Shown here one piece after another: positions 1-64,000 of a stretch of 64,000 nt of DNA (within the stretch, counting starts at the first letter, position 1; the number at the start of each line of letters is the position of its first letter). The position numbers and the translations under genes were made by a program. This DNA comes from Methanosphaera stadtmanae (GTDB lineage Archaea; Methanobacteriota; Methanobacteria; Methanobacteriales; Methanobacteriaceae): assembly GCA_015062825.1 (NCBI GenBank), contig SUTR01000003.1:22716-86715 (forward strand). The letters run 5' to 3'. The notes below the pieces were generated by a model. It was not told the origin of the DNA and made no database searches. It was given only the letters and a program-made list of their open reading frames with translations.

Positions 1-378
1 TTGTCTTATTGTATCAAATAGGTATTCTATATGTTTTTCATAATCTTCTGCTTGTCTTTTAAAGTCTTCTTCATTGTATTTCTTGGAGGGTCTGAAGTCG
101 TCTATCAGTATGTTGAATCGTCCACTGTTTTCTGGAAATTCCCTGACATTTCCTATTATATTATATATTCTGTTTACTTCGATTTTTTCATAATGTTTTT
201 TTGTATTGTTGCTGAACATTTTTGCATCGATTTGTCCTGTCTTATCTTGTAGTGTCAGGTTTAGGTATGGTTTGTTTTGTTTTGTCTTTCTGATTTTTTT
301 GGATACTACTGCAAATTGTGATATAATATTTTTTGCATATGTTAAGTTTTTAATATAATCCTCTTCTTTTTTTGCCAT
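1..378 (-). CDS. YhaM/Cbf1-family 3'-5' exoribonuclease, N-terminal OB-fold part (runs off window start; not in ORF track)
   Basis: Hand translation from ATG at 378 is open to position 1: MAKKEEDYIKNL...KIRKTKQNKPYLNLTLQDKTGQIDAKMF..., the typical YhaM OB-fold motif. The HD domain would lie outside the window. Confidence 0.7.
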   Translation of the reverse strand, partial: MAKKEEDYIKNLTYAKNIISQFAVVSKKIRKTKQNKPYLNLTLQDKTGQIDAKMFSNNTKKHYEKIEVNRIYNIIGNVREFPENSGRFNILIDDFRPSKKYNEEDFKRQAEDYEKHIEYLFDTIRQ

Positions 379-444
379 TGTCTTTTTCCCAATTATTCTA
401 TGATACTCTTTTTATATTCATTGATTATTATAGATTTTTTCTAT

Positions 445-1305
445 TCATAATGTTGGCTTTAGTCTTCGTATAAATAGCATCATTGTCATGACAATCAATG
501 GGAAGAATATTAAATATAATACAAGTAGTAATTCACCCTGTATTATTGGTCCTATTACAGTGGTTGCTGCTATAATCATTATAAATAGTATTACTGGTAT
601 CAGTACTGCTATAAACATGTACAACAGCATTATTGCATTTAGTTTTTCTGAATATTCCTTGTATCTTATTTTCATCTCATGCATATATTCGTTTGATAAT
701 AAGTTCAAGGTTTTTGCTAGGTTTCCTCCATTGTTTAATGTTCGGATTATTTGATTTACTGTTTTTTTCATTATTTTCTTATTGTTTCTTTTGGCCAGTG
801 ATTCAAATGCTTCCTCATAGTTTTTTCCATAATGTATTTCTTCCAGTGTTATGTTAAATTCCTTGGATAGTTGGCCATAATCTCCATGTGCTATTGTCTT
901 GATTGCATCAAATAATCCTATTCCTGCCTTCAGTTCTATTGATATTTGTCTAAGTCCATAGGGCAATTGGCTTATCACATTCTTTTGTCTGTTTTCCTCT
1001 TTTATTTTGGGGTATGTTTTGTAGAATATGATTGTTATTATTATGATAAATAGTATTTCAAGCAGTATTATGTTTTTAAAGATTACTGCTATTATCATTA
1101 ATGATATTATGGATATTATGATATTGTTGTTTATTTTTTTCGGATTTTCTTTCTTGTTTGTATTCAGTATTTTGTCTATTGTTTCTTTGTTTATTTTATT
1201 GTTTTCATATTTTTCTTCATCATCATTTCGATTAATTCTATCAATTGGTGATGTGTATAATTTTATAGTTAGACTTCCTATTTTAGTGATTAATTCTCTT
1301 ATCAT
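445..1305 (-). CDS. Type II secretion F / TadC-like pilus platform membrane protein
   Basis: QLPYGLRQISIELKAGIGLFDAI...GNLAKTLNLLS GspF-type motif, several TM segments, directly downstream of a secretion ATPase. Confidence 0.85.
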   Translation of the reverse strand: MIRELITKIGSLTIKLYTSPIDRINRNDDEEKYENNKINKETIDKILNTNKKENPKKINNNIIISIISLMIIAVIFKNIILLEILFIIIITIIFYKTYPKIKEENRQKNVISQLPYGLRQISIELKAGIGLFDAIKTIAHGDYGQLSKEFNITLEEIHYGKNYEEAFESLAKRNNKKIMKKTVNQIIRTLNNGGNLAKTLNLLSNEYMHEMKIRYKEYSEKLNAIMLLYMFIAVLIPVILFIMIIAATTVIGPIIQGELLLVLYLIFFPLIVMTMMLFIRRLKPTL

Positions 1306-1335
1306 AGTATTTAATCATACCTCTTATTAATTATT

Positions 1336-2682
1336 TTAATTGTAATAATATTGATTAATAATAAATTGCACATCATCTATATTTCGCACTTCTTTTTTTA
1401 TATTTTCTTCAAGGTATTCCTGTCGTCTAGTAAGCTCTTCCATAATCTGCCTATAAGACATGCCCTTCATATTGGCTATTGTGTTTAACTTATTACATGA
1501 AATAGCAGTAAATTCTATTTTATCAGATACGGGATTGTACGTGTATATCTTATTCAACTGCAAATTTTCACTTTCCATTCCAGTTATTTCTGCAACCTCC
1601 GTAATTCTTCGTATAACACCTTTTTTGTTGTTAAAAACTCTTTTTTGCATTAATATGAAATCTATTGAATTTATCATCATGATTGGAACATTCATTGGGG
1701 GATTATTTAAGCGTGTAATGGTTTCATGGGTGGAATTTGAATGCAGAGTTCCCATACCACTATGACCTGTATTTAATGCTCCAAATAATGTTATGGCCTC
1801 TTTTGACCTTACTTCTCCTACTATTATCTTGTCTGGCCTTTGTCTTAAGGAATTTTTAAGAAGCATATCCATATCGATTTCACCCTTATCTTCAATATTG
1901 GATGGTCTTGTCTCGGTTCTAATGATATGCTTATGGGGTATTTGAAGCTCCAAAGTATCCTCTATGGTAATTATTCTTTCATATGGTGGTATGAATGAAG
2001 TTAATGTGTTTAAGGTAGTTGTCTTACCTGAACTTGTAGATCCTGCTATTATAATATTTGATGATGTAACATTCAATCCCTCTATTACAATCCATAAAAA
2101 AGCTGCCAGGTGTGTGGACATGGTGTTAGATTTTATCAAATCAAATATAGTTAAGGGATCCTTTTTAAATTTTCTTATTGTTACTGTTGGGCCGTCTGGT
2201 GTAAGTGGGGGTATTGTTGCATTTATACGACTGCCGTCATTTAGTCTTGCATCCAACAGTGGTGTTTGCTTATCTATTTTTCTCTGGACTTGATTTGATA
2301 TTTTTTCAATAATCTGTCTTATTTCAATATCCGTCATGAGAATATCTGTAATCATCATTCCCTCACTTCTATGATATACATAGACTGGCTTGTCTGGTCC
2401 TATTATCATTATTTCCTCTAGATTGTCATCATTCAATAGGTTGTTTATTTTTCCATAGCCTTCACTGTCCAGTTGAAGCTTGTTTATTATATTGTCCGTG
2501 TTAACATTTTCAATATTTTTGAGCTGGTTTATTATTTCATCAGTTATGTTGATATTGTCTGTCTGTACCTTTAGTTTTATTATTTTCTCCTTGATATTTT
2601 CATATTCTCTGTTTTCTTCGTTGTTCAATGTTAGTATTGTTTTGCTTTCGTATTTTTTGATGTTTGAATTTTGTTCTTTCAT
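1336..2682 (-). CDS. CpaF/TadA (VirB11-like) secretion/pilus assembly ATPase
   Basis: Walker A GSTSSGKTT, TIEDTLEL Asp box, LRQRPDKIIVGEVR Walker B, TGHSGMGTLHS His box. Confidence 0.92.
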   Translation of the reverse strand: MKEQNSNIKKYESKTILTLNNEENREYENIKEKIIKLKVQTDNINITDEIINQLKNIENVNTDNIINKLQLDSEGYGKINNLLNDDNLEEIMIIGPDKPVYVYHRSEGMMITDILMTDIEIRQIIEKISNQVQRKIDKQTPLLDARLNDGSRINATIPPLTPDGPTVTIRKFKKDPLTIFDLIKSNTMSTHLAAFLWIVIEGLNVTSSNIIIAGSTSSGKTTTLNTLTSFIPPYERIITIEDTLELQIPHKHIIRTETRPSNIEDKGEIDMDMLLKNSLRQRPDKIIVGEVRSKEAITLFGALNTGHSGMGTLHSNSTHETITRLNNPPMNVPIMMINSIDFILMQKRVFNNKKGVIRRITEVAEITGMESENLQLNKIYTYNPVSDKIEFTAISCNKLNTIANMKGMSYRQIMEELTRRQEYLEENIKKEVRNIDDVQFIINQYYYN

Positions 2683-2774
2683 AATTGTTTACTACTAATA
2701 ATTATTACTAATCTTCTATATTAGTATTACTATTTTTTGGATAAATAATATAGAATAAAAATCAATATATTATT

Positions 2775-3713
2775 ATGAAATGTAACTGTACTGATAATTG
2801 TATTAAAACAAAGGATGAAATACTAGAAAACATAGAAACAAGGTATCTGCCTTGTCCAGAATGCACAACAAAAACTTTAAAAAAAGCAATACCACTACAA
2901 AGACAAGTAAAACTAGACAAAATAGATAAAAACTATAACTTATGTCCAAAATGTAACAAAAGACATATTGATTATGTGATGGCACACATTTTAAAGATTT
3001 TAATAGACAACAATCAGCAAAATGCATCCTCTTCAATAAGAAAAGTAGGAACACCATTAATAACACCTGCAATATACCTTGAAAGATTGCCCTATCTGTC
3101 TGATGAATCATTGGTCATAATCATAGGGGACATTGATGAAAAAACAGCCCAGATTATAAAAGATGAAGTGCCTGAAGTAAAGGCAGTAATTAAAGGGGAT
3201 GTTAACCAAACCATTGGACAATTAACTGAAAAAGATGATATGCATAACTATCAGCTAATGGCTGGATGTGACATTCGCTGTGACATACAACAAACACCAA
3301 CAGGACTCTTAACCCTATATAAACAACAAAGCACCATACACATAGAATATCCAAAGCCCAAATCACCAAAGATTGAAGACTTGGATTATATACTTGACAA
3401 ATATGAAAATCCAACAGTAATCGATGCAATGTGTGGAGTAGGAACACTGGGTATTTATGCACTAACAAAAAATGCAAAAAAGGTAGTATTCAATGATATA
3501 AACCAGAACGCCATAGACAACTTAAAGACAAACCTTCAACTAAACGATATTAATGAGAATTCATATGAAATCTATAATGAAAACATATTGGATCTAATTG
3601 AGATGCTGGATGAAACATATGATATAGTGATTCTAGATGCATTTCCTAATGTTGATACAACAGAATATGAAGAAAAACTAAAAAAAATAGCAAAGGAATT
3701 GATTCTTATTTAA
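2775..3713 (+). CDS. Class I SAM-dependent methyltransferase with N-terminal Cys-rich/Zn-ribbon region
   Basis: CPEC...CPKC pairs; C-terminal VIDAMCGVGTLG motif I, VVFNDIN, ILDAFP. Confidence 0.75.
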   Translation: MKCNCTDNCIKTKDEILENIETRYLPCPECTTKTLKKAIPLQRQVKLDKIDKNYNLCPKCNKRHIDYVMAHILKILIDNNQQNASSSIRKVGTPLITPAIYLERLPYLSDESLVIIIGDIDEKTAQIIKDEVPEVKAVIKGDVNQTIGQLTEKDDMHNYQLMAGCDIRCDIQQTPTGLLTLYKQQSTIHIEYPKPKSPKIEDLDYILDKYENPTVIDAMCGVGTLGIYALTKNAKKVVFNDINQNAIDNLKTNLQLNDINENSYEIYNENILDLIEMLDETYDIVILDAFPNVDTTEYEEKLKKIAKELILI

Positions 3714-4955
3714 TCACAACAATCCTAAATAAGTAATGATTGCGGGTACAATTAAAATACCCATCAAGTTACTTTTACTGATATTTAATACGTTAGGAAG
3801 AATTCCCAGACTTATGCTTGTTATAAAACAGAGTATTACATACCACAGACATCCTCCACTATATATACAATAAATCATAACTACCAACGTGATAAGTATA
3901 ACAAGCAAAATGCTTGTATTTCTATAATTTATCCTATTTATTCTCTTTATAACATAATCTCCTATCTTTATGGATAATATACATGCAATTGATGCTGTAA
4001 CTAAGCTGATGAATATGAAGAATATTACATGAGCTAATGTCACATCATTTAACAAGTTGCTTACATATACGCTAATGGCACTTCTCGGATTGTTTATTAA
4101 GTAAATTGCGATTAATGAAAAGAGCGTATCTGATACATTCACTCCACTATTTGTTACAATAAAATCTTCAGGAGTGATATTTTTATTAAATGTCAAAGTC
4201 TGTGCAATAATAGTTCCCTGTGCAGGTCCAAGTCCCGGCAATAATCCAAGGATACAACCGGATATGCTCCCGGCAAAAGTCGATTTCTTAAAGTTTTTGT
4301 CAATTACAATATTCTCATTAGATTCCTGTGGTGGAATTACTGATTTTTCATTGATTGAATATAATAAACTGCTAATGCTAAACAATCCAGACAATAATGT
4401 TAAAAGGGCAAGATTACCTCCAAGATTGCTATTTAATACAATAAGTCCCAATATTCCAGATACAATAAATATCAAGCTACTATATAATCGTTTAATATTG
4501 CTCTTATTTGTATAATAAAGCATTATAATCATGGTTGTAACCAGCAGAATTCCAATGTAATTCTTTAGTAAACTATATGCTATTGGCAGAATTATAAATA
4601 ACAATGGCATCAGAACTATTAAAATTATAATGGAAAAATAACCTCCAAAACTCACTAATCTTATTGCTTTGTTTGCTTGTCCCTTAAAGAGCAATCTGTG
4701 TCCTGGTTGTATGCTTGTAAGAGTATCTTCTGTTGCAACACCAAATAATAATGATGGTATGAATTCTATCATTGAATGACATATTGCAATAGTCACAAAA
4801 AAGCTGCATAAGCTTATAACACTTGTATATTGGGTTATTTTATCTGATAATGAGAATATGATTATTCCTACAGTATTTACATGAAGTCCGGGTATTAATC
4901 CAGTGATTATCCCAGTTATAATTCCTAATATAATACTAATATAAATTTCTATCAT
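3714..4955 (-). CDS. TctA-like (tripartite tricarboxylate transporter permease family) membrane protein
   Basis: Very hydrophobic; duplicated GLIPGLH / GLLPGLG motifs and PGHRLL typical of the family. Confidence 0.75.
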   Translation of the reverse strand: MIEIYISIILGIITGIITGLIPGLHVNTVGIIIFSLSDKITQYTSVISLCSFFVTIAICHSMIEFIPSLLFGVATEDTLTSIQPGHRLLFKGQANKAIRLVSFGGYFSIIILIVLMPLLFIILPIAYSLLKNYIGILLVTTMIIMLYYTNKSNIKRLYSSLIFIVSGILGLIVLNSNLGGNLALLTLLSGLFSISSLLYSINEKSVIPPQESNENIVIDKNFKKSTFAGSISGCILGLLPGLGPAQGTIIAQTLTFNKNITPEDFIVTNSGVNVSDTLFSLIAIYLINNPRSAISVYVSNLLNDVTLAHVIFFIFISLVTASIACILSIKIGDYVIKRINRINYRNTSILLVILITLVVMIYCIYSGGCLWYVILCFITSISLGILPNVLNISKSNLMGILIVPAIITYLGLL

Positions 4956-5154
4956 AACAATATTATTACTATTTATAAAATAAGTATTACTTATATCTTG
5001 TTAAAATTAACAAAAAAATATATGCTAAAAAAATTTAATTAAGCTTTTGGATAAAAGAACTGTTAACTATGATATGATTTCCAAAAAAAAGGGAGCTTAC
5101 TAAATGGTATATCTTTTAAAAAAAAGTTTTGATGTGTAAATTAATATAAATAAT

Positions 5155-5421
5155 TTACATTAATCTTCTAACATCTGTTACTTCTACACTAGCTACTTCA
5201 TCAAGAGCAGCAATTGCTTCTTCAGCAGGTTCAGTTCCACCTTCACCATCGTCTACTACGATAGTAACAATTAGTGCAACTAATCCAAATCCGATTGGTT
5301 CTTCAACTACTCTTTCAAATACTTCGTCGCCTACTGCAGTTTTAATTTTTTCAGTTAATGCATTTAAATCTACATCAGGGCTTTCTGGCATAACTTTTAA
5401 AGTTCCTGCTACATCAGACAT
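5155..5421 (-). CDS. ef1b: Translation elongation factor aEF-1beta
   Basis: MSDVAGTLKVMPESPDVDL...EEPIGFGLVAL; start moved to ATG 5421 behind an AGGTGA RBS. Confidence 0.95.
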   Translation of the reverse strand: MSDVAGTLKVMPESPDVDLNALTEKIKTAVGDEVFERVVEEPIGFGLVALIVTIVVDDGEGGTEPAEEAIAALDEVASVEVTDVRRLM

Positions 5422-5463
5422 TATTATCACCTATATTGTTTTTTTTATTTTATTCAATTAAAT

Positions 5464-5628
5464 CTATGGTCCTTTAAATCCACATTCGCATGTATATTCA
5501 TGTCCAAAGGTTCTGCATTTAGGACATCTGTATATGTCTGCATCACATTCAGGACAGTGGAATTTAACATATTCATCGATTGGTGAAATTTCTTGTTTAC
5601 AAGAAGTACAAATCATTTTGTCTGCCAT
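5464..5628 (-). CDS. Small Zn-ribbon protein (54 aa; COG2888/DUF1610-type), not in ORF track
   Basis: Hand translation [54 protein letters not shown]; GAGGT RBS; usual position upstream of ef1b. Confidence 0.9.
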
Positions 5629-5633
5629 GAATT

Positions 5634-6290
5634 TTACCTCCTAATATGTGTATAATTCTCATTAAATCTATGATCACCGTTTAAATGATGGAGTACCCTA
5701 TCAGGAAACTTACCATTCATTACAAAACAGTCTAAATTATATTTAATTAATAATTTTGGTAAACATTTATCTACACAAGTTTCTTCAAAAATTAATAGTT
5801 CCTTTGCACTTATACTTTTAATAAGTTTTTTGTCATTTGAGAAAATGTTACCCTTATATATACCTTCTACATTTGTTAATATTAATAGTTTGGCATTTAT
5901 CTTATGTGCTATCCAACAGGCAATAGAATCAGAAGTAATGTCCCATGAATGTATAAGTGGATCATATCTCTTAAAAATATCATAACATAATAATAATGGT
6001 ATATTTCCATGATTATGAATATCTTCAATCGAATTAATATCATTTGTGGCTTCTATCTTATCATTTTTATCCGCTATTAACTCTCCAATAATATCCATGC
6101 ATCTAATGGCATTCCAATGATTTGCTTGCTTTGAATAATCGTAATCCCTATGATATGTTCTCAAAAGATTTGCAAATTCTCCTCCACCATTTACAAGAAC
6201 TATTTTTTCATTGCTTTGTGATAGTTTTTCACATAATTCGAGGGTATATTCTGGAAAAAGGCTGCCTCCAATTTTTACAACAGTAACCAT
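5634..6290 (-). CDS. Amino-acid-kinase-superfamily protein, probable MfnE (methanofuran biosynthesis kinase)
   Basis: [36 protein letters not shown]; subfamily assignment is from memory. Confidence 0.7.
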
Positions 6291-6303
6291 TCAAAGTCCC
6301 TTC

Positions 6304-6642
6304 TTACAATAATTTGAGATGACCTGTAAGTTCATCAAGCACATCATCATCTGCAGGTCCGATTCCCAAACATGTTTTTGTATTGGGATCAATTTGGGTA
6401 TGTCCTGCATCAGTAATTAATGCACATGCAATCCGTGTAGGCTTAATCTTCCAATATAATTCAAGAAGTTCCTCTTCTGATTTAACCTTAAGAACAACTT
6501 TCTTCTGATTTTCACGTTCCCATTTTCTGATGTCCATCTTGCTGGAATTCTTATATGCACCTAGACTTGCATGACATGCCTGTGCTGCAATCTTTCCCTT
6601 ACCCATCTTCAAATCTGTTCTCATAACTATAACTTGCTTCAT
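6304..6642 (-). CDS. pth2: Peptidyl-tRNA hydrolase Pth2
   Basis: KQVIVMRTDLKMGKGKIAAQACHAS, QKKVVLKV, DAGHTQI, GIGP. Confidence 0.95.
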   Translation of the reverse strand: MKQVIVMRTDLKMGKGKIAAQACHASLGAYKNSSKMDIRKWERENQKKVVLKVKSEEELLELYWKIKPTRIACALITDAGHTQIDPNTKTCLGIGPADDDVLDELTGHLKLL

Positions 6643-6652
6643 AAGCATCACC

Positions 6653-7837
6653 TTATAAGTAATCTGGCTTTAATCTACTTCCAACACGTGACGTGTCTAC
6701 ACTGAATAATTCTAAACCTGGAATAATAACTCTTACAACAGGAATTCCTATATCTCTGGTTAAATCCACATAATATGCATCTTCAACTCCGGACTTTTCA
6801 AGCAATTTCATACTTATATCAATATCATCCTTAAATGAATCAGTAGATTTATCTTCAATATCTTCAAGATTAATAACTTCTTCAGACTCTCTAAACCAAT
6901 GCTTATTTAAACGTTTCATACGTTCATATCCAGTTTCACGAAGAAGTGTTGCACGAACAGTATCTTCACGAGTTCCATGAATCTGTGTGGCTCTGCTTTG
7001 AGCTACTTCTGTGATTGCACGAATAGCAGCTATATCTGCATCAAGATGAGTACCAATACCTAATGTTAACAATGCAGGATCTTTAAGTGTTAAGTCTTCA
7101 GATACGGCGGCAATTGTTGGGATTTCATTTTCAACAGTCAAATCCAATAATCTTATTGATACATTGTTTTGTTCAAACTTTTGAAGTAAATCCCTAATAT
7201 ATTCATTTTCTGTATTGTCACAGTTTATCTCTGCCTTTTGTTCTTTATATGCTTCAAAGAAACTCCATGCATCTCTTTCTACAACTTCCATCATTGCATG
7301 AAATATTGCTTCTTCAAGTTCATTTCCAGATGCAAGTCCATTTGTATTGGAAAGGTGTATGTGATGTACATCTTCAGTATTATATGGATGATAAACTGCA
7401 TTTGCAGGAATTAATATTTCCTTTCCTGTCTTGATTGAATATCCTTTAACCCATTCAAGTTCTTCATTATCAAAACTGTCTTTTGGCAATATTAAACTTT
7501 CAGGATCAAGACATGTATCTGGATTGTACTTTTGTATGATTGTCTCATCACTTTCCTGTTGTTCTGCAGAATACCTTTCAATGGCTTCCATGATGGATGA
7601 GACTTTTGCATGAACATCAGTAGGACCCTTTCCTGCATATACACTCACAGCACCTTCCTCAGCCAGGGGCCTTACAGATGTATATACTGGTATCTTCAAT
7701 CTATCAAGATGTGTAATCTTGGAAGTTCGGGTAAGTCCAATGTCCATTGTAATCTTGGAGATCTTCTCCAACGTCTCTTCAGGACTTCTTACTCTATGTG
7801 TTGATTTTTTATAATTTACTGCTACTTCATTTAACAT
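6653..7837 (-). CDS. ycaO: YcaO-family ATP-dependent protein (McrA glycine thioamidation type)
   Basis: THRV, GKG...SSIMEAIERYS, NTNGLASGN, EVVERD, AIRAITEVAQSR, PVVRVIIPGLE. Confidence 0.88.
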   Translation of the reverse strand: MLNEVAVNYKKSTHRVRSPEETLEKISKITMDIGLTRTSKITHLDRLKIPVYTSVRPLAEEGAVSVYAGKGPTDVHAKVSSIMEAIERYSAEQQESDETIIQKYNPDTCLDPESLILPKDSFDNEELEWVKGYSIKTGKEILIPANAVYHPYNTEDVHHIHLSNTNGLASGNELEEAIFHAMMEVVERDAWSFFEAYKEQKAEINCDNTENEYIRDLLQKFEQNNVSIRLLDLTVENEIPTIAAVSEDLTLKDPALLTLGIGTHLDADIAAIRAITEVAQSRATQIHGTREDTVRATLLRETGYERMKRLNKHWFRESEEVINLEDIEDKSTDSFKDDIDISMKLLEKSGVEDAYYVDLTRDIGIPVVRVIIPGLELFSVDTSRVGSRLKPDYL

Positions 7838-7957
7838 ATAAATCAATGTAAAAAATGTATTCAATTTTAAAAATAAATGAGTTAATAAGTATATCTATTT
7901 TTACTTATTGTTAAAATCTTTCAAAATAAATCGTCTAAAAAAATGAATGAAGGGGAT

Positions 7958-8596
7958 TTATAATAACAACATATTGGTATATGATATATAAGTCAATGCT
8001 CCACTTGCTGCAATAGTTATTATCCAAATTATAAAGTTCCATCCTATAACTTTTGAACCGTCTAATGGTGGAATAGGAAGTAGGTTGAACAATGCAAGAT
8101 AACTGTTGACATTAAATCCTATTATTGCGATTAAATAAAGGTATATCATAGTACTCATATTTACATTAGTGATTAAAGGGCGTATTGTTATTACTAGTCC
8201 TATAAATAATAGGGCAAGGGCTATGTTTACCAATGGTCCTGCTATTGAGATTTTACCATTTTCTTCCTCGCTCATACGTCCTGTTGGTGATCCAATCATT
8301 ACAGCTCCTGGTGCAATGAATATATATCCTAACAGTGCTGTGACAAATGCTAAAATCAGTCCCTTGTCTGAACGTCTAAATTCTGCAAAAAATCCATATT
8401 TCTGTGCAACAAATTTATGTCCCAATTCATGCAGTATAAAACTTAAACCAACGGTTACCAGGGCTATTGGTATAAGCATTATTATGCCATTTACACCATT
8501 TTTCATTGATCTGCTGAACATTAATGAATATATTAAAGTTATAACAATGATTGCTATTGTTAAATCTTTGATTTCTGTTTTTGAAAATGTAACCAT
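7958..8596 (-). CDS. Site-2 protease (M50) membrane metalloprotease
   Basis: HELGH zinc motif, ISIAGP, FNLLPIPPLDG. Confidence 0.92.
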   Translation of the reverse strand: MVTFSKTEIKDLTIAIIVITLIYSLMFSRSMKNGVNGIIMLIPIALVTVGLSFILHELGHKFVAQKYGFFAEFRRSDKGLILAFVTALLGYIFIAPGAVMIGSPTGRMSEEENGKISIAGPLVNIALALLFIGLVITIRPLITNVNMSTMIYLYLIAIIGFNVNSYLALFNLLPIPPLDGSKVIGWNFIIWIITIAASGALTYISYTNMLLL

Positions 8597-8711
8597 ATTA
8601 TCATTTCCTATCTTTATCAATATAACTATTTAATTAAACATATTTAAATGTTAATACAAAAAGTTATTAAATAGAAAAAAATTAATCTTCTCAAATAGGA
8701 GGAATGTCAAG

Positions 8712-9713
8712 ATGAAAAATGAAGAATTAATCTCAAGATTACATGATGATAATATTGATTCAATGTTTGTATATAAGCCTGAAAATATAAAATACATATC
8801 TGATTTTTATCCTACAAGCTTTGCATATTTAATAGTACAGGATGAACCAATATTATATGTCAACAGTATTGATAAGGAAGATGCACAGGAATTATCCCAA
8901 GTAGAAACAAGAGATATAGTTAAGTTAAGTGAGGTTAAAGATGAATTGTCCGGCAGCATTGCAGTGGAAAATTCTCTTGATTTCCAGTTTACAAAGTTTT
9001 TAACAGATGATTTGAACAACATTCAAACATCAACAGTACTGGAGGATTTACGTAAGACAAAGACCAAGGATGAAATAACCAAGATAAAAAATTCCATAGG
9101 AATAGCAGAAAATGCCATTGGTGAAATAGACTTTACCAGTACTGAAAAATATGCAGCTGCAACATTGGAGTTTGACATGACTATCAACGGTTCTATCAAA
9201 CCTGCATTTGATACAATTGTAGCATCAGGTAAACGTTCCAGTTCTCCTCATTCTGTTACATCAATGAACGGGGTGGAAACACCTATCGTAGTGGATTGGG
9301 GTGCAAAGTATGATCATTACTGTTCAGATATAACAAGAACATTTATAGATTCAGAACGTCAACAGGAAATATGGAATATAGTACTTGAAGCACAAAGAGC
9401 TGCAATAAACACTATTGCTCCGGGAGTTGAAATATCTGATGTTGATAAGGCGGCACGTGATGTAATAACGGAGTATGGTTATGGTGAATACTTCATTCAC
9501 AGTACAGGTCATGGATTTGGTCTTGACATTCATGAAGATCCTAATGTATCACAAAACAGTGAAGGTGTTCTCGAAGAGAATATGGTTATAACTGCAGAAC
9601 CTGGTATTTACATACCTGGGGAATTTGGTGTAAGGATAGAGGATGATATTCTTGTCAAGAGGAATCCTGAAGTACTGACAAGTCTTGATAAACAGTTAGA
9701 TTTTCTCCTTTAA
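8712..9713 (+). CDS. pepQ: Xaa-Pro aminopeptidase/prolidase (M24B)
   Basis: VVDWG..YCSDITRT, HSTGHGFGLDIHE, TAEPGIY, GVRIEDD metal ligands. Confidence 0.9.
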   Translation: MKNEELISRLHDDNIDSMFVYKPENIKYISDFYPTSFAYLIVQDEPILYVNSIDKEDAQELSQVETRDIVKLSEVKDELSGSIAVENSLDFQFTKFLTDDLNNIQTSTVLEDLRKTKTKDEITKIKNSIGIAENAIGEIDFTSTEKYAAATLEFDMTINGSIKPAFDTIVASGKRSSSPHSVTSMNGVETPIVVDWGAKYDHYCSDITRTFIDSERQQEIWNIVLEAQRAAINTIAPGVEISDVDKAARDVITEYGYGEYFIHSTGHGFGLDIHEDPNVSQNSEGVLEENMVITAEPGIYIPGEFGVRIEDDILVKRNPEVLTSLDKQLDFLL

Positions 9714-9794
9714 TCACCATCTTTTTCTTATTTTTTTAACAATTCTTAATAAAATATAAATATTATTATAAAAATATATTAAATTCAATATATT

Positions 9795-10739
9795 ATGTAC
9801 AATAATTTAATAGAATATTTAAATATAATAACAACAAAATCAGAAATAATTATAAACAAGCATATTCCTGAAGAATATCTTGATAAAATGCAGGATAACC
9901 TTATACAATTGGGATATTACATAAAAATAACAGACCTTATCACATATACAACAATAATGGCATTAATATTGCTGTTTATAACAACAATACTATTCATAAC
10001 AATTAATGTGAATCCGTTATCGGTTCCAATAATAACACTTGCACCATACGTTGTAGTAATATTATATATTGTGTACAAAATGCAAAAACGGGAGGATAAT
10101 ATTAATGAAGAGCTGCCTGAGTATATACTGCAGTTATCAGCATTGTTGAATGTAGGGCTGGCAATAGAATCAGCATTAAATGAACTATCAAAAACACAGG
10201 ATGGATATCTAAATAATGAAATAAAGCGATCATTAATAGAAATGAGTCTTGGAAAATCATTTGATGAATCCTTCACGGATCTGATTAACAGATGTCAGTC
10301 AAATAATGTAAAACAAGTATTTCAAATAATCATAAATACAAAACAAACAGGAGGAAATCTATCTGAAATACTTGAAGAAATTGCAATGGACTTAAAGGAT
10401 ATGCAGATGCTTCAAAAAGAATCACGGGCCAATATAATCATGTCAATAATGTTTCTATTAATTGCAGCAATAATAGCCACGCCATTTGCATTTGGAACCA
10501 TAAATATCTACACAATCTTTCTCTCAAATGTTGGACGAACAAATTCATTAATTGATTATATTCCTATGGCAAGTCTTGGTTATATAATCATTCATTCCAT
10601 AATGGTGAGCTTTCTAATAGGTGACTTATTATATTCAAATTCAAAAAAATCAGTTCTATTGATGTTCATTGTAATCCCATCCAGTCTAGGAGTATATTAC
10701 ATATCACAGATAGTAATACGAACAATACTTGCAATATAG
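9795..10739 (+). CDS. Second type II secretion F / TadB-TadC-like membrane protein
   Basis: ELPEYILQLSALLNVGLAIESAL...TGGNLSEILEEIA plus TM segments. Confidence 0.85.
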   Translation: MYNNLIEYLNIITTKSEIIINKHIPEEYLDKMQDNLIQLGYYIKITDLITYTTIMALILLFITTILFITINVNPLSVPIITLAPYVVVILYIVYKMQKREDNINEELPEYILQLSALLNVGLAIESALNELSKTQDGYLNNEIKRSLIEMSLGKSFDESFTDLINRCQSNNVKQVFQIIINTKQTGGNLSEILEEIAMDLKDMQMLQKESRANIIMSIMFLLIAAIIATPFAFGTINIYTIFLSNVGRTNSLIDYIPMASLGYIIIHSIMVSFLIGDLLYSNSKKSVLLMFIVIPSSLGVYYISQIVIRTILAI

Positions 10740-10748
10740 GTGAAAAAA

Positions 10749-10949
10749 ATGTATGAAAATAAGTTAATCCAACAGTCAAGTGGACAAATATCAGCTGAAT
10801 ACATACTATTGCTTGCAGGCATAATAGTAATAGTTCTAATCTCAATGAACATATATCAACACTACGTCAGTGATTTTAAAAGTGAGATAAATGACAGTCA
10901 AGTCAAAACTCTACTGGATGAAATTGACAGTTTAAACAGTATATTCTAA
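10749..10949 (+). CDS. Small class III signal peptide (type IV pilin-like) protein
   Basis: SG|QISAEYILLLAGIIVIVLI has G at -1, E at +5 and a hydrophobic helix; AGGTGA RBS overlaps the upstream stop. Confidence 0.75.
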   Translation: MYENKLIQQSSGQISAEYILLLAGIIVIVLISMNIYQHYVSDFKSEINDSQVKTLLDEIDSLNSIF

Positions 10950-11254
10950 ATGTCTTAATATAATATGATTCTCTAATTTTTAGATAACATATTATATGTT
11001 TTTTATCTATTTTTTTAGATTACACATCCTATCTTTTTTTTTCAAAAAAAAATATCATAAACTGTTTAAATAACTTTTTAAAATATATTGAGGAGTTTAA
11101 ATTATCAATTTAAAATTTTACTATATAATAGGGTATAATAATATTAGATATTACAAAAATATTGAAAAAAGAGAAAATATTAGCTATATTCCAATTAAAA
11201 CATTTTTATTGCTTAATTTATCAGAAAGCTATACTTAAAGCTTTAAGTGTGCAC

Positions 11255-11298
11255 AAAAAGAGAAAAATAATATGTTAACTTATTAATCTTCTCTTTTT
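11255..11298 (-). terminator. Inverted repeat with T-tract, probable terminator of the tRNA-binding protein gene
   Basis: AAAAAGAGAA (11255-64) / TTCTCTTTTT (11289-98), perfect 10-bp arms about 20 nt after the stop at 11320. Confidence 0.55.
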
Positions 11299-11319
11299 AT
11301 TATTTTTATAGGGTTCTAG

Positions 11320-12045
11320 TTAATCTTTGATATATGCATCAACAAGATTTCTTGTTTCATTCAATGCATTTACATCAATATGTTGTGGAAGGCTTCCAAG
11401 TTCTCCTTCAACATCCTTCAATATTCCTTCACCAGCACCTAAAAACATTCCTTCACTTGCAACTCCCATAAATTCTGATGGTGGAAGCAATGCTACTCCT
11501 ACCTTGTCATTATCCTTTACAGTCAGGTCATTGGTAATGACAGTAATTGCCCTTTTTCCTAGATTTACATTACAGACCATTAAGTTATCTGTTTTCTGGT
11601 GTTTGCTTACACTAACCAATTGGCCAACCTGGATATCTACTCCTATAACTGGATCATCTATCTCTCCAAGTTTTAATCTGTCAGGCAATCCTCTTATTGT
11701 GTTGAAGAAGAATTTCATCTTAGCAAGTGGCAAGTCAAGTTTTTCCCGTTCCTGTCTGTTAAGTTCTGACTGGAATTTCTTAGCATAGTCTTCTCCACCA
11801 ATATTTTCAATTATTTCATCAGCACTTTTTAAAAGATTTTCCATCTGTGGAGTTTCAGCTAATTCCTGTGGTGAAACATATGAATAGTATAATGTCTGAA
11901 TATCAGGATTCATATTTTTTGCAAGTAAACGTGCTTGTTTCTTATTCCATGATCCTCGTAGGTTTGATCCTTCAACTACTCTAACAAAATCTTCTATTGA
12001 TTTTTCAGCAACTTTTAATCTATAATCTTTACTGGTATCCCACAT
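11320..12045 (-). CDS. tRNA-binding protein with C-terminal EMAP/Trbp111-like OB domain
   Basis: C-terminal [15 protein letters not shown]...TVITND...[16 protein letters not shown]. Confidence 0.85.
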
Positions 12046-12356
12046 ATTATTTATTCCTAAAAATTTTTTTATTTATCATTAAATTATTATATTTGAATCG
12101 AATAATTTTCCTATTAATTATTATTTAAATCGTAATTATTATTTTTTATTGCTGTTTTAAGTTATTCTAATATTTTTAAAATTCATTGATACTAAAAATT
12201 TACTAGGTTATTTTTATATATTATGTCTGATATAAATTATATACACTAGAAATTATATTTGATAATATTATCAAATAAGCTAAAGTATGCATTAAAAAAA
12301 ACATAATTAGTTGTAATTTATTAATTTCATATATAAACAATATCTTGGTGGTAATT

Positions 12357-12743
12357 ATGGTAAACTTAACAACATTTTACAATAGAAACATTTACAACAC
12401 AGAAGGAAAATTTATAGGACAAGTCAACGAAATAGTATTAAATATTAAAAAAGGTAGAATTTCTTTTTTCAAAACCAAAGCTATAACTGAAGAAAATAGA
12501 AGTGCTGGATTACGTGATGTAATAAGAAATTCAATGAGAATAGTGCCTGAAGAAGAAACAATGAATCAAGTAACAACCGAAGGTATTATTGATATTCCAT
12601 ATGAATTAGTATCAGCTGTCGGAGATATTATATTAGTAGATCAAAACAAGTTAACACAATACCAAAATGCAATGAAACAAAAACAGATGAAAAGACAACC
12701 TCAAAGCATCCCACAACCAAAAATAAATTCTCAAAAACAATAA
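12357..12743 (+). CDS. PRC-barrel domain protein
   Basis: NRNIYNTEGKFIGQVNEIVLN...IPYELVSAVGDIILV. Confidence 0.85.
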   Translation: MVNLTTFYNRNIYNTEGKFIGQVNEIVLNIKKGRISFFKTKAITEENRSAGLRDVIRNSMRIVPEEETMNQVTTEGIIDIPYELVSAVGDIILVDQNKLTQYQNAMKQKQMKRQPQSIPQPKINSQKQ

Positions 12744-12759
12744 ATAATGGAGTATTTTG

Positions 12760-13533
12760 ATGAAAATTGGTATAATGGGTTGTGGAGCAATAGCTAAGGC
12801 AATAATAGATTTTAAACTATCGGGTAAATTAGATGCAGACATAGAATATCTTTATGATTTAAACTATGAAAATGCTAAAGAATTGGCCGAGAAGATAAAT
12901 ATCACTGCAGTAGAAACTCTTGATGAATTAATTGAAAAATCAGATCTAATTCTGGAATCAGCATCACAAAAGGCAGTCATTTCTAATGTTCCTAAAATAT
13001 TGTCTGCTGGCTGTGATGTAGTCATAATGAGTGTGGGGGCCTTATTGGATTCTGAATTTTATGATGAACTTTTAAAGTTAGCACAAGAAAATAATGTGAA
13101 AATTCATCTTCCAACAGGTGCAATTACTGGTATCGACACAGTTAATGCAGCAAATATGGGAAATATAACATCTATAAGTTTAACAACTAGAAAACCTCCA
13201 GTATCATTATCTGTAGAGTTGGATGATGGGGAAGATGAACGAATATTATTTGAAGGCAAAGCATCAGAGGCAGTTAAATTATTCCCAAAAAATATCAATG
13301 TATCTTCAACATTAAGTTTGGCTTCTGGTATTGATGTTGATGTAACTATTATAGCAGATTCTAAAATTAAGAATAATACACATGAAATTCATCTTAAAGG
13401 AACATTTGGTGAATTAACCACAATAACATCAAATGTGGCAAGTGCCAATAATCCAAAAACAAGTGCATTAGCAGCATATTCTGCAGCTAGTCTTCTAAAT
13501 AAATTAAATAAAACAATACAAATCGGTTCTTAG
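12760..13533 (+). CDS. nadX: L-aspartate dehydrogenase
   Basis: GIMGCGAIA Rossmann motif, MSVGALLD, PTGAITGID, TTRKPP, FPKNINV, NNPKTS. Confidence 0.93.
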   Translation: MKIGIMGCGAIAKAIIDFKLSGKLDADIEYLYDLNYENAKELAEKINITAVETLDELIEKSDLILESASQKAVISNVPKILSAGCDVVIMSVGALLDSEFYDELLKLAQENNVKIHLPTGAITGIDTVNAANMGNITSISLTTRKPPVSLSVELDDGEDERILFEGKASEAVKLFPKNINVSSTLSLASGIDVDVTIIADSKIKNNTHEIHLKGTFGELTTITSNVASANNPKTSALAAYSAASLLNKLNKTIQIGS

Positions 13534-13639
13534 AATAATTAAAGTAATATCCTATGATATTTACTGATTATCACCTATTTTTTTATTTAATTCCTTTTTT
13601 TTCTAAAATTCTATAACAATATTTTTTTTAGGTAATATA

Positions 13640-14353
13640 ATGAAATCATATGAAATCTTCTCTCAATTAAAGACTGTTCCTGATGTTCCAGTTATACTGC
13701 GATTGGATGGAAGAACATTTTCAAAATATACTAAACAATTAAAACTAACAAAGCCATTTGATAAACGATTGCGTGATATATTCATTGAAGTATCAAAAGA
13801 TGTATTGTCTGAATTTAATGCAAAATATGTATATATATTCTCTGATGAAATCAGCATACTCTTTGAACAACAACCATTCAATGGACGTGTAGAAAAGTTG
13901 GATTCTGTAGTGGCATCATATGTCACAGCATCATTCATGAAACATTTATATAAATCAAAGGATTTATTTGACATTGATATAACAAATATGGATATTCCCT
14001 CCTTTGATTGTCGTATAGTAATGACAAATAATTTAAAGCAATACTTTAAATGGCGACAGGATGAAGCATGGCGCAACTGTATAAATGGATATGCACAGTC
14101 CATGCTTAACAAGACACATAGTTCCCGGGAAACCTCCCAGATTTTATATGGACTCAACAAGTCACAGATTCATGAATTGTTATATGAAAATGGAGTGAAC
14201 ATTGCACATGTACCCACATGGCAAAAGAGAGGTATAGCGGTATATAAGAAGGAATATCAGAAGGAAAACATCAATCCTGAAAATAATAAAAAGAATATCT
14301 CCACTTATAAAAAAGTTTATGTAGATATGCAAATAAATTTAATACGAGAATGA
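13640..14353 (+). CDS. thg1: tRNA(His) guanylyltransferase Thg1 / Thg1-like protein
   Basis: ILRLDGRTFSKYT, FSDEISI, FNGRVEK, SFDCR, WRQDEAWRNC, WQKRG. Confidence 0.92.
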   Translation: MKSYEIFSQLKTVPDVPVILRLDGRTFSKYTKQLKLTKPFDKRLRDIFIEVSKDVLSEFNAKYVYIFSDEISILFEQQPFNGRVEKLDSVVASYVTASFMKHLYKSKDLFDIDITNMDIPSFDCRIVMTNNLKQYFKWRQDEAWRNCINGYAQSMLNKTHSSRETSQILYGLNKSQIHELLYENGVNIAHVPTWQKRGIAVYKKEYQKENINPENNKKNISTYKKVYVDMQINLIRE

Positions 14354-14416
14354 CATATAATAATTATATTAATAAAATAATTCTTTATCTTGATATCATT
14401 ATCTTGAGGTAGAAAC

Positions 14417-15580
14417 ATGGATTTTCAGAAAAAATTAAGTAAGTTACTAGGAAATGACAAAACATTTGACGAAGTTCAAATAGACAAACGAGTAATAGAA
14501 GAAGTAGTAAAGATTGCAAGAGAAGCTGATCCAAAGGAATATGTGGCTTTATTATCTGGAAAAATTAATAAAAAAATCCTTAAAATCACAGGACTGATTT
14601 TTTTACCATTTAAGGCTTCTGAAACCAGTGCAGTAATGGAAGTTTTCATGATGCCAATTACTACAGATGCAGTAGGTTCAATACATAGTCATCCAGGACC
14701 AAGTAACAGACCTTCTGATGCAGATAGAATATTCTTTGGAAAAAATGGATATTTCCATTTAATCATTTGCAGACCTTATACAGATGCTACAATTGCATCC
14801 TATGATGCATTTGGTAATCCAATAGATTATAAAGTAGTTGATTTGGGTGAAGAAGTGGAACTTAAACAATGGGATGAATTAGATATTGATAAAGAATTAT
14901 TTGATGATGAACTCCTCGCAGAATTAGAACGATTGGAGCATGAAGAAGATTCAGATGAATCAAATGATGAGGATTCTCTTGATAATATTGATTTTTCCGA
15001 TAATGATGATTCATTTGATAGTCAAAAGTCTATGGATATTCCTGATGAAATTAGTGACAATGAATTTGACAGTACACATAATGATTATGTTCCATCAGCT
15101 GATGAAAACAATGATAATAAACCTAAAAGTAATTATTATATAAATTCAACAGGATTATCTCGTAAGAACTTAGTATTAAAAAATAAGAATAATGCGGAGC
15201 AAAAGCCTATGGATAAAAAAGATAATTCAAAAAAAGCAGAACCTAAAGATGCAGAAATTGTGGATCCTAAAGTACCTAAATGGGTAAATATCAACATTGA
15301 AAGTCAAGGTAAAGTAATTGAAAAACAATTGCCAGTACCTCCTGAGTATGAAGTGGGTGATGATTTGATAGTTGATGTACGTACAGACAGAACGCCTGGG
15401 GATAACATTGATGAAATTATTCTAAAGGTACAAAAATCACCAAAAAATCTTGCAAAACAACAACAACTAGAGACATCTACTGGTAAATCATCAGAAGAAT
15501 TGGATGATGAAATAAAACAGATGGAAGAAGATATTAAACGTTTAAAAGAAGAAAATGAACGTTTAAGAAATGATCAATAA
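14417..15580 (+). CDS. JAMM/MPN+ metalloprotease with long acidic and coiled-coil C-terminal extension
   Basis: PKEYVALL (Glu) and HSHPGPSNRPSDAD (HxH-x7-S-x2-D); D/E-rich middle; terminal heptad-like helix. Confidence 0.85.
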   Translation: MDFQKKLSKLLGNDKTFDEVQIDKRVIEEVVKIAREADPKEYVALLSGKINKKILKITGLIFLPFKASETSAVMEVFMMPITTDAVGSIHSHPGPSNRPSDADRIFFGKNGYFHLIICRPYTDATIASYDAFGNPIDYKVVDLGEEVELKQWDELDIDKELFDDELLAELERLEHEEDSDESNDEDSLDNIDFSDNDDSFDSQKSMDIPDEISDNEFDSTHNDYVPSADENNDNKPKSNYYINSTGLSRKNLVLKNKNNAEQKPMDKKDNSKKAEPKDAEIVDPKVPKWVNINIESQGKVIEKQLPVPPEYEVGDDLIVDVRTDRTPGDNIDEIILKVQKSPKNLAKQQQLETSTGKSSEELDDEIKQMEEDIKRLKEENERLRNDQ

Positions 15581-15721
15581 TTATTTTTCCCATAACCTTC
15601 TATTTTTTTTAATATGCTATTGAATGAATTTTCTATTTGTGTAAATAGAATTATTGTAATATTTAAATTGTCGCATTTTTCAAAAAAAAAAATAATAATG
15701 GGGTTTAGTTTTTAAATGTTT

Positions 15722-17293
15722 TTATAAAGTTACAGCTTTAACTTCAATGATGTCCTCGGTGTTTTCTAAGTCTTTAATTGCATTTTCACTTAGTTCTTGG
15801 TCTACTTTAAGAACCATTACAGCTTCGCCGCCTTCAGATTCTCTTCCAACTTGCATTTCTGCAATGTTTATTTTGTAGTCACCTAATATTTTGCCAATTG
15901 TACCGATGGTTCCTGGTAAGTCAATGTATTTTATTATTCCCATTTTTCCTTCAGGAATCATATTTAAACTGTAGTCGTCAATTGAAATTACTTTTGGTGT
16001 ATTGTTTTCTATTATACCCGTGATGGTCATTTTTTTGTCATCATATTTAATATCAATTTTCATTAATGCATCATGTTTGGTATTGTCAGTTTCTCCTTCA
16101 GTTATTTCAATACCTCTTTGTTGTGCAACTGATTTTGCATTTACAGAGTTAACTGGTTCTGTTAGTATAGGGTTTAGGAATGCTTTTAGTAATTCTCTGG
16201 TTAATGGTTCTTTTGCTCTGCCAGATACGTTTCCACCATAGATTATGTTCATTTCAGATATGTTTGGTGTTGTTGTTTGTACGAGTATTTGACCTAGTTT
16301 TTCTGATAGGTGGAAGTATGGTTTTAGTTTTTGGAAGGTTTCTGAGTCTACTAGTGGCATGTTTAATACATTTGTTGGTGTTTCATTTTGTATTACATGT
16401 TTTACTTCTTTTGCTACAATTATTGCTGCATCACGTTGTGCTTCTTTTGTGGATGCTGCAATGTGTGGTGTAAGTACTACATTGTCAAGTGTTGTTAATG
16501 GACTGTCTTCTAGTGGTTCATTTTCATATACATCTAAACCTGCTTTAAGTTCTGGTCTTTCTTTAAGAACTTCATAAAGGTCAGCTTCGTTGATGATTCC
16601 TCCTCTTGCACAGTTTAAAATTATTGCATTGTCTTTCATTTTTAAAAGCTGTTCTTTTGAAATTAATCCTTTTGTTTCAGGTGTTAATGGTACGTGTATG
16701 GTCATTACATCTGCTCTTTCAATAAGGTCTTCTAGTGTAGTGATTTCAACACCTAATGATTTTGCTGTTTCTTCGGTTATGTATGGGTCATATACTATTA
16801 CATCCATTTCGAATGCTTTTGATCTTTTAACTACTTGGCTTCCGATTCTTCCCATTCCGATTACACCAAGAGTTTTGTTTCTTAGTTCCATTCCCATAAA
16901 TTTACTTTTTTCCCATTTACCTGCTTTAACTGATGCATCTGCTATTGCAATTTTTCTGGATAGTGATAACATTAATCCCATTGCATGTTCTGCTACTGTG
17001 ATTGATGTTGATTGTGGTGCATTTACTACCATAATACCTTTTTCTGTTGCTGCATTAACATCAATGTTGTCCACACCTACTCCTGCTCTTGCAATTATTT
17101 TAAGATTTTCAGCATTTTCAATTACTTCTCTTGTAACTTTGGTTCTGCTTCTTACTATAATTCCTTCATATTCGTTAATTGTTTCAAGAAGTTCTTCTGG
17201 TGTTATTGTAGGATTATTAACTACTTCTGCTACATCTTCTAATACTTCTATACCTTTTTCGTTAATTTTATCTGCTATTAATACTTTTGGCAT
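15722..17293 (-). CDS. serA: D-3-phosphoglycerate dehydrogenase (long form with ASB and ACT domains)
   Basis: [41 protein letters not shown]-terminal [17 protein letters not shown]. Confidence 0.96.
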
Positions 17294-17472
17294 GTTTGTT
17301 CTCCTATTATTTTTGTTGATGAGATAATAATGTGTTTTTTACACTATATTATTTATGATTTGTATTTATTCTAAACATAATATAAGGTCTATCTCTAATA
17401 GTAATAATTATGTTTTTAATAATATAAATAATAATATACTAAGTAAAAAAATATTTATAGGATTTGATATTG

Positions 17473-18213
17473 ATGACTTTTAATAAAGTAATTCTGGGAT
17501 GTTCACCCTTCACGTTAGGTTTTCAGTTTGGACACAGGTCTCGGATATATGAATTGGATTTTTCAGGACAACCTGAAAATATAGTTGAAGTAATTGATAA
17601 GGCTTATCAGCTAGGTGTAAATAATATTATGCTAAAAAATAATGAGGATTTAATCAATGCTCTTCGACTGTCACAGAATAATGGCAACAAGTGGAAAGTC
17701 ACTGCCTTTTCTACATGTGATAATCTTGATGGTGATCTGGAAGTATTTTCAGAATTTGATGTTGAAACTGTTATTATGGATGGATTGTTTGTAGATAAGA
17801 ATATAGAAGAAGATAATTATGATATTATATCAGATTGTCTTTCAAGAATTAGGGATGCTTCATATATTCCTGCTATTGAGACAAGAATGCCATTTAAAAA
17901 TCTGCCTTTAATTGCAGATTCATCATTTATAGATGACTTTGATACTATTATGATTCCATTTAATTTCTATGGATATATGATGGACTGTAACTTCTTTCAT
18001 AAGGATAATCGTGATGAATTCAAGTCTTTGGTTGAAGGATTGGATAAGACTGTTATTGCTAATAGAACTCTTGCAACAGGTATTCTAAAGCCTCAGGAAG
18101 CATATGATTTTATCAAGGATATAGATTATATTGACAATGTATGTATTGGTATTGCAAATGTGAGTGAGGCAGAGGAAACTATTGGTATAATAAATGAAAT
18201 ACTTAAATCCTAA
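17473..18213 (+). CDS. Conserved hypothetical protein (possible aldo-keto-reductase-like TIM barrel)
   Basis: Long ORF; ILGCSPF start, [17 protein letters not shown] resemble AKR-barrel strands. Confidence 0.55.
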
Positions 18214-19253
18214 TTGGATTCATTTGTTCTTTCATCTATTAATTTTTTTAATTCACTAATCTGTTCCATATCCTCTAGTTCCCAAGTATATATTGCAGGT
18301 ATGCTTTTAATTGAATTTCCTTCATGTTCACGTTTTAATACAAATAATGCTTTGTGTCCAGTTACTGAAGCAATGTCATTGGTTTTCTCTGCAATCAAAT
18401 CCAATGTCTTGTTATTTCTATTCTTATCCATATTTGTTAGAAGTATTTCTGTATCACTGCTTTTCTTGTTAATTTCATTACGTAGTTTATCTATTTCTAT
18501 TAGCTTTTCTTCTATTTTATTTTTTAATGCACTGACTTCCTTAGTATCTTCGGGTCTTATGGAAACTGCATCAAATGGTGTTTTATTGGATGATTTAATT
18601 TCATATCCTAGTTTTATAAGTTCCATTGGCTCCTGTATTGTAGTATCTAAGGTATTCTTTTGTTCTGATTCCAGTAGGTTTATGGATAGGGTGATGGGTT
18701 TGTTTAGAACTTCTTCAAGCATGATTGCTGTTTCAGGATATGTCTGACTATTTCCCTGTTCATATTTATATATGGTTTCTCTTGATACATGGCTTAAATC
18801 TGCAAGTTCCTTTAGTGATAGATTTTTTTGTTCACGTAATTGTTTAAGCAGACTTCCATTTATCTTAACATAATATCCTCCTCTTTTTGCAAGAATCTCT
18901 GGATGCATATTGTTTACTATAATATCACATAATGTTTGTGGGGAAATAACAGGTATTTCATGTCTTTCATATACCACATCATCTTCAAGGTAATGATGTT
19001 TTGATTTTAATCCAATAATTATGGGACTTGCAAGAAATGTTCCGCTAATCTTAGATAATTCTTCTGCTTGCATGGCCGTTAGGCTATCTATATTTACCAG
19101 AATTTTAAGTATTATCAATACATTATTTTTTCGTGCCAGTATATCAAAACAGCTTCTGTCATATATGTTGGATGTTTTATATCCATATGATACGAGCAAG
19201 TGATTGATATCCTTAAGAATAGTTTCACGATTTATTGAATTATCTAATTTCAT
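18210..19253 (-). CDS. Archaeal Cro/C1-type HTH protein with nuclease-fold-like flanks (COG1395 type)
   Basis: [18 protein letters not shown]-terminus; [35 protein letters not shown]. Confidence 0.8.
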
Positions 19254-19317
19254 AATATATAATATATACTTAAGAAGTTAATAAATTAGTATATATTAAT
19301 TTTATATGGAGTATACT

Positions 19318-20592
19318 ATGGAAGATACAGATAATATTATTAAATTACATGTGGGAATTGATGATACTGATTCGGCAGAGGGGATGTGTACAACATATCT
19401 TACTCATATCATTTTGGATAAACTTGCAGATATAGGTATCAAACCAATGGATTATCCTAGACTCATACGTCTAAATCCATTTGCACGTTATAAGACTAGG
19501 GGTAATGGTGCTTTATCATTTGTTGTTGAGATTCCAGAGAACCAAATTGATGAGGTTAAAGGGATTGTACTGGATAATGTAGAAAAGTATTCAATGTTTG
19601 ATGGTGTTAACACCAATCCTGGTGTAGTATTTTATACTGGAGAAATTACAGAGAAAATGTCACAGTATGCAATTGATGCAATATATAATATATATACAAT
19701 AGATTATGCCAGGCAATTTGCAGAAGATAATGATATCGAATATTATCAGTTCAAGAAAGGAAGGGGAATAATAGGATCTATTGCGGCAATAAGCATAGAA
19801 TTGGATGATGTAACCTATGAATGTCTGGCATACCGTACAAAAGAGAATTATGGGACAAAACGCAGGCTTGATGAAGAAAGTATCTTTGAAATGAATGATA
19901 AAACATATCCTGAAACATTTGACAATATTGATATGGAAGGAAATTATGCAGCTATAGAACCTCATACTCCATGTCCTGTATTGTATGGAATTAGAGGAAA
20001 TACTCCGGAGATTGTAGAACAAGCACATGAAATGGTAATATCCTATGAGGATATTGAAGGATATAGAATATTCAAGACTAATCAGCATACCGATATGCAT
20101 ATTCAAGAAAATGTTAAAATATGTGATATGAAAGATACTGGATGTTACTGTTTTGACTGTAAAGTATCATCAAATCCTCATGATATTGAGGGAGGTCATG
20201 TATTCTTTGATGTATGTGATGATACTGGATGTATTGAATGTGCTGCTTTTGAACCTACAAAGTCATTTAGAAATATTGTTCGAAAGTTAAAAGTGGGTGA
20301 TGAATTAACAATATATGGTGGAGTAAATGAAAATCATACCCTAAATATTGAAAAATTCAAGCTTAGAAAAGTATCAAATCAGTATAAATATCTAAATCCA
20401 CTATGTGTTTGTGGTAAACGTATGAAATCGGCTGGTAAAGACAAGGGTTTTAAATGTCCAAAATGTGGACATAAGGATAAAGAAGGTCAAAAGATTGCTG
20501 AAATTATTCCAAGGGATGTTAAGGAAGGATTTTATGAAGTACCAACAGAGGCAAGACGGCACTTGTCCAAGCCAATAATACGTTTTGAATAG
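19318..20592 (+). CDS. tiaS: tRNA(Ile2) agmatidine synthase
   Basis: GIDDTDS..GMCTTY, RLIRLNP..YKTRGN, PCPVLYGIRG, TNQHTD, OB fold, C-terminal Zn ribbon. Confidence 0.95.
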   Translation: MEDTDNIIKLHVGIDDTDSAEGMCTTYLTHIILDKLADIGIKPMDYPRLIRLNPFARYKTRGNGALSFVVEIPENQIDEVKGIVLDNVEKYSMFDGVNTNPGVVFYTGEITEKMSQYAIDAIYNIYTIDYARQFAEDNDIEYYQFKKGRGIIGSIAAISIELDDVTYECLAYRTKENYGTKRRLDEESIFEMNDKTYPETFDNIDMEGNYAAIEPHTPCPVLYGIRGNTPEIVEQAHEMVISYEDIEGYRIFKTNQHTDMHIQENVKICDMKDTGCYCFDCKVSSNPHDIEGGHVFFDVCDDTGCIECAAFEPTKSFRNIVRKLKVGDELTIYGGVNENHTLNIEKFKLRKVSNQYKYLNPLCVCGKRMKSAGKDKGFKCPKCGHKDKEGQKIAEIIPRDVKEGFYEVPTEARRHLSKPIIRFE

Positions 20593-21004
20593 AATTATTA
20601 ACTTTTATCCTCCATATATTTTCTTTTCTTAATTATATATGTCATTATTCTATTATTGTCTAAACCATATTTTTTTTTCTCATTTATTTATTACTATTTA
20701 TTATAACTGCTTATCATTTTCTGGTTCTCTCTAAAATTATATAACTAATAACAAATAAAATATATATTTATAAGATATAATTTTATGAACTGATTATAAT
20801 TTTATATGCTCTAACTTAGTAAAAGAGTTTAAAATTATTAGTTCTCATGTCTATCTTGAGGTGATATTCAGTTACTTTAAAAATATTAATTAAATCTTAA
20901 TTAAAGAATTATCATACTTTTTTATTACATTTAAAATTTAATAAGTTATTTTAAAGTATGATATCAAAAAAATAAAAATTGATCATATAAAAGGTGATTT
21001 ATAA

Positions 21005-21319
21005 ATGGCAAATATTTCTGATGCTATTGCTAAAATCAGACAAGCAGAGTCTGAAGCAGATAGCACTATAGAAGAAGCAACAAAAAAATCAACTGAAATG
21101 ATCCAAGAAGCTCGTGTTAATGCAGATTCTGTAATTGATAAAGCAAAAGCTGAAGCTGAAGACCAAGCTAAACATATTATTCTTGCAAAAGAAGAAGAAG
21201 CTGGTAAACAAGCAGTTATCATTACAAACGAATCTGAAGCAAATATCAAAGAATCCTTAAGAGGTTCCCAAGATAAAGTTGATGACGCAGCTGAAATAAT
21301 AATCGAAACTGTATTATAA
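21005..21319 (+). CDS. atpH: A1Ao ATP synthase subunit H
   Basis: Ala/Glu/Lys-rich coiled coil, first gene of the operon. Confidence 0.85.
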   Translation: MANISDAIAKIRQAESEADSTIEEATKKSTEMIQEARVNADSVIDKAKAEAEDQAKHIILAKEEEAGKQAVIITNESEANIKESLRGSQDKVDDAAEIIIETVL

Positions 21320-21323
21320 AGGG

Positions 21324-23330
21324 ATGACTATGTTTAGGCCAGCGAAAATGCAAAAATTAAGCATAGTAACATTGAACGAATACGCTAAACCAATCGTAGA
21401 CGCACTTCACGAAAAAGGTTATGTACAGATAGATGACTTATCTGAATTAATCCAGGAGGAAGAAGAATACGAAGGGTTAGATGTATCAAAGCAAGACCCT
21501 GTTGCTAGCAGAATAGCTTCATTATCAATGAAATGTAACAGTATTATTGATACTTTAAAATCTGCAGAGCAATCACAAAGTATAGTGGATGTTATTAAAG
21601 GATATATCAGCCCTAAAGAAATTCATCCAACAGAAGTTGAAGATTTAAAATCTGAAGAATTAGCTGATAAGGCTGATGAAATAATCAGTAAAGTTGATAA
21701 TGTTCTCAGTCCAATTGAATCAAGAATGAATGAAATTGGATCTGAAAAAACAAAATATAATGATTCTTTAAATGTTGCAACACAATTAGATAGTTTCGAC
21801 ATTGATTTTGCTTATTTACAAAACACTAAATACACTAGTGTAATAACAGGTAAATTACCAACTGAACATTTATCTGATGCAAAATCACAAATTGAAGAAA
21901 TTACTGATGAAGTATATATATCAGAAGGTTCAACATCTACCAAAGGTGATGTAACATACGTACCTCTAGTTATCGTAGCTTCAAGCAACTTTGAAGAAGA
22001 AATATCTGGTGTCTTAAGACGTTTGGAATTTGAAAAATTAGATGTATCCGGCTTAAGCGGTAAATCTAGTGAAATTATCGAAGCATCTCAAGGCAAACTA
22101 GATGAATTGGAAAAAGAAAGAAATCAATGTTTAAAAGATATTGGCGAAATAGGCCAACGTTCAAAAGAACATCTTTTAGTAATTAACGAACAGTTAGAAG
22201 TTGAAAAAGAAAGAACAGAAATATACTCATACTTCGGTGAAACAAAAACTTCTAAGATGTTTAAGGCATGGGTACCTAAAGACGATGTTGATGAAACATT
22301 ATCTTTAATAGACGAACTTTCAGATGGTCATAGTATTATTGAAGTAGAAGATCCTACTGAAGAAGAAATAGACAACAACAAAGTTCCTGTAAAACAAATA
22401 AATCCTGGTTTTGCAAAACCATATGAATTATTTGTAAACATGTACTCAACACCTAACTACAAAGATATAGACCCTACTATAATCATGGCATTTTGTTTCC
22501 CATTTTTCTTCGGTTACTGTTTAACCGATGCATTCTATGGAATCATATTGGCAATTGTAGGATTCATTCTATATCAGGGAATGGGAAAATTCAGCAAAAC
22601 ATATAAATCATTTGGTGTAGTTGTACTACAATGTGGTTTATGGACAATTCTGTTAGGATTGCTAACAGGAGGATTCATAGGAGACTTTGTCCCTAGATTT
22701 ATATTTGGTGATGCTAATGCACCTTTACCAACGGTTATACCGTCAATCAATGCATTTGCACATCCGGAAAACATTTTGATTATTGCTATAATCATAGGTT
22801 TAATACACTTAAACATAGCATTCTTATTCGGTATTATTGACAATGTAAAACGTGGTAATATCAAAGAACTATGTGGTGGACAATTATGTTGGGTTCTCAT
22901 TGAACTATCTATAGTAGCATACTTATTAACCGGTTCATTAATAGCTTTAGGAGTAATATTCGTAATTGCATTATTACTATTAATATACGGAGCAGGACCA
23001 ATGGGAGTAATGGACATATTCGGTTTCATTGGAGATGTATTATCATATTCAAGATTACTTGCATTATGTCTTTCAACAGGTGGTATTGCAATGACTGCTA
23101 ACCTCTTATGTGAAATGTTAACAGGTATGGTACCATATGTAGGTATTGTTATTGGAATAATCGTATTCTTAGGTATACACTTATTCAACATTGCATTCCA
23201 GTCCATGGGAGCATTTATCCACTCACTTCGTCTACACTTTGTAGAATTCTTCGGAAACTTCTACGAAGGAGACAGTGCAGAATTCACACCATTCAAAGCA
23301 GTTAGAATTCATACTAAATTAAGAAAATAA
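21324..23330 (+). CDS. atpI: A1Ao ATP synthase subunit I (a)
   Basis: MFRPAKM, DIDPT..FFGYCLTD, SYSRLLAL, LRLHFVEFF. Confidence 0.96.
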   Translation: MTMFRPAKMQKLSIVTLNEYAKPIVDALHEKGYVQIDDLSELIQEEEEYEGLDVSKQDPVASRIASLSMKCNSIIDTLKSAEQSQSIVDVIKGYISPKEIHPTEVEDLKSEELADKADEIISKVDNVLSPIESRMNEIGSEKTKYNDSLNVATQLDSFDIDFAYLQNTKYTSVITGKLPTEHLSDAKSQIEEITDEVYISEGSTSTKGDVTYVPLVIVASSNFEEEISGVLRRLEFEKLDVSGLSGKSSEIIEASQGKLDELEKERNQCLKDIGEIGQRSKEHLLVINEQLEVEKERTEIYSYFGETKTSKMFKAWVPKDDVDETLSLIDELSDGHSIIEVEDPTEEEIDNNKVPVKQINPGFAKPYELFVNMYSTPNYKDIDPTIIMAFCFPFFFGYCLTDAFYGIILAIVGFILYQGMGKFSKTYKSFGVVVLQCGLWTILLGLLTGGFIGDFVPRFIFGDANAPLPTVIPSINAFAHPENILIIAIIIGLIHLNIAFLFGIIDNVKRGNIKELCGGQLCWVLIELSIVAYLLTGSLIALGVIFVIALLLLIYGAGPMGVMDIFGFIGDVLSYSRLLALCLSTGGIAMTANLLCEMLTGMVPYVGIVIGIIVFLGIHLFNIAFQSMGAFIHSLRLHFVEFFGNFYEGDSAEFTPFKAVRIHTKLRK

Positions 23331-23529
23331 TTTGAAATTAATTTATAATATTTCAGATATTATTTTAAAAAATTTAATAAAAACTTTAGGATAAATTGTG
23401 TTTAAATAAACACAACATCATGTTTACAAAAGTTCATGAATGGAAATTTTATCCACATGTCGTAAAAAAATCGTGTGTTTGACAGCACATATCACAAAAA
23501 TAACTTTATTCAATTAGGAGGAAAAAATT

Positions 23530-24018
23530 ATGGCAGCAGAATTAGCATTAGGTTCAGCATTAGCTGCAATAGGTGCTGGTGTTGCAGTAGGTTTTGCAGC
23601 ATTAGGTTCAGGTATCGGTCAAGGTATCGCATCAAGTGCATCTGTAGGTGCAGTAGCTGAAGATTCAAGTATGTTTGCACAAGGTTTAGTATTTACAGCT
23701 ATTCCTGAAACTCAGGCTATTTACGGTTTCCTTATAGCTATCTTATTATTAGTATTTTCAGGAATTATGGGAGGTAACCCATTAGGAGTAACCTCAGGTT
23801 TAGTCGCAATCGGTGCTGGAGCAGCAGTTGGTTTCGGTGGTCTTGGTTCAGGTATGGGTCAAGGTATTGCATCAAGTGCATCTGTAGGTGCAGTTGTAGA
23901 AGAACCTAGTATGTTTGCTCAAGGTTTAGTATTTACAGCTATTCCTGAAACTCAGGCTATTTACGGTTTCCTTATAGCTATCTTATTATTAGTATTCGGT
24001 GGAATACTCGGAGCATAA
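23530..24018 (+). CDS. atpK: A1Ao ATP synthase subunit K (c), two-hairpin proteolipid
   Basis: Two copies of GQG...AIPETQAIYG; AGGAGG RBS. Confidence 0.97.
   Translation: MAAELALGSALAAIGAGVAVGFAALGSGIGQGIASSASVGAVAEDSSMFAQGLVFTAIPETQAIYGFLIAILLLVFSGIMGGNPLGVTSGLVAIGAGAAVGFGGLGSGMGQGIASSASVGAVVEEPSMFAQGLVFTAIPETQAIYGFLIAILLLVFGGILGA
23680..23996 (+). repeat. Perfect 77-nt direct repeat inside atpK (23680-23756 and 23920-23996, 240-nt period)
   Basis: Base-by-base comparison of the two halves. Confidence 0.9.
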
Positions 24019-24078
24019 GTAGATAATACTAAAGGCATTCATGGCCTTTAAAAACAATATTTTTTTGGAGGAAACTAG

Positions 24079-24702
24079 ATGAGCGTTGGAGCAGATAAAA
24101 TAATATCCAGTATTAACGCAGATGCTAAAGCACAAGCTGATGAAATTCTCTCCAAAGCTAGTGCACAATGTGATGAAATTAGTGCAACTGGTAATGAAAA
24201 AGCTGAAGAAGAAGCAGCACAAATTCTTGCTTCTGCAGAAAAACAAGCTGACATGAAATATCAACAAATTATTTCAGAAGCTAAAGTTTCATCAAGAAGA
24301 AAAGAATTAGAAGCTCGTGAAGAATTAATCGATAAAGCTTTCAGAATTGCATCAGAAAAAATTGAAAAACAAGCATCTGAAAATTCCACAACATATGTGG
24401 ATTCTTTAAAAAATATGATTAAAGATGCTTCATTACAAGTAGGTGGAAATCAACTTGAAATTCTCGTAAGAGCAGATGATGTTGATAATGTAAAATCTAT
24501 GATTAATGAAGTATCCGAATATGTTACTAAAGAAACAGGTAAAGAAACTTCCTTCATCATTGGAGAACCAATAGAAATTATTGGTGGAGCAGTAGTTAGA
24601 ACTATTGATGGTGAAATCGAAGTTAAAAATACAATTGAAGCTCGTATGCTTCGATATAAAAAATATTTAAGATCAGAGGTTGCTAAAAAACTATTTAGCT
24701 AG
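24079..24702 (+). CDS. atpE: A1Ao ATP synthase subunit E
   Basis: Coiled-coil N-terminus; IIGGAVVRT..KNTIEAR. Confidence 0.93.
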   Translation: MSVGADKIISSINADAKAQADEILSKASAQCDEISATGNEKAEEEAAQILASAEKQADMKYQQIISEAKVSSRRKELEAREELIDKAFRIASEKIEKQASENSTTYVDSLKNMIKDASLQVGGNQLEILVRADDVDNVKSMINEVSEYVTKETGKETSFIIGEPIEIIGGAVVRTIDGEIEVKNTIEARMLRYKKYLRSEVAKKLFS

Positions 24703-24721
24703 TCATAGGAGGAGAATTTAA

Positions 24722-25879
24722 ATGGAAGAAAGCATTACAGATTTAATTACATCTTTCGGATTCTCTTCTCCTGAAGCATTCATTGCATTATTAGTAGTGG
24801 TACTTGCTGTAATAGGAGCAATCATAGTAGTAATAACTTTCAGACCATTGATGGAATATTATCCATATACATACCCTAACTCAAGAGTTAGAGCTAAAAT
24901 TGGAAAATTATTCAGTGAAAAACAACTCACAGAATTAGCAGAAGCAGAAAGCCTTGAAGAAGTACAAAATTACTTAAGAGGTACAAGAGATTATGCGAAA
25001 TTTGTTGACAAATACCCAATTGAACAAGCATTAGATGCAAACTTAGCTGAATCATATGATTTACTTGCAAGAATTGCACCTAAAACATTAAAACCAACAT
25101 TTGAATTAATGTTAGACCAATGGGATATTAAAAACATAAAAAGTGTACTAATTGCTAAAGAAGCTAAATTAAATGAAGAAGAAACTCGTGAGTTACTAGT
25201 TCCATACGGTGCTCTTAAAAATGATCAAGACAAATTAATTGAAGCAGATTCTGTTCAAGAATTAATTGTTGCTCTTGAAGGAACACCATATGCTAAATTA
25301 CTAGAAGATGCTTTACCTGATTACAATGAAAATAAAACTTTATTAACATTAGAATCAGCATTAGATAATTATTACTATGATAAATTACTAGTAGCTTCTT
25401 CAAGTCAAGAAGATGACAATACTAGAATGTTACACAGTTACATAGGAACAAAAGTAGATATCGAAAATATTAAGATTATAATGAGAGCTAAAGCAGATGG
25501 TCTTTCATTTGAACAAATCAATCCATATGTAATTAACAGAGGTTACAGATTACGTGATTGGAAACTTAAAGAGTTCATGGAATCTGAAGATATGAATTCA
25601 TTATTAAGCAGTATCGAAAGTTCAGATTATGGTAGTGTGGTAGCAGATCATATACCAGAATATAATCAAACACAATCAATTTCAGTATTTGATGAAGCAT
25701 TAGATACATATGAAAGAGATACAGCTAAAAATATCTTTAGGAAAAAACCATTTGGTATAGGTCCTATTGTTGGTTTCATGTATAAAAAAGAAATTGAAAT
25801 CAAAAATCTTAAAATTATCGCAAGAAGTAAACGCGGACCTATTATACCTAGTTCCGAAATTAAGGAGATGTTATTATGA
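24722..25879 (+). CDS. atpC: A1Ao ATP synthase subunit C
   Basis: YTYPNSRVRA, DIKNIK, VDIENIKIIMR, KEIEIKNLKIIAR. Confidence 0.93.
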   Translation: MEESITDLITSFGFSSPEAFIALLVVVLAVIGAIIVVITFRPLMEYYPYTYPNSRVRAKIGKLFSEKQLTELAEAESLEEVQNYLRGTRDYAKFVDKYPIEQALDANLAESYDLLARIAPKTLKPTFELMLDQWDIKNIKSVLIAKEAKLNEEETRELLVPYGALKNDQDKLIEADSVQELIVALEGTPYAKLLEDALPDYNENKTLLTLESALDNYYYDKLLVASSSQEDDNTRMLHSYIGTKVDIENIKIIMRAKADGLSFEQINPYVINRGYRLRDWKLKEFMESEDMNSLLSSIESSDYGSVVADHIPEYNQTQSISVFDEALDTYERDTAKNIFRKKPFGIGPIVGFMYKKEIEIKNLKIIARSKRGPIIPSSEIKEMLL

Positions 25880-26196
25880 AAAAAGATATCGCTATAATGG
25901 CAGATCCAGATACAGTAACTGGTTTTATGTTAGGTGGAATCAAAAGCGGTTTCCCTGTACATAATGAAGATGAAGCAAAAACAACTTTAAAACAGTTAGT
26001 AGATGATAATTACTCTATTATTATTACTACTGAACATATTGGTGATGAATTAAGGGAAGATATTACCAAATATACTAATTCAACAGCATTACCAATGATA
26101 ATAGAAGTACCAGATAAGTCAGGTTCACATAAAAGAGAAACTGACCCAATGAATGAACTTATTAAAAGAGTTATTGGGGTTGAGATGGTAAAATGA
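25876..26196 (+). CDS. atpF: A1Ao ATP synthase subunit F
   Basis: [17 protein letters not shown]...IKRVIGVE. Confidence 0.95.
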
Positions 26197-27947
26197 TCAC
26201 AGGAAATATTATTAAAATTGCAGGTCCAGTTATTGTCGGTGGAGGTATGAGAGGTACCCAGATGCACGAAATGGTTCGTGTCGGTGAAATTGGACTCATA
26301 GGTGAAATTATTGAACTTGAAGGCGACACAGCTACAATTCAGGTTTACGAAGAAACTGCTGGTATTAAACCAGGAGAAAAAATAGAAAGTACTGGTGGTC
26401 CACTCTCAGTAGAATTAGGTCCAGGTATACTTAAATCTATTTACGATGGTATTCAAAGACCATTAACTGAAATTAAAAGTTTATCTGGAGATTACTTACC
26501 TAGAGGGGTAGACGTACCAGCATTAGATAAAACAAAAGAATGGGACTTTAAACCAACAGTATCTGTTGGAGACAAAGTATCCGGTGGAGATATTCTTGGT
26601 ACAGTACAAGAAACTGTAGCAATAGAACACAAAGTAATGGTACCACCTAATGTTTCAGGAACAATAAAATCTATTGAAAGTGGAAGACACACTGTAATAG
26701 ATGACATTGCTGAAGTTGAAACTGAAGATGGAATCAAAAAATTACAAATGATGCAAATTTGGCCAGTAAGAGTAGGTAGACCATACGTCAACAAATTAGA
26801 CCCAGATGTACCACTTATAACAGGTCAACGTGCACAAGATACATTCTTCTGTGTTGCTAAAGGTGGAACATCAGCTATTCCAGGACCATTCGGTTCAGGA
26901 AAAACAGTTACACAGCAACAATTAGCTAAATGGGCAGACGCTGATATAGTTGTATATATTGGATGTGGAGAACGTGGTAACGAAATGACAGAAGTACTTA
27001 CTGAGTTCCCAGAATTAGAAGACCCAAAAACTGGAAATCCATTAATGGACAGAACAGTTCTTATTGCTAACACATCAAACATGCCGGTAGCAGCTAGGGA
27101 AGCTTGTGTATACACAGGTATTACCATTGCAGAATACTTCAGAGATATGGGTTACGATGTAGCACTTATGGCAGACAGTACCTCAAGATGGGCAGAAGCT
27201 ATGAGGGAAATTTCCGGACGTCTTGAAGAAATGCCTGGGGAAGAAGGTTACCCTGCATACTTAGCTTCAAGATTAGCACAGTTCTATGAACGTGCAGGAC
27301 GTGTAACCACACTCGGTTCACACAAAGCTATATCCTCTGTAACAGTAGTCGGTGCAGTATCTCCTGCAGGTGGGGACGTATCAGAACCAGTTACAACCAA
27401 CACATTACGTATTGCAAAAGTATACTGGGCTTTAGATGCATCACTTGCAGACAGACGTCACTTCCCATCCATCAACTGGTTGAACAGTTACTCACTTTAT
27501 GTGGACAGTATCACCCCATGGTGGAACAACGAAGTTGGTAGCGATTGGAGGGACTTAAGAAATACAGCAATGGCTTTATTACAGAAAGAAGCAGAACTTA
27601 ACGAAATTGTACAATTAGTTGGTCCTGATGCATTACCTGAAAAAGATCGTGTAACATTAGAAGCAGCTCGTATGTTAAGAGAAGACTTCCTACAACAAAA
27701 CGCATTCGATGATACAGATACATACTGTTCACCTAAAAAACAATATAACATGCTAAAAACACTTTTATTATACAACACAGTAGCACAAGAAGCATTAGCT
27801 GACGGTGCAGATGTAACTAAACTTGTTAACTTAGATGTTAGAGTAGACTTAGACAGAATGAAATATGTACCTGAAGATGAATTCGATGCTAAAACTGAAG
27901 AATTAAGAGATCTTATCCAAAAACAATGTAGTGAGGCTGGACAATGA
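26193..27947 (+). CDS. atpA: A1Ao ATP synthase subunit A
   Basis: GPFGSGKT P-loop, [17 protein letters not shown]; no intein seen (584 aa). Confidence 0.98.
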
Positions 27948-29371
27948 ATGATGTAGATATTAAAACAAGAGAATATACTACAGTATCCGAAGTATCTGGA
28001 CCTTTAATGGTTGTTCAAGATGTTGAAGGTGTAGCATACAATGAAATTGTAGAAATCGAAACACCTGATGGTGAACAAAGAACTGGTCAAGTTCTCGAAG
28101 TAGAAAATGACATAGCACTTGTTCAGGTATTCGAAGGTACAAGTAACCTTAACACTCTTTCAACAAAAGTTCGTTTCACCGGTGAAACTGCAAAAATTGG
28201 TGTATCAACCGACATGCTTGGAAGAATTTTCAACGGTATAGGTAAACCTATAGATGGCGGACCAGATATCATATCTGACAAAGAATTAGACGTAAACGGT
28301 TCACCTATGAACCCAGCAGCAAGACAGTTCCCTGCAGAATTTATTCAAACAGGTATTTCCACAATTGACGGAATGAACACTCTTGTACGTGGTCAGAAAT
28401 TACCTATCTTTTCAGGTTCTGGTTTACCACACAACCAACTTGCAGCTCAAATTGCAAGACAGGCAAAAGTACTTGCAGAAGATACTGAATTTGCAGTAAT
28501 CTTCGGTGCTATGGGTATTACTCACGAAGAAGCAAACTTCTTCATGAACGAGTTTGAACAAACTGGTGCACTTGAAAGAGTAACAGTATTCATGAACTTA
28601 GCAGATGACCCTGCTATTGAAAGAATCATGACCCCTAAAATGGCTTTAACAACTGCTGAATACCTTGCATTTGAAAAAGGTATGCACGTATTAGTAATTC
28701 TTACTGATATTACCAACTATTGTGAAGCACTTAGGGAAATTTCATCTGCACGTAGTGAAGTACCTGGTCGTAGAGGTTATCCTGGTTACATGTACACTGA
28801 CTTATCACAGATGTACGAACGTGCAGGACGTATCAGTGGTAAAGAAGGTTCAATTACACAGATGCCTATCTTAGTTATGCCACAGGACGATATTACACAT
28901 CCAATTCCTGACTTAACTGGATATATTACAGAAGGTCAGATTGTATTAGATCGTGAATTAGACAGAACAGGTATTTATCCTCCTGTAAACGTACTTCCTT
29001 CATTATCAAGGTTAATGAGTGGGGGTATTGGTGGAGAACGTACTCGTGAAGATCACAGTGGAGTTTCAGACCAGTTATATGCTGCTTATGCAGAAGGTCG
29101 TGACTTAAGAGACTTAACTGCTGTAGTAGGGGAAGAAGCTTTAACTGAAAACGACTTAAAATACTTAAGATTTGCTGATGCATTCGAAGATGAATTCATT
29201 AGACAAAGTCTTGACGAAGACAGATCAATCCAAGAAACTCTTGACTTAGGTTGGAAATTATTATCTATCTTACCTAAAACTGAACTTAAACGTGTTAAAG
29301 ACGAATTCGTTGAAAAATATTTACCATCTCAAGAAGCTGTTGAAACAGAAGAAGAAGCTGTTGAAGAATAG
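27944..29371 (+). CDS. atpB: A1Ao ATP synthase subunit B
   Basis: [41 protein letters not shown]. Confidence 0.98.
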
Positions 29372-29426
29372 TTTTGCTATTTCAACTATCGTTGATGGAA
29401 AATATATCAGACAAGGAGGTTAGATA

Positions 29427-30077
29427 ATGGCAGGAGATAAATTGGATGGAGTCAATCCAACTCGTATGGAACTTCTTAATCTAAAAGACCGAGCTAAATT
29501 ATCTACCAAAGGTCACAGTCTCCTTAAAGAAAAGAGAGACGCTCTAATTAAGGAGTTTTTTGAAATACTAGATCGTGTTCAAGGTTCTAGAGATGAAGTA
29601 GAAAAGAAACTAGCAATTGCATATGCAGAATTAAACAAAGCTCAAGTAGACATGGGAGACATGGCAGTTAAACGTGCTGCTTTATCAGTCAGAGAATCTA
29701 TCGAACTAGATATAAGTTCTAGAAGTATTATGGGAGTTTCTGTCCCTGTTGTTAAAAGTAAAGCTACACATAATGATCTTATAAGCAGAGGTTATGGTTT
29801 TGCTGGAACTTCAGCAAACTTAGATATTGCTGCTAAAGAATTCGAAGAGTCAATAAAAATCATTATTGAACTTGGAGAAATAGAAAAAACCATTATCATG
29901 TTAGCTCAAGAAATTGAAGCAACTAAAAGAAGAGTAAATGCTCTAGAACATGTAATGATTCCTCGTATAAACAACACTATTTCATTTATTGAAATGCGTT
30001 TAGAGGAAATGGAAAGGGAACAATTCGTGCAGCTAAAAGTTATTAAACGTAATATGGATGCAAGAGATTCTGAATAA
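29427..30077 (+). CDS. atpD: A1Ao ATP synthase subunit D
   Basis: [27 protein letters not shown]. Confidence 0.97.
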
Positions 30078-30107
30078 TTTCATGGATTCTTCCATGATTA
30101 TTCTTTT
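30073..30107 (+). terminator. Hairpin plus T-tract ending the ATP synthase operon
   Basis: CATGGA-TTCT-TCCATG (30081-96) followed by ATTATTCTTTT. Confidence 0.6.
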
Positions 30108-30212
30108 CACTATCCTTTTCCAATTTTTAAAATACTATTTTTTTTATGAAAAAATTTATTAGATTAAACCAACTAATTTTAAATATTAACTATACTATCT
30201 ATTTTCAAGGTT

Positions 30213-31313
30213 GTGTACATTATTACAAAAATTTTAGTTGTTGGCTCAAATACCCTTACTATATCAAAATCATTAAAGAATTTAGGATATACAGTTTATG
30301 CCACTAGTTTTTTTAAGCTAATTGATCAGCTAGATTATGTGGATAAATTAATTGTTCCTGAGGATATTGATGATTTCAATTTAAATGCACTGGTTGATGT
30401 TGCATTGGATTATGTTAATGAAGTAGATTTTATAATCTGTACGAGTGATGTTGATCTGTCAAGATTTCCAAAGTCAAAAATAATAGGCAACAAGGATACT
30501 AATGCTATAAATGATAAGTTTAAGTTATATAAGAAATTATATAAGAATTTCTTACTTCCAACAACATATAAGTTGAAGTCTATTGATGAAGCTTTAGAAA
30601 TTGCTGATGCTTCTGATAAAAAGTTCATAGTCAAACCCATCAATGGTTCTGGTGGTGTCAATATTAACTATTTCAATGAGGATTCATATATTGATGATAC
30701 ATTTATTCTTCAGGAATATATTGAGGGACGTAGTGTAAGCAGTACATTCTTGTCTTATCCGAAGGATGATATGGATATGATTACCACATCTGATCAGGTC
30801 ATAGGATCTAAGCGATTGGGCGCATCATCTTTTCTTTATTGTGGCAATATTACTCCGCTGGTTAATTATACAAATAAGATTAATAACATATCATCTAAGA
30901 TTTCAAGGATGTATCATTTAGTTGGATGTAATGGTATTGACTTTGTATTGCATGATAACAATGTATATGTCCTAGAAGTTAATCCTAGGATTCCCGGTAC
31001 TATTGATACAATTCAGGAATCATATGATTTTAATCTCATCAAAGCACATATTGATTCTTGCAGTAATCATCATGTAAATATACCTAAAGTCAAACAGTTT
31101 GCTGTTAAATTAATCCCATATTCATTTAATGATGCATATTATATTTTATCCAACAATAATAATGTACAATGTATATCTGATGATAATTCTTTAATAAAAA
31201 AAGGATATCCTATATGTACTATAATAACCTCTGATAGAATATTGGAAAATGCAATGATGAAAGCAGAAATTATACAAAGACAGGTATATAATTCAATGAA
31301 AACTCATAAATAA
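30213..31313 (+). CDS. ATP-grasp fold carboligase of unknown function (COG2232-like); start uncertain
   Basis: FIVKPINGSGG, ILQEYIEG, NGIDFVL, VLEVNPR. Confidence 0.8.
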   Translation: MYIITKILVVGSNTLTISKSLKNLGYTVYATSFFKLIDQLDYVDKLIVPEDIDDFNLNALVDVALDYVNEVDFIICTSDVDLSRFPKSKIIGNKDTNAINDKFKLYKKLYKNFLLPTTYKLKSIDEALEIADASDKKFIVKPINGSGGVNINYFNEDSYIDDTFILQEYIEGRSVSSTFLSYPKDDMDMITTSDQVIGSKRLGASSFLYCGNITPLVNYTNKINNISSKISRMYHLVGCNGIDFVLHDNNVYVLEVNPRIPGTIDTIQESYDFNLIKAHIDSCSNHHVNIPKVKQFAVKLIPYSFNDAYYILSNNNNVQCISDDNSLIKKGYPICTIITSDRILENAMMKAEIIQRQVYNSMKTHK

Positions 31314-31547
31314 TATTTACTATGCTTTTTACTCTAAAAACATATATGTTAAATATTTACTCTTAACCTTTCACTTTATTTTGATCTTATTCTATTTAAA
31401 AATCTATCTTTCCATATTTCTCAAATAATATCATTACTTTTTACAATTTATGAATAATATATTACATTAACTATTGGTCAATTAAATTAGTATTATATTT
31501 ATGGTATAATTATCATAAATAATAATCATATAAATGAGGAATAAAAC

Positions 31548-33458
31548 ATGAAAAAGATAACAGTATTACTGATAATAATATTATTTCTTCTATTAGTTAT
31601 TGGCAGTGTTCATGCAGATGAATCTGAAATGAATAAATCATCCAACACAGAAGAAAATATTATAACACGGGATTCAAGCACTATTGAACAATCAAATGAC
31701 AATATAATTTCAAAACAGATAATCAAGGATTCTAAAGATATAAAAACATATAATTCAAATAATTATTCTACGCAATTGTTTGAAATGAAAAATATTACTT
31801 ACATTACTTCAAGTATAACCAGAGACTCCAAAAGGAATTATGTATTAAACTTAGAATTAAATGATTTCACACCAGAAAGGAATGAAAGAAATATTCTAAT
31901 CCTTTCAGATGATGCAACTAATAAAACTATTGGAAGAACAGTTGTGAATCATTATGGTAAGGCCAAGTATACATTGTCAAAAGATTATGCAAACAGTGTA
32001 ATTGATATAGAATTTCCATCTACTCAAAGATATTATGGAACAAGCACTCAAGTGACAATTCCCTCAGATCATGAAGAAATAATGTATGCATATACATATC
32101 ACAAAATTCAAACTCCTGTGGATGATTCAAATAAAAATTCTGATTCATATGCAGTAAATGAAAGTATTATGGTACATTCACAAATATTTAATCGTGATTT
32201 ATCTGGAAGCAAAGGTACTGTTACATATACCTTAAATAATCAAACAGTGATTAAAAAGAATATTACAGGAAGAATTATAGATACTGAAATTAAATTAAAT
32301 CAACTTGGATTAAATACTATTGAAATATATCAAGAATATGACTTTAATTATGCAAATAAAACTTTGAAAGTATATATAAATCCATTAAAATCAAAAATTA
32401 ACCTTACCTTACCTAAGATAATGATAAATAAAACCAATAAAATAATGCTTAATGTATATGATGAATTTAACAACAGTATATCTGATGGTAAAATAAATAT
32501 TAAAGTCAATAACGAATATCTTAAAAAGAACAATCAAATTATAAACTACACTATATCAAATGGTAAATGTAATGTAGATTACTTTGCACCATATAATATT
32601 AAATATAAATTAAATAATTTCACCGTATTATATACACCAACCAATAATTATATTTCATCAAGCACTTTCACAACCTATTTTATTCCATACCCATTAAATG
32701 GGTCAATGTTAGTATCAACAGACAAAACAACAGCAACAATGGGTCAACAAGTAACTTTCACTGCTGAAATCATAGCTAAGGGGATATCTAATTCATCCTC
32801 TAAAGTAAACACATTTAATGATTTCTTAAACAAACTGATTAAAACTACAGCAATAGGAATAAATCCAGCATATTCACAACCCGCTAGAATATCGGAGGAT
32901 TATAATCCTTATTCTGAAATTAGTAGGTTAACATTAAATGAGGGTGTAGTAATATTTAAGATTAATGGAGTAACTGTTAAAGATCAGAAAGGTAATCCTA
33001 TAAAGACTCAAGTCAAGAACAATACGGCATCACTTAACTTTACAATACCTGATGGTTGGAGTGCTAAACCAATAAAAATCACTGCTGTATACAGTAATAA
33101 ATATTTTGACAGAATAGAGAACAAGACTTACATTAATCTTACAAAAATTCTTACCAACATTACATTTAAAAAAGTAGCCTATAAAAACAACACATTATCT
33201 GTAGTTGCTCATATATCCGATAAAAATAATCATACAGTTCTTGGAAGAAATGTAATTGCAATAAAAATAAATGGAATAACAATAAAAAGAACCAAGACCA
33301 AAACCCAATATTATGTAGTTCAAAATGGAAGTATAAAACTTAATCTGAAATTGAACAACACCTACTTCAAAAAAGGAATAAATACCATTCACATAGTAAC
33401 TGGGGATAGAAATGCATATCTTGGCTGTAGAAATGATTATCGAATAAAAGTAGAATAA
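31548..33458 (+). CDS. Secreted adhesin-like protein with Ig-like repeats
   Basis: Signal peptide MKKITVLLIIILFLLLVIGSVHA; Asn/Thr-rich; repeats DGKINIKVN / EGVVIFKING / IAIKING. Confidence 0.85.
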   Translation: MKKITVLLIIILFLLLVIGSVHADESEMNKSSNTEENIITRDSSTIEQSNDNIISKQIIKDSKDIKTYNSNNYSTQLFEMKNITYITSSITRDSKRNYVLNLELNDFTPERNERNILILSDDATNKTIGRTVVNHYGKAKYTLSKDYANSVIDIEFPSTQRYYGTSTQVTIPSDHEEIMYAYTYHKIQTPVDDSNKNSDSYAVNESIMVHSQIFNRDLSGSKGTVTYTLNNQTVIKKNITGRIIDTEIKLNQLGLNTIEIYQEYDFNYANKTLKVYINPLKSKINLTLPKIMINKTNKIMLNVYDEFNNSISDGKINIKVNNEYLKKNNQIINYTISNGKCNVDYFAPYNIKYKLNNFTVLYTPTNNYISSSTFTTYFIPYPLNGSMLVSTDKTTATMGQQVTFTAEIIAKGISNSSSKVNTFNDFLNKLIKTTAIGINPAYSQPARISEDYNPYSEISRLTLNEGVVIFKINGVTVKDQKGNPIKTQVKNNTASLNFTIPDGWSAKPIKITAVYSNKYFDRIENKTYINLTKILTNITFKKVAYKNNTLSVVAHISDKNNHTVLGRNVIAIKINGITIKRTKTKTQYYVVQNGSIKLNLKLNNTYFKKGINTIHIVTGDRNAYLGCRNDYRIKVE

Positions 33459-33690
33459 ATGGAGTTACTAATCCCTTTTTTATAATCTTCTTTATCTTTT
33501 TTTAACTTTTTTTTTAGTCTTTAACAATGATGATATAATTCATATTTTTATAAAAAATACATATAAATCTTTAAATATGTTCATATTAAAGTCTAATCAG
33601 TAAATCGATAATTAAATATAAAAATAAAATGATATTTCTTTAGTTCATTGAAGGTTAAACATATTTTGTTTTAAAAAAAATATTGTGTGA

Positions 33691-33846
33691 TTATATTATT
33701 CCAAATTGTAATAATATGTACATTATTACACCAAAACCTATTAGAAATGTTGAAATCATTAAAATTCTGGTGTATATATAGAATAATTTAACTTTTCTTT
33801 CCGGATCTTGTTCCAGATATTCAGTAAGTGGATCTTCATAAGGCAT
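33691..33846 (-). CDS. 51-aa small membrane protein, not in ORF track
   Basis: AAGGAG RBS 8 nt upstream of ATG; MPYEDPLTEYLEQDPERKVKLFYIYTRILMISTFLIGFGVIMYILLQFGII. Confidence 0.75.
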   Translation of the reverse strand: MPYEDPLTEYLEQDPERKVKLFYIYTRILMISTFLIGFGVIMYILLQFGII

Positions 33847-33953
33847 AAATATTACTCCTTATATATTATTTTAGTTAAATGTATATTAAAATATTATTAT
33901 AATTATTAAAGTATTTTTCTAAAAATTTTTTCAAAATTAGTTAAAGATAAATA

Positions 33954-34025
33954 TAGCTCCAAGCGGAGTCGAACCGCTGTCCCAGGTTCCAAAGACCCGG
34001 AGGATTGCCACTACCCTATGGAGCT
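33954..34025 (-). tRNA. tRNA-Gln(TTG)
   Basis: Cloverleaf AGCTCCA/TGGAGCT acceptor, CGGGT-CTTTGGA-ACCTG anticodon arm, GGTTCGACTCC T-loop; CCA not encoded. Confidence 0.96.
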
Positions 34026-34345
34026 TTCTTTAATGTACTTCTTCAAGTACAATATAAACTTTGTAAAAACTTATTTATATACTTTATGCTTTTTTTGTGT
34101 ATTATTTTATTCATGTTTTTTATTAAAAAATCAACAAATTTATATATTAACAATTAGATAAATCTAGTTTAGAATTAAGGATAAATTTTTATTCTTAGTT
34201 TAAGTGGCTTATAAATGTTTTAATATACATGACGAATCTTAATAAATCAAAAAATATGAAGTAATATATTCTTTTAGGATATTAACTTTTACGGTGAATG
34301 CTATGGTTATTCATCTGTTTTGATTTATAAAATGGAGGCGGTAAG

Positions 34346-37072
34346 ATTAAGCGAAATTTGATTATAGTATTTCTTACAGTCGCATTGTTATGTATCACAG
34401 CAGTATCTGCTACGGATACTCAAAATACAATAAATGATACGCAACAGGAGGCTGTAACTGATATATCAGATGTTTCTGATAATTCAGTAGAAGAATACTC
34501 AAATGTTGAATCAAATGTTATAGATAAAAACACATTAAGCACAAACAATGAATTAAATTCACAAACTACAACTGACTCTACCAATGAAACAACTAGTGAC
34601 AATACATCCAGCGAGTCCAGTGAAGGTGTTGTAGTTAATGATTCACAGAATATTACTATAGAAAAACAAAACAATACATTAAAGTCTAGCACTACTGACA
34701 AACTTAATTCAACTATTGTAACGGATAACATAATATATGCCAAAAAAGGTACAACAGTTAATATTTCAGCAATTATAAAAGCTAACGGTTATACCGTATC
34801 TTCAGGTCAAGTGGCCTTTAAGATAAATGGTGTAACAATTGATACGGTAAATATTAAAAACAATGTTGCATCAGTTAGCTATGATACTTCAAGATTATCA
34901 TATAAAATGTATGATATTACAATAAAGTATGGTGGATCAACACATATAATATCCACACAAAAAAATATCAAGCTTAAAATATTAAATGATGTATCCAAAT
35001 ATACATATAGTCAAATCGTTGATGCAGCAAATAGGACACAAGCTTTCATAGAAAGCCATCAAAGATTACCAAACTATGTAACAGTTGGTAGTGACAAGGT
35101 TCTAATGCAGGATTTATTATACTTATTTGCAAAGGCTCAACTAACAAAATCATCAGTATATAATGGAAACTTTACATATGCTGGTAATGTAGAAACTAAT
35201 TGTTATAATTCCAAAATATATAAAAATGAATTAGAAACATTAACTCAGAAAATTGTAGATGCATATGAAAAATCAGGCTCAAATCCAACAAGTTTCACAA
35301 CATCTGTTGGTAGAGTAAGTTTCAATGATACAATTTACATATATTCACAATTAGTTACTTATGTATATACTAAAAATGCATACCCAAACTATGCAACGGT
35401 ATTGGATTTAACAAAAACAAACAATATTGATACTTCCAGTCAATCTAATATGAAACAATATGTGACTATTCATTTAGACTCATTTAAAGTTTATTCAACA
35501 TCAACAACAACAGTCAATGCTAAATACTACTATGGTGATGGTAGCAAAGTAAACAATCAAAAGGTAGTCTTCAAGGTAAATGGAATAACTGTTGGAACAT
35601 CAACAGTTTCAAATGGTGTTGCATCCTTAACATTCACAGTACCAAATTGGGCTCAAAAAGATTATACATTAACAACAAAAATAGGAGCTTCTTCAAACAA
35701 TTATGAAAGTCAAGCATCCTCAAATCTTTCAGTAACTAAAAATCCAAACGGTACTACAATAGCTACAAAGATCATACTCGATGACCTATACTTTGCACAG
35801 CAAAACAAGACAGGTTATCTAACTGCAAAAATAGTGGATAACAATGGAAATGCCATTGATGGTGGAACATTTGTATTTAAAATAAATCAAAAATCATTAG
35901 AGGCAGTAACAGTATCTAATGGTCGTGTGAATGTATCATTTGATACATCAGCACTGTCAACAGCAAAAGTCCATGACATCGATGCAGTTTATGGTGGTAT
36001 AGGAATATATAATGTTTCAAGAGCATCAAGTAACCTAAAGGTATTGACTACATTAACAAAATGCAGCTATTCTGATGTACTTGAACTTGCTCAGAAAACA
36101 AAAACATTCATTGAAAACAATAAAAGATTACCAAATTACATGACATATAATGATGTCCAGATAACACAGGTAAATCTATTATACTTATTTGCACAAGTAG
36201 TATCATCAAATAACTCCTATGCAAATGCAATGTTTTCAAATACCAAAACAGATGTAACAACAAATTGTGTTGGAAAAAACTTAACAGTCAGTCAATATAC
36301 AGCATTAGCAAATGAAATCATAGACAGTTTAATTTCGGAAGGTAAACTATCAAGCTCAGTTCAGCCAAGTGTTGGAAAAATAAGCTTTGATGATCTTGTA
36401 TACATTTATACAAGAGGGGCTGCATATGTAGCAGATAATGGTGCACTGGCAAATTATCTGATGATATTCAATACAAGTCTTGGAACAACTCATTCAAGTT
36501 ATTTCGATTCTGGTTCATCATATGATAGTTCATCATCAAATAGTTCTTCTGGTACAGTAATTAATACAACAGGTAGTATAGTTGATATCTTCAAAGCAAA
36601 CTCTAAACAATTATCATCAACCTACTTGGACTACCTTGCAAGCACTAATAACTGTCAAGTAAACAATTCAGTAATAGTAAATGCTGTTCTTAAGGCAGTA
36701 AACTCTGGTATGTCAACATATCAACAAGCAGTAGCAATATTTAACTATGTCAATAAGGTAACAGATTATTCCTATTATCTTAACACAAGGTATGGGGCAG
36801 TCAAGACATTAACACAAGGATATGGAAACTGTGTGGATATGTCACACGTACTTATAGCAATGTTCAGAACAGCAGGAATACCTGCAAGATACGTTCATGG
36901 AGCAAATTGTGTATTCAGAAGCGGTCTTGTAGTAGGTCACGTATGGGCTGAAGTATACGTTGGTGGTACATGGTATAAATGTGATGCAACATCCAATTAC
37001 AATTCATTCAATGTAATAGTAAACTGGAATAGATGTGGAGCAATCAACAGATATACCTCACTACCATTTTAA
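34346..37072 (+). CDS. Secreted protein with Ig-like domains, pseudomurein-binding repeats and a C-terminal transglutaminase-like Cys-His-Asp domain
   Basis: Repeats FIESHQRLPNYV / FIENNKRLPNYM; GNCVD, GHVWAEV, WYKCDAT. Start placed at ATT 34346 from the RBS; the ORF track uses TTG 34358. Confidence 0.85.
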   Translation: MKRNLIIVFLTVALLCITAVSATDTQNTINDTQQEAVTDISDVSDNSVEEYSNVESNVIDKNTLSTNNELNSQTTTDSTNETTSDNTSSESSEGVVVNDSQNITIEKQNNTLKSSTTDKLNSTIVTDNIIYAKKGTTVNISAIIKANGYTVSSGQVAFKINGVTIDTVNIKNNVASVSYDTSRLSYKMYDITIKYGGSTHIISTQKNIKLKILNDVSKYTYSQIVDAANRTQAFIESHQRLPNYVTVGSDKVLMQDLLYLFAKAQLTKSSVYNGNFTYAGNVETNCYNSKIYKNELETLTQKIVDAYEKSGSNPTSFTTSVGRVSFNDTIYIYSQLVTYVYTKNAYPNYATVLDLTKTNNIDTSSQSNMKQYVTIHLDSFKVYSTSTTTVNAKYYYGDGSKVNNQKVVFKVNGITVGTSTVSNGVASLTFTVPNWAQKDYTLTTKIGASSNNYESQASSNLSVTKNPNGTTIATKIILDDLYFAQQNKTGYLTAKIVDNNGNAIDGGTFVFKINQKSLEAVTVSNGRVNVSFDTSALSTAKVHDIDAVYGGIGIYNVSRASSNLKVLTTLTKCSYSDVLELAQKTKTFIENNKRLPNYMTYNDVQITQVNLLYLFAQVVSSNNSYANAMFSNTKTDVTTNCVGKNLTVSQYTALANEIIDSLISEGKLSSSVQPSVGKISFDDLVYIYTRGAAYVADNGALANYLMIFNTSLGTTHSSYFDSGSSYDSSSSNSSSGTVINTTGSIVDIFKANSKQLSSTYLDYLASTNNCQVNNSVIVNAVLKAVNSGMSTYQQAVAIFNYVNKVTDYSYYLNTRYGAVKTLTQGYGNCVDMSHVLIAMFRTAGIPARYVHGANCVFRSGLVVGHVWAEVYVGGTWYKCDATSNYNSFNVIVNWNRCGAINRYTSLPF

Positions 37073-37807
37073 TCTTTTTTTTCTTTATTTTTTTATTCTT
37101 ATTTTTCTAAAATTATTTATTTTAAACATTTCATTGTAGAAATTCATTCTTTTAATCTAAATAGTTTAATTTTTAATTTTTTTCTAAATTCTAATATGTT
37201 GTGATTAAATTTTTTAGCAAAATTATGAGATTAAATGCATATCTTATTATAACAAATAATCATAACTGATAAAAGGATACAATAATTATTGTAATAAGTT
37301 TAAACAAAGAAAATTATTATTGTTGAATATACTTTATTCATAAATTACTATTACTGAAAAATAAATATAATTAAACATTCCAATAGATAATCATTTCATT
37401 AAAAATTATTTTTGTATATCCATCACTCTTTTTAAAAAATATTTTGAAAAACATATTACCAATTTCAAATAAAATAATAAAAAAATAAAATTCATATCAA
37501 TAATTTAAATGTTTTTATTATTAATTAAAAGAATATTCAATAATGATTAATTTAATAAAACATTTTACAAAATTCTTAGATGTTTTTTAAAACCAAAAAT
37601 TTATTTATATCTAATTAGAAAAACATTAATCAATAATAAAGTAAATTTGGATATATTAAAAATTATTTAAATAATATATTATTTTCAAATAATTAATAAA
37701 AAAATTATTTTTTTTACAATTTTTTTATAGTTAAGATATGTATATTTTTTTTTATTTTTATTATCCGATGATAATTTATTATTATAATATAGATGGAAGT
37801 TTATATA

Positions 37808-40800
37808 ATGAAGAATATGAAAACTATGTTCTTTATATTAACTGTTATAACATTATTTCTATCGGTAAGTGCTGTATGTGCAGTGAATGATATCAATAGT
37901 ACACTTATTGATAATAATGATGTGATGGATGTTACAACAGTTGCTGATACTTCAAGTGATTCTGTTGTTACAGATACTGCACAAACATTAAGTAATGGCA
38001 ATAAAGTTGATATAAAGACAATTGGGAAAGAAGAAAAGAATTTGAAAAAAGACTCTTATACTATCAATCAAAATAATTATCAAAATTACTTCTCTACAAC
38101 TGGTTTGACTGGTGTTAATAATGGAGATACATTAACTATTGATGGCGATTATACTTTGGAGAATATTGTAATAAATGGTTCATTAAAAGTTAATGGAACA
38201 AATAATCGTTTGAATAATGTTACCATAAATGGTATATTGAGTATAACTGGTTCAAATAATTTTATCAACGATACACATTCTATTGGGTTAGGTAATGGTG
38301 AAATAAAAGGATCTTATAATGAAATTTATAATTCTGAAATAGCTTCACTAACTCCATTAACCGGTTCATATAATATAATCCATAATGTCACATACAAAGC
38401 AGGAACAATTAATGGTAATTATAATTATATTAACAGTACTACAATTACCACTACGGGATGGGTAATGTTAAAAGGTATAAATAATACTATTAATAATTCA
38501 GTAATTCCAAAATTAAGAATAATGTCAAATGCTGTTAATACCACATTAGATAATGTTACATTAAATTCATATATAAATTCAGGTGTCAATACAACTGTTT
38601 TAAATCAACCTACTGCTGGACTAAACAATATTAATCAAAATAAAAATTTAAAAACCAGTCCTGTTAAAAGGGAAGGTAGGATTGTTGAAGTAATAGTTGA
38701 TGAAACAAACCTTGAAGATGTATACATATGGGGTATTTTTGATTTTACATCATATTGTATGGAAAAATATGGTGATGATAGTTTTGAGGATGTTGATGAA
38801 TTACGGATTATACTTAAAACATCTTTGCCTCAAGGACTTTCAATATCTAATGATTTTGATAATGATATAACTATAAAAATCATAGGAGAAGGCTCTGTAA
38901 CTATAAATGGATTGACTACCTTTGATTATAGAAATGCTTGGAGTATAACTCAATATGATATAGATTTATATATTGAAAATGTAAAAATACGTCAAACTAA
39001 TGTCTTATTGGAGAGTACTGGTGCCTATCCTATAATCATGGCTGATGAGAATTGTAGGGTGCATATGAAAAATGTATCCATTTCAGATGTGAGAAATTAT
39101 AATTCAATAACTTATAATGGTATGATTATAAGTATGTTTTTACATGAAAATGGAAATAGCTTTGAAAATTGTACCATGCAATTTAGTTATCCTACTACAA
39201 ATATTGACTGGTCAGGGGATACTGATCATCCAAATTTACCATTAACCATACCTATTCAAGTAAATAGTGAATCTAATAGTTTTTTAAATAATAATATTAC
39301 ATTTAAAGAAACAACAACCCAAGATAAGTTCCCTACCTGTTGGGGATTCTATGTTAACAAAGCTAATAATTTGTTTGATGGAAATAATATTAAAATGACT
39401 GGTACTGGATGGTTATATACTATTGATGTTAGAAGCACCAATAATACAATTATAACAAATAACATTATAAACACTACCTCAACAGCTTATGGTGCAAGTA
39501 TATATCTGGAAGGATATAATTTAATTAATAATACTGTTGCAAATAACACAATATATACATATGCTGGAATGGAATATGGTAGTGGAGATGTTCCAGAACA
39601 AGTAATCTATCCTGTATGCATTACAGATATGGCTTATCAAGGTGGAACATATCATAGTGGAATGGGAAACGTATGGAACAATACTATAGCAAATAATACA
39701 ATAACGGGAAGTGCAAATAACATTTATGGATTTGAACAATTTGGTGGGGATAATACTGTAATAGCAAACAATACTTTCAATATTAGTGGTGCAACACCAA
39801 CAGGTATTGGAGTAATCGGTATTAACAGTACCATATACAATAATATAATTCATACTAGCGGATTAACCAATCAAACATTAACCAGTGCAGATTATCTTAA
39901 ACCAAGAACTACTGGAATGTATTTATATTTATCATATAACAATACTATATTCAACAATAGTATCGATTCATTAAATGGTAGAGCAATATCCTTCGAATAT
40001 AGTAATGGAAGTGTTGTAGAAAATAATACAGTAAATACTACAAATTATACATACACTATTACATTCGATAATAAATCATTCAATAACATAATACAATATA
40101 ATACATTAATTTCAACTGAACTTCAGGGAGATGCATCAGTTAACAATACAATTAATAACATAGTTAAAGATAATTTACCAAAAACTGAAGAAAAATCTTC
40201 TATAATTGTTATAACTACAACAACATTTACTCAAGGAGAAAATAATACTATATCTGCTAGTTTTTATTCTGGTGATGAAAGATTAATGAACATCAACAAA
40301 GGAAAAGTAGCATTTAAAGTAAACGGCAAAACACTAAAAGACACTGCTGGAAAAATAATTTATGTAAAAGTAGTAAATGGTACAGCAACCATAGAAAACT
40401 ATGAAATACCTTCAACATGGAAAGAGGGTACAACAATCCAAGCAATATACTCAGGATCAACTGAATGTAAAAAACTAACAAGTGAAAAAACAAACATTAC
40501 TATTGTTTCTGAAGAACCAACAATTACAACTGAAGATGTGACTGCAACAACAGGAAGCAAAGTAACACTCAAGGCAACAGTAACAGGACCCGCAGACATG
40601 TTAAACAATGCAAAAGTAGTCTTCAAAATCAATGGAAAATCAGTTAAAGATGAAAATGGAAAAGTAATATATGCAAAAATAGTAAACGGAGAAGTATCAG
40701 TAGAATACACAATACCTGAAAACTTCAAGACAAAAGATTACACACTAACAGCAGTCTACATTTCATCAAACTATGACCGTATGGAAGACTCAAAAACATT

Positions 40801-40813
40801 AACAGTCAATTAG
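37808..40813 (+). CDS. Large adhesin-like protein: parallel beta-helix region plus two C-terminal Ig-like repeats
   Basis: Signal peptide; NNTIANNTI-type repeats; terminal KVAFKVNGKTLKD / KVVFKINGKSVKD repeats. Confidence 0.88.
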   Translation: MKNMKTMFFILTVITLFLSVSAVCAVNDINSTLIDNNDVMDVTTVADTSSDSVVTDTAQTLSNGNKVDIKTIGKEEKNLKKDSYTINQNNYQNYFSTTGLTGVNNGDTLTIDGDYTLENIVINGSLKVNGTNNRLNNVTINGILSITGSNNFINDTHSIGLGNGEIKGSYNEIYNSEIASLTPLTGSYNIIHNVTYKAGTINGNYNYINSTTITTTGWVMLKGINNTINNSVIPKLRIMSNAVNTTLDNVTLNSYINSGVNTTVLNQPTAGLNNINQNKNLKTSPVKREGRIVEVIVDETNLEDVYIWGIFDFTSYCMEKYGDDSFEDVDELRIILKTSLPQGLSISNDFDNDITIKIIGEGSVTINGLTTFDYRNAWSITQYDIDLYIENVKIRQTNVLLESTGAYPIIMADENCRVHMKNVSISDVRNYNSITYNGMIISMFLHENGNSFENCTMQFSYPTTNIDWSGDTDHPNLPLTIPIQVNSESNSFLNNNITFKETTTQDKFPTCWGFYVNKANNLFDGNNIKMTGTGWLYTIDVRSTNNTIITNNIINTTSTAYGASIYLEGYNLINNTVANNTIYTYAGMEYGSGDVPEQVIYPVCITDMAYQGGTYHSGMGNVWNNTIANNTITGSANNIYGFEQFGGDNTVIANNTFNISGATPTGIGVIGINSTIYNNIIHTSGLTNQTLTSADYLKPRTTGMYLYLSYNNTIFNNSIDSLNGRAISFEYSNGSVVENNTVNTTNYTYTITFDNKSFNNIIQYNTLISTELQGDASVNNTINNIVKDNLPKTEEKSSIIVITTTTFTQGENNTISASFYSGDERLMNINKGKVAFKVNGKTLKDTAGKIIYVKVVNGTATIENYEIPSTWKEGTTIQAIYSGSTECKKLTSEKTNITIVSEEPTITTEDVTATTGSKVTLKATVTGPADMLNNAKVVFKINGKSVKDENGKVIYAKIVNGEVSVEYTIPENFKTKDYTLTAVYISSNYDRMEDSKTLTVN

Positions 40814-40834
40814 TTAAAAATGTATTCATAATTT

Positions 40835-40870
40835 GGTGGAGATTTAATTCTCCATTGATACTTTTTTTTT
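40835..40870 (+). terminator. Hairpin plus T9 tract
   Basis: TGGAGA-TTTAAT-TCTCCA (40837-54), then TTTTTTTTT. Confidence 0.7.
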
Positions 40871-41111
40871 ATCCTATAAAATTATAATTTTCAGAACCAT
40901 AAAACATTAAGATTTCCTAATTTTAGTATAAATTTATGGATTTTATTCCAATAATTAACTATAATAATTGGATATGTTCTATTATGATAAAAATCTTAAA
41001 TCCGATTTTTTATTATCATATACTAACACTTTTTTTAATTAAAAAAATATAGATGTAATGTAATACATAGATAACTATTAGATTTATAACTTTTTATATG
41101 GGGGTATTTAA

Positions 41112-42080
41112 TTGAAATTTTCTTTAGAGTTATTGCCTAATGAGCCTATTGATGATATGTTGGATTTGATTAAAACATCTGAAGACATTGGCTTTGATAA
41201 TGTATGGATAACTGATCATTACAATAATAAGAATGTATTTGAAATATTGGCTTTAGCAGCATATGAAACAAGTACTATTCACGTGGGAACGGGTGTATCC
41301 AATCCATTTATGAGAAATCCTGTTACCATTGCATCAGCTACTACTACACTTGATGAAATATCAAATGGAAGAGCACTTGTAGGTATAGGTCCTGGTGATA
41401 AGGCTACTATGGAGACTTTGGGCATTACATGGAACAAGCCTGTTGCTACAGTTAAGAATTGTGTTGAGACTATACGTAAATTAATCAATGGTGAAAAGTT
41501 GGATACTGGTGCAAAGCTTGATGGAACAAGAAAGGTTCAGGATTCCATTCCAATCTATGTTGGTGCTCAAGGACCACGAATGCTTGAAGCTGCAGGCCAA
41601 GTTGCAGATGGTGTTTTGATTAACGCATCTAATCCTAAGGATTTTGAATTTGCAATACCTCTTGTAAATAAGGGATTGGAAAATAATCCTATTTCCAAGA
41701 AGGATTATAGTATAGCAGCATATACTGCTTGTTCTATTGATAATGATGTGACTGTTGCAATTAATCAGGCAAAAGTTGTAGTTGCATTTATAATTGCAGG
41801 CTCACCTGATGTTGTCTTGAATAGACATGGCATATCCATTGATTCTGCAAACAGGATTGAAGATTTCCTGGCAAATCATGACTTTAAAAATGCAATAGGT
41901 TCAGTCACGGATGATATGGTGGATGCATTCAGTGTATGTGGCAGACCAAAAGAGATAATGGAAAAGATAGAGCAATTGGAAAATATTGGTGTTAATGAAT
42001 TTGTTGTAGGTTCTCCTATTGGTAAGAATAAGGTTGAATCATTGAAGTTATTGGAGGATATTGTTAATTCATTTAATTAG
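41112..42080 (+). CDS. mer: F420-dependent methylene-H4MPT reductase
   Basis: WITDHYNN, GVSNPF.R.P, DEISNGRA..GIGPGD, YVGAQGPRML, INASNP, VGSPIG; TTG start. Confidence 0.92.
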   Translation: MKFSLELLPNEPIDDMLDLIKTSEDIGFDNVWITDHYNNKNVFEILALAAYETSTIHVGTGVSNPFMRNPVTIASATTTLDEISNGRALVGIGPGDKATMETLGITWNKPVATVKNCVETIRKLINGEKLDTGAKLDGTRKVQDSIPIYVGAQGPRMLEAAGQVADGVLINASNPKDFEFAIPLVNKGLENNPISKKDYSIAAYTACSIDNDVTVAINQAKVVVAFIIAGSPDVVLNRHGISIDSANRIEDFLANHDFKNAIGSVTDDMVDAFSVCGRPKEIMEKIEQLENIGVNEFVVGSPIGKNKVESLKLLEDIVNSFN

Positions 42081-42092
42081 GCAGGTATTGTT

Positions 42093-43199
42093 ATGCAGGT
42101 ACAAGTAATTAATAAGCAGATAAGGGAAAATTCACTAGAAAATCTTAAGAATAAAATGCAAAAGAAGAAGGAAAAAAAGCCTTTGCAGGCATATGCTGCA
42201 AGTTGGGCGGGTGAAGATAGATTATATGACTGTGTTGGTTATACAATCTTCATAGTTTTGCCAACATCTGGCTGTCAATGGGCAGTCCAGAGTGGTGGAT
42301 GTACCATGTGCAGCTACATTGCAGATTCACCATTATGTGACATTACAGATGAACAGCTAATTGAAATCTTTGATAATGAATGGAATAAGCAATTGGATAA
42401 GTGTGACTTTGAAAATATTGAAAATGTTGCAATTAAGCTTTTTGTATCTGGAAGTTTCCTAAATACAAATGAAATTCCAAGAAATGTACAGGAGCATATC
42501 TTCAATAATTTCAATAAATATGATAATATAAAAGAGGTCATTGTTGAATCAAAGCCAGAATTCATTGATGAAGATTCACTTAAACAGTTGGCATCATTAA
42601 TTCCAAATAAAATTTTTGAGATTGGTATAGGTCTTGAGACTTCAAATGAAGATACTCGTCTAAATAAGATAAATAAGGGTATAACAAACCAGTCATTTGA
42701 AAATTGTGTAAAAATGATAAACTCCATACAGGAATATGACATACGAGCAAAGGCATACCTGCTTGTAAAGCCAATATTATTATCTGAAAAAGATGCAATA
42801 CAAGAATCAATAGACTCTGCATATTATGCAAAAGAAGTAGGTGTAAAAAGAATTGCATATTGTCCTGCCACAGTACACACAGGTACTCTAATGGAATCAT
42901 TATTCAAGAAAGGATCATATAATCCTCCATGGATTTGGTCTACTATAAAAATTATGAAGGAAGTAAGAAAAAATGTTGACATTCCAATGATTATGGATAC
43001 TGCAGGATTCGGTACAAGACGTGGACCCTTCAATTGTAAGAAATGCAACTCCAAACTTAAGAATCTTATAATAGAGTCAAACCTTAAACAGGAAATACCT
43101 GAAGAACTAGAAAATTTCACATGTGAATGTATGAGTAAATGGCAGGCAGATTTGGAATTTTCAGATTTGCTCTCATCAACTACAAATCCAAAAACATAA
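42093..43199 (+). CDS. Archaeosine biosynthesis radical SAM protein RaSEA
   Basis: LPTSGCQWAVQSGGCTMCSY (CX8CX2C), FVSGSFL, VESKPE, EIGIGLET, YNPPWIWS. Confidence 0.8.
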   Translation: MQVQVINKQIRENSLENLKNKMQKKKEKKPLQAYAASWAGEDRLYDCVGYTIFIVLPTSGCQWAVQSGGCTMCSYIADSPLCDITDEQLIEIFDNEWNKQLDKCDFENIENVAIKLFVSGSFLNTNEIPRNVQEHIFNNFNKYDNIKEVIVESKPEFIDEDSLKQLASLIPNKIFEIGIGLETSNEDTRLNKINKGITNQSFENCVKMINSIQEYDIRAKAYLLVKPILLSEKDAIQESIDSAYYAKEVGVKRIAYCPATVHTGTLMESLFKKGSYNPPWIWSTIKIMKEVRKNVDIPMIMDTAGFGTRRGPFNCKKCNSKLKNLIIESNLKQEIPEELENFTCECMSKWQADLEFSDLLSSTTNPKT

Positions 43200-43262
43200 T
43201 AAAATATCTTCAAAATCGAAAAAAATAGAATTTTTTTTTATAAAAAAATAATATTAGGTTAT

Positions 43263-44558
43263 TTAACCTAATATTTCTTTCATATCATCTTCTGGGTTTG
43301 AAATCAATTTCAAGTCAAAGTTTTCAACTAGTACATTTAATATTGTTTCATCTACCCAAGCAGGAAGAACAGGTCCAATATGGATATTGGTGAGACCTAA
43401 TGATAATAAACTCCAAAGTATTGAAACTGCTTTTTGTTCCATCCAGCTTAATACAAATGTTACAGGCAAGTCATTTAATCCCATATCAAATACTTCTGTA
43501 AGTGCTGTTAGTATCTCTGCTCCTACAATTGCATCGTTACATTGTCCTAGGTCAATGTGTCTTGGTATGCCTTCAATATCACCTAAGTCTAGGTCGTTAA
43601 ATCTGTATTTTCCACAACCTACTGATAGTATGACTGTGTCTTCAGGTAATTGTTTTGCAAAGTCTGTGTAATATGACATTTTAGGATTTGGTAGGTCACA
43701 TCCACCCATTACGAAGAAGTGTTTAATTTTACCGGCTAGTACTAATTCCTTGATTTTATCTGCAAGTCCTAGTACAGTGTCTGCTCCAAATCCTGTAGTG
43801 TATGTTGTTTTTTCTTCATCTTCTAATTCAGGTAATGATAATGCTTGTTCTATTATCTGTGAAAAGTCATAATCATCGATATGTGGTACATCTGGTAATT
43901 GTGCAATTCCTGATGTGTATATTCTATCTTTGTAGCTGTCTAATGGGATTAATCCGCAGTTTGTTGTGACAAGTATTGGTATGTTGTATTTTGCAAAGAT
44001 TTCTTTCTGGTCAAACCATGGTCCGCCTAATTGTCCTTTAAGGTGTTCATATTTTCTTAGTTCTGGATATCCATGTGCTATTAGCATTTCACTGTGTGTG
44101 TATATGTTTATTCCTTTTCCTTCTGTCTGTTTTAATAGTTCTTCTAATACTTTAAGGTCATGGCCTGTAACGAGTATTCCATGTCCTTTGCTTGATCCTT
44201 TTTCAACTACTGCTGGTTCTGGCTGACCATAATTTTCTATATGTGCTTCTTTTAGTCCTGCCATTGCTTTTATGTTCATTTGTCCTGATTCTATTGCCAT
44301 GTCAATAAAGCTTTGTATGTCGAAGTTTACATTGGTCAATGTTGAATATAATGCTTTGGTTATAAATGCATCAATTTCTTCATCTTTTTTACCAAATTCT
44401 TCCATTTGGTATTTGTATGCAGCTATTCCTTTAATTGAAAATATCAAATTGTCTTGTAGTCTTGCTAAGGTTTCGTTTTTTCCACATACTCCTGCTATTT
44501 TACATCCTTCTGCATTCACTGTTTGTGAACATTGATAACAGAACATTTCATTATTCAT
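43263..44558 (-). CDS. hcp: Hybrid cluster protein (short, class III-like length)
   Basis: MFCYQCSQT...GVCGK, LVTGHD, YTHSEML, TTNC, GGCD, GCGKY, GQCND, WMEQKA. Confidence 0.95.
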
Positions 44559-44603
44559 ATATTTCACCTATTATTTTTATGCTATTATATTTTATTAAAA
44601 ACC

Positions 44604-44632
44604 TATATAAATTTATGTCACTATGTTAGTGA
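44604..44632 (-). promoter_or_regulatory. hcp TATA box with adjacent inverted repeat TCACTA-N3-TAGTGA
   Basis: Minus-strand TTTATATA at 44604-11; perfect 6-bp inverted repeat at 44618-32. Confidence 0.5.
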
Positions 44633-44695
44633 AATGGGAACATTTATATTCTTTTAAAATATATTCATTATTATAACTAAAAGATTTTGGTGAGC

Positions 44696-45466
44696 ATGAT
44701 GTATGAAAACAATTTGGAAATACTTAAAAAGATTGGCCTAACTGATTATGAATCAAGGACATATCTGGCATTAATATCATTGGTATCTGCAAAGGCTGAT
44801 GAGGCCAGTAAGAAATCGGGTGTTCCACGTTCAAAGATATATCCAGTACTTGAAAAACTGGAAAAAAAGGAATTGATAACAATAAAACAGGGAAGACCAT
44901 TAATATATACAGCTATCAATCCATCGGAATCTTTAAATAATTATAAAAAAAAGTTACTAAGGGATTTGGATATAATAGAAGATAACCTAACAAAGATATA
45001 TGAAAGTGAATTGCCACAGGTAAACATGCCAGTTTTATCAATAGAAGACAAAAACAAAATAATAAAAAAACAAGAAGAACTACTTAGACGATCTAAAAAG
45101 ACATTACTCATCAGATTAGGATTTATACTACCTGAAGAGGTTAATAAAATAAAAAAACTAATAATTAGTGCATTAAACAATAATATTCATGTAAAAATAT
45201 TAGCAGTAAGGGAATTTATGATAAATAACCAAACAATAAGTATCGAGGAGTTATTTTCAGATGTGGATGTTGAGATAAAATATGTCAATCTACCAGCGGC
45301 AATGTTAATAGTCAAGGATTATAATGAAATGCTCTTGGTATTTGCAGAGAATTCGGGAAAATCAATATTAAATGCCAATATGGTAGGATTATATAATACA
45401 TATTCTGCAATCATATCCAATTATTCATCAGCATTTAACAAGCAATGGTCAAAAGTTAAAAGTTAA
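44696..45466 (+). CDS. TrmB-family transcriptional regulator
   Basis: LKKIGLTDYESRTYLAL...SGVPRSKIYPVLEKLEKKELI..GRPLIY. Confidence 0.9.
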   Translation: MMYENNLEILKKIGLTDYESRTYLALISLVSAKADEASKKSGVPRSKIYPVLEKLEKKELITIKQGRPLIYTAINPSESLNNYKKKLLRDLDIIEDNLTKIYESELPQVNMPVLSIEDKNKIIKKQEELLRRSKKTLLIRLGFILPEEVNKIKKLIISALNNNIHVKILAVREFMINNQTISIEELFSDVDVEIKYVNLPAAMLIVKDYNEMLLVFAENSGKSILNANMVGLYNTYSAIISNYSSAFNKQWSKVKS

Positions 45467-46332
45467 GATAATCTCTTCTTTTGAACTACTTTATTACCAT
45501 TTTCAACCCCAATTTCTCGTGCAATCGTATTACATTTGGCTGTTAAAAGAAAGTAAACGGGACTTTTAATATGCATTTCAGTAAGTCCTTCATAATTTCC
45601 CATACCCTTGCTAATAATCAAATCCACTTCATCAAGTAACATATGAAGTTCATCAGAAATATATGCATTAACCACACCAACGGAACGTGCACCAGTTGTT
45701 ATCAATGTAGCATACTTATCCAAATCTAAATCTTTCGCATCCTTCATCAAAGCATCATTTAAAATAGGACCTTCTTTTAATGCTAGTATAATTTCCAAAT
45801 CGTAATCCTCCTTAATCTTTTGAATTAACAGTTTGTCAAATACGATTTCTCCACCATTGTCAGCAAGGTACAATATTCTATTAGCATTCTCTAATTCCTT
45901 TTCCAGTAGTGCAATATCGTTTATCACAGGCTCTTCCACAATCTTATCTCTAATGAGTTTTTCCATATCTGTATCTTCTTCCAAAGCACCAAAATCAATT
46001 ATGTTTCCGGCTACTGCAATTTTCACATAATTTTCAAAGCTAGGGTCTTCTTGTATAATTTCTTTGGCTTTTGGCATTAGCTTTAATCCAATTCGGTTAC
46101 CTTCTTCTCTAAGCATTTTATATGGATCATCATTTCCTGTTTCCTTCATTATTAAGTGATGCAAATCAGTTCCTAATTTATTGGAATTAACATCTTTTTT
46201 AAAGTTTTTGTCCATGAATTCAAGTACCTTTAAAGTTGATTTCATTCGTATTTTGTTAGATTCTGTTGCATGTTCTATAGCTTCACGGGACTGTCTTAAC
46301 ATACATGATGCACATTCATAATTAACCTTCAC
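45463..46332 (-). CDS. DUF89/ARMT1-like damage-control phosphatase
   Basis: CASC, DPY, AGNIIDFG, YLADNGGE..FD, PILNDA, KGMGNYE. Confidence 0.9.
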   Translation of the reverse strand: MKVNYECASCMLRQSREAIEHATESNKIRMKSTLKVLEFMDKNFKKDVNSNKLGTDLHHLIMKETGNDDPYKMLREEGNRIGLKLMPKAKEIIQEDPSFENYVKIAVAGNIIDFGALEEDTDMEKLIRDKIVEEPVINDIALLEKELENANRILYLADNGGEIVFDKLLIQKIKEDYDLEIILALKEGPILNDALMKDAKDLDLDKYATLITTGARSVGVVNAYISDELHMLLDEVDLIISKGMGNYEGLTEMHIKSPVYFLLTAKCNTIAREIGVENGNKVVQKKRLS

Positions 46333-46526
46333 ATTATCATTCCATATCTTGTCATTTTATTTTAATATTATATTTGTATCTAATATGATTATTGATTTTC
46401 GATATTTTTCTTATATTTAACTTAATTGTCATTTATTTAACAAAAATATAAGTATTTCAAAAACGATATCTATTAGTATAATATAATAATTTTTAACTTT
46501 CAACTTCGATTTTAGAATTTAATTAT

Positions 46527-47942
46527 ATGATGGGGATCATTAAATTGCAAGATAGTTTCCAAGATAAATGTGGTATTGTTGGTATATACTCCTTTGATGA
46601 ATCAGTAGATGTTTCATCATGGATTTATTCAGGATTATATACTTTACAACATAGAGGGCAGGAATCTGCTGGAATCAGCGTATTTAAAGAAGGACGTATT
46701 AATACTCATGTGGGGATGGGTTTAGTTTCGGATGTATTTGATAATGATTTATTAGATATACTTAATGGTAATGTAGGTATTGGTCATGTACGTTATTCAA
46801 CAACAGGTAAATCTGAATTGGACAATGGTCAACCTTTTGTTGAACATGAAGATAATATTACCATAGCAGAAGCACATAACGGTGACATAGTAAATTCAGC
46901 ATTATTGCGAGAAGAACTAATAAGTCAAGGATATGATTTCAGATCAACAACCGATTCAGAAGTAATATGTCATTTAATAATCGATGAATTCAATAAATGT
47001 GGCGATGCAGTAGAATCAATTAAGGCAGCATGTAAAAAATTAATAGGTTCATATTCATTTGTTGTTGTAATAAACGGCATACTATATGCTGTACGTGATC
47101 CATTAGGCATGAAGCCATTGGCATTAGGGGGAGATGATGAATTTATAGTCATAGCATCAGAAACCGTTGCATTTGATTCATTGGATATGGAATATAATCG
47201 TACTATAGAACCTGGAGAAATATTGGAAATAGATAATGGAGAAATGAACAGTTATTATTTACCAAAATCTGAACATACTGCAAACTGTATGTTTGAATAT
47301 TTATACTTTGCAAGACCAGACAGCATAATTTTTGATAAAAGCGTATATGATGTTCGTTTAAATATAGGTAAACAATTGGCTGAGGAATATCCTATTGATG
47401 GTGATGTTGTAATTGCAGTGCCTGATTCAGCAATTCCTGCCACATTATCTTATTCAAGACATTCTGGTATACCATATGCTGAAGGATTAATAAAAAATCG
47501 TTATGTTGGAAGAACATTCATCATGCCTACACAGAAAGATAGGGATATTGCAGTAAAGTTAAAGATGAATACGGTTGATGCAGTAGTAAAAGATAAACGG
47601 GTAATAGTATTGGATGATAGTGTAGTAAGGGGTACTACATCCAGAACTATTATTAAAATGTTACGTGATGCCGGTGCAAAGGAAGTTCATCTGTTGATTG
47701 GATGTCCTGAAATTATCTCTCAATGTTATTATGGTATTGCAATGGCTACAAAAGAAGAACTTATAGCAGTAGGACGTACAAATGAAGAAATACGTGATGA
47801 AATAGGTGTTGACTCAATAGGCTATATCAGTATAGAAGGATTGGTTAAATCTATTGGTACACCAAGGGAAGACTTATGTTTAGGTTGTATAACTGGCGAT
47901 TATCCTACAATTATACCACCTGAATTGGAAAAAGAAGATTAA
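46527..47942 (+). CDS. purF: Amidophosphoribosyltransferase (true start may be TTG 46545)
   Basis: [42 protein letters not shown]. Confidence 0.97.
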
Positions 47943-47992
47943 CTTCTTCTAAAACTTTTTTTTATAATATTATTATTTATTGGATTGATTTA

Positions 47993-49210
47993 ATGGTTGA
48001 ATTATTAGCACCTGCTAAGGATAAGCGTTGTGTAAGTGCGGCATTAAATAATCATGCAGACAGTATATATGTTGGTATAACTGATTATAATATGCGTGCA
48101 AATGTAGCAAATATTTCTCTGGATGATATTAAGGACATTGCAAAACAGTGTCATGATGCTGGTAAATTATTATATGTATGTACAAATACTATTGTAGATG
48201 ATAATCAACTGGATAAATATAAAAAGCAATTATCCAAACTTGAAACATATGATGTAGATGCATTGATAATAGCAGATATGGGTATGATAAATATAGCAAA
48301 GGACTCCTCAATACCCTTGCATTTAAGTGTACAGGCAAACATTACTAATACTGAAGCGTTAAAGTTATATAAGGAATTAGGAGTTACACGTGCAGTTTTA
48401 TCCAGGGAATTGTCATTGAATGATATTAAAGCAATCAAAAAGAAATCTCCAATAGAAATTGAAACATTCATTCATGGGGCAATGTGTGTAGCAGTGTCAG
48501 GCCGGTGTTTTTTAAGTTCATATTTCTATGATAGAAATGCAAACTGTGGTGAATGTCTGCAGCCATGCAGACAGGAATGGAAGATTCAGTCAACTGAGGA
48601 TAAACAGTTAATCCTAACTAATCCTGAGGATAATGCCCTTGAAAAATCACGTCTATTAAGTCCAAGGGATATGTGCATGATAGAACATATACCAGAGCTA
48701 ATTGATGCAAAGATAGATGCATTTAAAATTGAAGGAAGAGCAAGAGCACCAGATTATGTTGCCACAACAGTAAAATGTTATTCAGATGCAATAAAACTAT
48801 ATCAGTCAGGTAATTGGGATAACTTATCATCTGAATATATGCCACAATGGATGAATGAATTGAAAAGTGTATTTAATAGGGGTTTTGACACGGGTTTTTA
48901 CTTTAGAGTTCCGAAAAAAACCAGCTATGACAATCAGGCAACATATAAGAAGGTTGACATAGGACAAATAACCAATTATTACAAAAAGATTAACGTAGCA
49001 GAAGTAAAGCTATGGGATGAATTAAAGATAGGCGATTCCATAATTATTCAGGGAAATAAGACAGGCAGTGTAACTGAAGAAATTACTTCTATGCAAGTTG
49101 ATGGTAAAAATGTAGATTCAATAAGTCAGGGACTTGTTGGAATAAAGTTTAAAAATATTGTACGTGAAAATGATCATGTTTATAAGAAAGTAGAATTAAA
49201 TGGGGAGTAG
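47993..49210 (+). CDS. Peptidase U32-family Fe-S protein
   Basis: [52 protein letters not shown]. Confidence 0.9.
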
Positions 49211-49217
49211 AAATATT

Positions 49218-50009
49218 ATGGTGAAGAAGAAAATAGCAATATATGGAAAAGGTGGAATTGGAAAGTCAACGACTGTATCAAATATAGCTGCCAGCTTTGA
49301 TGATTTGACATTTGTAATAGGATGTGATCCTAAGGCAGATACTACAAGAACTCTTGTTGGAAAACGTATTCCCACAATACTAGATACCATTAGAACAAAT
49401 AAGCAACCGGAGCTTGAAGAAATATTGTATGATGGATATAACAATACGTTATGTGTGGAATCTGGTGGTCCGGAGCCTGGTGTAGGATGTGCTGGACGTG
49501 GTGTAATAGTTGCTATGAAACTGCTTGATCAATTGGGAGCATTTGAATCAGATCCTGACTTGGTCATTTATGATGTATTGGGTGATGTTGTATGTGGTGG
49601 TTTCAGTGTACCGTTAAGGGAAGAATATGCAGATGAAGTATATATTGTAACTAGTGGTGAATACATGTCATTATATGCGGCAAACAATATTGCAAAGGGT
49701 GTTCAAAAGCTTAATGGTAAACTTGGTGGAATAATATGCAATTGTCGTAACGTAGAGGATGAAATAGAAATAGTCACGGAATTTGCAGCATTGCTTAAAA
49801 CGAAGGTTATTGGTGTTATACCAAGAAGTCAACTAGTACAGACTAGTGAATTTCAGGCAAAAACAGTTATTGAAGTATTTCCAGATTCACAGCAGGCCGA
49901 AGAATATCGTAAGCTAACTAAAAATATCATGGAAAATGATGATTTTGTATCACCAACACCTATGCAATCAGATGAATTTGAGAAGTTTTTCTATTCCTAT
50001 GTTCATTAA
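49218..50009 (+). CDS. cfbC: NifH-like CfbC (coenzyme F430 biosynthesis reductase)
   Basis: [31 protein letters not shown] plus [22 protein letters not shown]; short (~263 aa); follows purF-U32. Confidence 0.82.
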
Positions 50010-50458
50010 AACCATTTCATTGGTTTTAATTCTATTTTTTCAAATGATTCTATAATAACATTTTCAGCCTCATCAAAACTATCAAAATAATATAAATGAG
50101 ACATGCAATTACAGTCACTACAACCAAAATCTTCAATATATTTATTCGTATTTTTGTTAATATAATTTGACATTTCACATTCAATTTTTTTAGTTGAGAA
50201 TGTATATATCACTTGCTTAATATCCACATTTTTATTAAGACTAAAATAATCCATATGCCAATGCTTCTTCTTGTCACTTGACAAATGTCTTTCAATTCTC
50301 TTGGTAAGATTAGACAATGCACTTCCTACATATACATAATAGCCTTCAGGAAAATTCATAAAACCTTTGGCACCAATCTTAATTTTACAATCCTTTTCAA
50401 CATAAATTATTAAACAGTAACTACCCTTGTTTGGAAGATCATCATTATTCATATACAA
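50006..50458 (-). CDS. GIY-YIG / Uri-superfamily (DUF123-like) nuclease
   Basis: [39 protein letters not shown]. Confidence 0.85.
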
Positions 50459-50519
50459 TATTATAAAACAAATAAGATTTAAAACTTCTTAAAAACATAA
50501 TAATAAATAAGTGATTATC

Positions 50520-50882
50520 ATGGAAGAATCTATTGAAAATAATCTATCAAATGATGATGCTAATATAACAAGATACATCTCAACAATATTGTTGTCATCA
50601 ATAACATATACCTTGATAGCTTTAAGTACTAATATTCAAATTACAGAAATATTGGACTTGGAACTACCATTGTTAGTGGTATTATCATTAATAATAACAT
50701 ATTTTTCATTAAATGGATATAAGAAAATTATATATATTATATTTATTGCATTGACTATTGTTACACTTATACGAACACCACAATATTCGTTTTTTATCAT
50801 GATTGCTCTATTTTCAGAGTTGGTTGTAGAAATATTAATTAAAATATTCAACAACAAAGATGACTATCAGATAAACAAATAA
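50520..50882 (+). CDS. Hypothetical membrane protein (about 4 TM)
   Basis: Open frame with hydrophobic segments, upstream of DUF371. Confidence 0.55.
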   Translation: MEESIENNLSNDDANITRYISTILLSSITYTLIALSTNIQITEILDLELPLLVVLSLIITYFSLNGYKKIIYIIFIALTIVTLIRTPQYSFFIMIALFSELVVEILIKIFNNKDDYQINK

Positions 50883-50901
50883 TTCATATGGAGGAATATT
50901 T

Positions 50902-51312
50902 ATGGAATATTCATTTACTGCAACCGGACATAAAAATGTAACATCCAAACATAAATCAACATTTGAAATAACAACTGATAAATCATTAACACTAAATGGT
51001 GACTGTATAATTGGATTAAATTCCAACATAACACTAAATGACTTTCCACAGCAACTAAGGGATATTATTCAAACGGATGATTCAAAAATTGAAATGATAC
51101 TAAGGACGGAAAATGCAACTGATACAATAATAGGCTACGGATCATCACAGCTGACACTTGATCATCCAACAGATATGGTTATAAGAAAAAGCACATTTGT
51201 CTGCAGCAGAACATTAATGATAAAATCAGATAAAGCTGCAAAAGATTTGGATAAACAATTAATCAAGGATTTAAGTAATGGTTCAAAATTAGAAGTAACA
51301 ATAAAAGCTTAA
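50902..51312 (+). CDS. DUF371 family protein
   Basis: GHKNVTSKHKSTFEIT, GDCIIG, DMVIRKSTF, DKAAKDL. Confidence 0.9.
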   Translation: MEYSFTATGHKNVTSKHKSTFEITTDKSLTLNGDCIIGLNSNITLNDFPQQLRDIIQTDDSKIEMILRTENATDTIIGYGSSQLTLDHPTDMVIRKSTFVCSRTLMIKSDKAAKDLDKQLIKDLSNGSKLEVTIKA

Positions 51313-51386
51313 ATCTACTAAATACTTTTTTTTTTAAAAATAATGGTTAATTATAATTTAAAATTAGAATTTGATTATAAGTTAAG

Positions 51387-51470
<84 letters not shown>

Positions 51471-51639
51471 ATATAAAAATAGAATTTTATACTTGAATGG
51501 ATTTAACCAATACAATGACTTTAATAAAGTCTATTACACTATCTTTCTTTTATGATATATATATTTAACTATTTTTTTCTTGGAAAATTTATTTCATTAG
51601 AAAAAATTATAATGGAAGTAAGAATGAACGTAAAAAATA

Positions 51640-52500
51640 TTATTCATCCTTAGCCATTCTCATTAATGATTCCTTACATGTTTCCATCTTAAATCCTAAT
51701 TCATTTTCAATTTTAGAAACATTAAGTGATGAATCTCGTGGTCTAGGTGCTTTTTGGATAAAATTGTCACTAGTAATAGGATTAATTAGACTTTCATCCA
51801 AATCAAAACATTCAGCAACTAATCGTGTAAAGTCATATCTGCTAATCAAATCATTTCCTGCAGTATGATAAATTCCATTAGCATCCTGTCTGGCAATTTC
51901 AAACATTGCCTCAGCAGCATTGTCTGCATATGTTGGTGAATTAATCTGATCAGTTACAATATTGATTTGATTGCCTTTACGTAATTCATCTACAACCCAT
52001 GAGGTAAAATTCATACGTTCATGCCATCCATACAATACACTTACTCTTGCAACAGCCCAGTTGGATGAGTATTTCTGCAGTTGTACTTCTCCTTCATATT
52101 TACTCTTAGCGTAAATGCCTAATGGATTAACAGAATCTTCTTCCTTATAGTTACCGTTCTTTCCATCAAATACAAAATCAGTGGATACATATATGATTTT
52201 CGCATTATTTTCCTCTGCAGCCTTTGCAAGATATCCTGTTGCATTGCCGTTTATGTCATATGCTTCTTGAACTTTATCCTCACATAAATCAACATTAGTC
52301 ATAGCTGCACAATGAATGATTACATCAGGATCTTCCTTTTTAATTATATTTTTAACTTCATCTTCATTTGTAATATCACATTTAACAGTATTGTCTGTTG
52401 GATTAGAATTATGTGATAAGATTAGTTCATGTTTACTATCAGCTACAGTAGCAATCCTTTGACCTAATAGACCACTACCACCTGTCACAAAGAATTTCAT
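51640..52500 (-). CDS. rfbD: dTDP-4-dehydrorhamnose reductase
   Basis: VTGGSGLLG, HCAAMTNVD.CE, YVSTDFVFDG, YAKSK, PRPRDSSL. Confidence 0.92.
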   Translation of the reverse strand: MKFFVTGGSGLLGQRIATVADSKHELILSHNSNPTDNTVKCDITNEDEVKNIIKKEDPDVIIHCAAMTNVDLCEDKVQEAYDINGNATGYLAKAAEENNAKIIYVSTDFVFDGKNGNYKEEDSVNPLGIYAKSKYEGEVQLQKYSSNWAVARVSVLYGWHERMNFTSWVVDELRKGNQINIVTDQINSPTYADNAAEAMFEIARQDANGIYHTAGNDLISRYDFTRLVAECFDLDESLINPITSDNFIQKAPRPRDSSLNVSKIENELGFKMETCKESLMRMAKDE

Positions 52501-52568
52501 ATAATTATATGTATATTTCAAACTATAAATTATTATATGCAAATAAATTAACAGGAAGTAAATATAAC

Positions 52569-52922
52569 ATGCAGAGTATGAAAAAGGTTAAAATTACAAT
52601 TCTCAAGACAACTTTGGATGAAGAATTAGCCAAGGAATATGGTGTGGATGGATTATCATCATGTCCTCTAATGAATGAAGGTCAAGTGTTCTATGCAGAT
52701 TATGCAAAGCCTGAAGGATTTTGTGATGAAGCATGGAAGGCCATTTATCAATATGTGTTTGCACTAGCTCATGGAGCTGAAAACGTAAACTGGTACTATC
52801 ATGATTGGATTAAAAAGCCCGGTGTTGCAATAGTATCATGCAATGATGGATTAAGACCAGTCATTATGAAATTAGAAGCAACAGATATCGATTCGAAAGA
52901 GCATGATTTAGTAAGTGATTAA
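52569..52922 (+). CDS. TIGR04076-like small Cys-containing protein
   Basis: CP..EGQVF..KPEGFCDEAW...SCNDGLRPVIMKLE; family name from memory. Confidence 0.7.
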   Translation: MQSMKKVKITILKTTLDEELAKEYGVDGLSSCPLMNEGQVFYADYAKPEGFCDEAWKAIYQYVFALAHGAENVNWYYHDWIKKPGVAIVSCNDGLRPVIMKLEATDIDSKEHDLVSD

Positions 52923-53113
52923 CTATCCTATCAAAAGTGAATTGATGCATGATTATAATAGATTATAAAATAATATATTAAATTTTCTTTTTAATCAAAT
53001 CAATTAACTTTTTATCATATGTTCACTCATTTTTATTTATTTATCTAATAAAATGATTAACATTTATAATAATAACATACAAATATTATTTATATTAAGT
53101 ATTGGGTGATTCT

Positions 53114-54430
53114 ATGCGTAAACGTTTTTATACTAAACAGACTACATTTGAATTTACACATTCTGATTTATCCAAAGCTAAAGAACCACATTATTATACA
53201 GTATCTGAAATAAACACTTATATCAATCAAAAGCTCAAAAGTGATGACGTTCTGACAAATATCATGGTAAAGGGAGAAATATCCAATTACAAGACATTTA
53301 ATGGACATAGCTATTTTACTCTTAAGGATTCATCTTCACAGTTAAGTGCAGTGTTCTTCAAGGGATATAAAGTAAATTTAAAATTTGAACCCAAAGATGG
53401 TATGAATGTAATTATCACGGGTAAAATTGAAGTATATGAAAAGAATGGTCGTTATCAATTATATGTTTATGAAATAACTGAGGATGGAATAGGACAGTTA
53501 CATATAGCATATGAACAATTAAAGAATAAACTTTCCAATGAAGGTTTATTTGATGAATCCCATAAAAAGGAGATTCCAAAATATCCAAAATGCATAGGTG
53601 TTGTAACAGCATCCACCGGTGCTGCAGTAAGGGATATAATCACTACCATAAAACGACGATATCCTATATGTAAGATATTGGTATTTTCAACATTGGTACA
53701 GGGAGACTTGGCAGCAGGCCAAATTGCAAGACAAATCAGACATGCACAGGAATATAATATTGATACATTGATTGTTGGTCGTGGTGGAGGTAGCATTGAA
53801 GACTTATGGGCATTCAATGAGGAAATTGTTGCACGTGAAATATATGATTGCTCTATTCCCGTCATAAGTGCAGTAGGTCATGAAGTTGACTTTACAATAG
53901 CAGATTTTGTAGCAGACAAAAGAGCTGCAACACCAACAGCCGCTGCAGAATTATCTGTTCCGGATATTGGTGAAATTAAATATAAGTTAAATCAACTAAC
54001 TAGTAGAATAACAAACAATATGCAGGATAGAACTACAGTAAATAGGGCTAAGCTGGATGAAATTTCAAATAAGGAAATATTCAAGAATCCTATAAGTATC
54101 TGTGATGTTAAACAGATGGACTTGGATAATATAATTTCCAAGTTTGATGTACTTTCAAAGGATATAATATCAGAAAACAGAAATAAACTGTTTAAACTGG
54201 AAAATTCAACAGTTTTAAAAAATCCACAACAAATAACTAAAGATAAGAAGGAACGATATCTGCGAAATGTAGGAAAATTAGAGGTATTGAATCCATTATT
54301 AACCTTAAAAAGGGGTTATGCAATTACAAAAAGTAATAATAAAATAGTATCATCTGTAAAAGATGTTAAAGCAGGCGATCAACTGGATATAGAATTTGAT
54401 GATGGAACAGTTAATACAAGGGTGATTTAA
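53114..54430 (+). CDS. xseA: Exodeoxyribonuclease VII large subunit
   Basis: VKGEISNY..GHSYFTLKD, GVVTASTGAAVRD, GRGGGSIEDLWAFN, SAVGHEVD, RAATPTAAAE, LKRGY. Confidence 0.96.
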   Translation: MRKRFYTKQTTFEFTHSDLSKAKEPHYYTVSEINTYINQKLKSDDVLTNIMVKGEISNYKTFNGHSYFTLKDSSSQLSAVFFKGYKVNLKFEPKDGMNVIITGKIEVYEKNGRYQLYVYEITEDGIGQLHIAYEQLKNKLSNEGLFDESHKKEIPKYPKCIGVVTASTGAAVRDIITTIKRRYPICKILVFSTLVQGDLAAGQIARQIRHAQEYNIDTLIVGRGGGSIEDLWAFNEEIVAREIYDCSIPVISAVGHEVDFTIADFVADKRAATPTAAAELSVPDIGEIKYKLNQLTSRITNNMQDRTTVNRAKLDEISNKEIFKNPISICDVKQMDLDNIISKFDVLSKDIISENRNKLFKLENSTVLKNPQQITKDKKERYLRNVGKLEVLNPLLTLKRGYAITKSNNKIVSSVKDVKAGDQLDIEFDDGTVNTRVI

Positions 54431-54655
54431 ATGGAAGATTTAAGTTTTGAAGAAAGTTTAGAAAAATTAGAAGAAATAGTTAATAAATTAGAAAATGGAG
54501 ACGTACCATTGGATGATGCAATTGATGAATTTAACCAGGCAATGCAATTAGTCAAGGTATGTAATCAAAAATTAACACAGGCAGAAGAATCAATTGCAAA
54601 GATTGTTGAAGAAAATGGTGAACTTGTTGACTTTGATATAAATGAAACAGAATAA
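54431..54655 (+). CDS. xseB: Exodeoxyribonuclease VII small subunit
   Basis: SFEESLEKLEEIVNKLENGDVPLDDAI. Confidence 0.95.
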   Translation: MEDLSFEESLEKLEEIVNKLENGDVPLDDAIDEFNQAMQLVKVCNQKLTQAEESIAKIVEENGELVDFDINETE

Positions 54656-54769
54656 TCTGATGAAAATATTAATTCATGGTTATGCTTATTAAAAAATTAT
54701 TAATAATTTCATAGACAAATATATTGTTAACATAAACTAACGAAAATAATAATATTTAAGGTGAGATAT

Positions 54770-55720
54770 TTGAAGATAATGATAACAGGTGGAGCAGGTT
54801 TTATAGGATCAAACTTTGTTCATTACATAGCACAGAAATATCCTGATTATGAAATAACAGTACTTGATAAACTTACTTATGCAGGAGATATGACTAATTT
54901 AGAAGGATTAGATATAAACTTTATAAAAGGAGACATTGCTAGTGTTGACGATGCATCACTTGCCATGAAGGATGCAGATATGGTAGTTAACTTTGCTGCT
55001 GAAACACACGTTGACAAATCAATAACTGATCCTGCATCATTTGTCAAATCAGATGTGCTTGGAACGCAGAATCTACTTGAATTAGTACGTAAATATGATA
55101 TCGAACGATATATTCAAATATCTACAGATGAAGTATACGGCAGCATAATGGAAGGATCATTCAAGGAAACCGACAACATAGACCCATCAAGTCCATATTC
55201 TGCAAGTAAGGCAGGTGGCGACCTACTAGTCAATGCATATTACAAGACATACGATATACCCGTTATAATTACAAGAAGCAGCAACAACTTCGGACCAAGA
55301 CAATTTCCAGAAAAACTCATACCATTATTTATCCTAAAAGCATTACACGATGAAAAACTACCAGTATATGGTGATGGACAAAACGTCAGAGACTGGATAT
55401 ACGTCGAAGACAACTGTGCAGGAGTAGACACAGTACTACATAAGGGAAAACTAGGAGAAGTATACAACATTGGTGGAGGAAACGAAAAAAACAACATGGA
55501 AATCACCAAACTAATACTTGAAAAACTAGGAAAACCAGAAAGCCTAATACAACACGTAGATGACAGACTAGGACACGACCGCAGATACTCACTGGATGCA
55601 TCAAAAACCAAAAAACTCGGATGGACTCCACAATGGAAATTCGAAGATGCAATGGAAAAAACAGTGCAGTGGTACAAGGCAAACTCTGAAAGATTATACA
55701 AAGCTGTACAAACATTATAA
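54770..55720 (+). CDS. rfbB: dTDP-glucose 4,6-dehydratase
   Basis: ITGGAGFIGSN, DKLTYAG, FAAETHVD, STDEVYG, YSASK, SNNFGP, DRLGHDRRY. Confidence 0.95.
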   Translation: MKIMITGGAGFIGSNFVHYIAQKYPDYEITVLDKLTYAGDMTNLEGLDINFIKGDIASVDDASLAMKDADMVVNFAAETHVDKSITDPASFVKSDVLGTQNLLELVRKYDIERYIQISTDEVYGSIMEGSFKETDNIDPSSPYSASKAGGDLLVNAYYKTYDIPVIITRSSNNFGPRQFPEKLIPLFILKALHDEKLPVYGDGQNVRDWIYVEDNCAGVDTVLHKGKLGEVYNIGGGNEKNNMEITKLILEKLGKPESLIQHVDDRLGHDRRYSLDASKTKKLGWTPQWKFEDAMEKTVQWYKANSERLYKAVQTL

Positions 55721-55731
55721 AAAAAAATTAT

Positions 55732-55756
55732 AGGGATAAACAGATTGTTTATCCTT
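55732..55756 (+). terminator. 10-bp hairpin after rfbB
   Basis: AGGGATAAAC-AGATT-GTTTATCCTT followed by T-rich sequence. Confidence 0.6.
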
Positions 55757-55891
55757 CATTATAATCTTCTTTATTTTAAAACACATTTTTTTTAGATTTA
55801 ATTTTATTGATTATATTTTTAATATATTATATTAACATTTTATTTAGAAAAATAGAAAAGTAGGGATTGACTATCCAAAATATTAATTTAA

Positions 55892-56779
55892 TTATATATA
55901 ATTACCTCTGTTTTGTAATCTTTCCTCTTCAGGTATTTCATTTACATCTATACCTGGCATAGCAGCACCTAGATTTGTTGAAACTTCTGCGATTAATTGA
56001 GCATCTTCATAATGGGCTGTGGCATCAACTATTGCATTGGCTACCAATTCAGGATTTTCAGACTTGAATATTCCTGAACCTACAAAAACACCATCTGCTC
56101 CTAGCTGCATCATTAATGCTGCATCTGCAGGTGTTGCAATTCCTCCTGCTGAAAAGTTAACAACCGGTATTCTTCCCTCTTTTGCTGTTTCAACTAATAA
56201 ATCTCTTGGAGCATTAATCTTTCGAGATATCTGCCAGAGCTCTTCTTCGGTTTTATTTTCAATTTCTCGAATAGCTCCTTTAATGGCTCTCATATGTCTT
56301 ACTGCTTCTACTACATTTCCAGTTCCTGCCTCACCTTTAGTTCTAATCATTGCAGCTCTTTCATCAATTCTTCTTAAAGCTTCACCTAGATTTCTTGCAC
56401 CACAGACGAATGGAATTGTAAATTGTTCCTTGTCAATGTGGAAATCCTCATCAGCCATAGTTAAAACTTCACTTTCATCTATCATATCAACACCAAGTGA
56501 TTGAAGAACTTGTGCCTCTACAAAGTGTCCTATTCTAACCTTTGCCATTACTGGAATGTCAACTGCATCCATTATTTCAATAACCTTCGAAGGGTCTGCC
56601 ATTCTTGCAACTCCACCTGCTTTTCGAATATCTGACGGCACTCCTTCAAGAGCCATTACTGATACTGCTCCGGCATCTTCAGCTATTGCGGCTTGTTCAG
56701 CATTAACAACATCCATGATTACTCCGCCTTTTGTCATTTTTGCAAATCCTTCTTTTAAAACTTTTGTTCCATGTAACAT
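55892..56779 (-). CDS. pdxS: PLP synthase lyase subunit
   Basis: [40 protein letters not shown]. Confidence 0.97.
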
Positions 56780-56828
56780 CTTGTTTCTCCTTTTCATTTT
56801 TTTTTAGTGGTTATAATTATAAATTTGA

Positions 56829-57482
56829 TTATGGATTCTTATTATTTAACAAATATTTTTGTGATATTTTCGGCTTATTTAACCTAACTTTTTTTTTATA
56901 ATCTTGAATTTCCTTTATAAATAATTCATGTATATATGTATCATCTGTTAATTCTGGATGAAATGAAATACCAATGTATTGATTCTCTTTTACAGCTATT
57001 ATTTTTTGATCTAATTCTGATAATATCTTTACATTGTTTCCTATTTTTTCTACACATGGTGCTCGTATAAAGACACCATTAATTATTTTTTTGTCTAGTT
57101 CTATTTCTGATTCAAAAGAAAATTTTTGTCTGCCAAAGGCGTTTCTTTTTACTGAAATGTCCATCAAACCTAATGTGGATTGGTTCTTATTTGTATTCCT
57201 TGATAAAAGTACTAATCCTGCACAAGTTCCTAATATGGGCATGGAACTTTCAGCTATGTATTTATCAAGGCCGGTTTTTTCCAGATGCATGCCAATTGTT
57301 GAACTTTCACCTCCTGAAATAATTAATCCATCACATGGATAAACGTCTTTAAGAGTATTAACTAATGTGGTCTTGCCTTTAATTTTCATATTTTTAAATG
57401 CATTTGATGTCATGATGTCATGTTCTTCTACATCACCCTGTAAATTTAAAATTCCTATGTTTATCATTTTTTCAAAGTCCAT
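56829..57482 (-). CDS. pdxT: PLP synthase glutaminase subunit
   Basis: LQGDVEEH, SGGESST, GTCAGL, RNAFGRQ, FIRAP, FHPEL. Confidence 0.95.
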   Translation of the reverse strand: MDFEKMINIGILNLQGDVEEHDIMTSNAFKNMKIKGKTTLVNTLKDVYPCDGLIISGGESSTIGMHLEKTGLDKYIAESSMPILGTCAGLVLLSRNTNKNQSTLGLMDISVKRNAFGRQKFSFESEIELDKKIINGVFIRAPCVEKIGNNVKILSELDQKIIAVKENQYIGISFHPELTDDTYIHELFIKEIQDYKKKVRLNKPKISQKYLLNNKNP

Positions 57483-57596
57483 ATCTTATGTGTTTAGTGG
57501 TGTATGTCATGTTTATTATTAACTTAATTACAATAATGTTATCTGGATTTCGAAAATGGGGGATAGGGATGAAAAAGTAGGATGTGTTAGTTTTTT

Positions 57597-58460
57597 TTAA
57601 TAATGACTTCTTGGAGTAACTCCCAATGAGAAATCCTGTTCATGTTTTCCAGGTATTCCAAATGCATCTGCCCTACATAATGTACAAGCTCTGAATACTG
57701 GAATTATCTGTTCTACTTCGTCTCTAACTTTACTTACATCATCACAGGTGGGAAATTTATGGCCCTTGAATTTATTTAATGGTATAAGTGGTAAAATATT
57801 CATCAATGAAGCGCCTCTTTGTTTGACTTCATAGGCTATGTCAAGAATGTGTTCATCGTTAACTTCTGGAATCAGCACGGAGTTAACCTTTACTATAATT
57901 CCTGCCTGTGATAAAAGTTCAATTCCTTTAAGTTGATTATTTAGTAAAATTTCAAATCCTTCCTTGCCGTGATATAACTTTCCATGATAATGGATGTCAT
58001 CATATATCTGTATGCCTATATCCGGATCTATTGCATTGATTGTTATTGTAACTGTTTTAACTCCTGATCGGATAATATCATCAATGCAATCTGGTATTAA
58101 TAACCCATTAGTGCTCATACACAAGATCATTTCAGGAAATTCTTCTCCTACTTTTTGGAATAATTTAAATGTGTCTTCATTATATAATGAATCTCCCGGA
58201 CCTGCAACACCAACAACATTTATTGGTTGGCCATCATCTACTACGTTATGTATATGTTTAATGGCATTATCGATATCCATGATTTCAGATGCAACACCTG
58301 GCCTATCTTCTTTGTCATCTAATTTTCTGGTACAGAATCCACATTGTATGTTACATTTTGGTGCAATAGGTATGTGGATTCTTCCTACTTTGTCATGTAT
58401 TTTTTCATTAAAACATGGATGTAACTTGGTAACATGGGAAAAATTTGGATTATCAACCAT
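57597..58460 (-). CDS. nifB: Stand-alone NifB-family radical SAM protein (MarB-like)
   Basis: HPC, CNIQCGFC, EDRPG, AGPGD, TITIN, CTLCRADAFG; no NifX-like domain. Confidence 0.9.
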   Translation of the reverse strand: MVDNPNFSHVTKLHPCFNEKIHDKVGRIHIPIAPKCNIQCGFCTRKLDDKEDRPGVASEIMDIDNAIKHIHNVVDDGQPINVVGVAGPGDSLYNEDTFKLFQKVGEEFPEMILCMSTNGLLIPDCIDDIIRSGVKTVTITINAIDPDIGIQIYDDIHYHGKLYHGKEGFEILLNNQLKGIELLSQAGIIVKVNSVLIPEVNDEHILDIAYEVKQRGASLMNILPLIPLNKFKGHKFPTCDDVSKVRDEVEQIIPVFRACTLCRADAFGIPGKHEQDFSLGVTPRSHY

Positions 58461-58511
58461 ATTTATCACTCCTTATTAATATGGGTGGTGAAAGTGGGAA
58501 TAAAAAATTAT

Positions 58512-59390
58512 CTATATTCCAGAACCTTCACTTTGAATGTTATCTCGTTCAATTTTTTCATTCAACAGTAACTTGTTAATCCATACAGAAGCCCATTCGG
58601 ATAGATCATCCCCATAGAATGGTTTTGGTTTTAGTTTCTTTTCATTGTCAATTACATTGCGAGCTAACTGACGATATACTTCTGCTTGTTCTGAGTCTGG
58701 TGCTCCTTCAATTGTTGTTACTCCATCAAGTTCACAACGTGTAACTGTAGGGGAACGTGGTACGAAGCTTATGACTTCAGTATCTGTCTTTTGGGTAAAG
58801 TCATTTATCATATCTTCCTGTGTTGAATTTTTTATGGAATTTCCTATTACTCCTCCAAGAAGTGCTCCACCCTTGTTGGAATACTTTAATATTCCTTTGA
58901 ATAGGTTATTGGCTGCATAAATTGCCATGTAATCCGATGAAGTTACGGTATATACCTGTTGGGCTACACCTTTTCTAATAGGCATTGCAAATCCACCACA
59001 TACTACATCACCAAGTACGTCATATATGATGATGTCTGGATTGTAGTCATCGATTATGCCGTTGGAATCCAATAATTCTATTGCAGCTATTATTCCACGA
59101 CCTGCACAGCCTACTCCCGGTTCAGGTCCGCCTGCTTCGATACAATGTATGCCATTATATCCTTCATATACTATATTATCAAGATTTCCTGTTTTGTTTC
59201 TGATTGTGTCAAGAACTGTAGGGATTGTTTTACCCTTTCTTAGTGTTGTTGTTGAATCGTTTTTAGGATCACATCCTACCTGCATTACATTATAACCCAA
59301 ATCTGATAATGCTGCGGATAAATTTGATGTTGTAGTAGATTTTCCTATACCTCCCTTTCCATATATTGCTATTTGTTTTGGTTTACTCAC
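58512..59390 (-). CDS. Nitrogenase-like Fe protein (group IV, MarH-like)
   Basis: [25 protein letters not shown]; [30 protein letters not shown] matches MarH as remembered; GTG start with AGGTGA RBS. Confidence 0.88.
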
Positions 59391-59417
59391 TTTTTCACCT
59401 TCCTTTCATTTAATTAA

Positions 59418-60800
59418 TTATAATGGTCCTACGAATGTGGATACCAGATCTTCAAGTAATGTTAATCCTCCATAATATCCACCATAATGATTTACCAGTA
59501 CTGCATTTCCATATATTGGGAATGATGCGCTTACATGACATGCACCCCATTCTTCAAGTGCTGTTGGCTGTTCTAGAGAACTTGACAGTAGGAATGCAAA
59601 TGGTCTGTTGTTTAAATTATTTCTAATCTTATATGTATCTGCTTCAAAGATTATGTCTGGTTTAATTGTTGATTCCAATGAATTATTTATTTCATCAATG
59701 ATTTTCTGTCTTACTTCCAGTGGTGGATTGTCTGTTATTTGAACAATATCTGGAAGATAACCAATTTCATTAGTCAGGAATTTTGTATAGCTTATAGCAT
59801 ATGCTGTATCAGCTACAACTGCAAAATACTGGTTTGGTCTACATAATATTAATGCATCTCCAGGATATTCTGCAAATCTATAAAACCATTCTTCCTTTTC
59901 TGTTATAAAATCATTCACGATATCTTTGTTAATGTTTAACTTTTCAGCAACTCTATATAATAGGGATGATGTTTGTTTTGCTCCAACAGGAACACCTGGG
60001 AATGTGATGAAGGGTGTTCCAAATTTTTCTTTTAATTTTTCGGCTGCTCTTACTCCAATCCATGGATTTAAAACTATGTTATATTCAGCTTTAGGTATGT
60101 TTTTAATATTTTCCAATCCGTCACCATCACCAAATATTACATTTGCCTTAATTCCAATAGATGCAAATAATTTCTTCAATTCATACAGATCTCCTTTCCA
60201 GAAAACATGATTATAAGGAACTACTCCAAATATATTCACAGTACCTTTTTCAATTTCCTGTGTTTCTAATAAGTTACTGTCTATAACGGCATCCCAGAAT
60301 AAATTATGTCCTTCAAGTGAATGAGCTTTAAATCCAGGAGCATTTACATGTATTATTGGATGTTCATCTTCATAATATTCAACTATACTGTCAACATCAT
60401 CACCGATAAGTGATGGTACACATCCTGATATAACTACATAAAAGTTGCTGTTAAACAGTTGTATTGTGGAGTCAACCAGATTATTTAATTTATCTTCTCC
60501 TCCAAGTATTACATGTTCTTCTACTAGACATGAACAAGGAGTTGCAGTTCCTCCTTCATTTACTCCACATGATTCTCCACCGGCATATAGTGTTCCAAAT
60601 AGATTTCCCACTCCACATCCTGCTCCGGAGTGTAATATTGGCACAGCATTTTTCAATCCCAGTACTGTTGCATATACTCCAGCTAATGCACATCCATATC
60701 GTGGTGCTTCTACAGAATTTTGTTCTAGATTATCTACATTTGATTCAATGGTAGGTTGATTGAAAAACTCTTTTTGTATTTTTTCATAATTTTCTGACAT
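59418..60800 (-). CDS. Nitrogenase-like component 1 beta subunit (NifK/MarK-like)
   Basis: PRYGC, HSGAGC, SGCVPSLIGDD P-cluster cysteines; GGEDKL; start at ATG 60800 behind an AGGTGA RBS that overlaps the D stop. Confidence 0.88.
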   Translation of the reverse strand: MSENYEKIQKEFFNQPTIESNVDNLEQNSVEAPRYGCALAGVYATVLGLKNAVPILHSGAGCGVGNLFGTLYAGGESCGVNEGGTATPCSCLVEEHVILGGEDKLNNLVDSTIQLFNSNFYVVISGCVPSLIGDDVDSIVEYYEDEHPIIHVNAPGFKAHSLEGHNLFWDAVIDSNLLETQEIEKGTVNIFGVVPYNHVFWKGDLYELKKLFASIGIKANVIFGDGDGLENIKNIPKAEYNIVLNPWIGVRAAEKLKEKFGTPFITFPGVPVGAKQTSSLLYRVAEKLNINKDIVNDFITEKEEWFYRFAEYPGDALILCRPNQYFAVVADTAYAISYTKFLTNEIGYLPDIVQITDNPPLEVRQKIIDEINNSLESTIKPDIIFEADTYKIRNNLNNRPFAFLLSSSLEQPTALEEWGACHVSASFPIYGNAVLVNHYGGYYGGLTLLEDLVSTFVGPL

Positions 60801-60809
60801 ATCTATCAC

Positions 60810-62477
60810 CTACTTTGAAAGAGCATAATCATCATCTAGTTCTTTATCTAGGAAATACAATGGATCTTCTTGTTCGTACCACCAATCCTTGTAAGCGGGC
60901 TTGGTTTTCTCAGATAAAGTTTTTTGATATGCTTTGTTTTGGAATGCTCTTAATAAAAATTCTCCGAATGCCACTGCTCCTGAATAACCTGATTGTGCAC
61001 TTTCAGGTGCAGGGTCTCCTCTTAATGAATGTATTCTTGTAACTTGAGTATCACGTTTCCAGCTTCCTCCCTGGAATGGACATGTTAATGTTAGGTCTGG
61101 TTTTAATGATGCCGTTACATTTGCTTGTTCGGCTGCTTGGAATGTATTAACCATTAAATTAAAGTCTCCATTTCTTTCTATGATATCTGCCAGTTCATCT
61201 ATGATCAGTTCATCAAAATCTTGTGCCATTGCAGCAGGTGTATCTAATCCCAATTCATCAAAGTATGGCATTTGGGATACTAATCTTCCCTGTCCTAATG
61301 CTCCTAATACCTGTAATTTTTCACCATTCTTACGGGTATTGGATATGTTGATGAATTCATTTCGGATTGAATTTAATTTTGGTTCCCATTTGGCTCTTTC
61401 TTCTTTAATTAATTCTTCTACTTCCTCTTCTTTTCCTGTGTATTTACCAATTTCTCTTAACCATCCATCAGTATTTTCAAATCCTGTTGGTGTTGGATAT
61501 AAGAAGTAAGGTACGCCAAATTTTTCTTCTAATCCTCTGGATAAATAATCGGTATATGTTGGACATATTGGTGCTGTTACTGCTGCTTCAGATAACTTTT
61601 CAAATTGTTCTACCGTGGCAAATTCGGGTATGAAATTTACTTTTAAGCCTATTTTTCCAAGTAATCTTTCTATTTCTAGTCTGTCCTGCCATGTGTATGA
61701 TAACATACTTGCTACATTCACAAGATCTTTTTGTTTTTTCTCAGGTTTTTTTACAAGATATTTAAGTACTGCATGCCAAAATGCATCGTATCCAGTTTGA
61801 ACGAGTCTACTTCGTATACCTTCACAATGTACTGGTACGATTGTTGCATCTATTTCTGGCTGTATATCATCTACTACTCCTTCTATATCCTCTCCTATAA
61901 TTCCTGTTGTACATGATGTAAGAATGAATATTGCTTTAGGATTGTATCTTTCCTGTGCTTCAATTATTGTATCTCTTAATTTTTCACCAGCACCATATAC
62001 CACATCATCTTGTTGTAAGTTTGTTGTCATCCAATTCAACTTATATTCTGCTGGTCTTCCCAAAGCTTCCGGAACTCCTCTGAACAATTCTCTGTAACCT
62101 AATGCTGATGAAGAACATCCTACTGGTGCATTGAATATCACTACTGCATCTCTTATGGTACTTACACGTACTGCTAAATAGAAGTTTAATACACAGCCAC
62201 CTGATTGTTGAAATCTTCTTTCATCCATTGTTACATTTTGATTTACAGCATCCTTTAGTAAATCTGATGCTTTACCATAGTAGATATTTGTTCCATGTGC
62301 TCTCTGCTCACGATTGGGGCTTGTAATTTTATCCAAATCTATTGGCTGAGCTTCGGGTTTATTATCAAGATCTACTCCTAATATTTGTTTAATTTTTTTT
62401 CTTTTACATGAGCCTATTTTGAATGTGCCATGTTCTTTGTGATTACATTGATTATTATGATTTCCTTTTGGATTCAT
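60810..62477 (-). CDS. Nitrogenase-like component 1 alpha subunit (NifD/MarD-like)
   Basis: QQSGGC, PVGC, TSCTTGIIGED, HCEG, PICPTY, RIHSL; REQR..GKASDL N-terminal motif; AAGGAG RBS. Confidence 0.9.
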   Translation of the reverse strand: MNPKGNHNNQCNHKEHGTFKIGSCKRKKIKQILGVDLDNKPEAQPIDLDKITSPNREQRAHGTNIYYGKASDLLKDAVNQNVTMDERRFQQSGGCVLNFYLAVRVSTIRDAVVIFNAPVGCSSSALGYRELFRGVPEALGRPAEYKLNWMTTNLQQDDVVYGAGEKLRDTIIEAQERYNPKAIFILTSCTTGIIGEDIEGVVDDIQPEIDATIVPVHCEGIRSRLVQTGYDAFWHAVLKYLVKKPEKKQKDLVNVASMLSYTWQDRLEIERLLGKIGLKVNFIPEFATVEQFEKLSEAAVTAPICPTYTDYLSRGLEEKFGVPYFLYPTPTGFENTDGWLREIGKYTGKEEEVEELIKEERAKWEPKLNSIRNEFINISNTRKNGEKLQVLGALGQGRLVSQMPYFDELGLDTPAAMAQDFDELIIDELADIIERNGDFNLMVNTFQAAEQANVTASLKPDLTLTCPFQGGSWKRDTQVTRIHSLRGDPAPESAQSGYSGAVAFGEFLLRAFQNKAYQKTLSEKTKPAYKDWWYEQEDPLYFLDKELDDDYALSK

Positions 62478-62771
62478 ATTTCTAACTCCTTATTAAATGT
62501 AAGTTTTTAACTTTTATTGATTATGAATTAATCTTATGGAAAGTTTTAAGGAATGAAATCTTTTTTCCAATAAAAACATAATATTTGAATATATTTAACA
62601 CTTTAAAGAATATGCAAGTTATATAATAATGTTTAATGAGTAAATGAAATATTATTTTTAAGCGAACTTTTTTTGTAATCAAATTATGATATCTTTTAGA
62701 ATATTAAATATATCAGTATCATGTTTTAAATTACTGTAATTCTAACGTTTTGTTAGATATAATAACCTATG

Positions 62772-62804
62772 TGTCAAAGGCTGTCAAAAATAGTATTTAT
62801 ATAA
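62772..62804 (-). promoter_or_regulatory. Candidate D-K-H-B promoter: TATA box plus TGTCAAA direct repeat
   Basis: Minus-strand TTATATAAA at about 62796-804; TGTCAAA at 62772-78 and 62782-88 (10-bp period). Confidence 0.35.
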
Positions 62805-62937
62805 GATCGCTTTATGAGGGTAAAACGGTTTTAATTTACAAAGTAATTAACAAATTTTAGCAATTTTTTTTACTTAAACTTATTAAGATACTATGACAGA
62901 GTTTACGAAAATTTACTTTTCCATTAATTTCCATATA

Positions 62938-62996
62938 AGATAACAATTGTTATATAACATTGTTATCTAGGTATACTATTAATCAAAGGTAGTATA
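62938..62996. promoter_or_regulatory. Tandem palindromes ATAACA-N(2/1)-TGTTAT around a TTATATAA box, plus a TATACTA/TAGTATA inverted repeat
   Basis: ATAACAATTGTTAT 62940-53 (perfect), ATAACATTGTTAT 62954-66, inverted repeat arms at 62972-78 and 62990-96. Confidence 0.5.
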
Positions 62997-63145
62997 TAAA
63001 TGTTCCCCTTATAAGTCTTTTTTTTATTAAGCACGCTTTTCCGTTAACTTAATATATTATGAAAATTCAAATATGAAAAATAATCGGGAAATAGGAAAAA
63101 CAGTTAATATAAAAAAAACTAATAAATTATTTTTAAATGATTAAA

Positions 63146-64000
63146 ATGGAATTAGAAGACAAAATTAAAAGATTAAAAAATTATTTACGAAATAAAAAAT
63201 CAGTACTTGGATTTAGTGCTGGTTCTGATAGTACATTAATAGCATACATATTATCAAAGGTCAGTCCTGATTCTTTATTGGTTACTATCAATAACAATAT
63301 GATGTCGGATGAATTTATCGAATACACTAAAAAACAGGCAGCCAAATTCAATTTGAAACATAAAGTAATCAACTTAGACTTTTTAACAGATGAAATATTT
63401 CAAAACAATGGGAAAGAAAGATGTTATGAATGTCGTAAGCTAATGTATTATAACATTCAACAGTTGCCTGAATTCCAGGAGTATGAATACTTCCTTGAAG
63501 GTACAAATATAACTGATCTTCTTGAGGATAGGCCTGGAATACTGGTGCTGGATATGTTTAATATGACAAGTCCCCTTGTAGAATGTGGCATTACCAAGGA
63601 TGATGTATTTGACATGATACAATATTTCAATCTGGAATATTCATTTGACACTACCTGCTTGGCAACACGTATAAAAACCAATCAGAAAGTTGATAGTGAA
63701 AGGTTGAAAATGATTCATGATGCAGAAGCATTTGTCAGGTCCAACGTTGAGCAGGAAAATATACGTGTACGATTTGATGACTTCAATGCTATGATAACTG
63801 TAGACAATCCGTTGGATATTCTGGATGAAGAACTATTGATTAAGTTACGTAATAAAATTCAGAATATTGGATTTAAAAAGGTATTCCTGGATATAACAGG
63901 ATATGAGAAAACAAAGCTCATAGAAAGCATTGATGATGATGGCGATTACTATTATCAATTGCCATATAATATAGATCTTCTGAAGACTAAGGAAAAACTT
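63146..64000 (+). CDS. LarE-family PP-loop sulfur transferase (runs off window end; not in ORF track)
   Basis: Hand translation: FSAGSDS PP-loop, RCYECRK, EGTNITDLLEDRPG, TCLATRI; possible upstream ATG at 63137. Confidence 0.82.
   Translation, partial: MELEDKIKRLKNYLRNKKSVLGFSAGSDSTLIAYILSKVSPDSLLVTINNNMMSDEFIEYTKKQAAKFNLKHKVINLDFLTDEIFQNNGKERCYECRKLMYYNIQQLPEFQEYEYFLEGTNITDLLEDRPGILVLDMFNMTSPLVECGITKDDVFDMIQYFNLEYSFDTTCLATRIKTNQKVDSERLKMIHDAEAFVRSNVEQENIRVRFDDFNAMITVDNPLDILDEELLIKLRNKIQNIGFKKVFLDITGYEKTKLIESIDDDGDYYYQLPYNIDLLKTKEKL

Follow-up and report, generated by a model that had tools for sequence, protein, structure and literature searches.

A Group IV nitrogenase-like operon with its own NifB copy in Methanosphaera: a candidate organosulfur reductase of methanogens

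To our knowledge, functions have been assigned among the Group IV nitrogenase-like (NFL) enzymes only to methylthio-alkane reductase (MAR), ISR, CfbCD and, tentatively, Nfa. CfbCD (Group IV-B) serves coenzyme F430 synthesis; it lacks a K subunit, and its CfbD homodimer contains just a [4Fe-4S] cluster. The MarBHDK system of R. rubrum (Group IV-C; 9FMG, 9D9U) carries a P-cluster and an [Fe8S9C] cluster, built by MarB or NifB without NifEN (PMC12552129, PMC13753814). The MarD residues His429, Arg428, Trp195, His375 and Cys73 line or ligate its cofactor (PMC12552129), and a published screen found MAR activity confined to Group IV-C (PMC13753814). NfaBHDK of Endomicrobium proavitum (Group IV-A) is implicated in N2 fixation, while IsrBHDK of Rhodobacter capsulatus (Group IV-F) serves anaerobic sulfur acquisition from imported organosulfur compounds. 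The P-cluster and cofactor ligands of ISR have diverged, and IsrB is a BciD-like radical-SAM protein, not NifB (PMC13474568, PMC11423573). Sulfur genes are the usual neighbours of Group IV NFL genes (PMC13753814, PMC13474568), and a phylogenomic survey has already recorded Group IV NifDK from archaea (PMC9447857).

We analysed a stretch of 64,000 nt from a rumen methanogen, Methanosphaera stadtmanae (GCA_015062825.1, SUTR01000003.1:22716-86715), hereafter the window. Near its end lie four co-oriented genes, nflD-nflK-nflH-nflB, and a divergent sulfur-related gene. The features that concern us are as follows.

60810..62477, minus strand: nflD, alpha-type catalytic subunit, 555 aa (PF00148 Oxidored_nitro, 3.6e-67)
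59418..60800, minus strand: nflK, beta-type subunit, 460 aa from the ATG (PF00148 Oxidored_nitro, 1.6e-61)
58512..59390, minus strand: nflH, Fe protein of MarH type, 292 aa (PF00142 Fer4_NifH, 1.8e-101)
57597..58460, minus strand: nflB, radical-SAM NifB core without the NifX domain, 287 aa (Radical_SAM and TIGR01290 nifB, 6.4e-87)
62478..63136, no strand: divergent intergenic region, 659 nt, AT-rich, with inverted repeats I2 and I4
63137..64000, plus strand: larE-like PP-loop sulfur transferase, truncated by the window end (TIGR00268 LarE, 169.3 against a cut-off of 150)
49200-50009, plus strand: cfbC, a second NifH homologue (CfbC model, 419.7 against a cut-off of 402)

A first-pass annotation had described the four genes as co-oriented with gaps of 9, 27 and 51 nt. 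Our ORF calls agree with this description, and the same gaps are found in the gene calls of identical metagenome contigs. The nflK ORF is listed as 60809-59418, and its ATG start at 60800 leaves the 9-nt gap after nflD. The nflB ORF is listed as 58469-57597; its ATG lies at 58460, with AAGGAGTG before it, leaving the 51-nt gap. An AAGGAG ribosome-binding site stands upstream of the nflD ATG. The promoters of nflD and of the larE-like gene presumably lie in the intergenic region, where tandem palindromes occur at about 62933-62968.

Judged by its sequence, the Nfl operon is a Group IV NFL, outside Nif/Vnf/Anf, Bch/Chl and NifEN. All operon proteins stayed below the cut-offs of the NCBIfam nitrogenase, NifE/N, Bch and Cfb equivalogs. 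NflD scored 123 against 653.6 on the nifD model and 51 against 268 on the CfbD model; NflK scored 51 against 427 on the nifK model; NflH remained under both the nifH (384.9 against 394.4) and the CfbC (354 against 402) cut-offs. The operon is distinct from CfbC/D by these scores, and CfbC is encoded separately, both as previously annotated: the gene at 49200-50009 passes the CfbC cut-off and NflH does not. Methanogens thus have another nitrogenase-like system, CfbCD, whose Fe protein shares 49% identity with NflH. In tblastn, D and K had no match to another D/K-type gene of the window, so nifE/N is absent from it; a scan of all frames of the window for PII signature motifs (PROSITE) was also empty. 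The family matches and these searches uphold the earlier claims that the genes form a B+H+D+K set of Group IV type, with no EN in the window, and that nifE/N and nifI are missing from it. NfaBHDK likewise is a BHDK set without NifEN. So is MarBHDK, which has in common with Nfl the two-component organisation (H dimer plus D2K2 core), a cluster-encoded NifB-type maturase and a sulfur-metabolism context, but its gene order is B-H-D-K, against D-K-H-B in Nfl, and the Nfl host is an archaeon. Compared with NifHDK and NifB of Groups I-III, Nfl has the same fold, P-cluster ligands and cofactor Cys, and NifB as the cofactor synthase; unlike those groups, the Nfl window has no NifEN, NifI or NifX, and the equivalog scores are far under the cut-offs.

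We compared the subunits with solved structures. NflH matched MarH (9fmg_D) at 7.5e-113, with a C-terminal extension in common, and NifH at 3e-86; it has a P-loop and the cluster ligands Cys95 and Cys131. The best PDB match of NflK was MarK (9d9u_C, 2.1e-83; Nif about 1e-21), and that of NflD was MarD (9fmg_A, 3.7e-70; NifD about 1e-27). In Foldseek, NflD reached a TMt of 0.85 to 9fmg_A, against 0.6-0.7 to nitrogenases. The identities of NflH, NflD and NflK to their Mar counterparts (60%, 33% to R. rubrum MarD, and 35%, respectively) agree with the earlier description of an H subunit close to MarH and of D and K subunits that are related but divergent.

The metal ligands were followed next to these matches. 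NflD Cys95/121/189 align with MarD Cys66/91/158, and NflK Cys40/65/130 (numbering of the 463-aa ORF) align with MarK Cys32/56/121. NflD Cys305 is the cofactor Cys and corresponds to MarD Cys270. The whole set of Cys ligands, six for the P-cluster and one for the cofactor, is retained across the Nfl D/K family; NfaBHDK also conserves its P-cluster Cys and cofactor Cys. Unlike ISR, therefore, Nfl has kept its ligands, and it has a true NifB core. NflD carries a 44-aa N-terminal extension rich in His/Cys. Cys53 is present in more than 90% of the NflD family, but Ser replaces it in the subclade of the window, so that this subclade may not be typical of the family.

The cofactor pocket was examined in a ligand-column alignment. 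The loop-I His429 ligand of MarD is absent from NflD, and the Arg428-His429 site is an invariant Cys466-Pro467 throughout the NflD family. MarD Cys73-Gln74, His194-Trp195, Phe199 and His375 are replaced by Ala-Arg, Leu-Val, Tyr and Asp in NflD. In comparison, the 16 rows of the MarD/NfaD-like clade keep Trp195 and Phe199 in 15 rows each and His375 in 12. The NflD family has an invariant His483, which is additional relative to MarD. Comparison of a C-terminal-domain profile with the PDB tentatively places this candidate His close to where nitrogenases carry their cofactor His (Av NifD His442, VnfD His423); it lies 22 residues past the KPD motif and VnfD His423 lies 23 past it, in alignments that are weak (VnfD, E 1.7). 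Among 30 NflD members from archaea and bacteria, with a mean column identity of 66%, C466-P467 and H483 were invariant. The 466-487 loop has a pLDDT below 50 in the AF2 model of NflD. The second cofactor ligand in NflD would be either Cys466 or His483.

Performing a rooted maximum-likelihood analysis of the D subunits (LG+C20; MarD from R. rubrum), we examined where the NflD family belongs; K and H were compared pairwise and against the PDB only. We took K subunits as the outgroup because none of 20 neighbouring-clade representatives proved to be NifD or NifE; against NCBIfam, none of the 20 scored above any curated cut-off. One sequence, P0140, was included as a putative NfaD-like (Group IV-A) anchor, an identity suggested by its Cys pattern (49/52/59/77/80/145/256, each one lower than in the published Ep numbering) and by the taxa of its relatives (Clostridia, Treponema). 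The NflD family formed a clade of its own (100/100) and fell outside the 100/100 clade of MarD and the NfaD-like anchor. Together with three deeper representatives (100/94), it was sister to that clade. P0140 joined MarD and not the NflD family, and it keeps Trp195, His375 and the Arg-His pair, which the NflD family does not. An AU test rejected a single clade uniting MarD with the NflD family (delta lnL 108, p 7e-6). Against 50% representatives, NflD scored 778, 487 and 472 bits, and the scores then dropped to 279 or less.

These results bear on whether Nfl is a true archaeal MAR, which would split DMS, EMS or methylthioethanol into methanethiol and a hydrocarbon (methane, ethane or ethylene). 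MarDKH is its closest characterised relative by sequence and by fold, the BHDK set lacks EN and NflH is of MarH type, so the likeness to MarBHDK in the first-pass annotation holds to this extent. Membership of the MAR clade does not hold: NflD stands in a separate clade and is without His429, Arg428, Trp195, His375 and Cys73. In addition, the tested Group IV systems outside IV-C were all without physiologically relevant MAR activity (PMC13753814). We consider a true archaeal MAR unlikely.

Another possibility is a nitrogen-acquiring enzyme, Nfa-like or proto-nitrogenase-like, that would act reductively on N2 or nitrogen oxides with no need of NifEN. The retained P-cluster and cofactor Cys, the spacing of His483 from the KPD motif and the dedicated NifB of the operon would suit it, and Group IV-A of E. 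proavitum offers a precedent (PMC13474568). We find it quite improbable, however, as NflD lies outside the NfaD-like clade and has Ala-Arg, Val and Tyr in place of NifD Val70, Gln191 and His195 (positions transferred via MarD, following PMC12552129). The scores on the Nif models and the lack of a PII/nifI motif in the window argue in the same direction. No GGAA-N6-TTCC (NrpR-type) site was found upstream of nflD, and the sole match in the window lies inside cfbC. Unlike NfaBHDK, the Nfl locus has no nitrogen-regulatory context; its context is one of sulfur.

We also checked the distribution of the family. Homologues at 63-92% identity occur in Methanobacteriaceae, Methanosarcina, Methanothrix, Methanoregula, Methanospirillum and Methanoperedenaceae. 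The carriers are mostly methanogens; bacterial ones include Geotalea, Negativicutes, Clostridia and Acidobacteriota. The first-pass annotation had implied that the cluster is unusual for a methanogen, but it is widespread in methanogens, and archaeal Group IV NifDK are known (PMC9447857). We did not find the Nfl family in named Methanosphaera, which do have the mmp-NifB cluster.

The nflB product shows the NifB core motifs in translation (HPC, CX3CX2C, EDRP, AGPG, TxTxN and CX2CRADAFG). It scored 292 bits on TIGR01290 against a cut-off of 343.65 and covers profile positions 7-290 of 441, that is, the radical-SAM core only, because the NifX domain is absent. NifB by itself, used as the query for related loci, gave only two, and the comparison was then made via the neighbouring DUF2113 gene. 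Operon-linked NifB copies formed a clade of their own (100/96), separate from the mmp-linked copies. Two sister MAGs hold both an operon-linked and a housekeeping NifB, and nflB is therefore a dedicated duplicate. The presence of both copies in the same MAGs rules out nflB as a lone housekeeping NifB that is a neighbour by chance. That the housekeeping NifB was duplicated in a lineage-specific manner is an independent genomic argument for dependence of the enzyme on a NifB product.

Such a duplicate could also serve a non-catalytic, NifEN-like scaffold or carrier that matures or stores L-clusters for the MCR-activation complex or Mtr. Methanogens require L-type clusters (PMC12176620; bioRxiv 10.64898/2026.07.03.736320), the operon NifB derives from the mmp-linked housekeeping copy, and the family is found mostly in methanogens. 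However, the family also occurs in non-methanogens and was not found in the named Methanosphaera that retain the mmp-NifB cluster; the housekeeping NifB persists alongside the operon copy, and Nfl comes with an Fe protein of its own and a complete P-cluster ligand set. A scaffold role thus appears very improbable to us.

We next consider the neighbouring genes. A sulfur-scavenging enzyme had been suggested in the first-pass annotation, and the neighbours here and in relatives are indeed sulfur genes. At its own locus, the divergent upstream block comprises the larE-like gene (341 aa on the full contig), HcyBio, ThiS, an SDF transporter and ThiI, as read from the identical contigs L060-L063. 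An ABC importer, CysK and CysE are absent from this locus. Methanobacterium-type loci contain ThiS, a NifX-like gene, D-K-H, CysK and CysE along with SsuA/NMT1-type ABC importers, and NMT1 binding proteins adjoin D-K in Methanosarcina, in one Negativicutes bacterium and in M. arboriphilus. At least one such sulfur or importer gene was found in 18 of the 35 loci of at least 10 kb, a raw count. Guilt by association is a weak argument here, since ABC transporters are frequent neighbours by chance.

For a true archaeal MAR, the methionine/homocysteine-related sulfur context would be fitting, as would the occurrence of DMS in gut habitats (PMC13753814). The SsuA-type importers and CysK/CysE of the relatives, a difference from MarBHDK, suit a non-volatile substrate and sulfide better than methanethiol. 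The proximity of Nfl relatives to sulfonate-type transport genes recalls IsrBHDK. Alternatively, the substrate may lie outside sulfur acquisition, some other small molecule or organic compound, and the sulfur neighbours may be coincidental. The NflD pocket is unlike that of every characterised NFL, the own locus has neither importer nor CysK, and genetic context is of little help for Group IV according to a review (PMC13474568). Set against this, CysK, CysE, ThiS and SsuA-type genes recur beside D-K in distant archaea and bacteria, and we hold a substrate of this kind to be rather unlikely.

With moderate confidence, we propose that Nfl is an ATP-driven Group IV NFL reductase that frees sulfur from an organosulfur substrate. 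The steps that we infer, and with them the cofactor identity, substrate class, products and regulation of Nfl, are predictions. An NflH dimer with its [4Fe-4S] cluster would pass electrons in an ATP-dependent manner to an NflD2K2 core, which would hold a P-type cluster at the NflD/NflK interface. NflD would contain an all-iron, NifB-made [8Fe-9S-C]-type cofactor, provided by the NifB paralogue of the operon, inserted without NifEN and held by Cys305 plus Cys466 or His483. An organosulfur compound, probably imported in many of the relatives, would undergo reductive release of sulfide or a small thiol, and the released sulfur would enter cysteine and homocysteine synthesis. A more specific version of this proposal is possible and we offer it only tentatively: a mainly methanogen clade of new function, in which a carbide cofactor is held by two Cys (Cys305, Cys466) or by His, NifB was copied from the MCR-activation NifB, and imported thiols, sulfides or sulfonate-type compounds are converted to sulfide.

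According to a 2026 review, work on Group IV is held back mainly by a lack of hosts amenable to genetics and by gene contexts that say little (PMC13474568). The Nfl clade is abundant in methanogens, Methanosarcina included. Methanosarcina is a genus with genetic tools. As its cofactor pocket is unlike that of any characterised relative, Nfl is a good candidate for a new reaction. The enzyme would add a second archaeal user of NifB-made clusters, beside the MCR-activation complex. MCR-independent hydrocarbon release is pure speculation; if true, Nfl would be a second methanogen route, independent of MCR, that is able to release small hydrocarbons. A reductase that frees sulfur from organic compounds may explain how rumen and gut methanogens are supplied with sulfur from such compounds and, if the proposal is true, would be a new mode of sulfur acquisition in guts and sediments.

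By ORF listing and family matches, we confirmed the four co-oriented D-K-H-B reading frames that the first-pass annotation had reported at 57597-62477, and the gaps of 9, 27 and 51 nt between them were reproduced with ATG starts. We refer to these nitrogenase-like (NFL) genes as nflD, nflK, nflH and nflB; the PLP synthase genes lie directly downstream of nflB.

62477-60810, minus strand: nflD, 555 aa, PF00148
60809-59418 as listed, ATG at 60800, minus strand: nflK, 460 aa from the ATG, PF00148
59390-58512, minus strand: nflH, 292 aa, PF00142 Fe protein
58469-57597 as listed, ATG at 58460, minus strand: nflB, 287 aa, radical-SAM protein, NifB model
55892-57482, minus strand: pdxT and pdxS, PLP synthase

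Identical metagenome contigs have start codons called at the same positions, and an AAGGAG-type ribosome-binding site lies 5′ of D and of B. Between the nflH stop codon and the nflB ribosome-binding site there is a T6 run (58500-58511), and an A8/T-rich stretch follows nflB (57585-57596); in transcription, nflB may be in part independent of D-K-H. The B translation contains every NifB signature motif, and the NifB model matched over the core alone, without a NifX domain. D, K and H fell below the cut-off in all curated Nif, Vnf, Anf, NifE/N, Bch and Cfb models. The window held no further D/K-type gene and no PII signature, in agreement with the earlier claims that it lacks nifE/N and glnB/nifI. 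CfbC is indeed encoded separately, by an Fe-protein gene at 49200-50009 (+) scoring above the CfbC NCBIfam cut-off; its start overlaps by 11 nt a preceding U32-peptidase-family gene (47993-49210, +; TrhP/UbiU-like, below cut-off). The sole NrpR-type GGAA-N6-TTCC site in the window falls within cfbC, probably by chance.

Searching all PDB chains, we found that 9FMG and 9D9U, both Rhodospirillum rubrum methylthio-alkane reductase (MAR) (PMC12552129; PDB entry titles), were the best matches by a wide margin. D matched them at 3.7e-70 versus about 1e-27 for NifD, K at 2.1e-83 versus about 1e-21 for its Nif counterpart, and H at 7.5e-113 versus 3e-86. Pairwise identities of 60% (H), 33% (D) and 35% (K) bear out the earlier statement that H is close to MarH while D and K are divergent. 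MarH and NflH share a C-terminal extension, which NifH is without. The AlphaFold model of D (pLDDT 72.5, pTM 0.80) had MarD as its best fold match (TM 0.85, E 1e-29), with TM values of 0.6-0.7 to NifD chains.

We rebuilt the MarD and MarK sequences of R. rubrum from their PDB alignments, reproducing the published residue numbers, and inferred a D tree (IQ-TREE, LG+C20, 70 rows) with K subunits as the outgroup. The window D fell within a 17-row clade (100/100), which formed with three deeper representatives a 20-row clade (100/94). Its sister (92/85) was a clade of 16 rows (100/100) holding MarD and the representative P0140. P0140 has cysteines at 49/52/59/77/80/145/256, the pattern of NfaD, the Group IV-A protein of Endomicrobium proavitum (PMC13474568), shifted by one. 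Its relatives come from Clostridia and termite-gut Treponema, consistent with the nesting of E. proavitum in Firmicutes Group IV-Nfa (PMC9447857), and by sequence P0140 is a probable IV-A anchor. The topology thus places the clade of D proteins around NflD, hereafter the window family, outside the clade that takes in both the IV-C and the probable IV-A anchors. A tree uniting the window family with the subclade of MarD, a grouping chosen after inspection of the inferred tree, was rejected by an AU test (delta lnL 108, p 7e-6). The proposal that the operon belongs to the MAR clade did not survive these results.

The active-site pocket was then compared with that of MarD. All six P-cluster cysteines are kept (D 95/121/189, K 40/65/130), and the cofactor cysteine is kept as D Cys305, at the position of MarD Cys270; the cofactor is probably of MAR-like type. 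We consider it highly improbable that the proteins serve as a cluster scaffold. One close relative, P0002, carries Tyr in place of the first of these P-cluster cysteines. In the 16-row MarD/NfaD-like clade, Trp195 is kept in 15/16 rows, Phe199 in 15/16, His375 in 12/16, Arg428 in 12/16 and His429 in 13/16. The window family differs: MarD Gln74 is replaced by an invariant Arg, His194-Trp195 by Leu/Ile followed by Val (Ile or Met in three rows), Phe199 by Tyr, His375 by Asp (Glu in the deeper representatives), and Arg428-His429 by an invariant Cys466-Pro467. An invariant His483 is added in the motif TR(I/V)H(S/A)LRGD, where MarD has Pro. It lies 22 residues after the conserved KPD motif, compared with 23 for the ligand VnfD His423, in a profile alignment to nitrogenases that is weak. 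The deepest relative, P0123, has His-Pro at the Cys-Pro of the family, which hints at position 466 as a candidate second cofactor ligand. In the MCR activation complex, L-type clusters with two cysteine ligands have been described (PMC13474568). The loop with the candidate ligands (466/483) is of low confidence in the AlphaFold model. What remains of the suggested Mar-type system is its Group IV B/H/D/K architecture and, probably, its cofactor type; clade membership and the active-site pocket do not agree with it.

Mapped via MarD as in PMC12552129, the nitrogenase Val70, Gln191 and His195 positions are Ala-Arg, Val and Tyr; therefore, the nitrogen-fixing residues are absent from NflD. Nitrogen reduction by this nitrogenase-like enzyme is very unlikely in our estimate. 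From these comparisons, we read the nfl operon as a Group IV nitrogenase-like B/H/D/K system of MAR-like architecture, outside the MAR clade and with a different pocket. As side features, residues 1-44 of D (62345-62477) form a His/Cys-rich N-terminal extension of its NflD subclade (NHNNQCNHKEH...GSCKRKK), and residue 53 in the TCPNREQR motif is Ser in this subclade versus Cys in >90% of the family.

A search of 5.8 billion clusters returned >120 proteins at 61-98% identity. Their named hosts were Methanobrevibacter, Methanobacterium, Methanovirga, Methanoregula, Methanosarcina, Methanothrix, Methanospirillum and Methanoperedenaceae among the archaea, and Clostridia, Negativicutes and Oscillochloris among the bacteria. 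In a set of 15 billion proteins represented at 50% identity, bit scores dropped from 778, 487 and 472 to ≤279 without intermediates, and the family is therefore discrete. Mean column identity was 66% among 30 members from both domains. In species-representative genomes, 52 of 58 family loci were archaeal (33 Methanobacteriaceae, 9 Methanosarcinaceae); the other six came from Geotalea, Acidobacteriota, Planctomycetota, deltaproteobacterial MAGs and one Syntrophomonadaceae bacterium. A 59th locus (Oscillospiraceae bacterium, 30% identity) falls outside the family and was excluded. The gene set is ordinary in methanogens and no peculiarity of this genome.

In the survey of Pi et al. (2022), Group IV NifDK of archaea were nested among those of bacteria, MAR and Nfa were described as restricted to bacteria, and no nifHDKB archaeon was known to fix nitrogen (PMC9447857); therefore, archaeal Group IV genes of this type were already known. 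A 2026 review limits its archaeal NFL coverage to CfbCD and states that many methanogens are without NFL systems (PMC13474568). MAR activity was found in Group IV-C alone, and IV-A, D, E and F systems were inactive when assayed, in sets that were all bacterial (PMC13753814). As far as we found in the literature, the identity of the clade, its signature, its context and its dedicated NifB have no earlier description.

B adjoins D-K-H solely in the window's closest relatives and some bacteria, and among named homologues the closest are NifBs from Methanosphaera (67-77% identity). In Methanosphaera, the methanogenesis-marker (mmp, MCR-activation) cluster runs DUF2117, AIRS, DUF8179, DUF2102, DUF2112, BcrAD, DUF2113 and, at the 3′ end, NifB. 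In four loci of the Methanosphaera lineage (L135 and L137 of Methanosphaera; L142, L150), this housekeeping nifB lies immediately 3′ of DUF2113 and is followed by an IF-2B-family gene. Two MAGs with D-K-H-B, RUG14233 (D 92% identical) and SRP222994_co1_512 (87%), each have a second NifB on a separate contig, directly 3′ of DUF2113, which rules out the operon copy as the sole NifB. In the NifB tree, operon-linked copies form a clade (100/96) within the NifB radiation of Methanosphaera and separate from the mmp-linked copies; B did not come in with D-K-H. The tree and the paired copies identify the window B, on MAG binning of two MAGs, as a dedicated paralogue duplicated from the host lineage's housekeeping NifB. 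Such a duplicate supports dependence of the NFL enzyme on a NifB product and puts the host organism within the Methanosphaera lineage.

Identical contigs reaching past the window show a divergent upstream block encoding a LarE-like PP-loop sulfur transferase, HcyBio (homocysteine biosynthesis), a ThiS-like carrier, an SDF transporter and ThiI. A group II intron reverse transcriptase (RVT_N, RVT_1, GIIM; 3823-5397 of L060, one of these identical contigs) interrupts the SDF-family transporter gene about 4-6 kb past the window's right end, on the same contig. The 659-nt divergent nflD/larE-like intergenic region has tandem palindromes, AGATAACAAT and ATTGTTATCT with neighbours (62933-62968), which may be an operator. 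In rumen Methanobrevibacter relatives (L006, L012), pdxT/pdxS lie directly upstream of nflD; the adjacency is kept in a different arrangement. In five methanogen loci (L013, L023, L039, L047, L133), two or three D-K paralogue pairs stand next to each other and share one H, their D being 37-76% identical to the window D; this suggests an isozyme set for different substrates.

Methanobacterium-type loci read ThiS, NifX-like, D, K, H, CysK, CysE and have SsuA/NMT1-type ABC importers close by. NMT1 binding proteins are also encoded next to D-K in a Methanosarcina, in a Negativicutes bacterium and in M. arboriphilus. Among the 35 loci of the family that span 10 kb or more of sequence, H was adjacent in 27; CysK was present in 9 and CysE in 8, and at least one sulfur/transport gene occurred in 18 (raw counts from an author-chosen query set). 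This neighbourhood is consistent with the general linkage of Group IV NFL genes to sulfur genes (PMC13753814). Action on a non-sulfur substrate appears unlikely to us. The relatives' importers and CysK/CysE fit better with a non-volatile substrate and a sulfide product than with MAR's volatile substrates and methanethiol, which counts against a true MAR; despite the shared architecture, we hold that reading to be quite unlikely. We favour, at somewhat better than even, reductive sulfur release from an organosulfur substrate as the putative role of the nfl operon.

Follow-up and report, generated by a model that had tools for sequence, protein, structure and literature searches.

The question raised by this locus is what kind of enzyme is encoded by four adjacent genes of Methanosphaera stadtmanae, located within the 64,000-nucleotide stretch of DNA analysed here (the window). 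One of them encodes a D subunit, i.e. the alpha-like component of a nitrogenase-like reductase. The original prediction was that its active-site pocket differs from those of both nitrogenase and MarD, the D subunit of methylthio-alkane reductase (MAR), which hinted at a separate subclade or substrate. Judged by its residues, the family is a conserved new variant of the Group IV nitrogenase-like reductases, and its set of ligand residues matches neither that of nitrogenase nor that of methylthio-alkane reductase. The family is common in methanogens.

The D, K, H and B genes are contiguous at 57597-62477 and correspond to the complete minimal gene set of marBHDK (Table 1). The D gene ends in a TAG stop codon (60810-60812), and a ribosome binding site (AAGGAG) lies 9 nucleotides 5′ of its ATG. 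The true start of the K gene is probably the ATG at 60800, which has the sequence AGGTGA in front as its ribosome binding site. The H protein has a P-loop (GKGGIGKS) and cluster cysteines within GVGCAG and VVCGGF. In a profile search of the genome, which is 99.9% complete, CfbD was the sole PF00148 gene besides D and K; neither NifDK nor NifEN is present in it, and the genome thus lacks the minimal nifHDKENB set. The NifB of the operon is not the only one in the genome, as it has a paralogue elsewhere (72% identity), which adjoins an Mmp15 gene.

Table 1. Positions in the window of the operon genes and of selected D and K residues
Feature	Position	Strand	Remarks
nflD-type gene, 555 aa	60810..62477	-	Catalytic (alpha-like) subunit of nitrogenase-like reductase; PF00148 match, E 3.6e-67
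nflK-type gene (beta-like subunit)	59418..60809	-	MarK 9d9u_C match, E 2.1e-83
K Cys40/65/130	60690-92, 60615-17, 60420-22	-	Equivalent to MarK C32/C56/C121
nflH-type Fe protein	58512..59390	-	9fmg_D match, E 7.5e-113
nifB-type radical-SAM core	57597..58469	-	No NifX domain; every NifB motif found
D C95, P-cluster ligand 1	62193..62195	-	Equivalent to NifD C62, MarD C66
D V103-R104	62166..62171	-	V103 equivalent to NifD Val70, MarD C73; R104 invariant, at MarD Q74 / NifD V71
D C121, P-cluster ligand 2	62115..62117	-	Equivalent to NifD C88, MarD C91
D R129	62091..62093	-	Equivalent to NifD Arg96; MarD has Asn
D C189, P-cluster ligand 3	61911..61913	-	Equivalent to NifD C154, MarD C158
D L225-V226-Q227-T228-G229-Y230, pocket stretch	61788..61805	-	In place of NifD S190-Q191...H195, MarD H194-W195...F199
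D V226	61800-02	-	Equivalent to NifD Q191, MarD W195 (three alignments)
D Y230	61788-90	-	Equivalent to NifD H195, MarD F199 (three alignments)
D C305, cofactor Fe1 ligand position	61563..61565	-	Equivalent to NifD C275, MarD C270
D T465-C466-P467-F468-Q469-G470, loop I	61068..61085	-	C466 where MarD has R428/H429
D R481-I-H483-S-L-R486-G-D488, loop II motif	61014..61037	-	R481, H483, R486, D488 invariant

The D subunit clearly belongs to the nitrogenase component 1 superfamily (227.4 bits against PF00148, Oxidored_nitro, whose gathering score is 28.6). For D, K and H alike, the best solved relatives are the MAR subunits, the match of D being to MarD (9fmg_A, E 3.7e-70, HMMER). The H protein is nearer to MarH than to C. 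pasteurianum NifH (E 3.2e-86), and it misses two NCBIfam cut-offs, that of nifH with 384.9 against 394.35 bits and that of CfbC with 354 against 402 bits. An AF2 model of D (pLDDT 80) has 9fmg_A as its top fold match (Foldseek, target TM 0.88), although confidence is poor (pLDDT <50) at 467-474 and 480-485, i.e. in both ligand loops. All NCBIfam models for NifD, NifE, VnfD, AnfD and CfbD give D scores well under their cut-offs, including nifD (123 vs 653.55 bits), VNFD (81 vs 823.1) and ANFD (55 vs 873.8). The score for N2-ase-Ialpha (TIGR01862) is also below the cut-off (146 vs 486.05 bits). CfbD, the Group IV-B protein of F430 synthesis, which is homomeric and has no K partner, can be rejected as an identity (TIGR03282, 51 bits where 268.4 are required), and the genome has its true CfbD at another locus (539 bits).

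We also rejected IsrD, the Group IV-F isethionate reductase subunit. IsrD lacks Cys275, His442 and the canonical P-cluster cysteines, and is partnered by IsrB, a plain radical-SAM protein that is not NifB-like (PMC11423573). By contrast, D retains the P-cluster cysteines and the equivalent of Cys275, and the B protein of the operon has every NifB motif. The general traits of Group IV are found here: H, D, K and NifB-like genes, a position outside the nitrogenase and DPOR/COR clades, and linkage to sulfur genes.

We placed the family in an IQ-TREE tree of 118 sequences gathered here. Its members group into a clade of their own (SH-aLRT 100), separate from the clade that contains R. rubrum MarD, whose support is also 100. 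The closest neighbours of the family are two sister lineages (46-48% identity), and it remains outside the MAR clade, with only ~31-36% identity to MAR-type sequences. Clustering at 50% yields the family as a single cluster, beyond which scores fall sharply from 778 to 487 and 472 and then to 279 bits. The family is an uncharacterised clade of Group IV, a relative of MAR that lies outside the MAR clade, a label that comes from our own tree and may coincide with the published IV-D or IV-E.

Among 201 Methanobacteriaceae genomes, 52 carry the family and three quarters lack it. It occurs in Methanobrevibacter relatives from the rumen and termite gut, and also in bacteria without methyl-coenzyme M reductase (MCR), such as Sporomusa and Geobacteraceae. 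Cultured carriers include Methanospirillum lacunae, Methanoculleus palmolei, Methanosarcina hadiensis, Methanobrevibacter cuticularis and Sporomusa aerivorans. Such a patchy distribution suits an accessory function in nutrient acquisition.

Translation of the minus strand (62477..60810) places every residue of the original prediction where it had been read, including H483 (61029-31, in the context TRIHSL). Equivalences were taken from aligning D with C. pasteurianum NifD and R. rubrum MarD in HMMER, from an MAFFT L-INS-i alignment of the 118 sequences, which included Rhizobium NifD and MarD (PDB 9FMG), and from hhalign. No canonical NifD occurs among the 150 best library representatives matching D; the NifD reference was that of Rhizobium gallicum, from a plasmid record and tied to solved NifD structures, and is given in A. 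vinelandii numbering. The three sources agree on the predicted P-cluster cysteines, on C305, on V103 and R129, and on the replacement of Gln191 and His195. In particular, Y230 stays in the His195 column of the multiple alignment. The spacing between C95 and C121 is 26 residues, the same as in NifD, whereas it is 25 in MarD.

The pocket has neither of the two residue sets. Where nitrogenase has Gln191, His195 and Lys426, D has V226, Y230 and F468, the last occupying the position of the lysine that anchors homocitrate. MarD's His194, Trp195 and Phe199 are replaced by L225, V226 and Y230, and the columns of its Arg428 and His429 hold C466 and P467, with no histidine between residues 236 and 482 of D. 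The tryptophan and phenylalanine named for MarD in the original prediction are indeed Trp195 and Phe199, but the GDEH-type histidine motif named there, though present in the MarD sequence, does not provide the ligand, which is His429, in the sequence IIIRHNG of loop I (PMC12552129; numbering checked).

The signature is not a chance resemblance, an explanation that we rejected because its residues are invariant or nearly so. We counted conservation over 121 homologues (61-98% identity), drawn from many orders of methanogens as well as from some bacteria. C121, C189, Y230, C305 and H483 each occur in all 121, C95 and C466 in 120 and F468 in 115. Counting D and K together, all six predicted P-cluster cysteines are present and invariant or nearly so. 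Of the more variable positions, V226 is retained in 105 (M, I or A in the remainder), R129 in 108 and V103 in 101. Next to V226, the residues Q227, T228 and G229 are invariant, as is Y230. In an otherwise variable region, C466-P467-F468-Q469-G470 and R481/H483/R486/D488 form invariant islands. The invariant C466, in the motif TCPFQGG, had been overlooked in the first reading of the sequence.

It was also predicted that H483 sits where nitrogenase has His442. H483 is invariant and belongs to the same loop (loop II), but the exact match depends on the alignment. MAFFT places H483 in an insertion four columns ahead of His442; counted from the preceding strand, it is two residues early, and in automated alignments generally it falls 2-4 positions off. 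H483 could alone be the second cofactor ligand and the true positional equivalent of His442, with C466 being only structural or redox-active. Its invariance, the similarity of its R-x-H-S motif to R-Q-M-H-S in NifD, its location immediately after a predicted strand (479-481) and its distance from a shared KPD anchor (25 residues, versus 26 for His442) are consistent with this idea. However, C466-Pro is just as invariant and lies at the ligand-histidine position of other Group IV enzymes, automated alignments keep H483 out of the His442 column, and the segment between the two loops differs from NifD and MarD in both length and predicted secondary structure. We consider H483 as the sole second ligand possible, but rather doubtful.

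C466 appears to be at least as good a candidate as H483. It aligns with the conserved loop-I histidine of another nitrogenase-like clade and is adjacent to R428/H429 of MarD (MAFFT, hhalign). Given its invariance at this ligand-histidine position, the second ligand may be C466, H483 or both. In the MCR activation complex of methanogens, [8Fe-9S-C]-type clusters derived from NifB can have Cys/Cys, His/His or Cys/His pairs as their ligands (PMC13474568), and the Cys/Cys case is a precedent for a C305/C466 pair. The predicted difference from both nitrogenase and MarD, together with a subclade of its own, stands for the clade and the pocket residues, but its nitrogenase-like histidine half is not established given the invariant C466-P467.

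The residues, how far they are conserved, the position of the clade, the genes present and their neighbourhoods are direct observations. They suggest a mechanism, for which we infer the cluster types, the cofactor-ligating residue and the substrate. We think it somewhat more probable than other readings of the protein taken together that D is the alpha-like subunit of an ATP-driven two-component reductase of this Group IV clade, with an all-iron L-type cluster anchored by C305, and that it reduces an imported sulfur compound or cleaves its C-S bond. Electrons would pass from the [4Fe-4S] cluster of the H dimer to a P-type [8Fe-7S] cluster, putatively held by C95, C121 and C189 of D and by C40, C65 and C130 of K. 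They would then reach a NifB-made, all-iron [Fe8S9C] cluster of the L type bound in D. C305 would anchor Fe1 of this cluster, and the other end would be held by C466 (a His-to-Cys swap at the MAR loop-I position), by H483 (loop II, the loop used by nitrogenase) or by both. Neither a heterometal nor homocitrate would be expected in the cofactor. The homocitrate contacts Lys426 and Gln191 of nitrogenase are replaced by F468 and V226. Methanogens make homocitrate for the synthesis of coenzyme B, so it may nonetheless be available to the enzyme. The substrate face would be lined by V103, R104, R129, L225, V226 and Y230. As this face has neither the Gln/His pair of nitrogenase nor the His/Trp/Phe set of MAR, its substrate should differ from those of both enzymes.

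The case for a sulfur compound comes from the gene context of the relatives, which we collected from 53 loci of at least 10 kb. Genes for cysteine or methionine synthesis or for sulfur transfer are present at 30 of these loci and absent from 23. They encode OAH sulfhydrylase, CysK, CysE, MetX, CysRS, ThiI and ThiS-like, MoeB/ThiF-like and LarE-like proteins. An ABC importer occurs at 18 of the 53; its binding protein is weakly SsuA-like (64.9 bits, under the cut-off of 163.5). NifX-like genes adjoin 10 of the 53 family loci, and neither nifI/glnB nor nifEN was found in any of these neighbourhoods. In the sister clade, a locus of Chlorohelix is flanked by ABC transporters and an OAH sulfhydrylase gene. 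In the window itself, a gene for a LarE-family sulfur transferase lies divergently upstream of the operon and genes for the PLP synthase PdxST lie downstream; the sulfur link of this particular locus is limited to these genes. Based on the context of the relatives, the role is probably sulfur acquisition rather than nitrogen fixation. A sulfur compound is thus the probable substrate, from which the enzyme would release sulfide or a thiol that feeds cysteine and methionine synthesis.

The family could instead cleave dimethyl sulfide (DMS), ethyl methyl sulfide or methylthioethanol into methanethiol and a hydrocarbon, as would be suggested by MarD, MarK and MarH being the nearest solved relatives, by the full BHDK gene set and by the recurrence of OAH sulfhydrylase and MetX, which would use methanethiol, beside family members. 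The rumen moreover contains DMS (PMC13753814). However, the family lies outside the well-supported MAR clade at low identity, and lacks the MAR ligand His429 as well as R428, H194, W195 and F199. Physiologically relevant MAR activity is attributed to Group IV-C systems only, and not to other Group IV clades (PMC13753814), and the CysK and CysE neighbours suggest sulfide, not methanethiol, as the product. This substrate range is therefore unlikely in our view.

Less probable still are two explanations in which the protein does not act on sulfur compounds. An alternative nitrogenase that is independent of NifEN (Nfa-like or Group III-like) might fix N2 in methanogens without nifDK; the equivalents of the P-cluster cysteines, Cys275, Val70 and Arg96, a histidine near the His442 position, the nitrogenase-like cysteine spacing and the lack of another nitrogenase in the genome would fit. 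Yet the replacements of Gln191, His195 and Lys426 are themselves conserved, the scores are well under the NifD, VnfD and AnfD cut-offs, the Fe protein is MarH-like, and the neighbourhoods contain sulfur genes instead of nifI/glnB or nifEN. We regard nitrogen fixation as very improbable. An equally faint prospect is a non-catalytic, NifEN-like scaffold or carrier on which L-clusters made by NifB would be matured or stored, e.g. for the MCR activation complex. MCR activation in methanogens does require NifB-made clusters (PMC13474568; bioRxiv 2023.10.20.563283), and the NifX-like genes beside some loci could be taken in the same sense. Against such a scaffold, most sampled Methanobacteriaceae genomes lack the family, bacteria without MCR have it, all six cysteines of the P-cluster site are retained along with an Fe protein of its own, and the neighbours are sulfur-assimilation genes.

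Returning to the sulfur-compound reductase, the residues suggest a more specific and more speculative version, which we put forward tentatively. The clade might represent a third mode of anchoring the carbide-containing iron-sulfur cofactor in the nitrogenase superfamily, in which the thiolates of C305 and C466 bind its opposite ends and H483, with R481, R486 and D488, serves as a second axial ligand or as a proton relay in the space otherwise taken by homocitrate. The reaction might be a reduction distinct from those of MAR and ISR, for instance one in which ATP drives the formation of sulfide from an imported sulfonate or from another sulfur compound, oxidised or organic. If so, methanogens would gain a source of sulfur that does not depend on sulfide. 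Since candidate ligands are kept in both the MAR loop and the nitrogenase loop, the clade could also be similar to the ancestor, for which reconstruction failed to yield the second ligand (PMC12552129).

Which features of the protein direct one cofactor type, the Fe8S9C cluster derived from NifB, to N2, to C-S bonds or to some other substrate is a central question in this area. The clade is a natural experiment in this respect. It combines nitrogenase-like Val70/Arg96 equivalents and cysteine spacing with a cysteine at the MAR ligand-histidine site, an extra histidine in the nitrogenase loop, and Val/Tyr in place of the Gln/His pair that is needed for N2 reduction. The literature on sulfur and iron acquisition by methanogens and on the essentiality of NifB mentions only nitrogenase-like proteins of unknown function. 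With at least 61% identity over several methanogen orders and some bacteria, and with sulfur-assimilation neighbours, the family may give methane-producing archaea a way of acquiring sulfur that has gone unrecognised.

We now compare the family with known systems. MarBHDK of Rhodospirillum rubrum (Group IV-C; PDB 9FMG, 9D9U) shares the B/H/D/K gene set without NifEN, matches D best in both sequence and fold and is the best solved sequence match for K and H, and likewise has six P-cluster cysteines, the Cys270-equivalent ligand, no homocitrate contacts and an association with cysteine and methionine synthesis genes. In addition to the replaced MarD residues described above, MarD differs in having C73/Q74 instead of V103/R104, Asn instead of Arg at the Arg96 position of NifD, and no invariant loop-II histidine at the spot of H483. 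The family also occurs mainly in methanogenic archaea. NifD resembles D in its P-cluster cysteine triad, its cysteine spacing, its Cys275, Val70 and Arg96, and a histidine in the loop that bears His442. Apart from the three pocket replacements, the Mo-nitrogenase system differs in that the genome studied here lacks NifEN, the Fe protein here is MarH-like and the relatives lie in a sulfur rather than nitrogen context.

Nfa (IV-A), IV-D, IV-E and Isr (IV-F) are similar in their two-component nitrogenase-like architecture and in their co-location with sulfur genes and, with the exception of Isr, in their predicted L-like cluster. Nfa and the Mar homologues of R. palustris share the His428/429 ligand of MarD (PMC13474568; a 2026 bioRxiv preprint) and so differ, by this description, from the family, which has a cysteine there. 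The McrC/Mmp7 proteins of the MCR activation complex also carry NifB-derived L-type clusters in methanogens, but their fold is unrelated to that of D, and they have neither a P-cluster nor an Fe-protein partner of this kind.

The alpha-like subunit D of the nitrogenase-like operon appears to combine a cysteine in loop I with an invariant loop-II histidine, in a setting that is in part Nif-like. This combination is the apparently new element within an already known group, the nitrogenase-like proteins of unassigned function in methanogens (including those in bioRxiv 2023.10.20.563283). We found no description of this candidate ligand set in the literature searched; the clade may correspond to the published Group IV-D or IV-E.

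Coordinates of the nitrogenase-like operon (D, K, H and B, 62477 to 57597 of the window) and of related genes; G000 is the window's source genome
Feature	Location	Strand	Remarks
D gene	62477..60810	-	555 aa; first of four contiguous genes
K gene	60809..59418	-	ORF-lister call with GTG start
H gene	59390..58512	-	contiguous with D, K and B
B gene	58469..57597	-	last of four contiguous genes
PdxS and PdxT (PLP synthase)	window 55892-57482	-	directly downstream of B, same strand
LarE-family PP-loop "sacrificial sulfur transferase" homologue	63137-64000, past window end	+	divergently upstream of D; 169 bits, cut-off 150
CfbC (second NifH-type gene)	window 49200-50009	+	419.7 bits against CfbC cut-off 402 (F430 synthesis)
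Second NifB-type gene	G000 contig C22, locus L004:1471-2337		adjoins methanogenesis-marker-15 gene and MtnA-like isomerase

Pfam assigned Oxidored_nitro to D (E 3.6e-67) and to the beta-like subunit K (E 1.6e-61), Fer4_NifH to the Fe protein H and Radical_SAM to the NifB paralogue B. Among NCBIfam models, D scores far under the cut-offs of all named nitrogenase, NifE, DPOR and CfbD models, H falls slightly under those of nifH and CfbC, and B matches the nifB model across the radical-SAM core only. A ribosome-binding site rated as good (AAGGAG) lies 9 nt 5′ of the D ATG. The TAG stop of D is directly followed by an in-frame GTG (window 60798-60812), and an ATG at 60800, three codons past the listed GTG and preceded by AGGTGA, is probably the true start of K (MSENYEK...). 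The best match of K among solved structures is MarK (E 2.1e-83), and its C40, C65 and C130 (numbered from the GTG) occupy the three MarK/NifK P-cluster positions. H is closer to MarH (E 7.5e-113) than to any NifH (3.2e-86 or weaker) and keeps the P-loop and both cluster cysteines. In B, the motifs HPC, CX3CX2C, ExRP, AGPG, TxTxN and CX2CRxDAxG are present and a NifX domain is absent.

The solved structures nearest to D are the R. rubrum MarD entries 9fmg_A and 9d9u_A (E about 1e-70), followed by NifD proteins at about 1e-27. We rebuilt the MarD sequence from the D-MarD alignment and tested its numbering against published residues; it reproduces C66, C73, Q74, C91, C158, H194, W195, F199, C270, H375, R428 and H429 (PMC12552129). 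The canonical NifD reference was a Rhizobium gallicum plasmid gene tied to solved NifD structures, and equivalences were taken from a 118-sequence MAFFT L-INS-i alignment.

Translation upheld all residues and coordinates that the original prediction had given for D, and the alignment agrees with its assignments other than that of H483. C95, C121 and C189 correspond to NifD C62, C88 and C154 and to MarD C66, C91 and C158, and C305 to NifD C275 and MarD C270. V103 matches NifD V70 (C73 in MarD) and R129 matches NifD R96 (Asn in MarD), while R104 corresponds to NifD V71 and MarD Q74. V226 lies at NifD Q191 and MarD W195, and Y230 at NifD H195 and MarD F199; a HMMER alignment to C. pasteurianum NifD agrees on both 191 and 195. 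F468 is at NifD K426 and MarD N430. The first two P-cluster cysteines are spaced by 26 in D, as in NifD, versus 25 in MarD and most other nitrogenase-like clades. The W and F that the prediction gave for these positions in MarD are also right. MarD does contain a GDEH motif, but its ligand histidine is His429, which belongs to IIIRHNG, a segment named loop I and contrasted with the loop II that bears NifD His442 (PMC12552129).

H483 had been equated with NifD His442. It does lie within the nitrogenase loop II region, but neither the alignments nor the residue counts give strict positional equivalence. MAFFT puts H483 within an insertion, four columns ahead of His442, and hhalign against the MAR (methylthio-alkane reductase) profile opens a long gap in this region. 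Relative to a K-P-D anchor present in both proteins, H483 stands at residue 25 and His442 at residue 26; if the count begins instead at the strand just before (VTRI before H483 versus IPFRQM before His442; strand 479-481 is predicted by the AF2 model), H483 comes two residues early.

D has eight cysteines and seven histidines in total, and no histidine between residues 236 and 482 of the translated sequence. C466, which the prediction overlooked, and P467 align with NifD G424 and I425 and with MarD R428 and H429, so that C466 stands beside the column of the MarD ligand. In an hhalign comparison with the profile of a different nitrogenase-like clade that bears a His, C466 falls exactly on the conserved loop-I His of that clade, and the next outgroup (P0124) has a His at the loop-I position as well. 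Nfa and the three R. palustris Mar homologues all share the Cys270/His429 pair of MarD (PMC13474568; 2026 bioRxiv preprint), and the D family is therefore an exception. Judged by these alignments, it carries a His-to-Cys swap at the Group IV ligand position, with Pro next to it. Cys-Pro is a common iron-sulfur ligand context. L-type clusters held by Cys/Cys are described for the MCR activation complex of methanogens (PMC13474568). Either C466 or H483, or the two together, may serve as second cofactor ligand. In the AF2 model of D (mean pLDDT 80, pTM 0.86), confidence is lowest at 91-95, 191-195, 467-474 and 480-485, the cluster-binding loops.

A word-indexed search gave 454 homologues, and conservation was assessed on the best 120 of these (61-98% identity across at least 89% of length) plus the query. 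All 121 sequences have C121, C189, H217, C218, Q227, T228, G229, Y230, D231, W234, H235, C305, Q469, G470, R481, H483, R486, D488, Q495 and Y498. C95, C466 and P467 are conserved in 120, R129 in 108, V226 in 105 (the rest having M, I or A) and V103 in 101. Positions 476-479 and 489-494 vary freely in the same sequences, which shows that R481/H483/R486/D488 and T-C-P-F-Q-G-G are under specific constraint. Conservation among the 121 homologues rules out chance as the source of D's residue signature.

In an exhaustive HMMER scan over 1.84 billion cluster representatives, the whole family appears as one representative scoring 778 bits. Two sister clusters follow with 487 and 472 bits (48% and 46% identity), and no other cluster exceeds 279 bits or 36% identity. 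The family and both sisters have the CPF and H-S-x-R-x-D motifs in common. In the IQ-TREE tree, the family has a support of 100 (95 and 99 with the two sisters added) and is separate from the R. rubrum MarD clade (support 100), as the proposal of a separate subclade had anticipated. A loop-I His occurs in all MarD-clade members, and W/F in almost all.

We moderately favor an ATP-dependent reductase with a carbide cluster that feeds sulfur assimilation, and hold its architecture with much more confidence than its substrate. Electrons would pass from the H dimer to a P-type cluster and on to the all-iron carbide cluster of D, anchored by C305 plus C466 and/or H483. The substrate would bind at the face of V103, R104, R129, L225, V226 and Y230. 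Around this predicted site, R104, R481 and R486 are invariant, R475 is nearly so, R129 is mostly kept, and residue 224 is Arg or Lys throughout. The Arg cluster and the transporter type seen at related loci would suit an anionic sulfur compound, whose product could go to cysteine synthase or OAH sulfhydrylase.

We scored four rivals separately: that the enzyme is simply a MAR orthologue, that it is an alternative nitrogenase, that it serves as a scaffold for the cofactor, and that H483 alone is the ligand. The enzyme is built like MAR and probably works in the same way. D departs from three defining features of MAR: it lacks the His429 ligand and the H194/W195/F199 pocket, and it lies outside the MAR clade. 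In PMC13753814, MAR activity was seen only in Group IV-C, and the function of the other Group IV clades is unassigned. Nitrogenase likewise has three features that D does not share: Gln191/His195, Lys426 and NifEN. NifEN, which would add Mo and homocitrate, was not found in the 99.9%-complete genome, and D likewise lacks Gln191 and Lys426, which contact homocitrate in nitrogenase. The pocket differs from those of both NifD and MarD, as originally proposed.

The source genome (2.6 Mb) is from a rumen-type Methanobacteriaceae, and the nearest record is RUG14233 (92% identity). Besides D and K, the genome has a single PF00148 gene, a true CfbD (539 bits) on another contig (C100). This CfbD is the counterpart of the window's CfbC, which with H makes up the two NifH-type genes. 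There are two NifB-type genes. The second is 72% identical to B. The operon therefore has its own cofactor synthase, and B looks like a recent duplicate of the housekeeping copy.

We clustered the ORFs of 78 related loci, annotated recurrent clusters, and counted genes in the 53 loci of at least 10 kb. H is adjacent in 44/53, and 30/53 carry one or more genes for Cys/Met metabolism or sulfur transfer: OAH sulfhydrylase (15 loci), cysteine synthase (13), serine acetyltransferase (10), ThiS-like (8), CysRS (7), ThiI (7), LarE-like (7), MetX (6), MoeB/ThiF-like (6) and SepCysS-like (4). An ABC importer, with a binding protein that shows a weak match to the aliphatic-sulfonate family SsuA, occurs in 18 loci and a NifX-like gene in 10. 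A NifB-like gene stands beside DKH in only two, the window and its nearest relative (L015). These neighbourhoods match the published co-location of Group IV systems generally with sulfur genes (PMC13753814, PMC13474568). The sister clade in Candidatus Chlorohelix allophototropha is plasmid-borne, and its neighbours are ABC transporter genes, nifH, one gene each of radical-SAM and NifX-like type, and an OAH sulfhydrylase. In this Chloroflexota phototroph (375-kb plasmid NZ_CP128401.1, 41757-61244), the sister has 45% identity and the same CPF and HSFR.D motifs, and an IS4 transposase directly follows K. In Methanospirillum loci, family members repeatedly have a LarE-like gene close by, and PdxS is near family loci in Methanosarcina, beside OAH sulfhydrylase (5/53 loci). 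The window also has a hybrid-cluster protein (hydroxylamine reductase family) at 43263-44567 (-), with 647 bits.

Archaeal hosts include Methanobrevibacter (rumen and termite gut, including M. cuticularis), Methanobacterium, Methanoculleus palmolei, Methanospirillum lacunae, Methanosarcina hadiensis, M. barkeri, Methanothrix, Methanoregula, Methanocella and Methanoperedenaceae. Bacterial hosts include Sporomusa aerivorans and MAGs of Geobacteraceae, Planctomycetota and Myxococcales. The family is present in 52 of 201 sampled Methanobacteriaceae genomes, and in only 4 of about 21 in the window's own genus, which is an accessory pattern. Five loci (L026, L042, L070, L072 and L082) have two to four DK pairs per methanogen genome, in tandem or close to each other and in the same D/K similarity cluster, some with their own H and ABC transporter genes. 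The multiple pairs suggest paralogue expansion and possible substrate specialisation.

An N-terminal extension of about 45 aa (residues 1-45, window 62343-62477) is present in D and in its closest relatives from the rumen (85-98% identity) but absent from most family members. His, Cys and Lys are abundant in it (HNNQCNHKEH...GSCKRKKIK). Residue 53 (62319-62321) is Ser in this rumen subclade (ITSPNREQR) versus Cys in 113/121 family members (NTCPNREQR). One possibility is that C24 of D is a relocated Cys.
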